Shown here piece by piece: positions 1 to 64,000 of a stretch of DNA of 64,000 nucleotides. The stretch lies in the NCBI GenBank assembly GCA_964270895.1, contig OZ185446.1; one strand, written 5' to 3'. Every line of letters starts with the position of its first letter. The first letter of the stretch is position 1. Position numbers and translations under genes: made by a program. Under the pieces are notes generated by a model. It was given only the letters and a program-made list of their open reading frames with translations, made no database searches and had not been told where the DNA came from. Source of the stretch: Podarcis filfolensis (Eukaryota).

Positions 1-3000
1 GGTACTTGTAGTATTTGTGTGTGTGCCTCAGGTGCTGAGGTAACTTGATCAGTCTTGGATCAGTGTATCTTCACTTCATCCAACAATCTCAAGGTCCAAG
101 TAGGTTGGTATCAGCAGAGGTGTCTTCTCAGGTACCTAGGCCCCAAGTCATATAGGGCTTTAGATGTCAACATATGCCAACCTTAAATTGGTCATGGTCA
201 CAGATAAATGTATAGCAATACAAGAGTTGGCATTAATTCTCTGAGCAACATAAAATGTTAAGTATATTCAAAAAGTAAATTTATTCATATTAGCAATCCC
301 CCTCCCCATAATATTTGGAGTTTAGGTGGAGCACAAACTCAGATGTTGGTGTTAGGTGCCGAATTCAGCATTCTGAGTCTGAATGCCTTATGGCAATGGC
401 AGTAAGCTTAAAACCATGTGCAATACCTAGTGAAATAACAGATGACGGAGAAGTGTTTGTGTAGGCTATCTAGGGCTGGGGATAAGACACAACTCCTTGC
501 CTATTTCCATGATTAGCAGGAACAGAATGAATTGCAGCATGTGCTTAGTTTCTAATAAGTATGCAAGTTGTTAAATTCAGTTTTCTTGATGAATTTGGCC
601 TATTGTTTATATTTGATAAATAGCGATATTATAAGCCCAGTTTAACTACAAGATTTTTGTGGTATGTTCCTTAACATTGTAATGAACAATCCTGTAAGGT
701 GCTTGCTTTTTATATAGCCCCTATTGAGGTCATTATAGGCTGGGGAAGATATGGTGGTGGGTATGGATGTGTCATTTAAATGAGTGTTGGTCAAAAATTT
801 AGTGGTTGTTCCTCTTTCTGGTTTCTCCCCTATCCTTTGTGACCATAGTTGCCATGTTAACAAGCCATCAGCCCATGTGGTACTGTTGCTGAATGAAAGG
901 TTGGTTCATAATATTACACAAATCAGAAGGAGCCGCCTGGCCTGAATTGCTGAAAGTTGGGTGGATGGCTGGAAGGTGTCTATTTGCCTTGGTTGCATCT
1001 GCCTGAATTCTTAATGCAGCACAACAGTGCAATAATCTAAAGTCTCCTTTCCAGACTTCCTGCCTGGGAGCCAATTTTGAATGTTTCTACTTGGTGTTGG
1101 ACAGTAAGACAGATTAGGAACTCTTGTTGATTTACCACTCACCACACTCTTCAGCAGTCTTCCTGCCTGGAGCTGACAGAGGTTATCTCTGGGCTAGTGT
1201 TGAGGACCCCCAGGATGTTGCCAAGGCTGCTTTGTGAGGATTTTATGGCCGACATGACAAATGACAGCAATTTGCACCAGCATATCCTTGGCCTAATTTG
1301 AAGAGTGAGGAACTTCATTCATGGAGGCCAAATGCCAGCCCTCCAGGCTTCTGTGTCTGTCCTGGGGTGAGATAGGGCGGGGCTTAGACTGGTAATAGGG
1401 CTATAAGAATGTAGAGCTCTGATGTTGCTTCGGCAAGAAACAAACAGGGTTAGCTGGGTGTAGAAGCAGCATCTTAGGAACTGTCCAGAGAGGCTTTCCT
1501 GACAGTACCCTATCTCACTTAAGTGACAGGTAAAAACTGTTTTTATCTGCCCAGGCCGTCAAAGCTTAAGAGATTCGGATTTTTAGCATGAAATCTTCTG
1601 CATCTCCTTTTTATACTAGTCTTAACTGACTCCTGTTATTTGTTTTCCTGATTTTGGTATATTTTATGCTTTTATTTATAAACTTCTTTGAGAGAACAGC
1701 AGAAGAACAGCCAAAGTGCTCTTATAATAAATAAACAATATTTCTACATGTTGAACATAATTCTGATTCCAGCTTTCAGAGCAACTTTTTAATGCCTCCC
1801 CCTTTCTAAAAAAACCAAAAAAAACCCTCTGTATTGCTTTATATTGTAGAACCATATACTATTTATTCAGATTGCTTTTTGTACTAAAACCCAATTAAAT
1901 TAAAGTATAAATATATTCTTCCAACTTCTATTTTGTAATTTCCCCCCAATGGAGCTATTTTAAACCTGTGCAGTAGTTGGAAGGTCTTTTGTAGTACAGT
2001 AAATGCAAAAGAAGAAAATTGCATGAAAACACCAGATGTGGGTATGTTCTCTATTGAAAAGAAGTAATTATATTCAATTAGTTCAAACCTGTGATTTTGC
2101 TAATGTTAAATGCATTGCTTGAAATGTGTTTGGGGGAGGGGGACACAGTTGAGAAATCATCAGTGTGGCACATTTAAAAGGTCTGCGTGTGTGTATATGT
2201 GTGTGTGTGCCGTTCTTTGCATACTAATATATGCACTGTAGGATGTAAATACAAAAGTTTACATAACCTGTGAAATAAACAGAAGGAAAATATTTTAATC
2301 TAATTGCCTAAAGGTTTTCTATAGGAGGTGAAAATTTTGAAGTAATTTGGTATTAGATGTGCTTTAAAAGTACCATTTTAATTTTTATGCCTCCATACTC
2401 TAGTAAAACCAGTATGCATAGATGCAGATGCTGTGATTAGAAGCAATATGTAACCTCTCCTCTACATTACTTTTTGAAGATTTTAGCTATTAGACCACAC
2501 TTGACTACCCTTCCCATACAATAAGAGCAAAACAGGCTTTCATAAATGTTGCTATTTCTAGGGTGTACTCCTTGTTCAAGTGGGATGAGCATGAAATAAT
2601 TTTTCACCTGCTTACATTAATTTTCTTTTGTCTTTGTCCATGTAGAATTATACCCTCAGAAATAAAATATAACCCAAAAGTTTATTTGAGTAGAAACACA
2701 ATATAATATTGATACTAAAAGAAGAGAAAGCAATCATGTATGCAAATGCGGGGACAGAAGCTTACATGTGCAAAGAAAAGAAACTCACAGTGTATATCTA
2801 ATATGGTATAATTAGATTCAATTTCTCAAGTGTGCTACTTCCATGGGTTGATTGTGTACATTCTCTTGAGCATAATTATGGCAATCACAAAAATTTCATT
2901 GAGTTCATTTTTATTCTTTTTATTACTTTTACATAGCTGTGTAGTGTGTTGTAAATCTGAAAACTTGTGAACCTGACCTGGCAGCATTTTAAACTTCAGC

Positions 3001-4364
3001 TCCTGTTAGTATATGACCCAATAAAATAAAACTGACATGTTTCCAACTCCTTTTCTTGTCTCTCCCATCACCCTCCTTTCTTAATTCCAACAGCTACTTT
3101 ACTACTCCTTTTAAAACTTCTTTTTCACTGTGGCTAGCACCACCCTTCTGCTGTTTTCTGTTTAGTGTGATTCTTTTGACAGCCAGATTATAATAATTTT
3201 GGAAATTCTGTCATCCTAGATTATATCTGAAAAATCTGGGTAATTTGTGTGGAGAGTTAGATGCACAGTTTTTAACTTCTCATGTAATGTTAATCCAATT
3301 TCCTATTGTGTGCTGCAAAACCAGTATCTCCTCAGATTCTTCTGTTGTGATGATATATTGGGTTACATTTTCAAAGATGATGGCATGCTTCATCAGAACC
3401 CATTATTTGTGGTGTGGTGTTTGAGTAAAATTATTTCCAAATATATATATATTTAAGAGTGTGGTATTGTTTTATGAAGAAATAGGATTATTGAATGTTA
3501 CACTGAAATATTCTTTTGTGGCCTGTTAGTTGGGTAGGAGTTATTTTAAGATTACTATAACCTCTGCCCACTTGCTGAGTAGTTTTTTTATTGACTATAA
3601 ATTTTGAGTTTTAATATGCCTGAGGAAAGGTGATCTGATATGTATGTTGTATTATAACAGGCATAATTTTGCATCAGGCAATCCTCCTGTATATGAGAGA
3701 GAAGGGGGGATGGAATCATTTTTTTAAATGATACTATATTATTAATTGTATTTAAAATATTTTTCAAAAAACTGCTGCTCAACTAATCTCAGCACATTTT
3801 TAGTCAATTCAAAAGTTGTGTAATCTATTTATTGATTTAAATTTTGCAGTTCTCTTGTAATCTTCCAAATAATATTATCTGAAGAACTGCACTGCTAGTT
3901 AGTTGCTTGCAAGTGTGCTTTGGATGTAATGTTTCATGAGCAACTGCTTCCTTCTCTCTCAGATGGCAAACTACTTTTGAAACAAAGGAGACTTTCAAAA
4001 ACAGTCTTTGATAAAAGGGATGTGACTACAGTTTAAACAAAGAGAGAGAGAAAGGATATTGACTCAATGAACCAAACACTTTCAGCATTCCTAAAGTAGC
4101 TCTTTGGACCCAGCCTATGTATTTTTGATCTGAAACTTTCAATTGTAATAGAAAATGCAATGACCAGGTATGAGCAGATGGACTGAGTGGTACAGCCTTT
4201 CTCCTAGTAGCATATTCTATCTATCGGTACTATTAAAAATAGATATTTGGCTTTTAACATTTAAAAATATCTGCTAATTTAATATTTAACCATTCAGGTG
4301 ATTTTCTTTGTAGTTTTGTATTATTTTTTATTCTATATTATAAACAATCGCTTATATTTCATAG

Positions 4365-4453
4365 GCCTCGAAGTAGAGGAAAACCTGCAGTGGAGGATGA
4401 AGACAGCATGGATGGTTTGGAGGCAGCAGAAACAGAAAACACTGTGGAAACTG
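4365..4453 (+). CDS. KMT2C: KMT2C exon 2 (89 nt) PRSRGKPAVEDEDSMDGLEAAETENTVET
   Basis: tttcatag|GCCTCG...ACTG|gtaaag; phase 2 to 1. Confidence 0.95.
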
Positions 4454-6216
4454 GTAAAGGCACAAGTAGTAGCAATGCTTTCATAAATTTTGGGAATATG
4501 GGCTGTTTTCCTAGCATATATCCATATGCAAGGAAAAACAGATATAGAAAATGCAAGTAGAAAATGTATCTTTTTTTAAAAAAAAAGGTTTTTTAAAGAA
4601 AAGTGTAGTTTGAGAAGCATGAATTTATTGAAGGGTTAAATTCAGTGGGCTAGCAGTTGTTGAAAGTAATAGTAAAAGCATATTCAATACACTTATCTCT
4701 ATGGAAAAAGAGCACAAAAGATTAAAGAAAACAGACATGGAATATTTTTAAATGGCTTAAAACCAAAGTGGAAAATTAGAAAATCAAAGAAAGGACAGGT
4801 TATTAAGACTACATTTGTACCTGACTACAGATGTAAATCAATTTTCAGTCTCCTCCACCTCCAGCATCCTGGGTAATGATTTTAAAAAAAACACAAAAAA
4901 TGGTCCTTCAGTGCAATCCTACATTGGACAGTGTGCTTGTGCAGAACAGAATATAGGAAGATACTTCAATATAGGCAAAAGCCAAGGCCACTGTCTCTTT
5001 GCTTCTAAATGATGATGACCTTAGCAACAGCAGCTCCTCCATGTCTGCCTAATAAGTCTTAGAATGTTGCTTCCATGTTTCTTTATAGATGTCTGATTGA
5101 CTTGTTTTTCTAAGTGAGGAGGCTTGTGGAACCTCCCAAGGCAATGACTTCCAATTCCAGGCACTGCTGCAGAAAGATCCTGTTCCTCATCAGGCAGCAT
5201 GTGTAAGAGTAGCTCAGTAACAATCTTCAGAAGTAGGCTGAAACTTTTCAAAATAAAGTTAGATTTTTTCCCCCTAGGAAATATCAGTCTGGTGTAACAC
5301 AGTAGTTAAAACTGATTGCTCATAAAGATCCTTCCAATTAAAAGCTTTTGAAGTTATTTAAAGGTTTGGTTCTCTTGAGACTACATTAAAATGCTTGTGC
5401 TAGCTATTTAAAGCAGTTTAAAAAACAGAGGCAAGAAAAAGTAAAGTAGTTTTTACTTTTAAAGTTTATCTGTGGATATTTTCAACAAAATTCTGTTTGA
5501 AGAATTGGCTGTTGCAAATTCAATAGAAATTGAATTTTATAATTTAATCCTTTAATCCTTGCCTTTCTCTTCAAATCCTCATAAACCACTTAACTCTTCT
5601 TTATGGTCATTAATCCTTCCTGTTGGTCTCCTCTATACTTTTTGAGACTCTGTTATAACTAACAAGATGTGTAAACTGAGAACATCTTATGCATCAGATT
5701 AGCGTTGCCTTTGAATGTTATAGGAAAGCACCTTATGATAAATCCATCAAGATTAAAGTAATTCCATTTACAGCCTCCATCTGTATTCTTCACTACAATG
5801 AATGGTCTATTTTGTCAACCAAAATCATTTAATCACCCCCCCCACAGCATATAAATACCCAGTTTCAGTGTCTGAATACAGATGATATAAAATTAGTTGA
5901 AAGAGGTAAAACCATGTATCTGATAAGTATATGATAATGGCCAATTCAGTATTGTCTTAACCACTTGAGGAGGGTAGGTCCTGTGGAGCAGTTTTAGCTG
6001 GTTGCAGAAAGTTAGGGTTTAGGTAGATGCAGAGTGGAGAAAAAGAGAGCAAAAATTTGCTTCCTCTCAACATGTTTATGAGGTAGGAAATATTGTTGAC
6101 TGGATGTGTTCAATACAACTGTAGTGAAATCTTCAGAATGCTTTGTATATCGTAGCCTTCATGCTGATCTGATAAAAAATAAATCTTTTAAAAACTAAAC
6201 TAAAGACTTGAACTTC

Positions 6217-6483
6217 TTTAGTACGATATGAATTTGCTGAGCTAATTGTTAAAGAGGGATACAAAAAAGGGAGGTGTGAGGAAGTCAGGAAAATAAGTTA
6301 ACTAAAGATGAATAATTAGAAAAGAGTGATTTGTGTTTGTTTTAGGTTATTTATGTTACTTGTGGTGTTTCTGATTGATTTTTCCTTTTTTTGTGAAATA
6401 TTGTATTGTTGTTTATTACTTTTATGTGTGTTTTATGTATCTTTTTATTGTTAAACTTAATAAAATATTATTATATAAAAAAA
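6217..6483 (+). mobile_element. 5'-truncated L1-type retrotransposon 3' end
   Basis: Perfect 16-bp TSD taaagacttgaacttc at 6201-6216 and 6484-6499; T-rich 3'UTR, AATAAA at 6459, A-rich tail. Confidence 0.75.
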
Positions 6484-7203
6484 TAAAGACTTGAACTTCA
6501 AGTCAGTCACTGTAACAGATGGACATCTTGTGTGATCATTGAGCTATTCAAGGGGTTGTCAATTTTTTTCATGGAATATCTCAATGAAATTTCATTGAGT
6601 TTCCTGTAGTTGTACTTCAACCACATTGTATGCTGCCTGACTAGTTTCTAGTATTGTATTTATGTTTTAAGTGGAGCTCTTCAGCCTCATTTCTGGGATG
6701 ACTTTGAATTGATTGCTCATGAGTCTCAGACTGCTTTCATCCTCCTAAGACACATAACATTCAGGTCAATCCACAAAGCCTTGCCACTGGACCAGAATTA
6801 TTTAGATCGCATCATAGGAAGATGTTTTCTTACTATAGGATTTGCATATTTCCTTTGCTTACTTGAGGACTAGTAAATATATTACACTTTATTTTTGTTA
6901 ACGTGCTCCTCTGGTTTATTTATTTGGTTGCAGAAGACCTAATCTGAAACCTTTTCTGGAAAGGTGCTATTGCAGTCACACAGGACATAAATTTATTTTA
7001 ATTAACTGCCATCAAATAAATGGTTTAACACCAAAGGTTACATATACCTAGTAATATTATGCCTTTCAACAGTTTGAAACATGTTTTTGGATCAGTTTAA
7101 ACTAACCGTTTTCCTCTATGCTTTAATGCAGTTGTTATCAGTAATATGGCAGTTGGTTTCCTTCCCCCTCCTCTGAAATGTCATATTATATCCTATGCTT
7201 TAT

Positions 7204-7549
7204 AACATGTGTATGTTGAATTTTAAATTATACCATGTTATTAGCTGCAGTACTTTATAGCAATCTGTAGTTTATCTGTGTACTGTATTCCAGTTTGATT
7301 TTGCTTTTCACTAATTAGACTTGGTCCTGCAGTGTGCCTAGGCTTGCTGTTGTTGCAGACAGCAGAAATCCTATGGAGGAAAAGACCTGAATGCTGTGGT
7401 CTATTTCATGTTATTCAGTCTGTTAATTATTTCCTCACTTCATTTGCATATGCCCAATAGCAGAAAAAAGGTGATTTAATGAAAGATGGAACTATAATAG
7501 TCCCTATGCACTTATCACTACAATTCAAATAATTTGATATGTAAAATTT
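7204..7549 (+). repeat. Copy 1 of a ~350-bp dispersed direct duplication (partner 29233-29603)
   Basis: Colinear by eye with long identical runs such as cactaattagacttggtcctgcagtgtgcctaggc and tctgttaattatttcctcacttcatttgc. Confidence 0.9.
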
Positions 7550-7960
7550 GAAACATCACACAAATTGTGGTGTGAAACTTTAACATGAAGCCCTTCAACC
7601 TGTAAAAGTTCAGCAGCAAATTTGGGATATTGATGAAATAAGGATAAATAAACTAAAAGGTGCTTTATCACTATTTGTATTTCAGTACCAAAACTAACTT
7701 TAGAAGAACTTGTGGACATAGAAATGTTAAATCTGAACGTAGCTTTCTTTTGTAACATTTAAATTAAAGTCGCAGGCAAAATTATTTTGAAGTAGTTTTT
7801 TATGCTTTTGAAACAGTATCTATGTGTCTAGTTTATTAATTTTGTGGCCCTTGTCAGTATTAGTCATAACTAAATGGTGACATTTCTGTTTTTAAAACTG
7901 TCATTATAAATGATTTAAAAGATAAAACATATTGTTATAGGCATAGTCAGAATTAAAGTA

Positions 7961-8172
7961 CAGTGGTACCTCTACTTACGAATGTGATCAGTTTCGGGGT
8001 GCCATTTGCACCCCGAAAAGAAGTAGAGTGCCGCTTCTGCACGTGCGCGAAGCACGCAGATTGCTTCTGCACATGCGCATGCAGTGAACCCGAAAGTGTT
8101 TACTTCCGGGTTTGCCGTGTTCGTAACCTGAAAAGCCGCAACATGAAGCAAATGTAACTCAAGGTATGACTG
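7961..8172. mobile_element. Tc1/mariner (Tigger-like) MITE
   Basis: TA|CAGTGGTACCT...AGGTATGACTG|TA; CpG-rich interior. Confidence 0.85.
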
Positions 8173-8340
8173 TATCAATAAATACGGAGGGTAGCATATG
8201 TTTCCATCTGGATGTTGCAACTGCAATGTTTTTGAATACAAATAGAAAAACAGATTATGTGCATAGGACAATGCTGTGCCAGATTCTCCTAACACTTAAA
8301 AGTATGATCTTTAATCAACTTACTCTCTTTTGTCCATCAG

Positions 8341-8479
8341 AAATCAAGGAACAATCTGCAGAGGAGGATGCCCAAACTGAAGTGCATGGTGACAAGAAGC
8401 TAACGCCAGTTCTTCAGCGCTCAGTGTCTGTGGAATCTGCAAGCTCCATTGCCTCTGTTGGTGTTGAAGCAAAAACCAG
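8341..8479 (+). CDS. KMT2C: KMT2C exon 3 (139 nt) EIKEQSAEEDAQTEVHGDKKLTPVLQRSVSVESASSIASVGVEAKT
   Basis: tccatcag|AAATC...ACCAG|gttaga; lies within track ORF 8166-8507. Confidence 0.95.
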
Positions 8480-9210
8480 GTTAGAAAGAGAAACAGGCAG
8501 ATGCTGAGTCAGTGGTGGGGGAAGGGCTGGGATCTGAACAAACAACACAGAAAATGCTGGGATTTATTCTTTGGCAATCACGCATAGCCAAGTAAGATTG
8601 TCTTCCATGAACACAGTCTTAACAGTGAGTCCATAAGTGACTGTGGATGCCAATTCTGGATCCACACATCCTTCCACAGTGGGGACATAGGTTTAAGGGC
8701 AGGAGTTGATCACAGTGATGGTTTGTCAAACGTGCCTTCCTCTTAGTGCATTTCTCCCTTTCATCCTGAATTTGAGCAATCTTCAAAGTCTGTGACACCT
8801 TTGGTAAAGGCTGTTCTCCAATTGGAGTGCTCGCAGGCCAGTCTTTCCCAGTTGTCAGTGTTTATACTACATTTTTTTGGATTTGCCTTGAGAGAGTCTG
8901 GGACTACACTCTTTGCAGCATCATTCTATTTTGTAGCATTAGGCTGTGCTGGCAACTGCTATATTTGAGATGGATGACATAGTGTGTAGGGGGAGCAGGA
9001 GTGGAAAAGCATGTTTGCTAAATGTTGACTTGTATCAACCAACTTAAGTGGTTGTTATCAATGTTGTAAGATATTGATGCAGCAGATTAAAATACTCCTG
9101 GAAATGTGTGTGTGGATTTAATAAAACAAAATACAAATCCTTTATTTTAAGAACATCGGAAGCTGCCTTATATCAGAGCCAACTTTCTTTCCATCTAGCC
9201 CAGAATTGTC

Positions 9211-9307
9211 TACTTGTTTTTATTATTGCTTGTAAGCCGCTCTGAGCCCGGCCTTGGCTGGGGAGGGCGGGGTATAAATAAAAAATTATTATTAATTATT
9301 ATTATTA
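9211..9307 (+). mobile_element. L2-like LINE 3' tail with (ATT)n
   Basis: gtaagccgctctgag...agggcggggtataaat followed by ATT repeats, recalled as a squamate L2 end. Confidence 0.65.
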
Positions 9308-9978
9308 CTTTGACTAGAAGCATCATTTCCTTCTTGTTGCAAGCCTAAACCTGCTTCATATAAATTAATGCTGAGTATTAAAACACACACACTCTATTTG
9401 CCATTTATCTGATTACACTTCAGTCGCAACTATACCAGTAAAGGAGTGAGTTGTCCCAAAAAGTACATACACATCTTGACTCTCAATAGAAATTCAGCTA
9501 TCCATCAGTCATTTGGAAAATTGCCATAGCAGTTAACCTGATGGCAGTGCTTCACAGTGTAGGAAATGTAAATATCTTGAGGGTGTTTGATGCATTTAAA
9601 TACAATAACTGCACTTGGATAAAGATTAATTGGACATTTTTCAAGTGTGGACTTTTGTCCCTTTATATTCCTGTGTGACCACATGAGAATAGGAAATTTG
9701 AGAATTTGAGTTACGTTATATGATAGAGTGGTGCAAGTAGGCAGATATTGATTATTCAGTGGGTTTTCAGCACTATATTAAGAGGAGCAAAGATGTTTCT
9801 TATTTTTATTATGTATTTTGTGGTTTTAATAATCTAATTTTACGTTGTGAACCACCATGAGATCTATGGATGAAAGGCAGTATACAAATTTTAATAACAA
9901 CAACAAATTACTGTACTGCCTTTTGATCAAGCTCCATTTCCTGAGGCTACTAATGTGGGTTTTTATCTTATTTGAATA

Positions 9979-10207
9979 CAGTCATACCTTGGTACTTGTA
10001 CGCCTTGGTACTTTTACATTTTGGCTCCCAAACACCGCAAACCCGGAAGTAGGTGTTCCAGTTTACAAACATTTTTTGGAAGCTGACTTTCTGTGGCTTC
10101 CAACTGAATGCAGGAAGCTCCTGCAGCCAATTGAAAGCCATGTCTTGGTTTTCAAAAGTCAAATGGACTTCAGGAACAGATTACGTTTGAGAACCAAGGT
10201 ACAACTG
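9979..10207. mobile_element. Tc1/mariner MITE (same subfamily as 43762-43991)
   Basis: TA|CAGTCATACCTT...AAGGTACAACTG|TA; shares cccggaagt and ctcctgcagccaat core with the 43.8-kb copy. Confidence 0.85.
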
Positions 10208-10905
10208 TACTGTATATAAAATGCACATTAAAGGAGCTATATAGGACAATCAGAATAATAGACTGCCAAAGTTTGTTTCACAAATTACCGAAGTTTATCC
10301 AGCAGTAGTGCATTCACTGGAGTTGTTACTTTCAGTTAAGGTAGAATTTAATTTTTAATATCTATTTATCACTATCTAAAGCTTTAAAGACTACGAAAAT
10401 GTAGTAATAATAGCCCCATCATTCTTATTTCAGTAAAATGCAAAATGATGAACAGATGACATGTTAACTATTGCTCAGTGGCACTTTATAAAATATTACT
10501 CTGTTCTGAAAGCCTAAGGATTGCGTAACTTCTTAAGGTGAAAACTGGGATATGGAAGAACTTATTAAATACATCAATCAATTAAATTCTTCCTTTGCCT
10601 GTTCACACTAGACTGGAAGACATTCTTAAGTTGTTTATGGTACTTAAAGGCTAAGGCTATGTTCTTTTACAAAATTACTAGGGAATAAGTTTTATTGAAA
10701 TCAGTAAGAGTAGCAACATGAGAATGGGACTTTTCAGTGGTGACTCCCCACTTGTGAAATGCTTTACTGAGGGAGACTAGCCTGGCACCATCCTTATCTT
10801 ATTTTCAGGTGCCAGGTAAAAGCTTTCCAGTTTATCAGGACTTTTTGTCCTTAATTTCAAAACAGCTTTTGACATCCCTGTTTTTGCTTTCTGACTCTCT
10901 AGCAG

Positions 10906-11112
10906 TGAACAGCTCTGCGCCTTTTGTTATTGTGGGGAACGAAGCTCATTGGGACAAGGAGAACTTAAGCAGTTTAGTCCAACACCAGGGTTTATTGCTC
11001 CATGGAGCAACCAGTCTTTAAATAAGAGTGAAACTGGTGACAGCAATGACGGCATTTATGAGAGTACTCCAAGGCAGAATTCAGTCCTACGCAAATCAAG
11101 AGGACAAAAGAA
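10906..11112 (+). CDS. KMT2C: KMT2C exon 4 (207 nt) EQLCAFCYCGERSSLGQGELKQF...RKSRGQK, start of extended PHD zinc knuckle
   Basis: ctctctagcag|TGAAC...AAGAA|gtaagt; tandem TAGCAG acceptor. Confidence 0.95.
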
Positions 11113-11207
11113 GTAAGTTTTTTTATGCTTACCAAAATATATACTATTTCAGTTCATGTTCTAGTCATCTGACTTGTAAGTAAATGTGCAGTAAGACAGC
11201 ATGCAGT

Positions 11208-11325
11208 TAGGGTTGCCATACGTCCATAATTTTTTTGTACTTTGCCTAAAGTTAGGGCTGCTCAACAACTTTGCGATATTTCTATTAAAAAAAACAACAA
11301 CTTTTGGGGTGTCCTGGCAACCCTA
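11208..11325. mobile_element. Short hAT-like MITE
   Basis: 11-bp perfect TIR TAGGGTTGCCA...TGGCAACCCTA; TSD degraded. Confidence 0.7.
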
Positions 11326-12489
11326 GCCTAAGTAGGTGCTGAAAATGAAAAAAAAACAACATATTTATGACATAAAATATAAGGGGTCTTTGTCAATAGA
11401 AAGTGTTTCAGGAAGCAGTAGCAGCAAAATACATTGATAATTCTATTTAAACAAGGTCAGTTAGATACTAAGGTGACAAAAGCCAGTATGAAACAGTGGC
11501 TAACCCAGGGCAGGCTACCATGTAACTCCATATGTTACTCTACTCTAACTCCCATTGGCTCCAGCCAGCAGGGATAACGGTCAGGGATGATGGGGTCCAC
11601 AGATTAGCCAACCCTGGCCTATGGTGTTAGATTTTGATGAAGGAATCCAGGTTCAGTTCCTTGGTCAGGTATTAAATTTCTGTCCTGCCCCTCCTCCCGA
11701 GGATGCACAGGGCAGCTAACAGGGTTTCAAAAAGTACAATCATGTTACAATCATAATTAAAATACTAATATAAAGATCAAAATACAGACATGAAAACGTA
11801 ATGCAGTTGATGGCAATAAGGCCTAAGTAGATAACTTCCTCACTATGTGCCAAAACTCAAGTGAACAGATGTGTCTTTGATTGATGTTTTGAAGCAATCT
11901 GAGATGGGGGACAACCAAACTTCTCCAGAGTGGAAACTTCATATATAGGTGGCTCTGCTTCATGTCACAACCCAATGGGCAAATATTAGTAACTGGATCA
12001 TGAGCAGGGCCTCACCTTCAGATCTTAAAGTAAGGGTCTGCAGATGCAGGAAGTACTTGGGCCTCAAGCCATTCAGAACTTTGCATACTCATACCAGCAC
12101 CTTGAATTGGTAGCCCCCCTGTCTTTTCCACGTGCTCTCTGCCAGCACTGCTAGTACTGTAGTTCCTAGCATTAGTGATCTGTCTTTGGTTTGTGAGTTG
12201 GGGGGGAAGGAAACTTGCCTGATGCCCTCATCGTCATTTTTTAGGTGCCAAGCTATAAGACCTTTTTATTCACTGAGGCCTTGGGTAGCTAAGCTGACCT
12301 CTGTGGTGGTGCCCATCATTTTAGGATGGGTAGGATTTGTCATTATTATTTTCCTGGTTGGGCATTTTAGGTATTTTGTATTTTATGTTGCTTTAAATAT
12401 TGTTGTTTAAAAAGTTATTTTATCTTGTTATGTTGCTTTGATACCTTTCGTATAAAACAACTCACAAATTTTATAGCCAATCATCATCA

Positions 12490-12627
12490 TCGTGCTGGGT
12501 CAGATCAGCGATTCTTCAGCATTTTGGACCAGAGATATGCTGGTCCAGCTCTACTGGAGATATCGGAGGTCAATCTAGGGTCCTTCTGCATTCAAAGCAG
12601 ATGCTCTGTCACTGAGCTATGAGTCTT
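12490..12627 (-). mobile_element. tRNA-derived squamate SINE remnant (Squam3-like head)
   Basis: gggtccttctgcattcaaagcagatgctctgtcactgagcta is the reverse complement of a tRNA-like SINE head. Confidence 0.55.
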
Positions 12628-13733
12628 CAGTACTATATACTGATGAAATATAGTTTTTCATCAGTATGTAGTACTGCAGATTTTTAAAATATAGTTAGGA
12701 GTTCCAATTTATTTCACTTTTATCCACAGCAAGCTGCTCCTTAAGGGGCTGCTTTGCTGCTCTTTGGATTCTGTGGTGCTGGCTGATTAGTAGTTGCTTT
12801 TGTAGCCTATGGGAAAGTTCAAAATTAATTTAGCTTGGAACAACTAGCCAGCTCTGTCCCCTGAGGATGGTGATGTAATCATACCCAAGTGCCATGCTGG
12901 CTGCTATCCAAGTTTAGGTACTAAAGCGATTGTTGTGTTGGAGTTCTCTGATTGGTGGCTAACCCTGGACTGCTGCCAATAGAATGAAGCAGTAAAGTGG
13001 GAAATGAAACAATAACAAAATGAAGCAGCCTTTTAAAGGGACTTAAGGTGGACCATTTTAATGAGAATTTGGATGGTCAAAACTTACAAGTGTATTAACT
13101 TATTTTTATTTGCATGGCTATGCTTTCTTTTACTTTCACCTGTGGGTATCAGCTTTAGCTCTGCCAGTCTGAATGCTCGTTCTTCTATAGAAATAAATTA
13201 CTTAGTTGTCCGCATATTAATCATTTTCAGTTTGACATCAGTGAAACTCAAATGCACATTTAACATATATGAAGCTGGTATGCTGAGTTCAGACCACTGC
13301 TTCATCCTACCCAGCACTGTCTACTCTGGCAGTAGCTTTCTAAAGTCTTGTATAACTTCTTCTCCCAACTCATGCCACCCCAGTAACAGTGTCTTTTAAT
13401 TGCGCTTTAGATTCCGAATAACATAATATTTCATTAGATAGTAGAGACTATTTGCTTAAGATACAATAAAAGTATAAACTGATCCAATAAAATATTGAAG
13501 CAGGATTTACTATGAGCTGTGAGTTAGCAACGTGAGCCCAATGCACAATAAAGAAGCAAGTTAATCTAGAGTATACTCATTTCCTAGGTTGATACACTTG
13601 TGTCAGATACCTGAAAACCTGCCAATATGTATTTCTTTATTTTTCCATATAGTTTAAATGTAATTTGTATCTGGTATGTAAACCCATGTTATGTTAATTG
13701 CAATCATTTAACCAAATCTTGTATTCCACACAG

Positions 13734-13879
13734 AGAGAAGTCTCATCAGAGCATAACATCTTGTAGAAGTATAAGCACTCAAACTACTCCTGATGATCAG
13801 GTAGTCAAATTCTGGGATGAACTCAAAATGGTTGGCTTACCAGATGACATTGATGTCCAAGCCTTATTTGAGCCAACAG
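13734..13879 (+). CDS. KMT2C: KMT2C exon 5 (146 nt) EKSHQSITSCRSISTQTTPDDQVVKFWDELKMVGLPDDIDVQALFEPT
   Basis: ccacacag|AGAGAAG...ACAG|gtagtg. Confidence 0.93.
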
Positions 13880-14136
13880 GTAGTGTACTACTAGAATATA
13901 GCTCCATTCAATATATTGTATATTTTACTTATCGTTCAAATTGAATGAAGTTGTTTGTTTGAAAATATCTCCTTCCCTCTCCTTTTAAAAGGAGAAAATA
14001 TAGGGGAAATGTTATTACTACCACTGTAGAAATGCAATCTTTCAGATTCACTGGTAAATGTAATTCCCATTCTATCATAACATCAATAGTGAATTAGCTG
14101 AACAAATACTAAATTATTTCAGTGGGTGTATATTTT

Positions 14137-14200
14137 ATAGAATCATAGGATTGTAGAGTTGGAAGGGTCATCTAGTCCAACCCCCTGCAATGCAGGAATC
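14137..14200 (-). mobile_element. CR1 LINE 3' terminus
   Basis: atagaatcatagga...gtcatctagtccaaccccctgcaatgcagga is the reverse complement of a CR1 end with (ATTCTAT/G)-type tail. Confidence 0.8.
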
Positions 14201-14417
14201 AATGTCTATCTTTAAGTTCTAATGTTCTTTTTTTATTAAAAAAAAACATTCTTTCAGTCTAAGGATAAAATTATATCCTTAAAGAGAGACAGAATACTTA
14301 TTTCCCTACTTTGCTATAAGTGGTTGTGGATCAAACTTAAAGTTATTTGAAAGACCTGGAGTTCTTAACAAATTAAAAATGATAATTTTCTTCTCCAGTC
14401 ATTATGTTGGTTTAGCA

Positions 14418-14672
14418 AATGGGTCAGCAAACTTTTTCAGCAGGGCTGGTCCACTGTCCTTCAGACCTTGGGGCGGGGGGTGGACTGTATTTTGAAAAGG
14501 AAAAAAAAAAGAACAAATTCCTATGCCCCACAAATAATCCAGAGATGCATTTTAAATAAAAGGGCATATTCTACTCATGTGAAAACACACTGATTCCCGG
14601 ACTATCCGCAGGCCAGATTTAGAAGGTGATTGGGCTGGATCCAGCCCCCGGGCCTTAGTTTGCCTACCCATG
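14418..14672. mobile_element. hAT (Charlie-like) MITE
   Basis: 8-bp TSD gtttagca at 14410-14417 and 14673-14680; ends gggtcagcaaac and gtttgcctacccatg; ends 95 nt before exon 6. Confidence 0.85.
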
Positions 14673-14767
14673 GTTTAGCAGATGCTGTCTATACATTTTC
14701 CCTTTTGCTGTTCTGCATCAAAAAACTATAAAACTAATCCATTCATTTGCTGATCATCATATGTTAG

Positions 14768-14877
14768 GTTACTGCTGGGCTCATCACCGCTGTGCGGAAT
14801 GGTCACTTGGAATTTGCCAGACTGAAGAGCATCTACCAGTGAGTGTGGACAAAGCTGTTGTCTCAGGGAGCACAAAA
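14768..14877 (+). CDS. KMT2C: KMT2C exon 6 (110 nt) YCWAHHRCAEWSLGICQTEEHLPVSVDKAVVSGSTK (ePHD)
   Basis: atgttag|GTTAC...ACAAAA|gtgagt. Confidence 0.96.
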
Positions 14878-15764
14878 GTGAGTTCAAAGTAATTAAGATT
14901 CCATCTCTCTTAAATCATTTAAAAGAATCATTCTATTATAAAATGTTACAATTGCAGAAAAAGCATCCCTAATGGAGTATTGATTATTTGATTATTTGAA
15001 AATATGTTTTCCTATTTCTGAATTGTGTCACTTTCAAATATTAATTTGGGTGGTAGATCCAATGAAGAGAGAAGAGGAGTATTGTGTTTGTTCTACTAGC
15101 AAACCCAGCTGTCAAGTTCTTCTGTAGATTAAATATTCAAAAAAAAGCTGGAGTTAGCTGGTGCTTGATTCACTTCTACTGCTGATCTAAATGGCACTAT
15201 TTCTGTTCCCAGTAAATGCAACTATATCACTCCGCTCATATATCAGTATCAAACATGGTTTATTGTCACAAGTATGAGCCTGTGCAAGCCTTGACATCAA
15301 ATGCTTTCTCCTCACCTTTATTCTTCTGGCATGGTCACAGGGAAGAATTTGAAGCTTTTGCTATGATTGTTTTTATTGTTCGTTTTTGTTTTTGAACTCT
15401 AAACTGTGGTTGATCTTAGCTATTGTTTGTTGAAACAAGCCCATTTCATGACCCATGGCTTGAAGCTGGCATGCTTAAGATAAGCCAACATTTGTCAGGT
15501 TTGGATCACATGACAAGCTGCACTTAATCTAAAATCAAAGCAAAATCTTTTGAACCTGTTACAGTTATGCCAGCAGAATGAGTATGCAAGCCCAAGACCC
15601 GTGCAGGCTTTTACCCATGGTTTGTGTTATCCTTCAGATGAAGCCTATGTGTCCCCAGGTTAAACAACCATGTAGTAATTCCCCATATTTCCTCCTATCA
15701 GAGCTTCAAAGAGGCACAACTTCAGGTTGAGTCCTCCAGGTGTTTTCTGCATTTTAAAGTACCC

Positions 15765-16118
15765 ACGCGGGTGGCGCTGTGGGTAAAACCTCAGCACCTA
15801 GGACTTGCCGATTGCATGGTCGGCGGTTCGAATCCCCGCGACGGGGTGCACTCCCGTCGTTCGGTCCCAGCGCCTGCCAACCTAGCAGTTCGAAAGCACC
15901 TCCGGGTGCAAGTAGATAAATAGGGACCGCTTACCAGCGGGAAGGTAAACGGCGTTCCGTGTGCTGTGCTGGCTCGCCAGATGCAGCTTGTCACGCTGGC
16001 CATGTGACCCGGAAGTGTCTGCAGACAGCGCTGGCTCCCTGCCTATAGAGTGAGATGAGCGCACAACCCTAGAGTCTGTCAAGACTGGCCCGTACGGGCA
16101 GGGGTACCTTTACCTTTA
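15765..16118 (+). mobile_element. Near full-length Sauria SINE (Squam1)
   Basis: A-box TGGCGCTGTGG, B-box GGTTCGAATCC (15825-15835), body gcctgccaacctagcagttcgaaagc, (ACCTTT) tail; flanking repeat tttaaagtaccca at 15753-15765 and 16115-16127. Confidence 0.92.
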
Positions 16119-16437
16119 AAGTACCCAGAGATTTTGATCTAGCAGATTCACTGGCTTGAAACATTGTGTTTGCATTGTAAATTGCATTGAAACATTGTAT
16201 TTGGTTTTCAGTAAGTGTGAATTGTGAATTGTGAAGTGTGAATGATTTTACCAAAATAACCCTTTTTTAAGTTGGAGCAAAGAAGGCTATAGTGAGATAT
16301 GATGAAGATTTTCTAGGGTAAATAAGGAAAAATATCTTTATGAACAAATTTTAAATTATTTGTGTATACCGTGCCTTCACAATTATACTGATAGGAAGAG
16401 TATAATAAGGCTTGTTTGTGAATCATTTTTTGAGATG

Positions 16438-16651
16438 CAGTGGAACCTTGAGTTGCAGACGTAATCTGTCCCGGAGGCACGCCTGCAACTCAAAGCGTTC
16501 ACACCCAGAAGTTCTTTTCTGCGTGATTTAGTGCTTCTGCGCATGTGCGAGCGGTGAAACCCGGAAGTAACCGTACCGGTACTTCCGGGTTGCCGCATGA
16601 CGCAACTTGAAAAGACGTAACTTGAAGCAGATGCAACATGAGGTATGACTG
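16438..16651. mobile_element. Tc1/mariner MITE (related to 7961-8172)
   Basis: CAGTGGAACCT...AGGTATGACTG|TA; internal inverted ccggaagta/tacttccgg. Confidence 0.85.
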
Positions 16652-17229
16652 TATTGGAAACACTTTTTCACAAGTTGTTCTATTTTCTGACTCTAGACAT
16701 TCCCCTTCTTCCAAAAACATCCCAATTGGTTGGAATTTTACTGTGGTTTGGAGTCTTACTGTTCTGATGACACTATTGTGGATTTTATATGTGTACGGAT
16801 ATCTGTACTTAAAGGTTTTTGATAAGTAGTAAAAGTAGTGCATAGGTTGTTTGAACTTGGCTAATTTTTCATATATTATTTATTTATTTTCATGGTAAGC
16901 CATGAAAGCTTAACCCTAAATATCATATGGCAAGAACATTTCTGTTCTATTTGGAAGGTTTCCCCCGTCATTGTCATTGGTTGGAATCCAAAGTGATAGC
17001 ATTAATCAGGGTCTGATAGGAGATTTGGGTGCTCCTCTGTTTTTGGGACCACTGATTCTGATTGGTGAAGGAACCTGTATGCTCACAGCTGATGCTGTTC
17101 CTCTCAACAAATGTTACTGGAGTGGTGTAGGGCTTGGGGTGGGGCTTGACTATTTGTGGAAGAATGGAAGCCCTTTGGGGAATATGTGAAAAACATCCTA
17201 ATCAGATGAAATCACAAGCAGGATTTGAA

Positions 17230-17442
17230 ACATGAGTAGAGAAAGAAAAATTACAATATTTGAAATAAAAGAATATGTTTTAGGTGGAATGTCTGTTAGA
17301 ATGTGGTATGTAGATGGGATGGGATTCAGAACAGCATGGAAGAAAAGGCGGGAAGTCAAAGTTTAAAGTGAAATGTAAAACAAACTTGAAAGCTGGAATT
17401 TAAAGATTATAAAGTTTGATATTAAAAAAAGTTTAATAAAAA
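17230..17442 (+). mobile_element. Probable L1-type 3'UTR remnant
   Basis: A-rich sense strand, gggaagtcaa motif as in the 6217 element, terminal aataaa; no clear TSD. Confidence 0.4.
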
Positions 17443-19224
17443 TCAGGTTCCATGCTCTAGTAAAGTATGAGTTGAGGAATATAGTCCTACTTCAAAAAGA
17501 CATATTGTTTAGTAGTTAACATGCTATGCTTTTTTTATCTAGTTGAATAGCCAGAGTAGTTCACTATAGTAATTTCCTTCAGAGTAAAATGATTGGCCAA
17601 CCCACAGTGCTCTGCTCTAGGAAAGTTTATGATAACTAAAGATATTGCTGTTTTCCGTTTAGTGTTAAAATGTTAATGAATAGTGTGTGTTTTCCCTCTG
17701 AGCCAGTCTGTTAAACTACTTCTGAGACTGGTAAGGTCCTTTACTTCTATGCTTTTTATCAACTGATGCCAATAATTTAGCACATGGCCTGTTCTTTGAA
17801 AATGCTTGGTGAAACATCATGAACATACAGTAAATGAGACTTAATAAGAAAAATGGCATTTCATTTAGTTTAATTAGTTTAGTTTTTAGAGAAAGTCTCA
17901 GAAAGTCAGTAAGGATTGCTTATCCTATTACTTACTCTGGAGTAGTTCCATTGAGAATGCATTGACAGCACTAGCCATCTGTTTAGTGCTGCATGTACAG
18001 ACCCAATGCATCACTGGGAATTCAACACAGCATTATTCTGCACATAGAGGTTCCATTTCAATAGGTATCCCGATAGCTCTATTGCTGAAAGATGTCTGTC
18101 ATTGTCATCATCTTCATCATCCATTTTTTGTAACATACCTACTTTTCATTCTACAAATTCAGTTGAATATTAAAAACACAAATCTTGCACATTAACAGCT
18201 GTTCACAGTTGCTACTGCTCATTCAGATATGCTTGAACAATGAAGTACCATTGTAGATTCATTGCCCTGACAGGCGTGCCATTGTAGTCTACAAAATATT
18301 TTTAGTTATTCCAGGTTGAATTCAAGCCATGTACTTGCTTGCTTGTTTTACAGGTGCTAGCAGTATGGGGTCATTTCATTCTAAGATATTTTGGCATTGT
18401 CCACCAATAAGAAAAAATAGCTTTATTTCCTCCACTGAAGTGGTGCTTCTGATTTCTTAGTAAAGTGCCAAGAGAATGTCCTGTAGGAAATATTCTGTGT
18501 GAATGCACTCTTGGCAATGAAGTAGGAAAGCAGAGGCAGTCTTGTAAGAGTTTTCACTTGCTTTTCTTAACTTCAGTACTATGGAAAAGCGCCCTTTCTT
18601 GAACTCTACATTTTGTATGTCAGGGTACTAGAATGAAGGAAGAGAGGTTGTTGCTACAAAGAAATTTCAAAGAAAGTTTGATGCTGAATAAGATCAGAAG
18701 TACAATGAAAGCTTGGAAGCTTAAATGCTTTGGAAAAAGACAGAATAGACAAGGGCATCCAGAGAGAAACTGACAGAGAAACCACAAAAATACAAATAAA
18801 AAAGCTTGAAAGACTCCATCAGAGATGCATAAAAGGACTTATGTTCCTGAAGGAATTTCCACTGTACGCTTCCTTTATGCACTAGCACTTAGCAAAGCTG
18901 TTTTCTGTGTGTACCCTGAATTAACATATTATCATTGAGTTTAAAGCATTTTTATTTCTTCTTGCATAAATTGAGTAGGAAGCACTTAAAAAAATAATAA
19001 TGGCCAAAATAAAGTACTACTTTTTCTTTTCTTTTCAGACGCTTCCTTTAAAATTGCTAGAGGTCACGGCCCTGAAATAGGGGATTGAGATTGCGCTTCC
19101 TCACCTGGCTTTTAGTTTGTTTACTTTTCAGCACAGGTGTTGCATGTATCTACCAATTTTCTTTTAAGCAAGCCCGAGATATGCTTCTGAATACCATTTG
19201 TTGAAAACTACAGGAGGGGAGTAT

Positions 19225-19335
19225 GCACTTGTGCTCTCTTGTTTCCCACAAGCATCTGATTGGCCACTGTGAGAACAGAATGCTGGGCAAGATGGGTCAT
19301 TGGCCAGATCCAGCTGGCTGCTATTATGCTCTTAC
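19225..19335 (+). mobile_element. CR1/SINE-type 3' tail remnant
   Basis: gcatctgattggccactgtgagaacagaatgctgggcaagatggg...gatccagc...cttatg-like end. Confidence 0.6.
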
Positions 19336-22329
19336 GATGCTATTTGGATGTGATTTTGTGATAAATTTTGGTGGTGAATTTGGACTGGAGTGCTGGTTCA
19401 CTCAGAAGTTAATTGATTTGAGCATCTTTGGTGGATTTTTAGTTCATTTAAGGATTAGTATGCTACTTTTCAATGTTGTAGTGATGACTTACGGGTACAT
19501 TTCAACAGGAGTGTTAGGAGTTTTTGACACAATCTACTTAGGTTGTAAATATTTGGTGACCATATGTGACTTGAATATAGAAGACATGTAATATGGCTTC
19601 TAGAATATGTTCTTTTAATATTTACATTTATTATGTCTTCTGTGCTCCCTGATATTGTTCAGTGATGCATTTAAGAAAATGTTCTTTTGTTGTATTCCAA
19701 ATGGGAATCAACAGCTGGGAAAACTGATTATTAATGATAAGCATTAAAACTAGCTGTGCATGAAGTTGTGCTGTATGCACAAATAAATACTGAGAAACTA
19801 ATTTTATCTTAACTACTTATAGTTACAAACAGTTCTTAATGTTATAACAATAGGAGATTTGTAAGTATTTGTAAGTAGGCAGTGTGTCACTTCTCAATCA
19901 GTAGTGAACAATTGAAGGAAATAGGTTCAAAGAATAATTCCAGCACCTTATAGATTTATATAGGAGGAAAGGATATATAGGTGTGGTGTTGTGAAGTGAT
20001 TTGAGTATAATATGAGAGATGAGTTTTTAAAAACCCACCTTCACTGAACTGAGCAACCATAGATAAGCTTTATTATTCTACTTTGGTACTACCTCTTCTG
20101 TATAATATTGGTGCAGTCAAAGTTGTCTGTATTACAGGGTTGTTTCAAGCATGGGACGGCTTTTGAATGCATAGGAAAAGCCCTATATAAATACTGACCC
20201 ATAACTATAATAATGAAGAGGAAGGTGTAGTATGGTAAGGGAATTGCACATAAACCTGCACTGTATATTTCTGATTGTTCATAAACGGCTTCCAGTAGCT
20301 TCTGTGTGTTGATTTGCCTTTCAAAGGCATTGAGTCACAAATGGTATATAGGTAGCATTGTTCCAGTATAGAGGTAACTGGCATGGTATCCTCCGATGTT
20401 TTGATCTACAGCTCCCATCGTTCCTGATGATTCACGTGAAGCTGGGGCTGATGGGATTTGTAGTCCAAAAATCTTGTGGGCATCATATTGGCTACCCTGT
20501 TTGAGTAAGATAAACCTGGGAATCTGCACCCCCTTGCGTCTCAGTGAATCTGCACCCATATTCATGTATATTGTTTTGTTTTTCTACATACATTCAATAG
20601 TGGCATCCAATAGAAGCCTACACAAAGAACACACACCTTTCTCTTTTTTTAGTTACAGCAGCATTCACTGGAGATTTGTGAGCACTGAACAGTTCTTCTA
20701 TATGCTTGGAACTCATGTCATGCGAGCAAATCAGTTACTGAGTTGTTAGAATATTAAAAGGCACTTATTAAGTGGGTTGTGGTAAGAGATGCATTTTTAT
20801 AACTTTAAGAAAAATAATTGGTTGGAGTGGATTCATGCATCTATTACATCAGACTGCCTTGGCATCTTGGAAATGTTTGCTCCCTGTCAGATCTGGACTC
20901 CTATGATGGATACGTTTTCTGGAAAAGGTCGGCCATGGCAGCAGTGTTCACTCATCTGAAAAACAAAAAGGTCAAAGTACTTGGGTGGCAGGTAAAGTAA
21001 AGCTAGAAGGCGGGCGTTGAATACTAGTATAAGGGCCTCATAATCAGAGTCTCTTAATTTTATTTGGACCTGTTCCGTGCATTAACATTGGCAGTTCATT
21101 TATTTTGTCCGCTGCAAAAATGTCAACCTTATTAAGCACTATGTGGTTATTTGGGATTCTATCCACTTCATTTCACTTTTTTAATTGGACAAAATCAAGG
21201 TTGTGGTATTACTACCTCCTTTCATCACAGGTCCTAGCATTAAATTGCTGACCACTGCTGAAGTATCTGGAATCTGACATATGCCTAAAATAATTAAGCA
21301 GCATAGCCTTTCGAAAATAGAAGGCAAGTGGTTTTGTTTTGCTCACATCATTGTTAACCACTAGAAATTAATTGAACCTACCTTATCTTGGTTATTTTAT
21401 GTTAAACTGTATTAATTGCTAATTGCTACTACAAAGTGGCAATCATTTTTAATACAATCATACAATATTTTTCATAGATTTAAAAAATACCAAATAACAC
21501 GCATAACAAAAAATGTCACACTTATTATCTATCTATATTTATTTATTTATTATTTATTTTCATTATAGTTGGTTCTATTCTTTCAAGCAAAAATCCTGGT
21601 TAAATCAACACAGGCATATCTAACATAATAAGCTTTCCATGTTCTTGATTCATAATGTATTGCACAGCCAAAAGAAAGAAGGGGGATGCCTTAAAAATTT
21701 GGGGGAACGGATGTTGTGCTGTGCCCATGTTGTTGGTTTCAGTGCTGACTACACCTCTCAGTAGTTTCTAGTATTATACGATATGAGATTCTTCTGAAAT
21801 CACCAGTAAAGGGTAGGTCTTGGGGACACTGTGCTCCAGTGGTTCTTTTCTGCCTAGTGATTCCAGAAGGTTTTGCAAGGGAACCTCTGCCTGGCCCATA
21901 GCATTTGTGCACTGGGGTTCTGCAAGATTCCATATCCCATGCTATCTAATGCTGAAAGATGTGCTAGGGAAAAAATGTAGACAATGCCCAGCTCTGCTTA
22001 CCTAAACCAGGTAAAGTAGTGAAAGTTCTGAACAGGTGCCTTGACTCAGTAATGGGCTGGCCAAGAGCCAGTAACTTGAAGCTAGACCAGATGAGAACTA
22101 TGTTGGTGGGTTGCAAAAAACATTGTATTAATTAATACTTAGCCCGTTTCTATAGGATTTGACCCTTCCAGAAAGATCAGGTCTGCAGTTTGGGTGTGCT
22201 TTTTAGATCCAAATCTGCACTTGCATGTTCAAGTGGCATCTGTAGCCTAAAAGCACTTTCATTGGTTAGCTAGCAGGAGCTCTTCTGAATTAACTTGATC
22301 TTGCCATGATTACTCTGCTTTGATAACAT

Positions 22330-23700
22330 CAAGGTTTATTGATAATAATTTTTATTTTTCAATTACAATCCAGTAATAGCCTCATTATAACAATACCAAT
22401 TTATAATACAATTATTAATACCAATCGTTCAAATACTGAATTTTATAATTTCAATAAAGTGGGCCCCCCACGTGCCAGATTTAATGAATTGATTATTTGG
22501 TTAATTTCTGCATTCCAAAATCTTATTGATTTCCATTCCATTTCAGTCATAATAATAATCCCTTCTACAACAACTACAATATTAATAACTTCTATTTGTG
22601 TTGACACATTTAATCATTTCTAAAGGTACAAGTGAGGAACTCAAACTATATCCTTGTTCTTCCTGTGTGTGGCAATTATTCTGTCCATGGTGTTTCTTCT
22701 TGTCCTTGTAAGATGTTATATCTCTCATTCCCCTGGTTGTTGCTGTTATCCATCATGCCTTGGGCGGAGCTGATATCCCATTGTTCCAGAAATTTCTCCA
22801 TCGCTCCATCCCATGCTTAATTGTTTTGCAACTTTAACATTAGCTGCAAAAGTCACTCTGTCCCAATAAATAACCTGTTTTCACCATTTTTCCTCTCAGT
22901 CTGGGAAGAAGAGCGGTCTGTCGAACTGCAGATGACTCAATAAAGAACCTTATCAGTTCCTTGGCAGTTAACAGACTCCTTTCATCCTTCCTTCCAACTG
23001 AAGATATATGAACAATTATACTTCCAATTAAATTAAATTCCAAGTCCTCTTAGCGTTATTGAGTTCGCTCCATAAATAATAAAGGATGGGGAAGAGTCAG
23101 CTCTAAGTTTCCATTGTAAACCTTTTGCAAAATAGAGCTTACCTCCCCTTTTCCTTTTTTTACACCCATGGTTCCAGTTGATGTTATATTCCATATTTAT
23201 AATCCAATTTCTTCCATCCTTGCTTGTACAAATATAATTTGAACTAACATTCAGAGGAGGGTCGCCAAATCATAAATGTAGAGAAGAAAACTTTAAATAA
23301 AGAAATCAGAGGCTGCCCTCCCCCCACCGTCTTTTGCACTGAATGAAGTCTTATCTCAAGTTCAAACCTTAAAGTCCTTGAAGTTGATTTTGTTCTGCGG
23401 TTTGTGATCACATCTCTTCTAGCACGTTCCTGTACCTTAGTCCAGTTAAGCTCTAATTAACAGGAGAACCTCTGCTTCTTAATGGCGGTGTTGGAGGCTT
23501 TTCGGCAGGCGAAGTGCTTTTGCACTCAGCGCCTCCCTGCCCCCTGCATTCCCCGCCAGAGCAAGTGCCAGGTACCGGGATGAAAGGGAAGTGAAGCCCA
23601 TTCCCCATCCCACCCCAATCCCTGGGGGGAATTTGCAAGGATAATTACCTCCAATCATCCTTGTTTTTCCTTCGCCAACAATCTCCTGCTATTGTGGGGT
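22330..23700 (-). mobile_element. Degenerate LINE-like (possibly L1 5' region) block
   Basis: Strong T/C skew on + strand and a CpG-containing GC-rich segment at ~23470-23640; no convincing protein motif found by eye. Confidence 0.3.
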
Positions 23701-23757
23701 CTGTCTCTATTAAGGCAAAGCAGAACCGGAAGCCGATTACATCAAAGTTTAAAGTAC

Positions 23758-23995
23758 TGCAGTCTTATGTCCAGGACTGCCTCTGAAGACTGTCCAGAAA
23801 TTTTCCACTCGTACAGAACATAGCCACCAGGTCATTATGTAGGGCTCTTAGGTCTGAGTATATCTCTCCAGTGTTTAAGGACTTGCACTACCTGCCAGTT
23901 TGTCCCTAGGCACAATTCAAACAGCTGTTTTTAACCTTTAAAGCCAGCCACGGACTAGGGTATGTTAAGGACTGCCTGTTCCTATACAACTCTGC

Positions 23996-24028
<33 letters not shown>

Positions 24029-24280
24029 CGCTCATGTGCTGTTCCATCTGCTTACACTTTTTGCTGCTAAGTTAGGTAGCCAGGCAGGCAGACCCTTTTC
24101 TGGGATTGCAACTAGACTGTGAAATCACCTCCCCAGTTTCATTTGGCAGCCACTCACTGTATTATTTAGGTGCCAGTTAAAAAAGAAAACCTTTTATTTA
24201 CCAAGGCCTTTGGCAGCATTTGAAATTATCTCTCCCTCTGTGGATTTTGGTATTTTCTACAATTTTATAGTTTTGTTCAT
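23758..24280 (+). mobile_element. Degenerate L2 RT C-terminal region and 3' end
   Basis: Broken translation resembles GLPLKTVQK...SPVLKDLHYLPV...FKQLFLTFKA...YVKDCLFLY, a typical L2 ORF2 tail; interrupted by a microsatellite. Confidence 0.7.
23993..24031. repeat. (TG)n(CG)n compound microsatellite
   Basis: 39 nt of uninterrupted purine-pyrimidine alternation ending in (CG)5C. Confidence 0.95.
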
Positions 24281-25241
24281 TCTGTTTCAGTTACACTGTG
24301 GAGCTTTAGCACACACACACCCCACCCCCCTTCAGGCACACTAGGTGCTTTATGTTTAGTCAGAAAAGTGAGATAAAGCTGTATTGGGACAATATGCGAG
24401 CTTGCGGATCTTGATGTATTTAATCAGTGTAACTTTCTTAAAAACACATCTTTGTGAATATGCTTCAAAAGTTCCAATATTCCCCATACCTTTTAAATGC
24501 AATTGTATGATACTGGGGGGCAGAAGTGGGAGAGAGTGCAAATGACCTTCTTGCTATAATGGGCAATGATTATTGGGGTAGAATGGGTCTTCCATATGGT
24601 AGCTTTAATAGTACTTAAATTAAGAGCAATGGAAACATTACAGATATAAGCCCTTAAAAAATTACCAGCTATAATTTCTACCAATTGAACATTATGTGTT
24701 ATGAAATAAATGATTTTTAGTTTGGAATGCAAAGTTAAATGAATGCAAAATTAAGAAACAGATGGTGAAGAATTATTATGGTTTGTTTTACTCCTGGGTG
24801 AGGGCATCGTGTGTGGTTGTAAAAATGTCATTACACTTCAGAAACCAGGAAGCAAATAGAATTTGCAGTTGTGCACATCTGTTTTGGGACATAGTTAAAG
24901 GATTGAAGAATCAATGTTTTCAAATATTTATCAAAACTATACAATTTACTCAACAGTTAATTGCTTCAGCTAAGAATCATGCTTAATGTACTGTGGAATT
25001 CAGTACAGAAAGTTGGCAAATGTGTTTAGTCCCCCCAGGAAATGCTGAATAAGGCTAGTCTTAATACATGTTGAAAGCTCATGCAGCAATTAAGTTATTT
25101 AAATTTTTAAGTTGTAAAATAAAGAAATGGAAAATAATTGAAAAATAATAGAGAGTGTGGAAAGAAGTCCCAGTGTGTCCTCTCCTTCTTTATCCATTTG
25201 TAGATCTAAAATATAACAAAATGCTTGAGAAAAATAATGTA

Positions 25242-25523
25242 CAGGCACACCTTGTTTTATTCCACTTCACATTATTGTGCTTTGTGGATATTGCTCCTTA
25301 TGAGGATGCTGGTGCAGCCTGGCCCCCCACTGCCCCTCTTCTGGCCACGGGAGTGGAGCTGGCTGGGATTTCCCCCCCTGCTGCCCCTGCAGCCAGTGGG
25401 GCCTGGCTTAATATAATACAGTATAGTATAGTGTGAACTTAAAAGTGTGGCTTGCTTTATTGTGATACTCACTTTATTGCGGTGATCTGGCACTGAACCT
25501 GCAATATCTCTGAGGTATGCCTG
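25242..25523 (+). mobile_element. Tigger1-like non-autonomous element with GC-rich filler
   Basis: TA|CAGGCACACCT...GAGGTATGCCTG; subterminal ctttattgcggtgatctggcactgaacctgcaatatctc matches the recalled Tigger1 3' end. Confidence 0.8.
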
Positions 25524-26290
25524 TTCTGTGGAAGAATTTGTTTGACTAATGTGGTCAAGCTGAGCAGCAGACAGATTAAATTTTACATAGCTTTTAATAG
25601 GTTAGAAATTACAATAATGTTTTAACATTTGCTGTCTAATTGCTTTATATGGGTGCAATATAGACAAATTAGCTGTAAGAGTTGGCTTATGGCAAATCAG
25701 TACTGTTTGGAGAGAACCCAATTTAGCATTAAGGTCCTGACTTGGAGAATAGGAAAAAGGTATGCGAAAGGCATTTATAATAGAGAATAAGGGAAGTCAC
25801 CACAAAGGCATAGGTAAGGGAATTTTTCCTCTCTAGAAGACACCTGCTATGTATTAGTTATATCCAGCAGCCAGAAGCTCTCTTTGTAATTAAGAACTTC
25901 TTTTGGGATCACTCAACCCCTTTTCCCTTTCACTATGGACTTCCATGACATCAGATGAATAAGTTTTGCATTGTGAAGAATCATATGACATCCTGAGTTC
26001 CTATCACATTCCGCTTAAGCTCTTTCCTTCGTTCTAGCTGGAATAAAAAGAAAGAATGATCTCTGCCTCTGTTTCTTCTTCGCTCAGGTGCCTTTTTTAT
26101 TTTTTCGTTTTCCTTCATGACAGAAATTGAAGCGCCAGCTCCTCCATCTTGGGGAAAATGCCAAAGCTAGGAAAAAAGGGAAAGAGTAATCAGGCTACAA
26201 TTGCTCTATTTTTGGTTCTCTCGACTGATCTATGGAAACTTATTTAATTAAGCAATGGCAGAATTGTATCTACTTATTCCTATGGGTTAC

Positions 26291-26885
26291 CATGAGTCAA
26301 CAGTCTGATGTTGCAGCAAAAAAGGTAATGCTATTCTAGACTCTATCAACAAAGGTATAGTTCAAGGGAATTAATAGCCCCGCTCTATTTTGCCTTGATC
26401 AGACCAGTCCTGGAGTACTGTGTCCAGTTCTGTGCCACACAGTTTGGGAAGGATAGTGACAAGCTGAAATGGCAACCAAGATGATAAAGGGTATGGAAAC
26501 CAAGCCTTATGAGGAATGGTTGAGGGAGTTGGGTCTGTTTAACCTGGATAAGAGCAGACTGAGAGGAGATATGATAGCCATCATCAAATATCTAAAGGGC
26601 TGTCGCATGGAAGATGGAGCAATCTCCTGCTCTGGAGGGTAAGACCTGAGCCAATGTATTCAAGTTACAAGGAAGGAGATTTCAATTAAACCTCAGGAAG
26701 AGCATTCTGACAGTAAGAGCTGTTAGATATTAGAATGGACTCTCCTTCCTTAGGGGTTGTTTTTTTTTTAAGCAGAGGCTGGATGGCCATCTGTCACATA
26801 TGATCTAGTTGAGATACCTGCACTGCAGGGGGCTGGAGTAGATGACCCTTGGGTTCACCTCCAACTCTACAATTATATGGTTCTA
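26291..26885 (+). mobile_element. 5'-truncated CR1 LINE (RT C-terminus and 3'UTR)
   Basis: Degenerate frame MSQQ.D.AAKK...LEYCVQF...[33 protein letters not shown]; ends ccaactctacaattatatggttcta. Confidence 0.92.
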
Positions 26886-28242
26886 AGTAGAAGGAAAGAT
26901 AGAATGCATGGCTGGAAATGTGTGAAACAGCCAGGAAACCAGGAAGAAACTGAAAAAAAGATATGGGAGAAAATAGGCCATTGTTAGCTATATGGAAGAT
27001 ATGGATGCTGGGTCTTAATTTTCTAGTTAGTTCAGTAGCCCTAAGCAGAATATTCATCCAAGACAAATAACATGTCAAAGCTGTTAGTTCTGTACTAACC
27101 ATGGAAAACTGCTTGTTCTGAGAGCTTGCTTTCTTGATCATGCAAAACAAAGTTTTGTTCTGCCGAATAAAGGTGTCTGCTAAGAGGCATCTTTAGCCAT
27201 TCTCAAATGCCCTACCTGCGGCTGCTTTAAATTCCATTCAGTCAGTTGTGCAGTGTGCTTTGATATTTCCTGATTTTTTTTCCTTCAAAAAATGTCCTTA
27301 TGAAATATTTCTGTGCTTCAGAATTGCAGTGGTAGCTTTTATGTAACACACCTTTAAAAACATTTTAATCGTGTGCTGTTTGAACTCTTCTTTGTAAAAG
27401 GTCAGGCAGAGTTACAATAACAACATACTTGAGCTCCTTGGATCATAACTTCTAGTCTCGTTTGTAGCAAAACAGTGCTTCTGCTGCAGGGGAAAAAAAT
27501 AAGCCTTCCAGTCAGCAGCTGTTGTAAAACTTCCCTGTGGGGATTTACTACTTCTGAGTGCTTCATCACTTGTGTATGGTTTAAACAAATGCTGATTTCC
27601 TTATGTTTGTTTTTTCTTATTCAGATTTCATAAACCACATTGTTTATAAAAGTGGTTTATAAAACTTTCTTGCTAAGTTTCCAAATGCTTCTAATTGCCG
27701 TCATGTTTTTTTTTAACCATGTGTTGTAAGGGTTCAGTTCAATGCCTTTCATTTCCCACCCTCCTCTGTTTCTCTGCATAATATTGTAAATCAACATGTG
27801 TGAGGTATTTTTCACTGTTTCTCAAGTTTATCCAGATTGTTCTCATTTCTGAAAATCTAATTTTATGCAATCCCCTTGCGTAAAATTTGGCTGATAACTT
27901 GAGGAGGAAACAGTGTGAAGTTGAGGGGGTCAGTGCTGCTAACTTGATTGCCCAATGGAGTTAAAAGACTGTCAAACAAATAAGTAAGTAGGTTAGAAAA
28001 GTTATATGCGTTTGTAATTATTGTACTTTTAAAAAACAGGAACTCCTTTTAAATTGGCTGTGGTTTTTTTTTAAATAATGGAAACCATATACGTTGGAAG
28101 TTTGGGGTAAAAAATTCCAATATCCACAGTGTAGTTGTATTTGAATATGATGCATATTGAATATGGCCTAATACAGCATTTTAAATGGAAATGTAACAGA
28201 TAATATCAATAATATCAATTTTATTTTCACTGGAATATTTTC

Positions 28243-28560
28243 AGTGGCTGTCCCTAGACTTTGGAATTCTCTGCCCAGAGTAATCTGTCTTGCTCCTGTC
28301 TTGTTGGTCTTCTATCACAGTGTTAAAACCTTACTTTTAGAAAAATATTTGGTTATTGGTGAACTTTAGCTGAAGGGCTTTTAATACAATAGTTAAGTCC
28401 CCCCCCCGGCTTATGTTTCTCTTTTATAGTAATGATTTTATGTGTTTTATTCTATCTTGAGAGTGTTTTGTTGTATTTTAATTTAATGGTATATTTTTTT
28501 ATTAGCCACTCTGAACCTTTTTTAAAAAAAGCTGTGATATAAACATTTCTTAATAATAAA
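28243..28560 (+). mobile_element. Old L2 3' remnant
   Basis: cagtggctgtccctagactttggaattctctgccc (encodes a VAVPRLWNSLP-like motif) and a decayed tail. Confidence 0.55.
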
Positions 28561-29232
28561 TATATTGCTACGAAGTTTAACTGCACTCTAACATACTAGA
28601 CAAATTGTTGCTATGTACAGGTTGGATGTCAGTGGCTGAACATAGTAAAGCTTGATACATTATAGTGATTATATGAAGAATTCAGCAAAATGGCAAGGTA
28701 TTTTAATTGAGTTATGAAGTAGTGATTTCCAGACTGAAGTTGACCTTCCTAAGGAGACATATTCAGAGTATATGAGTAACTTAAAAAGTGGCACCATTTC
28801 AGTCTTCAATTGTGGAGAGAATTCTGCTTATGGGAGATTAGGGTATAAGCTTTTCAGAAGCCATTGGCACATTGAGAGACAATGGTCTGCCATTAAAGCA
28901 GGAAGCCTTGAACTGAGGTTAATAGAGAGGTACAGGAAGTGGCAGCACCTCCTTGAATTTTACTTCCTGCTTTTGCCTTATGTGTGAATGCCACCAGGGT
29001 TGCAAGGAAATGTGCTTCCTCCTCTCCCAACTATCCCTATCCCTTGTGAGAGGAGTTGATGGCCCAGAGCTTCAGAATTGGCCAGGATCTAAGGCAAGGT
29101 CAGGACCCTGGACAAGGATCAAGGTGCTAATTCAGAGTTCAGTAGGTTCAGGACCACGGTTAGCACTCCTGCAGCTGAGGCAAATGGAGGAAGCTGTCTT
29201 GACACTGACCTAAGGGACTGCCAAAGCTTTTA

Positions 29233-29603
29233 AACATGTGTATGCTGAATTTTAAATTATACTATGTTGTTAGGTGCAGTACTTTATAGCAATTTGTAAT
29301 GTGTGTTGCTCAGTTTATCTGTGTGCTGTATTCCAATTTGCTTTTGCTTTTCACTAATTAGACTTGGTCCTGCAGTGTGCCTAGGCATGCTGTTGTTGCA
29401 GACAGTAGAAATCCCATGGAGGAAAAGACTTGAATTCTGCAGTCTATTGCATATTATTCAATCTGTTAATTATTTCCTCACTTCATTTGCGTATGCCCAA
29501 TAGTGGGAAAAAAAGATGATTTAATGGAAAATTGAAATATAATAGTCCCTATGCAAAGCATCTCTTGCTCACTACAATTGAAATAATTTGATATGTAAAA
29601 TTT
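29233..29603 (+). repeat. Copy 2 of the ~350-bp dispersed duplication (partner 7204-7549)
   Basis: Same order and orientation; carries two short extra segments relative to copy 1. Confidence 0.9.
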
Positions 29604-31582
29604 AAAATGTCTGGTCTAGATAGTAAAGTTTAATGCCCCCACACTGAGTGCTGTATCTGGACAGTTAATGGATCAGTGCTTTTTTATGCAGCTGTTGACT
29701 TCTTCTAGGTAACAAAATTTCAAGCTATGGGGATTTATTTGGTCTTTACTAATACTCCAAGGAGTCGATGGTCCAGTCATTTGAAGTTACCTAACAAAGG
29801 GTACCTCCTTGATGTATAGGGGATGAAGTGCTGATTTTGGAATTTGTATATATGAGAATTTCTGGTCTGGGACCACAACATCAGTTAATGGACTGCTTAT
29901 TTTTAAACGCTGCTATTCTTACTTGATTGTTGTGACTGACAGTATCTATCCTCAATTCCTAAGGAATAATCTTACAGCAGCAGAAGTTCAATGCTAAATT
30001 ATCCTTCTGTGCTAGGTTAAATTTAAATTCCTATATCCCTGCATACCTGAAGAAGTACCTTCTGCATATTCCACACCAGCCGCTGAAGCTGGATAGGATA
30101 ACTTTGTTTTGGATCCTGTATTTTCAGGAAGTTACAACAGTGAGGGCTTAGAGCAAGGCGTTCTTTATCGTTGCACTGATGTTGTGAAACTCCCTGATAA
30201 GGGAGAACAGTTTGGCACCTCCCTTTATTTTATTTTTTTCAGGGCAAGTGAAGACCTGGGCTCATTTGTCCTGGGCTATGGTGGCAGTTACATGTAATAT
30301 CTGTAATTTGAATTACTTGCTATGAGTATGTCTTTAAAACATTTACTGTGTTCATCATTTATGCCTGATTTGTGTGTGTTTAGATTGTTGTACGGTAATT
30401 AGGATACTATTAAAGGTATTGTGTTTGTAAATAATTTTAATTTAAAAAAACCCTGTTTGCTTCGAAGAATTAAAAATGTTGATTTCTCTTGCTTTTAAGG
30501 GTTGAAAACTCCAGACACCATAAACTGGTGCATATAACACAAAATTAATAAATATATAATCAATGACAAAACGCAAATCTAGAAACAGAAGCTACGTATG
30601 CTCCTTTTACTGACATGATACCCTTCAATCATGTTACAATGAAAAATGAAATGATTGAAACTATTTGTATCTGTAATGTTTTATGAGATGGATAATGCAG
30701 TATCTTTTCTGATATATAATGGCATCACATTTTAAGTCATTCCTCATATTTTTCCACAGGTACAAGCATGCTAATAAATACTGATTATTTAGGTAGTCTG
30801 TCATACTGTTATACAGATATATTCAGTGTAATGATATGTTCTGCTAATATATTCATAATTTTGCTTTCCATGGTACATTATTTTTCACCAGGAGAAATAT
30901 ACAACTTTTAGTATCTTCCAAGATCTATTTTATTAACTTGTGTACCAATCTCAAAACCAGTAACAAGAAAAACTAGTGGATATTTAACATAATGAGCACA
31001 TTGAACATGTTAAGAAAATGCCTACTCTACTTATATGTCTGATATAATTCGTGTAGATTAAGTGAATAATTTATTTAATGGTTTGCTGTAATAAATTCAT
31101 TTATGAATCACCATACACTATTTTGTTGTGAATTCCATGCTGTGAATTTTTTTCTTAAAAGTTATGGCTGGGATAATGAAAGGGACTGAAAAATATATTG
31201 TGTTGGATAAATTGTACTGGAATATCTTCAGTCTGAAAACTCCACTGCTTGTGCATAGCATGGCCCTCTGAGTGGATTGTTCATTGTGCAAAACCAAAAC
31301 CACTAGAGGTGTGTATTTCAGTGTGCCTACAGTAAATGGATTATTGGTTTTGAACAGGAAATACAAATCCCAATCTCCAGTAAACTCTGAGGTCTACTGG
31401 ATGACTTGGACTAAGTCACTATCTGTTTTCCTAGCATAACTCACACAAAGATTGTGAGACTAAACCTAGGAAGTATTGAAAAACTCATAGCACACAGAAA
31501 AATGCTATCTTCCTGTGAACCTTCTGCCTAGTGGGATTGATTTTATACACAATATTAAATAGGTGCATGCTTTGTTTTTCAG

Positions 31583-31745
31583 CGATGTGCATATTGCAAG
31601 CACCTTGGAGCCACTATCAAATGCTGTGAAGAGAAATGCACCCAGATGTACCATTATCCATGTGCTGCTGGAGCAGGCGCTTTTCAGGACTTTAATAATT
31701 TTTCCCTTCTTTGCCCAGACCACATTGACCAGGCTCCACAAAGAT
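31583..31745 (+). CDS. KMT2C: KMT2C exon 7 (163 nt) RCAYCKHLGATIKCCEEKCTQMYHYPCAAGAGAFQDFNNFSLLCPDHIDQAPQR (PHD)
   Basis: tttttcag|CGATG...AAGAT|gtaagt; follows a 16.7-kb intron. Confidence 0.97.
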
Positions 31746-32419
31746 GTAAGTAGCAGTAGTGAGCTAAAGCTGCAGTTCATACCTATTGATGATCAGTACA
31801 AAATTCCTTTTTTTGTTACTGGATCCAGATTAATTCTTTATTGCTTACCTTTTATTCAACTATAATAAAAGGGAATTGGGGAAGAGAGTTATGTCCCAGC
31901 CTTTCCCAACTTCCAGTCTTTAATTCTAGCTGCTCTGAGTAAGGTGAAGGGTTACAGTCAGGAAAGTGTCAGGAAATCCATTTCCCTCCTTTCCCAATCT
32001 GTAGCTCTTCAAACAAACTCATGAGAAACAAGGGAAGCAAGCCAGGCTGCCTACCATTGGGCTTACTTGTGGCTGCTCACCCACCCACTCTGTAATCATC
32101 ACTCTTAATATATTAGTGAATAATTGTTCCCACTATGCTGCTTGTCTTTTAAAAGTATTGGAGGACAAATTTTCCAATACTAGTTTCATTTTTAAAGGAT
32201 GTAACCTGTGTGAAGCAGTTTGCTATGCAAAGTGTCATTATGCACAGTCTGCTTTCATATGCAGTTAAATGTCTGATTTCATATATTCTTCAGTTGTATT
32301 TTGCCAGCTTATGTAATCCTTATGTAGCGTTGGAATAACAGGATGAAAATATTTATATAATGTGAAGCTTTATGACGACTCCTTCTAAAATGATGCAAAA
32401 TTCATCTGTTAATTTACAG

Positions 32420-32591
32420 CAAAGGAAGAAGCAAACTGTGCAGTGTGTGATAGCCCTGACGACCTCTTAGATCAGCTTTTTTGTACTACCTGTGGCCAGC
32501 ATTACCATGGAATGTGCCTGGATATACAAGTGACACCTATAAAACGGGCAGGTTGGCAGTGTCCCGATTGCAAAGTGTGCCAGAACTGCAA
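32420..32591 (+). CDS. KMT2C: KMT2C exon 8 (172 nt) KEEANCAVCDSPDDLLDQLFCTTCGQHYHGMCLDIQVTPIKRAGWQCPDCKVCQNC (PHD)
   Basis: atttacag|CAAAGG...TGCAA|gtaagc. Confidence 0.97.
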
Positions 32592-33570
32592 GTAAGCAAA
32601 AGTAGACTGTGGTTTTATTGTGTTTAGAACTGCAGGGAGTTGTGAAACCCAGTCCTGTCCTGTGACAGTTCTGCAGTCACCAGAGCCTGATAATGGAGAC
32701 AAGGTGCTTTGGTAGTTGGAAGAGGAAATTCCCATAAAATTGTATTATTTAAAATGGGAGAGGGTGCTCTCTGAGGCAGAAATTGAGAGGTGAGGCAGAC
32801 TTGGAAACCTGTTTTAATGTATTGACCATGGTTATAAAAGGTGTAAGAGAATTTAACTAAAGACGGTGATCTCCTCTTTTTCTTCTTCTGTGGAACTTGA
32901 AGATAAGCACTTGGACAGATTTATGGGAATGGTCCCTGACTGCCATAACAAAACCTGATTTGCTTACCAAAATGTTGGATATGGTTTCTTCACTCTTGAG
33001 TGAAGAGTGGAGAAAACATTCCATTAGGAATATTTGCTTTTGGTGCTGGAGGCCCACAATGGATTGTGGATTCTGTTTGTTTACTGACCCATAGCATGGC
33101 ACAACAGAGCCCTAGTTGAGTTGGTTTCAAGGAGGGTATTAAGACTAGTGCAAAGAAAAGACCTCTCCCACCTACTCACTTCCCCTGTATCATTCACTTC
33201 TCAAATTATCTGCAGCAACTTTAGCATATATTGATTGGTATTTCATTGCTTCCATAACAATTAAGAGTTGTTAGACTTTTTAATTCTCCCTTTCTACCAT
33301 TTTTTATTAATATTTGTGAGTGCATAATTATGATTGAAATGTTGCACCGGTGGAGTAGCATGACATTTAATAGAGTCAAGTAATGAAACTGAAGTATTGG
33401 CTCTATATTATTAGATGTGACTTCAGGCTTCAGCATTGGATCATCTAACTTATTTTATAGTTGGTGCTTTACTGTTTAGTGCTTAGCTACCTTGCTGCAA
33501 AGTGCTATTTTCTTTTTTAAAGTATTTTCCTTCCTATCCAGGAAGCTTAACCTTCTAACCTCTTTCCTAG

Positions 33571-33685
33571 GCATTCTGGAGAAGACAACAAGATGCTTGT
33601 GTGTGATACATGTGACAAAGGGTATCATACTTTTTGTTTACAACCAGTTATGGACTCTGTACCAACAAATGGCTGGAAATGCAAA
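33571..33685 (+). CDS. KMT2C: KMT2C exon 9 (115 nt) HSGEDNKMLVCDTCDKGYHTFCLQPVMDSVPTNGWKCK (PHD)
   Basis: tttcctag|GCATT...TGCAAA|gtgagt. Confidence 0.97.
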
Positions 33686-33870
33686 GTGAGTTTACGTTTT
33701 GAAATTGGAAGTTGATTACATAAGAGGCCTGCTTTCATGTTCTTTTAGCCCACTGAACTCACTTCAGCTAATGAATAGCAACACAGAGAATCTCTGGTTA
33801 ATCTCATGTTGATTTTCAAGTGACCGTTACTTCTGCTAATCACAATCTTTTGAAAAAAGTGCAAAAAAGA

Positions 33871-33910
33871 GGTATCTGAAGAAGTGTGCATGCACACGAA
33901 AGCTCATACC
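33871..33910 (+). ncRNA. Minimal type I hammerhead ribozyme
   Basis: GGUAU-CUGAAGA-A-GUGUGCAUGCACAC-GAAA-GC-UC-AUACC: stem I GGUAU/AUACC, full core, palindromic stem II, palindromic AGCU stem III; predicted cleavage after C33905. Confidence 0.8.
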
Positions 33911-34000
33911 AGTAACTAACTTAGTTGGTCTCTAAGGTGCTACTGGAAGGATTTTTTTTATTTTGTTTTGACTACGGCAGACCAACACGGCTACCTACCT
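33873..34000 (+). mobile_element. Penelope-like element terminal-repeat fragment
   Basis: 14-bp TSD gtgcaaaaaagagg at 33859-33872 and 34001-34014; ctgaagaag...gaaagctcata...ttagttggtctctaaggtgcta...gaccaacacggctacc recalled as a reptile PLE end. Confidence 0.85.
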
Positions 34001-34509
34001 GTGCAAAAAAGAGGGATAAGTTTGCCAAATATACAACTATTATGGGGCTTTTCAGCTGAGACATATTCTTAAATTACTTCATAGTTAAGCGGAAAATCAG
34101 TGGATTAATATTGAAACAAAGGGGTTGACCAAGTATAGGGTTCAAGGTTTACCTTTTATACCAATTAAAAGTATCAAGAAGCTATAGATAATCCCTTCCT
34201 TAATTGCACACTTATAGTGTGGAGGAAATGCCAGTGTAAACGCTCTCCATGTTTCTCTCTGCTTACTCCCTTTTTAATACACCTGTGGTTTGTCAATAGG
34301 GACAAAATTCAATATTTTAACCAGTGGAAAAATTGGTATAGTATCCATATGTGATCTGTTTGCAGTAGTGACCCCCAAATCAGGTCTTCAGCTGAAAGAA
34401 GAATTGGGCATGATATCAATAAACTGGTTCTAATAACACCCAAGTTCTTTTATATAACTGAAATCAAGATATCAAGAGTTGAATTGTTCATGCTTGTGAC
34501 TGATTCCAT

Positions 34510-35400
34510 AATAAAAGCGATGGAATTTTTATTTATTTTTTACAAAATTTTGATAGTTGAGACAAATTGGATCAATCCAAAGTTTAAATGAAACACGAGC
34601 ATGATATTTTAAAGAAATAATAGAGGATTGAAATAGTAATTGGCTTGCTTGCAAAGCCATTATATTCAATCTTCGCAAAAATACAGGGAAATCCTCTGAA
34701 AGTTTTTCTCTGCTGGTATATGACTCCAACTACCCTTAGTCATATTTATGGTTCTACATCACCTGATTGATGGGATGGGAAGCATGGGGAACATATTTCC
34801 ACAATGTTGGGTGTACCAATATGTGCATGGATTTTGGAAGGTATCTTGAAAGAATGTAGTCTTACAGTAAAGTAGGAAATGTAGATGGATCCAAAGGTTT
34901 CGCTCTTCAGTGGCCAAAATGTCAAAATCGCATATAAGAAAATGTTTATTTTGTTTGTTTGTAGCATCACATTTATTAGTTAATAAGTTGTTAATAATAG
35001 TTATGTAATGCTGGAAGAATTCTAAAGATCGGTCATTAGAAGCATGGTATAACAAAGTATGAACAATTGTTATATTGGTGGAAAAAACAACTAGACAAGT
35101 TTGGGCAAAAAGAGAACAAAGGAAATTGATTAATTTTATGCAGCTTGGTCTGCTTTTCTTGATTTTATTAATAAACAGGATGAAAAGGAACCCACCAAAA
35201 ACTTATGGAGAATTGTACAATGAGACGTTTTTATAATATATTAACAGTATGGATTAAATAATATTCAATGATATAAATCATTGTCAAACCTTTCATTAAT
35301 ATATTTTGGTGGAGTATTTTATTGTTACTACTGTCTGTGACCCCCTTTGATGTATTTTAAAATATTTTTAAAGAAAGAGGTTGAAAAAATAAGTGTAGGA
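34510..35400 (+). mobile_element. Degenerate L1 ORF2 C-terminus and 3'UTR
   Basis: Translates LKVFLCWYMTPTTLSHIYGSTSPD*WDGKHG...CWKNSKD.SLEAWYNKV, matching the non-mammalian L1 ORF2 zinc-knuckle region. Confidence 0.7.
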
Positions 35401-36294
35401 ATATAAATAGATCAAAATGATCCATCCAAACTAGACTTTTGTCAATATAGGAACATATAATTACAAAATTTGAACAATGTGTATTTTCTGAGATTTAACA
35501 CCTATGGCTAGTTAAAGTAGACTGATACTTAAGGCTGTTGATTGCACTAACAGATGTAAGCTTTATTTTAAAAAATGTTTCTTGTTTTCATATAAATGCC
35601 ATTTCTCTGAGATGCATTAGTTATTTCCTTCCCAAATATTCTGTAATTTTTATCTGCCTTCTGGATGGGGAATTTATTGCACTCCAGCCAGATGCTTGTG
35701 ATGTTATATAGAATTTCTGCCTGCCAGATTCCTGGAGTCTCATAGCTTGTAATAACTAAATTCCCATTTTAAAAATAATAATTAGAAGGTAGCTATACTT
35801 AACTGTCAATAAAAATATACGGTACTTACTACATTTCCAAGCTGGTTTACCTTGAAAGGATACATTTACAATTGCATAATGCTTTTAACATAAATTTACG
35901 TCTTCATTGTGGAATCTTCTTTAACTTGTGTAAAGGAGAACCTTCTAAGGATGAAAACAGCAGGGCTTGATTCATATGCAACGTAGTACAGTGAGGAGAG
36001 GGAAGGACAAGAAGAGAAGCTGAACTTGTTCTCCCTTTGCTCTCCTAGCATAAGCATATTGTCATGTTAAGAGGCAGTAGCAACCAGGCAATTATGTCAG
36101 GGTGGATTAATTTAAATCAGGATAGCTAACCTGTGGCTCTTCAAATGTTGTTAGGCTACAGTTCTCATAACCCTGACTGTTGACCATGTTGGTTTGGGAC
36201 AGCAGAGATATGGGAGTACAGCAGTACCTCAGTTCTTTCTCAGTTGCCATGGGTAGTAGCAGTACCTGGAATATTGCCTGATTTCAGACAGGAT

Positions 36295-36386
36295 TGTCTT
36301 TCAGCTCTTCCTGGAGATACAGGGGGTTAAGCTGTTACCCTTGGCATAGAAAGGACATGCTCTGCCACTGAGCTGTGGTTCCTCCC
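36295..36386 (-). mobile_element. tRNA-derived SINE head remnant
   Basis: tcctggagatacaggg...catgctctgccactgagctgtggttcctccc; similar to 12490-12627. Confidence 0.5.
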
Positions 36387-36947
36387 ACATAAACTAAATA
36401 TATGACACAATATTCTTTCTTATCTCACATACTTAATTTACTAACTGTTTAGTACAGATTTAGAAATCATGAGATCAGTTTCTCACCCCTTTGCAATTGA
36501 CATTTACAAGGAAAAAGAAGTCCCAACGTACAACAGAGGAGCAGATATTTATTCAGACTATATTTACATTGTCAAGAGTTAGTATATAATTCAATTTTCA
36601 GGAGAAAGAAAGGATGCTTTTCATTTTATTTTCTGTCCATCAAAGGTTAATAATCCTTTTGATCGTGTCTGCATGGAGATTTAAGTTTCTACTGGCAAGA
36701 GAACTATGTCCCATTAAAGACATCCTTGTCAAAGATTTTCTTGTCTAGTGGAAGTGCAGTGTGAAAATTTACCCTTAGGCTGTGTTTTGAATAGATTATG
36801 GACTACTAGTTTTGCTCGTTAAACTTCCACATAAATAAAATTAAAGTTCCTCTTTCTGTCAATGTAGAACATGTTTGCCAGTGATTGTTTTTGATGCAAT
36901 AGCATAGTATCGTAAACAGGAAAGACTTTCTTTTCTCATATTTTCAG

Positions 36948-37120
36948 AACTGCAGGGTATGTGCAGAATGTGGCACACGGACCAGTAGTCAGTGGCATCA
37001 CAACTGTCTTATGTGTGATAGTTGTTACCGTCAGCAAGACAATTTGCCTTGTCCTTTCTGTGAAAAATCCTCCAATCCAGACTTGCAAAAAGACAAGTTG
37101 CGTTGTCATATGTGCAAAAG
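36948..37120 (+). CDS. KMT2C: KMT2C exon 10 (173 nt) NCRVCAECGTRTSSQWHHNCLMCDSCYRQQDNLPCPFCEKSSNPDLQKDKLRCHMCK
   Basis: attttcag|AACTGC...AAAAG|gtagga. Confidence 0.96.
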
Positions 37121-37666
37121 GTAGGAAACCTAACTATCATCTTAAACGATTGGCTAACTCTGCTACTTCTTAATGGCCCTCAGACCTTTTTGTTAAAGTG
37201 GCCCCATGTTGCATCCAGCTTTGATCTATTGAAGACGCTTCTATTTCTGCAATATAATATGCGTATCAACTACTGTTCATCCATCATGAGACTTGCCACA
37301 AGGTTCTCAGAATCTTCTGATAAATTCTGTCCCATATTGGGTTAACTGTTCAGTGTATGGTTGGCTTCTTCAAGTTTTAAATAGATCTGGAACTAAGTCT
37401 TGTAGGGTTATTGTAGTTATGTATATGTACACGAAACAATTACTCATTAGTGAATGTAGCACATTGGATCAGTTCTGCAAGTAAAGTGGATTCAGATGCT
37501 TTTGTGAATCCCTTTTAGGTATTGGTTTGATTTGAGGTGCCCCAAAATCCAGAAAATACAGAGTTTTAAAAAATATATATATTTTTTTTTACAATGAAGA
37601 TAGGATTTCAGTGGGACATTTTACATAAATTAATTAATGTGAATTTTTGACTAATGATTCCCTTAG

Positions 37667-37827
37667 GTGGATTCACATAGAATGTGACAGATTTCCCGAT
37701 AACGAACTGGATACTCACTTAAAAGAATACACTTGCAGTCATTGCAAATACTTAGAAGCAGAAGAGGAACATGCACAGGCATGTGATGTGATGGATACTG
37801 CCCAACCTCTTCCTGAAACTGGTGCAG
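37667..37827 (+). CDS. KMT2C: KMT2C exon 11 (161 nt) WIHIECDRFPDNELDTHLKEYTCSHCKYLEAEEEHAQACDVMDTAQPLPETGA
   Basis: ttcccttag|GTGGA...TGCAG|gtaaaa. Confidence 0.93.
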
Positions 37828-39502
37828 GTAAAAGACACTCTTTCTCCTTTCATATTTTCCATGCCCACTGCTTGTCTTTCATTTGATATTTGGGGAGCAC
37901 TTCCTATATAATATTATGGCTGCCAACATTGCAGCCAAAAATCACTGGGGGGGGGGATAAAATAATCTTTTAAAAATCTTCACACTACTGTACGTCATTG
38001 AGATTGCAGCTCCAAAGGCTCTCAGGACAAAGCCAGAAAACCTTTAACACTAAAACATCTTCCAGAAATTGAATATCGAATTTTATAGCAGCATTCTCAG
38101 CTTTTTTAAAAAGGGGAACATGCTGCCAAGCAGACTATTTTATTGAATAGGTTTTGCCATGGTTTGTACTTGAAGAAAAATTGTGGAATATATTCTTGTC
38201 TCACAGCAAGAGTGGCAATGCCATTTTAACAACAAAGAAAAATATGAAGCTATTATAGGAGATGGGTTGTTTCATTCCATACTCCCAAGAGATTACTTTT
38301 GTACAATAATTTCAGATTTGAAACCAATGTAAATGATCATTTCCTCATACTGAAGTTTTCACTTTAATGATGTCAGTCTCCAAGACGAACAGATTAGTTA
38401 CTGAATTCAGCAGCACTCCAAATTGTTCTGCCATTTTGAACTTTGCTAGGCTGTTTCACATAAAAAGACATATTCATATGCCTTTTAACAGTAATATTCT
38501 CTGTGGATCTTCTTTTTAGGAGCTAAGAGTTTAATATTCTTGTAGAGGTCGTCTCCATGCTCCTGCTTGCTTTTGTGCATTTTAATGAGTTTTACTAGTA
38601 TGAAAGCATGTTACTGTTCTGGCTTTTTAAAAGTAGATTTCAGGTTAGGATATACTACAGAGAGTTTGTGACCAAAAGATAGGTTATTAATTTGAAATGT
38701 TGGGATTTTACAGCTTTTACAAGTTTTACAATCCAAGTTTAGCATTTCTTCTTTGTTTGCATTGAATCATGGACATAGAATAAAAGTTTCCTATTTTACA
38801 CTTTGATAAAGTCTGTGGATGTCACTGAGGTTCAAGCTATATCTAGGATCAGTCTTAAATGGCAATGTTAATTTGTACAAGAATGTTAATACTTGTGCTA
38901 CAATTCTGCCAAATTTAAAGCAGTACAAGCTTTAGGACACTTTACCCTGACAGAAGTGCATATGGTATCCTAGTTGATTATGAAACTCATTCCCATAACT
39001 TATGAATAAGATATTCTCTTATACCCAAATTTTGTACTTATCATCTAACTCATTCAGATCATGCTGACAGCATTCAGGCATAACAGTAAAACATAGTTAT
39101 CTGTTTACTGTGTATGAATTTATCCCGCTTGCTTCACTCTTCCCATCTACTACTGGGATGAAACATACCACAATTTTTGGCATAGCATTATGCCTGAACC
39201 AAGGATTATGACTTGTTTTGTAGTAAAACAAAGCACAAATTTTGGCTACAGATCATGGTTTGATCAAAGCATGTATTGCTAAACCAGGGATTATGGTTTG
39301 TTTCTCCCCAGTGCTGGTGTCGAAGAATAATGTGGGTGCATTAGCTTGTGCATAGTAAACCATTAACTGTGTGTGCTCACTGTTAAAATATCATTTTGTG
39401 GAAGCAAAAAGGTCAAGCTTCAAAATAAGTTAATGATTGTGAGTAATACAATAAATGCTGCATGAAGATTTTTAAAAATGTTTGCTGCTTATGTTTGTGC
39501 AG

Positions 39503-39604
39503 ATGAAATGGAAACAGAAGAAGGAGGAGATGTAGCCAACAAGGACCAACTAGTAACAGATAGCATCCTTGCTCAAGAATCAACGGTTAAGTGTGGCACA
39601 GATG
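39503..39604 (+). CDS. KMT2C: KMT2C exon 12 (102 nt) DEMETEEGGDVANKDQLVTDSILAQESTVKCGTD, acidic linker
   Basis: tttgtgcag|ATGAA...GATG|gtaaga; phase 1-1; EMET and QEST motifs resemble human exon 12; missed by the ORF track. Confidence 0.85.
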
Positions 39605-41409
39605 GTAAGAGCGTTTTTCTTTTGATGTGACACAGTACACCCATATACACATAAATACTGTATGTGGAATCTATTTTCAAAAATCTACATCCAAAAGCAT
39701 TTGGAGAATTAAGATGTTTCTTTTTCTTTTTTGAGGATGGGCCATTGGAACAGTATTGTTAAGGTCTTCAAAACAAATGCACAATATAAAAGTACAAAAT
39801 AATTTCTATAATAGGCAGTGGAGTTAATAGTTGATTACAGTACTGGACTTTTCTTGCCAAGGCTGGGATGCCTCTATGCATCCTGCTCCCTTGAGCAGTC
39901 GAATGAGGGAAGTCTGTTATTCATTCCCAATGGTAGGGAAGAATTAAAAGATTTTTGTGAATGCCAATTTAGAAGGCAGTGAAAAAAAGCAGGAGAAGCA
40001 AGATAATTTTTTTAAAATTATGCAAATGCCACTGGGGGTGAAAGTCAGCATATGGAGAAAATGCCAGTTGGAAAAGTCATAGGGAGAAAACTAAGTTAAG
40101 GATCACAGAGGTTAAAAAAAAATGAACATGAGGGTCTCATGTGCAGCTTTTGCCTAAAGACAAAACTAAAAATAAGTATCATCTTTCAATCTTACTACAC
40201 TTAACTATAAGCTTCAGTGATCCAAAGATCAGGGTATAGATTTGGTTTAATAGTTCTGTATGACATTCATATGATGATGATTGATTAGATTTATATAGCC
40301 ATTAATCCATAAACATTTCCTGGGTGGCCTACAACAAAATATTAAAAATGAAATATATAATAGTAATAAACCAGCAAGTCAGGAGAAGGCATTTATTGCC
40401 AATGGTTATGCCATAGATTTCCTTGCACCACCTCCATTTTAAAAGCCTGGGTGTGTAAAAGGGTCTTGTTTTTGTTTTAAAAAACTGGCTTTTGAAAAAT
40501 AACATAAAGAAGGGGCCAGGTGATCTTCTCTGGAGAGCCTGTTCTGGAGCCAAGATGCCCCTATCAAAAAGGCTCTGTTTCTACCTCGCTTTACTTCACT
40601 GGGGCACCGAAGAACACCTCAAGTTCAAATAGGCATTATGAATCTGCATTGTTATGTGCTAAATTATGCTTTGTTTGGAATAATGATAAACTAAGCAGAC
40701 CCAAAGGCAGACCCGAAGGTATTTACTTATTTCACATTTATTTATTTCACATTTATATACTACTTTGTTGTAAACAAACCTTAAAACAGTCTACAAAAAG
40801 AATAGAGCAATAAAATTAGCAGTGAATAAAACCAAGTATTCGAAACATTTAAAAAAATTAAAATCAACTATTAGCTAAAAACCAGATTAAATACATGACA
40901 GTGTCTTCATTTCTGGATAAGTTTGCCTAAACCAAAAATTTTTTAGCTGGCACCCACCTCATATCCATAGATAGTGAGTTCCAACGTGCTGCCACACTAA
41001 AAGATTGATTTCCTTCAGGTGAAGAATGAGTATTATGTGGCTTGTGCATATTTAGTACCTCACTATGCAGGAGATATTCTGATGTTTAAGGTGAAGAAAA
41101 TGATAGGGGATTATTTAGTGATGTTGAAATTGGTACTGGATAATAGATATTCTAGACTTCATTGCATTTTAGTGGTGGATAGTTCAATGAAAACAAAAAC
41201 TCAGTGTGTAGCTCTCTGGCTTAGCCATCTTGTCAGTTGAAAGCAAAGTAGCAAAAGGAATTGATTTTGATGATGTGATTTCAAAATTTGCAGAGAACAA
41301 AGTTAGGAAAAAAGTTTTTAAGTGCTTATGCTCACAATGTTAAGTAAATAAACCAGAAAATAACACTTGCAACTGTAAGTATCTTATTTTTCCTTCTTTT
41401 AATAATTTC

Positions 41410-41471
41410 AATGGGGGGGACGGACAAGAAATTTTCTGCGCCGGGTACCACCTGACCTTGCTACGCCACTG
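41410..41471. mobile_element. Solo right end of the hAT MITE family seen at 58731
   Basis: tgcgccgggt...gctacgccactg matches the right TIR of 58731-58899; no left TIR found. Confidence 0.6.
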
Positions 41472-41786
41472 ACACTGGGTAGAGTTTTGGTCACTGTACA
41501 TAAAGAAGGAAATTGCAGAGCTGGGAAATGAACCGAAAAGGGCAGTCAGCATGACTGGGGCTTTGTGCATCTTCCCTGTAAGGGAAGGCTAAAGTGTTCT
41601 CAGGATTAAGTTTCAAACTATGGGCCATCTAATTGAATTGATTAACATTTGAATCAGGACAAAGAAGCAGGAACTATTTTTTCATACTTTATTTGCTCAA
41701 GAGCTAGACAGACCATGGAAGATAGTTCTGCCGATGGCTATTAGCTATGAATGCTAAATGGAACCCATATGGTTTGATCATATGAT

Positions 41787-41970
41787 TTTGTTGCTTAGTC
41801 GTTTAGTCGTGTCTGACTCTTCATGACCCCATGGACCAGAGCACGCCAGGCACTCCTGTCTTCCACTGCCTCCCGCAGTTTGGTCAAACTCATGTTAGTA
41901 GCTTCGAGATAACTGTCCAACCATCTCATCCTCTGTTGTCCCCTTCTCCTTGTGCCCTCAATCTTTCCCA
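41787..41970 (-). mobile_element. 5'-truncated BovB (RTE) LINE 3' end
   Basis: Minus-strand LGKIEGTRRRGQQRMRWLD...KLREAVEDRSAWRALVHGVMKSQTRLND matches the BovB ORF C-terminus; 11-bp TSD gatcatatgat at 41776-41786 and 41972-41982. Confidence 0.92.
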
Positions 41971-42166
41971 AGATCATATGATACAGAATGATAATAGAAT
42001 ATCTTCAGAATTTCAAGATGTAGGACTAGCAGTACAGGCCACACACGCTTGTAACTGTTCACATATTTTTCACATATTTCACAAATGTTCACATATTTTT
42101 TAAAAGACACTTTACACTAGAGATACTCTAATTTCAGACTCAAATGAAATGTTCTATTTATTTCAG

Positions 42167-42879
42167 GCTTCTCATTAAATGAAAATAATGGTGAACTGGA
42201 AACAGAGGCTCCTGACCATTTTGGTAAAAGCGAAATAGAAACATCTCCTAAAAAGACTCCTGCATCTGATCTTAATCATGCTGATAAAAAGATGGAAATG
42301 GCAGAAAATATTTCAAATACAATGCAGCAAGTCTTAGACAAGCAAACTGAGGAAACAAAACAATCACAGGAAAGCACTGAAGTATTTGAAATGTCCACAG
42401 AGGAATCTCAGCTTCCACCAGAGATACCTGAGGATGTAGCAAAGATATCGGAAACCTTCAATTTGGTCAATAGCGAGAGCAGCTCCTGTAAGAAGGAAGA
42501 GCAAGTAGAAACAACGATGGTGTCAGAAGCTGCAGAAGGAGATGACACTCCTGAAAATTATGAAACGTCATCTCTTCCTGCAAATGAAAGTTGTGCAACT
42601 GACAGTTCACCATTGGAAGATAAATCTTTAAAGTCACCAGCTGAAACACAGTCTTTATTTTCATCATCTGTTGAATTGAACAAGTCCAGTGTATCTTCCT
42701 CACCAGCAGCCTCACTAGAGTTAGGCTCTTCACATGACACAATGCGTAGTCAGATGTCACCACTAGAATCCTCTATAACTCTTCCAACAACATACGTATC
42801 GCTCACTCCAAAAATTGGAATGGGAAAACCAGCTATCACCAAAAGAAAGTTTTCTCCTGGGAGACCAAGGTCAAGACAG
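42167..42879 (+). CDS. KMT2C: KMT2C exon 14 (713 nt), Glu/Ser-rich linker ending LTPKIGMGKPAITKRKFSPGRPRSRQ
   Basis: tatttcag|GCTTC...AGACAG|gtgagc; in frame with track ORF 42292-42897. Confidence 0.93.
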
Positions 42880-43761
42880 GTGAGCATGTTTTACTGAAAT
42901 CAGTTACAAAAAGCATTTTAGTTGTATTGTTTACCCGAATCATTACTTTGGCTATGACACCAAGAGAGGTATTTGTTTTGCCTTCCTGTCTGAAACTGAG
43001 ACTACAGAGTCTGTTGTTAGCTTCTTAGTACACTTCTTTACCAACAATTTACTGTGGAGAACTGATTTCATGAGCAAATGTTTGTACAGATTTTGTCAGA
43101 AAGAAAGAAAAAGAAATAATTATGTTTCCTGTGGTTTTTCTGAAAGGTTTGTATTCTGGAATTAATTCAGGGTAAAGCATATTTTCCAATATTACTAATT
43201 TAGCTAGAGTGTTCAGATGTCCAGACCAAACATTTATTACTTGTAGGTGGTGAAAAACAATGCTGTTCAAAGATTTACTGTGCAAGTCTCATTTAATTCT
43301 CTTTAGAACCCACACATTACTTAGATAATTTATTTCACTGCTGATTTCATGAACCTCTTTATAGTTTCCCCCTCTATTCTTAGTCTACATATATATTCTA
43401 AATGAAATAATATTAATTGGTAAAAAGAGAATAAAATGTCCTGATAAAATGGCTGATTTAGATTTCTAATTATTATAAATTATTCCTAGGTGCAGGAACC
43501 TTAAAAAACAAATGGATTTTCCTGTGAAAGTTGTTTTTCATTTAGACAGGTTCCACCCCCCCGAAGAGTAAAATAATTAATGTTTTTATTTTATCACAAT
43601 TTATTTAATGTTCATGCTGTGCTTAATACTGAATACATAATTAGCCACGTCTGCTTTAGCCCACACAATTTTTGGTACAGCAATGGGTTTCACTGACTTC
43701 TACTAAATTATAATCCATTTTATATTTTCTTTGCAACCTCTCTTTAACAATAATGCATATA

Positions 43762-43991
43762 TAGTGGAACCTCAGAAGCTGAACGCCTTTTAACTCAAAC
43801 CTTTCGGCTCCCAAGTGATCGAAACCCGGAAGTGATTGTTCCAGTTTTCAGAAGCCGAAAGTCCAGCATGGCTTCCGATTGGCTGCAGGATGCTCCTGCA
43901 GCCAATCAGAAGCCACGCATTGGGAGCTGAACGGTTTGGATGTCAAACGGACTTCTGGAACGGATTCCGTTCTACTTCCAAGGTACAACTG
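43762..43991. mobile_element. Tc1/mariner MITE
   Basis: TA|TAGTGGAACCT...AGGTACAACTG|TA; internal 14-bp inverted repeat gattggctgcagga/tcctgcagccaatc. Confidence 0.85.
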
Positions 43992-46900
43992 TATAGTTAT
44001 GGGTCCAATCCTATGTTCACTGGAAGATCTGCCCTCAGACTCTTCCTTAGCAAGGAAGGTGGACTGCCGTCGCACCTCTGGCTTTACTGATGCTCTAATG
44101 GTGGAAAAGGCAAAAAGGAGGCATGTAAGGGACTGATTGGGGGAGGACTTCTAGTCCCCTGACACGCAGTGGCAGCACTAGAAAAAATGGGCAGGGGCTC
44201 AGAAGAGAAATATATGTCTAGGTGGACAAGTTGTTAAGGTCTCTGAAAGAAAATTAACAGTATATGTTAATGTAGAGTCCAGCAACTGGGCATGCATTGA
44301 AGGGCAGCATTCTAAGTTTTACTCAGAGCAGATCCATTTTTTGGCTCTCCCAAAAAATCTCAACAACTTTTGAGGTCGCAGTCTCTTGGAAGTTGGACAT
44401 GCCTGGTATAATGTATTAATTGCCTAGTCTTTTAATTGAGAGTCTGAGAACCAACCGCATGAGAATCAATAGAAACTGTAATCTAGAAAAAGACCAATTA
44501 TATAGGTAAACAGTTTTGCTTTTGGGAAATGAAGAAGCAAAATAAGACCCACTTGATTGAGCAGTATGTAAAACTTTAAGCATTTGTATCTCAAAATTGC
44601 CTCTTATCTAGCTGTCAAGAATAGATTTTGGGTGCAATTCAGATAAAATGTAGCATACCTAATGTATGAAACCTGCTTCCTTCTTTCCTCAATTATTGGG
44701 GGAGGTGACAGGTTAGCACTTGGAAGGTAAACACCCATTCTAGGCAAGCCATTAGAAACAAATTGTGTTATAAGCCAATATCTTATGCTTTTGAATGCTA
44801 TCAGTTCAGTCTTTTGTTTTCATTTCTCTGGTTACTATATTGGTGCTAGTATGTAACCTTTAAAGTTGTATTTTTACTCTTTTGTTATCCTTGCCCCTAA
44901 ATCATGTGCTAGACATATATAGGATTTTGTGTATTTCATCTGGCAAAGGACAATTAGCTTTCATACTACTAATTAGGAATTAGTTTGTGGGGAAATGGGT
45001 CTCTTGTATTTGCGTTTTTAAATCTTGCCTGTTTAAATCATTCCCTGACTGCAAAAAGGTAAGTAATGGGAGTACTTACCTCCACTAATTTGGATGGCAT
45101 TTGGATGGTATACTTGTGCAGGCCTTAATGCTTTTGTAGACAGGTAGCTGGCAGAATAAGAAATTCTCTTCAAGAAAGATGACAATGTTAGGAAATGAAG
45201 AGATCCAGGAGCACTGGTCTGCTTTTCAAAGCTTATGTTGGCCATGCAACTTAGCTATAAAGAAGTTGGTAAAAGTGTATCAGTGACTCGCGGCACTTCC
45301 TGCTCTGCCTAAATAAATGTACTGTGAGAGTGCCTCTTCTTACCACCTATGTTCCAGAAGTCCGAAACTTTCCATAAATACACCTGAGATTTGAGAAGAT
45401 GTTGTGGGCACCATCATAAAATGGCTGCCATGGACACATGATCCATTACAGAAAGGCTGCTGCTGAGTGGACACTGCCTGTTTAAAAATGTTGGGAGCCA
45501 CAGAAGAAATTCAAGATGTATTCGCCTCCTCTGCAACCTTCCTGCATCTTTAAACACAATTTTGATTTGTCCCATGCATGCTTAGTTCCAGAAAATATGG
45601 CATGCTGCCTAAGATATTTGAGGAATTACATGAATACTATTTCAGTTTACATAAATATCCTAACACAGACCATGGGAAGTTCTGATGATTTACCACAGAG
45701 GTTGATGTAGGGACATAATTATATAAATTCTGACCACACTAGGTTTAACTTGTAGCTTTCATTTAAGAGAATGTTGGGGGTTTAGATAGAGAGAAAGCAA
45801 ACATGCTGCCATTTTGAAGGCAGTTGTGGCAAAGCAATATTATGCACATTTACCAGCCAGCGTGCCTTAAGTCTCAATAAAAATAATTACCACTACCGAC
45901 ACTGACCAGTATGCATGCAAAGGCTCACTGGATAAATGCAGCTTAGTTTTTTGTTTTAATGGGGCTGCTCAGGAGCCTTTTGAAAAAGGAAACTGCACTA
46001 CTACAAAGACACATAATTTTATAGTTCTAGCAGGACCCTGGAGTTTCCAGTGGTGGATATTATTGGTGTGTTCTGCTTCTTCTTCATTCTGATTGGTTAG
46101 AGTTGTGCAGGAGTTGGTTTCCATCAGGGTCACACTCCCTGATAGCACAGTTAATAATAGATAATCCACTCCTGCATGATCAACCAGAAAAAATAGAGGT
46201 AGGACACATCTGTAATATCAGACTGGAACTTGCTTGCTGTTGAACTGCTGCCTCTTCCTGCTACTTGCTGGCTGTGCCCCACCTTGGCTTTGTTCTTGTT
46301 CATTATAGGCAAGTAGGAATGGACTTTCCACTGGGCAGTGTAGTTGTTATTAACTTTTTTCTTAAACTTTTGATCTATGTTGTTGATGCTGTGTGTTTCT
46401 TTATTAATCTATATCAATTCTAAGGAAATGGCAGTTTGTTTCAGAGTGTACACCAATTGCTACTTTTTGTTTTATTTTTGTTTTAAGTAAATGAGCTTTC
46501 TCCTGAGTTGTGCTTTCATGGACATTAATCAAAAGCCTGAGTGTTCTTCCTGTTTTTGAGAATCTCTTTTGAAGATAATGGTCTTATTTAGACATGGCGC
46601 CAGATTATGATTTGGGTAGTTAACGAATTAATCTTCTGATGATGAACTCACTCACATGTGCTAATTGCTTTCATTATTTCCTGATTCTTGACAAACCATA
46701 TTTTGCTATTTTGTCTGTTTATATAACACTAGTGTATCAGCTGACACCTTCAAGAAGCTAGCTACACACACAAATGTAGAAATATTCTTATGTTTAGTAT
46801 ATTTAGGATGAAATTTCATAGAATCATATTTTAGTACTTTTATTATTTAGTGCTACAGGACTTCTTAGCACTAGAGTAGCCTAAAATATTTTGTTGTACA

Positions 46901-47990
46901 AGTGTCAGTTTGATAAAACAACTGTATTTCTGAGGGTACCTAAAGTTTAGAGACTTCTTCCAGTTATGAGAGGGAAGAGGAAGCTGTTATCCTCCAGAGA
47001 CATTGTGGGACTCCATCAGTACTAGCCAGCACGGGATGATAGAACTTGCAGTTCAGTCACAATTGGAGGGCCACAGTGTCTCCAATCCTGAAATTTGAGG
47101 AACCCTATTCCTAAATATTTTTGTGTGTGGAAACTGAGAGCATTACTGATACTGTTCAAAGAAACAGCCACCTGTTACACTTACTGTAGATGCATAGCAA
47201 AAGTGAAATAAAGATTAGCAAGGATTGGGGGTGGAGAGTATTGCAAATGCAGTTCTGGGATCCTTACAGATGACGTCTGATCCCCAGTCTCCATCTAGGG
47301 ATTGTATCCATTTTTGGACTCTACAGAATACAATATATTAGGCACTTATAGACATGATTGCTTGCTAATTTTATTTGATATAAGAATTTCAGTTGGTTTT
47401 TTTAATAGTGCTTGGGTGGTATAGCTTCAGCTCATGGATATTTTAACTGTTCGTTTATTTTTCATTTTCATATTATACCTTTTATTTTAATCCATTTTTG
47501 TCTGCTATGCTTCTTAGCTTTTCTGGTTTGTAATTTTTAAAATTTTATTTTAACAGTCACACAACATAGCCCAAGTCAGTTGCCTTCTCCAAGATGCAGA
47601 CTGAAATACAGAAATAATATTGCCGTAAAAATATAGCCATGATCCCAAATGGGTGTATCTTGGTTTAGTATTGTAGTAATAAAAGTTATAACTGAGTCAC
47701 AGTCACACTTCATCTCTTCCTCATGCCAAGCAATCTTTTGTTTTCCGGCAGTGCTTCTCTTTTATATTTATTATTTAATCAACATTTTATTCACACTTGA
47801 AGTCTGATGCTCATCCTGTATAAATGTGAGTGCTAGGCTGAAATTTATCCCAGTAAGTCCATGTGTTTGTTAAACCAAGTATTTGTGTGCCTGCATGTGC
47901 TTTGCTTTCAGAACTTTTTATTTGCGTTCTTTATTTTTATTTTATTTGGCTGAGTTTTATACATCTATTTTCTCACCTGACATATCCTAG

Positions 47991-48110
47991 GGGGCTTGGA
48001 GTAGCCATAATACAGTGAGCCCACCTTCCTGGTCCCCAGACATTTCAGAAGGTCGGGAAACTTTTAAGTCCAGACCGCTACCTGGCAGTGCCATATGGAG
48101 CATCAAAGTG
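47991..48110 (+). CDS. KMT2C: KMT2C exon 15 (120 nt) GAWSSHNTVSPPSWSPDISEGRETFKSRPLPGSAIWSIKV
   Basis: atatcctag|GGGGCT...AAAGTG|gtaatt. Confidence 0.96.
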
Positions 48111-48611
48111 GTAATTAATTTGTATTTATATTCTTGTTATCCTTTGCTATCTCTCTGCTGTTCTCCATTATAAAAAGATACTAATGAAAACTCTTCTGAA
48201 GCATAGCTAAATTAATATGCTACTTAAACCCAGTTTTTAAACAGCTGTATAACTTGCTTTTTAAAAATCCCTACATTCTCTCTCAGTGCATGCAGAATGA
48301 ATATTGAGTCAATTTCTAATTCAGCTGTATGCGGTGCTTAACGCCTATAGGGTGTATTCTGTACACTGTAACTGGGCCATGTTGTATGTTATGAGTTACT
48401 GCTATCATCTGAATGGAGTCTAAAATAAAACATAGATGGGAGACCAATGTATATGGTGTCTGAAACCTTCAGTGGCCAGTGCATACTTTAGAGGTTGCTG
48501 TAAAACTAGTTTTCTCTGCTCCTCCTCCAGAAGGTCTCACACAAAGGGCTGCAGATTATTATTTCCAGACAAAGAGTTTTATGGCAGCTTGTTACTAACA
48601 TAAAAAGTAAA

Positions 48612-48735
48612 GGTAGCTGTGCGGCTCCACAAAGTCAAAAATCCATATTAGGACAGTACCTTTATTAGGTCAACCAAAATATCACAAAATAGTATGCAAG
48701 GTTCTGAATTTTCCAGAATTCTTCACCAGAATCTA
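48612..48735 (-). mobile_element. Old Penelope-like terminal fragment with decayed hammerhead
   Basis: Reverse complement reads tgaagaattctggaaaattcagaaccttgca...ctaataaaggt...gcacagctacc. Confidence 0.55.
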
Positions 48736-49797
48736 GCCTAACTAAGAATTTTTTAAATCTCAAAAGCTGAATTACTAAATGTGCCCTGAAAGATTATCAG
48801 CATAATATAGATACAGTACAGATAAAATCAATATTTTTATTTTTGCAGTATTTTTGTGAAGGTTATTGTATTACCTCTTGTTTACTAGGTGCTGCTGCTT
48901 TTTGTTGTGCTTCCTGTATCAAAATAACATTTAGTTGTATACATTATTAGAAGAGATGAACTCTGTATCTAGAGTAACCAGCCTAAGACCTGAACAAGCT
49001 GAAAAGAACTTTTCTTCTCATGAGACTTAGAATTGTTCATTTGTATTCTCATTTTCAGCATGCCCACGTTTGATTGATATGTTTGTATCAGTAATTGTGC
49101 TATTAATTTAATATTAAGTTTCATGAAAACATGTCCTTTCTTCCTGTATCATTTACAAATTTTATAAATGATGTAAATTAATGGTGTGTTGGTACTTTCA
49201 GTTGATAACATCCTTCTAGGACTATCTGTGGAGCTAGAGTGAACATTGTTGTGAATTTTCTCTTAGCAAGCAATACTTTTACTCCCCCTCCCCATTTTCT
49301 CAAGTCATCGATGTCTTTTACATACCTTGTGAATAGCGTGTAGTGTTAGGCATGCCTTTGATGAGATTGATGGGAAGCTACTCTTAAGCCAATGCAGGAT
49401 ATAAGCATAGAGTGGAATCTAGTTGGTGCCTGCTAATCAGAGAGAAAGGAAACATTATTTGCCAGGTGACCTTTCAGGACAGATTATTGGGTAGCAAAAA
49501 CTTCCTCTCCTCCTCTTCTGCTAGCAAATGACTCCCACTAAATCAAAAACCCCACCTGGATCAAAATTCATAATAAGAAACTTGACAAAGGTTCATAGGC
49601 TGCAACCCTCACTATATGCTGTGTATCAAGATCTGTTCATATCTGCAGTCCCTGCTGTGGGACATGCTCATGTGAAAAATACTGCTGTGTTGCAAAATAC
49701 AAAATCCTGTTGTATTCTTACAAAGTCTGTGTTATAAGGAACATTTCTATGAAGCATTGCTTAGTTCCATCCAAATGTTTTAATTTGCTTTAAATAG

Positions 49798-49914
49798 GGT
49801 CGTGGCTCAGGGTTTCCTGGAAAGCGGAGACCACGTGGTGCAGGCCTTTCTGGAAGAGGTGGACGGGGGAGATCAAAACTTAAAAATGGAATTGGATCTT
49901 TTCTTTCTCCAGGG
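49798..49914 (+). CDS. KMT2C: KMT2C exon 16 (117 nt) GRGSGFPGKRRPRGAGLSGRGGRGRSKLKNGIGSFLSPG (RG-rich)
   Basis: taaatag|GGTCGT...CCAGGG|gtaaga. Confidence 0.96.
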
Positions 49915-50029
49915 GTAAGAATCTCTAGCATATTATTTGAGCAGGCAGAAGTCTTGATTCGTGTCTCTGCTCACAATGATCTGCTTTTACTGCCAGAAAA
50001 CTTAAGTTTTTGTTTTCTTTTATTTGTAG

Positions 50030-50131
50030 GTCACAGATATGGACATTTCATCTAACAAAGACGAGGAAGAAAACTCAATGCACAATACTGTTGTTCTGTT
50101 TTCTAGCAGTGACAAGTTTACTTTGCATCAG
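50030..50131 (+). CDS. KMT2C: KMT2C exon 17 (102 nt) VTDMDISSNKDEEENSMHNTVVLFSSSDKFTLHQ
   Basis: tatttgtag|GTCACA...CATCAG|gttgca; 115-nt upstream intron. Confidence 0.95.
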
Positions 50132-50923
50132 GTTGCAATATTCATATTTTATTATTTTCTAATGTCATTGGTTATTTCCTAATTTCTAAGCCTCAGATGA
50201 AAAGTGTAGGCAATATTTAATGGTATTGTTTATTCTAGCTGTCCACTTCTGGTGACATCCAACCTCTTCCTAGCAATACATTTGACGATAGTTAATTTAT
50301 CTATAGGTGTTTAATCTAGATAATTTATAACTTATTACTTGGTGGACCATAAAACAAGTAATATGCCTGTTAGTGTTTTGTTAAATTTAGGGATTAACTA
50401 TTCTGTATATGGGCTACTGTAGTAGAGAAAACAGAATACCGTTTGTTGGGAGGCTGCAGTTATTGCATTGTGTGGCTACTGTCCTCTTAAGTTTTGAGGG
50501 CAGGTAATAGCATTGCTTCATCACTTGTTATTACACTGGCTGCTATGTAGCTTCTGGCCACAATTCTAGTGGTCTTTAAAGCTAGAGGTGAGTTAGATCT
50601 AAAGCTGAGCTGATATTTTTGGTCCATCTCTCTTTGGACATTTGCAGTGAGCTTCTAATATATTTTAGAAATTCTTGTAGATTTTTAAAATTGTTTTAAG
50701 ACTTTAACTACTTGTCCTTACAAAAATGCTCAAGGTAGCTTTACTAGTATTACTGATTTTTCCTATATACATAGGGTATTGATAATAATGAGGAGACTGT
50801 ATACACCTGAAATTTTGAAAGAGAACAAAGTTTGCTAAAAACAGATTAAAGGTGTATATTTCTTCCATGTTTTAATTACCTAGTACTAGTTGTTTACCTG
50901 AAAATGTTTCTTTGATATTCTAG

Positions 50924-51028
50924 GATATGTGTGTAGTTTGTGGGAGTTTTGGCCAAGGTGCAGAAGGACGTTTGCTTGCCTGCTCTCAGTGTGGTCAGTG
51001 TTACCATCCATACTGTGTCAGTATTAAG
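50924..51028 (+). CDS. KMT2C: KMT2C exon 18 (105 nt) DMCVVCGSFGQGAEGRLLACSQCGQCYHPYCVSIK (PHD)
   Basis: atattctag|GATATG...ATTAAG|gtgagc. Confidence 0.98.
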
Positions 51029-53048
51029 GTGAGCACTTTGAAATTATTGTCAGCATATTGTCCCTGCATACACCGCATTGATTCCAGTTTTTACATTATT
51101 AAGGAGTGTTTTAGCTTGTAAAATATTCCTCTGGAAATGTGACCATTATTTGTATGCAGCTGACAAAGCACGTTAATTAAATGACATTTTATAAATGCAA
51201 GAGAAGTTAACCTTTCTGTAATTTTTCAGCTATAAATAGCACCGTTTATCTTACAGATGGTTAAAAGAAAGTATTGAGATAACAGCTCAGTATTGAGCTA
51301 GATATAACCTAAGAATTAAGATATGAAGCAATATAGTGCATTTTGTTTTGTTTAAGGCTGGTTTCCTAAAAAAATATAGTTCATTTTCATTTATGACCGC
51401 AGTAAGATTCGGTTAATTCACTTTGTCTGTTGGCTATCAGAATTTTAAGAAACTGAAGTAGTTAATTTCTTACATTCATTAAGCTAGGAGAGAATGTGCA
51501 AAAAGTTAAATTTGGATAGTTATGGGAAGACATGCACAGATAATAAGCTATTTGCTTCAGCATATAAACAATGAATCGTCTTTTAAGTGCAGTTATTTAA
51601 AAAGGGAATATTCTTTTAATGTATTAAATCACCTGCACTTTTATGAAAGGGTTGTACTGAAGCTATAACACACTCTAGACAGCTTTTTGTTTTCACAAAA
51701 TGATTAGTGTAGTAGAGGGGGTAAACTTTTGAACACTCCATAAAAGTAGCCATTTTAATCCTCATGAATTGCTTTGAAGAAAATTTAGGTTGATTACTCC
51801 AACAGAAAATGTGACTTAAGCATGTTTTGAAGCAAAGTTTAAAATGCATTTCAAACCCTGATTCTGAAGGGAATCGGATAACTATTTCCAAGCCTGTCTC
51901 CTTTTATTTACATATGTCTTACACCATTGTGTTGTCTTACACTAGTGAATGAAAAAAAAGAAAACATTCAGGAGTGGTAGAGCTGGTTCACACATTGCAC
52001 TCTTAATGATCACAGCAAAACCAACACTGATTTGATTGCTTAAAATCCTGAACCTACAAACACCTTTCCTTACCAGTGTTTGCCTGCCCCTTGACTTTTC
52101 CTGTACTCTTGTGAAGGAGACAGTTCCAGCCCTCTCATACTTAGCATGTCAGGAGCAGCTCTCTTTTGTTTTCTCCCCACCTCACCAAGAAAGATGGAAG
52201 ATTCAACTGTCTAAGAAAGAACTATCTAGCCAGTACCAACTTCTTACCTCTTGCAAGGAATTGCTCCTTTTGAGCGTGTATGGCATAACTGGAGCACACT
52301 CGCTCTTTTCACAGAGCATGAACACTTCATATTTCCCCAACCATCTATGCTAGTGGGAGAGAATCTCTAGGGTTCTAAATAAGCAATGTGAGGTTGGTAT
52401 TCACATGATCACTTTGCAACAGAGTGATATGTAAACTGGCTTTTGCACTGTGACATATGGTGGTAAAGACTGATTCAGAGGTTTGGAACATTGTGCCTTG
52501 CTTCTGTCAGGTACCGTGATGGACCTTTTCGAAAAACTTCTTTGTTTCAAGTTTCGATGTATGTTTCTAAACTATAGCCATATTTAAGATTAGGAAAGTA
52601 ACATTTGGCACTATTGTACTTTTGTTTAAATGCCATAATGGGGAGGAGATGCCAAATAGATTTGTAAATCAAGAGCAAACTGTATTTCTCCAGATTTTGG
52701 AACTATGTTGTCTTTTAATTTCAGTAAATGTGAATCTTGATTTTGATATTTGCAATAACTGAGAGTACGTTAAATCCTTATACTTGGGACATTTTATTTT
52801 TTAAAAAATCTAAAACAAATTTTCATCCATAATCTTGGAGAGCACAATGTACATTGCTATTGAATGCAAGGATATTTTTGACTTCTAAAAAAATGAGGAC
52901 TTCCCTCTAAAACAAAAAGGAGAGCATAAACATTAAAAAAATACTATTTCCAAATGATAGAAGCAAATTTATTGAGAATATAAGCCTGTAAATCAGCTGA
53001 GGTTGTATGGCTTCCATAAATAATTACCTGCTGTTTTCCACTATGCAG

Positions 53049-53230
53049 ATAACAAAAGTGGTGCTCCACAAAGGTTGGAGGTGTCTGGAATGCACTGTGT
53101 GTGAAGCCTGTGGGAAGGCTACAGATCCAGGAAGACTGCTCCTTTGCGATGATTGTGATATCAGCTATCACACTTACTGCCTAGATCCGCCATTGCAGAC
53201 AGTTCCTAAAGGAGGGTGGAAATGCAAATG
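53049..53230 (+). CDS. KMT2C: KMT2C exon 19 (182 nt) [60 protein letters not shown] (PHD)
   Basis: ctatgcag|ATAACA...AAATG|gtatgt. Confidence 0.98.
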
Positions 53231-53246
53231 GTATGTGTAACTTCGT

Positions 53247-53271
53247 CCCCCCCCCCCCCCGCCGCCGCCGC
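53247..53271. repeat. C14 homopolymer plus (GCC)n
   Basis: Read directly; starts 16 nt after the exon 19 donor. Confidence 0.95.
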
Positions 53272-53463
53272 TTTTAATGTTTTCTTTTAATCTGACTATA
53301 TTTTCTTTTAATTAGTATAATATGGCAAGGCTGATTTGGAAAATTACATTTTGCTGTAATTTAAAGATAATACAATTTTAAGGTGAAAATAAGTATTTTA
53401 ATAAAGTGAAGCAGTGAATCCTGCCATGAGCCCATGTTAAGAAATATGTTTTGTGTTTTACAG

Positions 53464-53628
53464 GTGTGTTTGGTGCAGACATTGTGGTGCTACATCTCCT
53501 GGTCTTAGATGTGAATGGCAAAATAATTACACACAGTGTGCTCCCTGTGCAAGTTTATCTAGCTGCCCAGTCTGCTGTTGCAATTACAGAGAAGAAGAGC
53601 TTATTCTGCAATGCAGACAGTGTGACAG
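53464..53628 (+). CDS. KMT2C: KMT2C exon 20 (165 nt) CVWCRHCGATSPGLRCEWQNNYTQCAPCASLSSCPVCCCNYREEELILQCRQCD
   Basis: ttttacag|GTGTG...GACAG|gtcaga. Confidence 0.97.
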
Positions 53629-54610
53629 GTCAGAGTTTCTGCTACACAGTGAATTATATATTTTCATACGTCAATAATTTGCTCATAGTGTAACGTTGAT
53701 TGAAGATTGTTTTAATTTATCATATGGAATTTACTTTCTCTCCCTTATCAGAGTCGCTTTGCAATAAGAGAGAGCCTCTTTCAAAGAAAAAGCTGTAGCT
53801 AATATCAGAAAGAAGAAAACCACCATGTTGTTGTTTTTTAAAGAAAGTTATCTCTTCATCCTGAGTTGATAAATGGCACTCTTGAGTTGGTTCATACATC
53901 ACATTATACTATAGTTTAAAACCAAGTATATTTGAATGTGGACATGCAACTCACTGATGTCCAGTGATTAAATATTCTTGGAAACAAGCCATAGTCTGGT
54001 TCATCATAATGTCTGAACCCAGGCTCATGATTTGTTTTTGTCCAAACAAACTATGGATGGCAATCAAGGTTTGTTCTTGGCTTACTGCTCATGGTTTGCT
54101 TGAGGAAAACCACAAGCCTGGCTTGTTACATTGCAGCACGGCAGCAGTAGGAACTGGGGTGGAACAGAGAGTGAGAAATGTTGGGCAGCATGCACCAGCA
54201 CGATGTTTGTTCACAGTTTGTTTTTAACTGTGATGTAATACGACATTCAAGCCAGGCCTCTGATGCAACATTTAGAGGTGCAAGTTGCTTCTGTATTGCA
54301 AAGATCACTCCCAAAGTGCAGCCTGTTGCTTGGGGAGAGTATAATTCCATCTAGCACAGAGTGAACACTGCTACCTTGGGTGGACAAACCATCTACCCAA
54401 AGTACCCCTGTCTTATCTGACGATTTTAACAACTATCTTCTGGGACTAAAGCAGACTTCCTCTGGGGTCTTCATATCATTGCCTCTTTACAGGGAAACTT
54501 TTAAAGCACTAGACGTGTTCTGTGCTTCTTTCAATCTAAAGAGAGTCTGAATGGTGTTTTGGCATAAAATGGTATACGTTTCATTTTCTCCTTTTTAATT
54601 TAACTTCCAG

Positions 54611-54720
54611 ATGGATGCACACAATCTGTCAAAACTTAAACACAGACGAGGAAGTTGAAAGCACGGCTGACAGTGGCTTTGACTGTACCATGTGTCAGCC
54701 ATACATACCACCAGCAAATG
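54611..54720 (+). CDS. KMT2C: KMT2C exon 21 (110 nt) WMHTICQNLNTDEEVESTADSGFDCTMCQPYIPPAN
   Basis: cttccag|ATGGA...AAATG|gtaagg. Confidence 0.96.
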
Positions 54721-55190
54721 GTAAGGAATTTCTTAATTGGGTATCTAGCGGCATAGCACTAGCTTTGGAAACAACTTCTTTTGGTCTGTCTCCTGATTGG
54801 CAGATGCTGAATTGATTTCAGAGGCAGTACTTGAGGGAAATAATTTCTTTTGTCTTGCTTTTAGCACTGCAAGATTATTAATGAGGAAAAAAACAATTTA
54901 GAGTAGAAAGCTGGGTAAATCTCTTCCCAGAGGATTTGTAAGTCTGCTTAAAATTATAATAGCAGCAAGAGGGTGTGTGTGCCCACAAGCGAGAGAAAGA
55001 CTGCACTCAGAGCACCATGATTTTGAGCAGATGAAATTCATTATTTAACAATAACATTATCTTGAATATTTTGCTCTCAGTGTCAGATAGACTTCTCTTA
55101 ACTCAAGATTCTCAGGATTATTTTTTTCATAAGTTGCATTGATAGCAACAGACATGTAAAAATATGTGGTGTTGTTTTTTTACTCCAAGT

Positions 55191-56026
55191 CAGTGTTTCC
55201 CAATTAGTTAATTACTGAGGACCCCCTACTTTTCAAAAGCCAAGCCACGGACCCTCTACTTTTGAAAATTTTGATAAGTCTATGGTAGTTACCTCTGCAA
55301 AGCAATTTTTAGAACAAAATGTGGGGTAACCCCTATTTTAGGTATACTAAAAGCACATTAGGGCTGAGCAATATCTGGTTTTCAACGTTGTGATATATCA
55401 ACAGCTGAACATCACAATATTCTGATCTATCACAATGTCTGAAATTAGAAATCAGGCATGGGGATGAGGGAAGGAACAGTCATGGAGATCATTCAAGGCG
55501 TGACAATGAGGGAAGGCTCAGCTGTGGAGATTGGCTGCTTGAGGGGAGTTGAGGAAGCGGAGTCACCTCCACCTCGTGGTTTGAGTGGGAGGGGATGTGC
55601 ATGAAGTCGCTGTCAGTGGAGCAGCCAGCGAAGATGCACATCTACTGTGGCTGCTTTCCTGCTGACTGAGAAAAGCTGCTCCGCCTCAGTGCCTTGATGT
55701 GAGGGCGATCAGCTGCCCTGCTCTCCGTCAGCATGAGCGGAAGGCAGCACCTTGCAATCGGCTGCCCTGCTTTCCTTCACATTAGGAGTGATATATGGTT
55801 GCGTATTGCTGGGTCAAAATTGTTATTGAGGTATGCTTTCAAAACCAATTTTGGCCAATATATTGAAAAACCGCACAGCGCTAAAACAGACCATAAAATT
55901 TGTGATTTTACCATGCAAAAATGACAAAAATTTAGCTGGGGGGGGAGCAAGGGATGGGGCCATGGACTCCCTGGATGTGTTCCATGGACCCCCAGGGGTT
56001 CCTGGACCCCTAATTGGGAACCACTG
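55191..56026. mobile_element. hAT-Charlie-like non-autonomous element hosting a nested MITE
   Basis: TIR CAGTGTTTCCCAA...TTGGGAACCACTG; 8-bp TSD ctccaagt/ctctaagt (1 mismatch). Confidence 0.8.
55359..55883. mobile_element. Nested hAT-like MITE with GC-rich interior
   Basis: TIR TAGGGCTGAGC...GCACAGCGCTA; degenerate 8-bp flanks aagcacat/aaacagac. Confidence 0.6.
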
Positions 56027-56289
56027 CTCTAAGTAATGATGATGGCAGTCAGAGTTACTGTACCATCTCTCCCTGTCAAATCTCAACTCTTTTCCTAACT
56101 GGCAGCCACCTAGACCAATTAGAATAAATTTACCTAACCCAGGCCCTATATAATAAATTCTCAAGGTGATCGACTCTCTCTTACCTCCCACTAAGCTGCT
56201 AATGCCAGACAGGCTTTTGACCTAAAAACAATATAAGGCCATGACCTTTGACAGTCAAAGAGGACACAGAATATCCCCCCCCCCATAAA

Positions 56290-57000
56290 ACACACAGAGA
56301 AAACCTTCTAGGCAAACAAACATATATACCACATTTCTCTACATCATATCAAACACATGGATAGCTATTCCTATCAATAGTTTATATTAACAATATCCTG
56401 TAATAACTTCCAGTTTTCATTGTTTCTTAATACCAGAAACACATTTCCAAATTTTTCTCTTTTCTCACACCCATCCTTTTATAAAGGCATTGCCATAAGA
56501 TTTATCCTCAGTTCAATCATTATTGTTCCTTATATTATGGAAGCTGAGGTGCTATCTACAAATGAAGCACAACCGCTACTCTGACTTCATTTCTCTTTCT
56601 TTCTTTTGTGTCATATCACGTTCAAAGGTGACCAGTGTCTTGTTGCTTCCCACCATTAAGGAATTCCAAATAGCAAAATTAATCATATTTCAGAACACTA
56701 TAAAACCATGGTTTATATTAGATTGCACCCAATTTTTCTTACTATATTTGATAAAGAAAATGCCATTCATCATAAAATTACCTTGTTATTGTCTCCTCCA
56801 CTTTGAATCTGATGTATCATATTAATTCAGCCATTGAAGCAAACTTCCATATTTTACCAATTCATTCTTCAATAGGTGGTGTCATTGATCATCTCCACTC
56901 TCACCTTCCTGCATATAAAATTTTAGCGGTGGTTACTGTATTAGAAACCATGCAGTAAATTCTTTTTGATCTTACTTCACTGTGTCTTCCACATAATTCA
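56290..57000 (-). mobile_element. Degenerate L1 ORF2 C-terminus and 3'UTR, antisense
   Basis: Minus strand gives TTAKILYAG...PPIEE*IGKIWKFASMAELI*YIR, matching the AARLLYA..W...P..EEW..K...A.MAKL motif. Confidence 0.6.
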
Positions 57001-58730
57001 GAAAAAGGGTAAAAACAACAACACTGGGTCTAAAAGAATTTCATATCCTAAAACCCTTCTTAGTGGGCTGCTAATGGTTTTCCAATAACCTTTTGATACC
57101 TAGAAGGTTTTGGGAAATGACTGTGATAGCAGAATGGCAGGCTTCCATCTATTTAAAGGGTCTTGCACCAGAGTCCTTCATGGAGGTTGCCCACTTGGCA
57201 GATTGTGTTATTGATCTTTAAACTAACTTATATTTCTTGTTTTCTTCATATGTTAATCTGCCAGCTGCCACATCCAAATCACTGTCTGTCCATACTATTT
57301 CTTGCTAGTTAATTCTGAAATTATCATGCTTTGTCTTAATTAGCTATTTCTAAGTCAAATGGGACTGCTGCCTCTTTGGCTTCCCAAATGTGCTTCTGTC
57401 TTTCCATCCCCCCGTCTCTCAAATTATCCAGGCTTTAACCTCTATGGAATGTTGTTTCCCACTCCATTAAAAAATAAACTTGTTCAGGTTTACATCAAAT
57501 TAGATTTTCATTTTATTTTAAAGGCATTATTTACATTTTTTTTAAAAAAAAACATTAAAAAATTAATTGATACCTGCTTAGATTTTTCAAGATGGAGCAG
57601 GCTGTGCATACAAAGAAATAAAATAAATGAATGCTATTGTTGAAAGGGACAAATGGTACATGGTGCTTTCTCTCACAACCCGGAGAAGGGCTTGATTTAA
57701 GGGAGTAATCTTGAAGCCAGCCAAAGGCCAACTGAGGGTCCTTTGGAAGTTGTGTAAGTCCCACTCTACCAGCAGAGAGGAAGACCTACCAGAGAGTAAG
57801 CAGTTATGCTGCCAGAGATCCTCTGGTATATCAGTAAGAAATTGTAGGCATAGGTGCCTTGGCAGAGTGTTCTGGTGCTGTGGGTAAAAAAAGGTTAGAA
57901 AAAAAATAGCTTGCAGGTATGCATGCATGGAATTAGGCTGTAAGCGTTACTGCTTTCAGTGAGAGCTGTTATGGAATTAATGTTCTTTAGATTGTGCCTA
58001 GTGCTTCCAGAAATATAAGCATTTCTTCAACACACTATTAGCACATAGTTGTTTTTAATTTGTATATTCAGCCTTCCACTGTATTCCTGGTAACAGTGAA
58101 TGTCAACTGAAATTTATTAGCCTAAAAAAATTCAATTGTTCAAACATTTAAAAATGCACTTCTGACATGCCTGAGCACAAGAGACTTGCAGAAGATTAGA
58201 AATGATACCAACATCAAAAACTATAGTTATAGAGGATTATATATTTTAATACAAGCAACGTCATCATCATTATTCATTTCATTTCTATACCGCTGTATAT
58301 TTTTAAGGGAAAAAATCTTAAAGTGGTTTACAGTACATTAAAACATCAAATAAAGCAATCTATAATAAAATGTTACTGAAGAAAGTCATATATAGGGTAC
58401 ACAGCCAAAGCAATATAAATAACAGGAAACTACAGCATTATCTTATAAGATTTCAAAATAAAACATTACTAAAGGAAGTCCAATATAAAATGCACATTTA
58501 AAGTAGCATAGTTTACAAGAGAATAAAATACTATTATAAGCATAGAACATATCTAGTGTTGTTGCTGCCAGTCCTGCCAGTGGTGGTTTATGGCAGGGGG
58601 TGGCAGCTGTGGAAGCTCAGACTTGATGACCTGGGTCTGCACTGAGACAGACAAGATGATATCTGGCTTCCTCAGCAGCCTCAGCTTTTGTAGCTGGAGT
58701 CAATAAGGGCACTGCCATGTGGAAAAGGCC

Positions 58731-58899
58731 CAGTGGCGTAGCGTGGGTTGTCAGCACCCGGGGCAAGGCAAGTAATTTGCGCCCCCTAACCCGTGGATTT
58801 GCGCCCCCTAACCCGTGGATTTGCGCCCCCTAACCCTAACCCCCAGATGTTGCGCCCGGTGCGGCCGGCCCCCCCTGCACCCCCCACGCTACGCCACTG
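58731..58899. mobile_element. Young hAT MITE with internal 22-bp tandem repeats
   Basis: Perfect 17-bp TIR CAGTGGCGTAGCGTGGG/CCCACGCTACGCCACTG; perfect 8-bp TSD aaaaggcc at 58723-58730 and 58900-58907. Confidence 0.93.
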
Positions 58900-58966
58900 A
58901 AAAGGCCTGCAAGGCAGGGAGCAGGTCTTCCAGGACTCACAGCCAATTTCAATTTTTATCTTTCAG

Positions 58967-59032
58967 TGCCTTCCTCTGAATGCTGTGAACCATCAGTTGC
59001 CACTCAAATTATAACGAAAGCAAAGGAATTTG
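58967..59032 (+). CDS. KMT2C: KMT2C exon 22 (66 nt) VPSSECCEPSVATQIITKAKEF
   Basis: atctttcag|TGCCT...TTTG|gtaact; matches recalled human VPSSDCCESSLVAQIVTKVKEL; missed by the ORF track. Confidence 0.93.
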
Positions 59033-59289
59033 GTAACTTTTTAAATTCTTTATTTCTTCCTCCTAACATGGTTATTGCTTAACCTAGAAATAAGTTCTAC
59101 ATTGTATCAATAGGTTTCTTAGCTCTTTTTATCTTTTGTCATCATATCGCCTCTTACTAAAAGTGTGTGCTTATAAGTTTTGTTTTTTTGAACATGTAAC
59201 TGCTCTTCAAAATTTATGGAACAGGCAGATTTTTTGTTTAAGTAAATCCCTAAAGTGAGCCAAAAACAGGGCTGAAATGGGACATTTTA

Positions 59290-59572
59290 GTGTGGTAATT
59301 CACTCACCACACTTTAGTGAAACCATAGTTTGGCTTAGTGTGCCATCTGAACCCAGGCAGTCCTGGAAAAAGCCATAAACCACAGGACAAACCTTGGTTA
59401 GAGCTTATGGTTAGTCTGGAAAAAGCAAAACTTGAAGCCCAGATTCAGATGTCGTGGCTTGGTTCAGCATGGTGCAGCAGTAAAACAACCAGGGAGGATT
59501 GTTCCCAGACTCTGGGAACCCACACACTTTTGCTAAACCGTGGTTGAGTTTAGCATGACATGTGAACCAGTC
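59290..59572. mobile_element. PIF/Harbinger-like MITE remnant
   Basis: Recurring aaacca/tggttt and ggcttag motifs; end ttagcatgacatgtgaacc; boundaries approximate. Confidence 0.4.
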
Positions 59573-59826
59573 ATTTGTTCTTTCTATCAGATTGGAATAA
59601 ATAATATATCAATGGAAAAGCTTTGTGTTATTCTGAACCAATGTTGATTTACTTCAGAAGTAGTTCTGCTCATTTTTATTTCTTTTGCTCTGATTTTACA
59701 ATGGATAATTGTTAGTATGCTAATTGCAAGTTCCTTAAAGTTGGGGGGGGGTATAGTTACACAATGCTTGTAAGCTAAGGTTATTAAAGTTGTGTATTCC
59801 TGTTATGGTTCATGCAAATTTCATAG

Positions 59827-60039
59827 ACCCACCGAAGACATACACTCAGGATGGAGTCTGTCTGACAGAAACAGGGATGTCTCAGTTACAGAGCCTCAGT
59901 GCTGTTGTACCAAGAAGAAAACGGACAAAGCCAAAGCTCAAGTTGAAGATTATAAACCAGAATAGTGTGGCTGTACTTCAGACCCTGCCTGACATCCAAT
60001 CAGAACATTCAAGGGATGGCGAGATGGATGACAGTAGAG
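59827..60039 (+). CDS. KMT2C: KMT2C exon 23 (213 nt) DPPKTYTQDGVCLTETGMSQLQSL...KPKLKLKIINQNSVAVLQ...DGEMDDSR
   Basis: tttcatag|ACCCA...AGAG|gtaatt. Confidence 0.97.
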
Positions 60040-60629
60040 GTAATTGTTGCTTTGTTCTGTATGTCGCTGTTAACAATAGAAGCAGTTTACAGAAGGACAT
60101 GGGTTGTAGGAGGATATTGAGGTAGTTGGGATTTTCAGTAGTTCAGGTCTTCCAGAATAGAACCAGAAATTTTGCCCTTCAGTAGACAGAATGTGATAGA
60201 TCTGCATGTAGCAGAGGTTTGGACTAGATTATTTCCAAGAAACCTTCCAACTATATATAACTCTTTGGTTGCCTGCTCTGCCTATCAGTGGCTTTAGCAA
60301 CCTTTTGCATGCAAAACAGGTACTCCACCAACTGCATCTGGAGCCCTTCCATGTTGGTGTAAGTGCTATGACATAAGCAATTAATTCCCGGTACCTTTAT
60401 TAGCTAAGGGATGTTAGACTTTCACAATGGCGATGTTATATAAGGAGATACATAGGTCATGAATGGATTTTAACTTTAATGAGAAATACCTGACTAGTAC
60501 AATACTTACTGACACCTAGTAGAAAGACGACTTGCATAATGAAACCCATGTAATGAAATACCCAGCAATATTGCTATTCATTAATATGATAAGTGCCTGC
60601 TTATGAGTACAGGTATATTAGGTGATGTT

Positions 60630-60775
60630 TAATAATAATAATAATAATAATTATTATTATTATTAATACCCCGGCCCATCTGGCTGGGTTTCCCAGCTAC
60701 TCTGGGCAGCTCCCAACAGAATATTAAAAACACAATAAAACATCAAACATTAAAAACTCCCCTAAACAGGATGCT
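60630..60775 (-). mobile_element. L2-like LINE 3' end with (AAT)/(ATT) tail, antisense
   Basis: ataccccggcccatctggctgggtttcccagctactctgggcagctcccaaca follows the (AAT)n(ATT)n tract. Confidence 0.75.
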
Positions 60776-60929
60776 CAGCTGTCTTTCATACCTTCAGTAC
60801 CTTTTAGCAACTTTTAGTGACTGCCAGCTGCTACTCAGGTTGAAGAAATGGGACCTGGGCACAAGTACACCTGTCCTAATGACATTCAAGCCAGATGAAC
60901 CTTAGATGACCCAGGCCCAGCAGACGTAG

Positions 60930-61260
60930 AAGAACTACTTGAACTTGGAAGCTCTGCTCAGTGCACCCCCCCATCCTACCATCAGAGGTGCATTGGGTGG
61001 CAAACAGGGCCTTTTCAGTTATGGCACCCTGTCTCTGAAATTCCGCACCTTTCTTTGCATGTCAGTCACCATCCCTAGTAGCATTTATACCTTCTGTCTT
61101 TTCCCGGCATTTGATTTTAGCAGAGTCCGTTTTTACTACTACTACTTCAGTGTGCTGTCATTTAAAATTGTGTGTTGATTTTATTATGCTCATTATTTTA
61201 TATGTGCCATTACATACCTTAGGAAGCTTTTTCCTGAGAGGTGAGGCAGAATTCTGTAAG
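60930..61260 (+). mobile_element. Old L2 RT tail remnant
   Basis: aaacagggccttttcagttatggcaccctgtctctgaaattcc (RAFSVMAP..*NS-like) then a decayed 3'UTR. Confidence 0.5.
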
Positions 61261-61329
61261 AGAAAATGACAACTTTCTATGAATTTTACTTTATAATTGT
61301 TTTATGTGTTTGTCTGTGTTTAAATTCAG

Positions 61330-61458
61330 AAGGAGATCTCATGGACTGTGAGGGAAAATCTGATACAAGCCCTGAACGGGAGCCTGCAGATGATGATCCT
61401 AAGGGAGTAGAAGGAACTGAGGGGATTAAAAAGAGAAAAAGAAAACCATACAGACCTG
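61330..61458 (+). CDS. KMT2C: KMT2C exon 24 (129 nt) EGDLMDCEGKSDTSPEREPADDDPKGVEGTEGIKKRKRKPYRP
   Basis: aaattcag|AAGGA...CCTG|gtagag. Confidence 0.96.
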
Positions 61459-62809
61459 GTAGAGTACATGCTCCAGATGTTTGCATATTCATTAGGTTTA
61501 TATTTATTATCTATATGTAAATAATAATCTTTTAACTTACAAACTTGATTGACAAGATTTTGCTGAGAATTATCACTTCCCTGTTTATTGTATATTACAG
61601 CTTCCTCTAATTGGGTTACAATTCATTTCCTTTCTGATTCTAAAGAATGGTGTTCCAATGTTGCGAAACAGGAGAACTACCCGTATCATTCTCTTAAGTA
61701 CTAATTTTGTATTGAAACTTGCCATTGGATCATTAAACCTGATAGGTGCCCTGCTGTTCTGAATGGTTTGCTTCCACTGTTTAAGACAGGAAAACGTATA
61801 TGTGAGCACACACTATCTCCCCATAACACTATCATGGCGGTGCTGTTAGAGCACCTTTCATTAAAGCAAATAACTACCATAGCAGTTAAAAGAAATTTCT
61901 TTTCTGCCCCAGTGCATGTGCAAAGTATAATAACTCTAGACAGTCTGTATCAGGAAGGGGGACACTAGTTTTGAAAGTGAAGTTGGAATATTGTTTTCCT
62001 TGTCACAACAACATAATCCAAACGTTTCAGATTAGACTCTTTTTCTATACATGTAGGATGAGGGAATTTTGCATGTTCCACAAGGATCAGTAGGTCTAAA
62101 CATGGTTGTGAAATCAGTTTGTTCCTAACTCTCCCAACGTCTGTACTTCGTCTGTACTTCTACCTAATGTCTTACCCAGTAAATTATCCTCTCAGAAAGG
62201 ACATTCTATTTCACCCTTCCATATTCCATCTGGTTAGGTTTGCTAGATAGACATCATATTCTCCTCTTTAGTCATTGGGTTTTTGGCAGATGCTTTCCAT
62301 TCTAATTCTTTTCTGATGGGGAACTCTGTAGCAGTTAGTTGATTCTTGAAAGCTTATTGTCACTGCTGATTGGCACTGACAGCAAGCCTCCCTTGCCAGA
62401 GAATACTGTAATTGGAAACACTTTAAGACTCTCACCTGATATTACATATGACATCAGGAGTGGGGCAGTTGGCCATGGCTTGCTGCCCACGGATCAAGGG
62501 TTCACTATCCCTGCTATAGTGCGTGAGGCACTGGTGCATCATTTTCATTACATATACATCTCAGGACCATGCATCTGGATCACTCAAAGCTCCTGGACAC
62601 ACATTCTAGTAGTGTAAAATAAATTGCATTACCACCTCTTGTATTATGATGTAGAGCCAGGTGCTTACTAAATATGTACTGTGTATCGACTTCCAATTTT
62701 ATACTTAAAGTGGACTTTAGTGTTTGTGAATCTACAAAAAGGTGAAATCCAAGTATGTTTTCCTAATTCAAATAAATTCAAGGTGTATTATGTGTGTGTG
62801 TTTTTACAG

Positions 62810-62929
62810 GCATTGGTGGATTTATGGTACGTCAGCGGAGTCGTACAGGACAGGGAAAAACAAAACGATCTCTTTCAAGGAAGGACTCCTCTGGCTCTGT
62901 ATCTGAGCAGATACCCAGCAGAGATGAAA
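62810..62929 (+). CDS. KMT2C: KMT2C exon 25 (120 nt) IGGFMVRQRSRTGQGKTKRSLSRKDSSGSVSEQIPSRDE
   Basis: ttttacag|GCATT...GAAA|gtgggt. Confidence 0.95.
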
Positions 62930-64000
62930 GTGGGTACTAATTATGTGAATCAACCACTTAAATGTGACACTGATAGTTAAGTTAAATTATCTGTCACTAT
63001 AGCAACATGTACTCCAATATAGGAGCATTATATTGTTAAGATTCATTATAATGCAATTCTTAAAAAATTAACTACTGGTTTTCTCTACATCTGTATTTTC
63101 AGCACTTCCCATAGCACATACTTATTCCTGAAGCATCATTTTAAAAGTGCCTGTCCTGAACAGTTCATATTAATTTTGCATGTTTTTATTCTTAAGCCTG
63201 TTCCGTACCATTTGTGCATTAATCTGTGGATTTAAAAAAAACTATGAAAATTGTTATTTAATTCTTTCTTTATTTTTTTGCAGTATTTTACTGCAAAATA
63301 CATATTGAAATAAACATTTTATTTCAATGTATGCATTTCTATAAATATTTTATCCTAAATTACATACTTCAGTATGTTTTTAAGCAAAAAAACTGTATTG
63401 TGAAATTCAGAGGAAGGATCACTGCATTCTGATCTGTGTGAATTAGGTCAGTTTACTTAATTTGTGGGCCAAATAAAACTCTTCTCCACCTCACCTGCAA
63501 CTGCTTGCTCACCCACCCATCTCACCTTGTTTCTGCCATCTGTTCACACTGTCTCATGCTGCCCATTTATACTCAGAATTGTCTGTCAGGAGGTGGCTAC
63601 AGGTAATGTAGTAGTGTTGAGGGAAAACCGACAAATGGGTTTCTTGCAGTGCAACCTTTTAAAAAATTGTAGTGATAGCATCTGCTCTTGATAAATTAGT
63701 TTAACGTGGTTAAATGCCTCCTTACATAACATGAACACAAACTCCAATATTTTTTATGCTCTGTTTAGAACCAGGGATTTTACCTTAATCAATAATTTGG
63801 GGTTTGGGTCTTGTTGTCTCAATAGGTTGTATCATTATGAAGGCAATGTTAATGAAATACTGTGTTACCATAGCTTTGTTTTAGGAATGGACAGTAACTG
63901 CAGAGTGGATGATACTGCAGTTGGATTGATTATATTGATTTACCCATAACTGACTTGTTCAGTTACCTAATAATGCTCATCAAAAGTAGGAATTCCCCTC

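Follow-up and report, generated by a model that had tools for sequence, protein, structure and literature searches.

An isolated minimal hammerhead ribozyme in a lizard KMT2C intron, apparently left by a Penelope-like element

An intron of the KMT2C gene carries, in the sense strand, the letters of a small self-cleaving ribozyme. It lies within the window analysed here, a stretch of 64,000 nucleotides of lizard DNA. Does this ribozyme act on the pre-mRNA of its host gene, or is it a remnant that is removed with the intron? The locus is very probably a short non-coding remnant of a Penelope-like element (PLE) with its own minimal type I hammerhead; an isolated copy of this kind is expected to be essentially inert.

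The motif occupies positions 33871-33910 of the plus strand, as do all features described below on that strand. Its 40 bases read GGUAU/CUGAAGA/A/GUGUGCAUGCACAC/GAAA/GC/UC/AUACC. Helix I is an open helix of 5 bp with no loop 1. Its 5' strand, GGUAU (33871-33875), is identified by direct reading, a descriptor search and folding, and its 3' strand, AUACC (33906-33910), by direct reading and folding; G33871 probably belongs to the host and G33872 to the element. The first part of the catalytic core, CUGAAGA (C3-A9, 33876-33882), is found by direct reading and by the descriptor. Direct reading also places an extra unpaired A at 33883, between A9 and G10.1; such a base is a hallmark of the minimal hammerheads (min-HHRs) of PLEs (PMC4209133). 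Helix II is a perfect 14-nt palindrome, GUGUGCAUGCACAC (DNA GTGTGCATGCACAC), at 33884-33897 by direct reading and folding; it folds into a 5-bp stem with a CAUG loop, and the G10.1-C11.1 pair is G33884-C33897. The remaining core is read directly. GAAA (33898-33901) supplies G12, A13, A14 and A15.1, and its last base opens the AGCU palindrome (33901-33904) made up of A15.1, G15.2, C16.2 and U16.1, with G15.2 and C16.2 at 33902-33903 and U16.1 at 33904. C17 is at 33905, and the predicted cut lies 3' of this base (33905/33906), judged by position relative to the core. The core is unmutated and in sense orientation. The first-pass annotation had reported intact minimal hammerhead letters here, and on direct reading all of its sequence statements hold.

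Min-HHRs were described in the pseudo-LTRs of PLEs (Cervera & De la Pena 2014, PMC4209133). Their helix II is long and their helix I has 4-5 bp; their G10.1-C11.1 pair and palindromic positions 15.2-16.2 are features that the published search did not impose, and in reptiles they occur mostly as single dispersed copies from truncated PLEs (PMC4209133). The KMT2C motif shares the type I layout, the CUGANGA and GAAA boxes (here CUGAAGA and GAAA, with U33904 and C33905), the unpaired nucleotide between A9 and G10.1 (A33883) and the G10.1-C11.1 pair. It also shares the short open helix I, the extended helix II, the absence of a helix III hairpin and the palindromic 15.2/16.2 positions (A-GC-U, 33901-33904) that serve dimer formation. 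There is no difference in kind. Helix II and its loop form a complete 14-nt palindrome here, and the helix II hairpin (5 bp plus tetraloop) is shorter than the 7-8 bp quoted for Schistosoma. These published hallmarks bear out the earlier description of a minimal type I hammerhead of the Penelope-like kind in the sense strand of a KMT2C intron.

The descriptor required the core with 0-1 bulge, the G10.1-C11.1 pair, palindromic 15.2/16.2, U16.1 and H17, with 4 bp or more in helix I and likewise in helix II. Applied to both strands of the 64-kb window, it matches a single site, 33871-33910; first-order Markov simulations of the window gave no match in any of 300 sequences. A loose pattern, CTGANGA...GAAA...TC, is common, with 5 occurrences observed and 3.1 expected. 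Rfam covariance models behave differently. The covariance-model check that the first-pass annotation had proposed came back empty: cmscan gave no hammerhead match at E<=10 on either 2,001 nt or 71 nt, and the site accordingly stays below the gathering thresholds of the Rfam hammerhead families (types I, II, III, HH9 and HH10). This can be explained by the models including helix III, which the minimal form does not have; we read the silence as a limit of the models and not as evidence against the motif. The published min-HHRs were themselves detected by RNAmotif descriptors and not by covariance models (PMC4209133).

The host gene is identified by the exon at 33572-33685, which encodes part of a PHD finger (HSGEDNKMLVCDTCDKGYHTFCLQPVMDSVPTNGWKCK) according to its translation and a structure match. 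Among solved structures, the exon peptide best matches MLL3/KMT2C (2ysm, 4e-26), with KMT2D at 5e-19. The exon ends at 33685, at AAA/gtgagt, with the donor GT from 33686; the next exon downstream lies at about 36950-37100. The motif thus begins after 185 nt of intron, at the distance from a KMT2C exon that had been given before.

A 14-bp direct repeat, GTGCAAAAAAGAGG, is found at 33859-33872 and again at 34001-34014, and is read as a target-site duplication. The window contains exactly two perfect copies of it; dinucleotide shuffles contain 0.09 on average and never two. Since the repeats bracket positions 33873-34000, the insert is 128 bp long. A 128-bp insertion with a perfect 14-bp duplication had been proposed earlier, and this part of the description stands. 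The outer 1-2 bases of the left repeat may be microhomology between element and target. GT at 34001-02 seems to be borne by the element, and the true duplication may be 10-12 bp with microhomology at the joints. No tRNA-like gene was found at 33700-34200; an origin from a tRNA-derived SINE was rejected for this reason.

Two further parts can be distinguished within the insert. Positions 33911-33968 run from the ribozyme to the proximal of two 3' termini of the repeat family and contain a variable T-rich linker; they are delimited by loose contig ends and by a subfamily break at 33947. Positions 33969-34002 form a 34-nt AC-rich 'tail' between the two family termini, delimited by contig ends at 34002 and 34001. 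The 3' part of the insert is AC-rich: GACTACGGCAGACCAACACGGCTACCTACCT. As a separate observation, the sense strand of the insert contains something like a 3' splice site: ACTAAC at 33915-20 looks like a branch point, 33952-69 is T-rich, and a CAG follows at 33978-80. No good donor was seen just downstream of this stretch (33915-33980), and no RNA joint is listed there.

The family to which the insert belongs was examined in assembled contigs (Logan) from three DNA runs, of organisms B, C and D (the last being X15), and from one RNA run, of organism E (X18). Contigs were compared with positions 33700-36900 at 80% likeness or more. Between 7,500 and 20,600 contigs match in each DNA run. Summed depth over the two bins that cover the insert is 370,000-4,500,000, as against 13.6, 17.2 and 111 in single-copy flanks; the ratio is about 40,000-fold in three species, where summed depth is not the same as copy number. 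This lizard genome contains tens of thousands of family copies. A scan of metagenomes with a 19-mer running from GAAA into the downstream region returned one unrelated chance match only.

The copies share their edges. On the 5' side, loose ends accumulate before 33871-33873. In X15, 133 contigs begin at 33872, and fewer than 22 begin at neighbouring positions, 22 being the lowest count among the rows listed. Upstream of this boundary the sequence is mostly unrelated among copies (agreement 0.37-0.51). On the 3' side, loose ends with unrelated continuations lie behind 33968 (57-71 contigs per DNA run); more distally, 142-156 contigs end at 34002 and 46-59 at 34001. The two family 3' ends, 33968 and 34001/34002, are thus 34 nt apart. 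Continuations past the 3' edges mostly disagree (agreement 0.36-0.51), as expected for differing flanks. Joints between opposite strands, 33872<->33914, are seen in all four runs; they represent inverted fold-back copies of the kind that PLE insertions commonly show (PMC8557442). Some of the loose-end consensus on the upstream side, ...CTTCTGTTTCAGT, reveals that longer or fold-back forms are present too. The shared 5' boundary could in part be a boundary of subfamily conservation and not a true insertion end.

The loose-end consensus also indicates subtypes of the family (agreement 0.55-0.76). One set diverges just after 33947, with CAATTTTTTT... in place of AGGATTTTTTTT; another diverges just after 33910, with CAGAACAAACTTAG....

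The closest geometric parallel is Poseidon_Ac (PAc), a PLE of Anolis. Its unit junction reads CCU/CUGAGGA/U/helix II/GAAA/CG/UC/AGG (Frangieh et al. 2024, PMC11167929). [quoted passage not shown] In PAc, position A9 of the hammerhead is also the first base of the ATG (PMC11167929). Counting from A9 (33882) as +1, the family termini in the lizards fall at +87 and +120/121, close to the PAc values of about +85 and +119. The KMT2C motif also shares with PAc the layout of the ribozyme, the spacing of ~34 nt between two 3' ends, the AC-rich 3' region and the A/T-rich target (PMC11167929). Since the two 3' termini match PAc in this spacing, the insert can be taken to span the element from the ribozyme 5' edge to the distal start, with the tail at 33969-34002 included. 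It would then be a 3'-terminal piece of a PLE (33873-34000), as suggested by the repeats, the contig depth and the Poseidon_Ac geometry together.

In sequence, the insert is largely unrelated to PAc; by eye and by coordinates the resemblance is patchy and weak, which points to a different family. Helix I has 5 bp in the KMT2C copy and 3 bp in PAc, and positions 15.2/16.2 are GC in the former and CG in the latter. The PAc ORF begins with an ATG that overlaps A9, the bulge and G10.1, whereas the sole ATG of the KMT2C insert (33890-92) lies in loop II and opens a frame of only 9 codons; the 128-bp copy carries no PLE ORF start. The PAc-like geometry speaks well, if indirectly, for a PLE of Penelope/Poseidon type, though it is not proof. 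The target-site duplication, the mass family, the fold-back joints and the 3' termini spaced by 34 nt favour residence in such an element; an autonomous PLE that combines an RT ORF with exactly this hammerhead and tail was not retrieved, and no RT/GIY-YIG ORF is linked to the family. The parent is apparently a PLE of Penelope/Poseidon type, a clade assignment that follows from architecture and geometry and not from alignment to a named element.

The 5' edge bears on a further claim of the first-pass annotation, that the host target site completes helix I. This seems to hold for one base only. G33871 looks host-derived, as it occurs at about chance frequency in other family copies, and it adds a fifth pair. 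G33872 is borne by the element since other copies start matching at this position. The helix I of the family itself is GUAU/AUAC (4 bp); here G33871-C33910 gives the fifth pair. The 5' end of the KMT2C copy as defined by the duplication coincides with the commonest family boundary. This coincidence suggests either that reverse transcription tends to stop or switch template at the edge of the ribozyme, or that the unit is short and discrete.

The insertion is common to at least one related species that is ~3% diverged. A contig of organism D (X15; 1,008 nt) covers 33955-34956 with 33 mismatches and 4 gaps (~3.3% diverged) and extends 46 element letters to one side of the 3' junction; because it crosses this junction, organism D has the insertion. 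The orthologous contigs of organisms B and C begin at 33974/33975 and contain 26-27 element letters, which is below the 31-letter rule and is consistent with presence. No empty-site joint is found among the listed joints; the 5' junction is uncovered in all runs, with depth 0 at 33700-33806 in X3 and X7.

Two observations concern other parts of the same intron. At 36274-36282, contigs of relatives have extra letters, ~66 in B and C and 81 replacing 5 in D; this is an indel between the genome of the window and its relatives. At 36054-36481, summed depth exceeds that of the flanks 10- to 30-fold in every run, the RNA run included; other repeat families lie within this region.

Two classes of related ribozyme invite comparison. 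Amniote genomes have intronic hammerheads in RECK, CTCL and DTNB (De la Pena & Garcia-Robles 2010, summarised in PMC6155905). Like these, the KMT2C copy is of type I and has sense orientation within the intron of a protein-coding gene, and the amniote examples are also thought to be derived from retroelements. The amniote hammerheads are canonical, with loop-loop tertiary contacts, and their position in the intron is conserved among birds, mammals or reptiles. In contrast, the KMT2C copy lacks both loop 1 and helix III; it is a member of a mass repeat family and, as far as seen, is shared with close relatives only. With helix I open and helix III unclosable, it has neither the canonical fold nor the loop 1-loop 2 contact and monomer activity of a domesticated hammerhead. 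Animal non-LTR retrozymes (Cervera & De la Pena 2020, PMC7229834; Li et al. 2026 preprint, 10.64898/2026.07.22.740005) resemble the insert in being short non-coding PLE-related units with a type I hammerhead. In vertebrates they need dimers, and dispersed monomers are frequent, introns included (PMC7229834; 10.64898/2026.07.22.740005). Retrozymes form tandem arrays of at least two head-to-tail units that give rise to circular RNAs of 170-400 nt, whereas the KMT2C copy is one 128-bp unit that stands alone, flanked by a target-site duplication; blastn and nhmmer searches of the window with the unit return only the unit itself.

The predicted folds are unfavourable to cleavage by a single copy. 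Alone, the 40-mer forms helices I and II at -10.1 kcal/mol, with an unremarkable z score of -1.75. Helix III is impossible in a single copy because the A15.1-U16.1 pair would close a loop of 2 nt. In the native context (340 nt), helix II has a pair probability of ~0.9 and helix I of 4-5%. In a fold of 156 nt, the 5' strand of helix I, GGUAU (33871-33875), pairs with the repeated UACCU at 33990-34000 and not with AUACC. This long-range GGUAU/UACCU stem might be an alternative conformation of the element RNA, like one discussed for Poseidon_Ac.

The catalytic double hammerhead, joined by intermolecular helices I and a 4-bp AGCU helix III, is predicted at -17.7 kcal/mol, as against -20.2 for two monomers (+2.5, unfavourable). 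The AGCU/AGCU duplex alone contributes -2.5 kcal/mol. The best predicted dimer (-37.2 kcal/mol) swaps the palindromic helix II; helix III is still absent, and this dimer is non-catalytic. No second copy was found in the 64 kb (33 kb upstream and 30 kb downstream) by searching for three parts of the element, both exactly and with 3 mismatches, by sensitive blastn or by nhmmer.

Cleavage of a single Schistosoma min-HHR is undetectable in vitro, and dimers cleave weakly, mostly at non-physiological Mg2+ (PMC4209133). The Anolis PLE hammerhead shows no cleavage without the protein of the element, RNA binding by the PAc protein requires the first 172 nt of the ORF, and no reads in Anolis RNA-seq begin or end at the hammerhead cut site (PMC11167929). 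The KMT2C copy stops at about +120, short of these 172 nt.

In the RNA run (X18), contigs on parts of the intron have a depth of 2-3 and are about 3-5% diverged; family contigs from other loci have a depth of 7-54. For these assembled contigs, no position is listed at which many molecules start or stop. One RNA contig ends at 33904. Since DNA contigs end at 33900 and 33905 too, the ends at 33900-33905 are explained as assembly breaks near the palindrome and not as RNA ends. Among intronic ribozymes, only fast-cleaving ones are known to disturb co-transcriptional splicing. The first-pass annotation had raised a possible effect on KMT2C splicing, circRNA formation and transcript dose. Such an effect of the KMT2C copy is not supported, and several arguments speak against it: helix III cannot form in a single copy, the window offers no partner, the dimer is unfavourable, helix I is rarely formed, published monomers are inactive, family depth is ~40,000-fold and the insertion is shared with a relative.

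Other readings of the locus differ widely in probability. A chance resemblance, with no descent from a ribozyme, would fit the lack of a match to the Rfam hammerhead models and the frequency of the loose CTGANGA...GAAA...TC pattern (5 vs 3.1 expected). It is almost certainly wrong: none of the 300 simulated windows matches the full descriptor, the motif sits at a fixed place in a very-high-copy repeat family with PLE-type termini, and the bulge, G10.1-C11.1 and palindromic 15.2/16.2 are all reproduced though a chance match would not need them. The 128-bp unit might also be a full-length, discrete, non-autonomous element headed by the hammerhead and mobilised in trans by a PLE reverse transcriptase, as a monomeric relative of retrozymes. 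Many copies do share the 33872 boundary, with mostly unrelated sequence upstream (agreement 0.37-0.51), and share their 3' ends; the duplication places the 5' end of the KMT2C copy at that same boundary, the reptile retrozyme consensus averages 176 bp, and dispersed monomers are common. This is possible but rather unlikely, as retrozymes are defined by tandem units and a single unit is present here, a run of eight Ts inside the unit argues against Pol III transcription, and the boundary may just as well reflect a place at the folded ribozyme where reverse transcription tends to stop, or a limit of similarity between subfamilies.

The ribozyme could instead be conditionally active in KMT2C pre-mRNA, cleaved with the help of a cognate PLE protein or a family transcript, for example in the germline, so that KMT2C output is lowered or splicing altered. 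The intact core and sense orientation are compatible with this, the Anolis PLE hammerhead is protein-assisted (PMC11167929), and family RNA is more abundant than the intron in X18 (depth 7-54 vs 2-3). Even so, such activity is very unlikely. The copy ends at about +120, whereas the PAc protein needs the first 172 nt of the ORF; no Anolis RNA-seq read starts or ends at the cut site (PMC11167929). The trans double hammerhead is unfavourable by +2.5 kcal/mol and the non-catalytic dimer is far more stable, while helix I is found in 4-5% of the ensemble. In addition, KMT2C is dosage-sensitive, at least one species ~3% diverged retains the insertion in it, and sister copies number tens of thousands. 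Less probable still is a general coupling of transposon activity to cleavage of host pre-mRNA, KMT2C here, in which RT-EN protein or abundant family transcripts would activate intact sense intronic copies.

For the preferred reading, a PLE remnant, the motif, the duplication, the abundance and common termini of the family and the insertion in a relative are observations, and we infer the following order of events. Insertion would have occurred by target-primed reverse transcription at an A-rich site of the KMT2C intron, before this lizard and its close relatives diverged. Synthesis would have started at the distal internal start site of the element (about 34000-34002) and stopped at the hammerhead 5' edge (33872/33873), and the outcome would be a 128-bp copy between duplications of up to 14 bp. 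In the parent element, the ribozyme would need tandem or dimeric RNA or the RT-EN protein to work, if it works at all. We infer that the isolated copy is inactive in vivo; in KMT2C pre-mRNA it would have neither helix III nor loop-loop contacts, and would be essentially inert and removed with the intron.

The KMT2C copy is an ordinary repeat relic with a standard, weakly active PLE ribozyme. This ribozyme class was described in 2014 and litters reptile, amphibian and fish genomes, to which the KMT2C copy adds one more example. The contig pile-ups from three related lizards reproduce, in a different family, the two reverse-transcription starts and the 34-nt tail of Poseidon; they also suggest a preferred 5' end at the ribozyme edge. 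Should sense intronic copies be cleaved in some circumstances, the consequences would extend to thousands of host genes; this is a question for the family as a whole and not for this locus.
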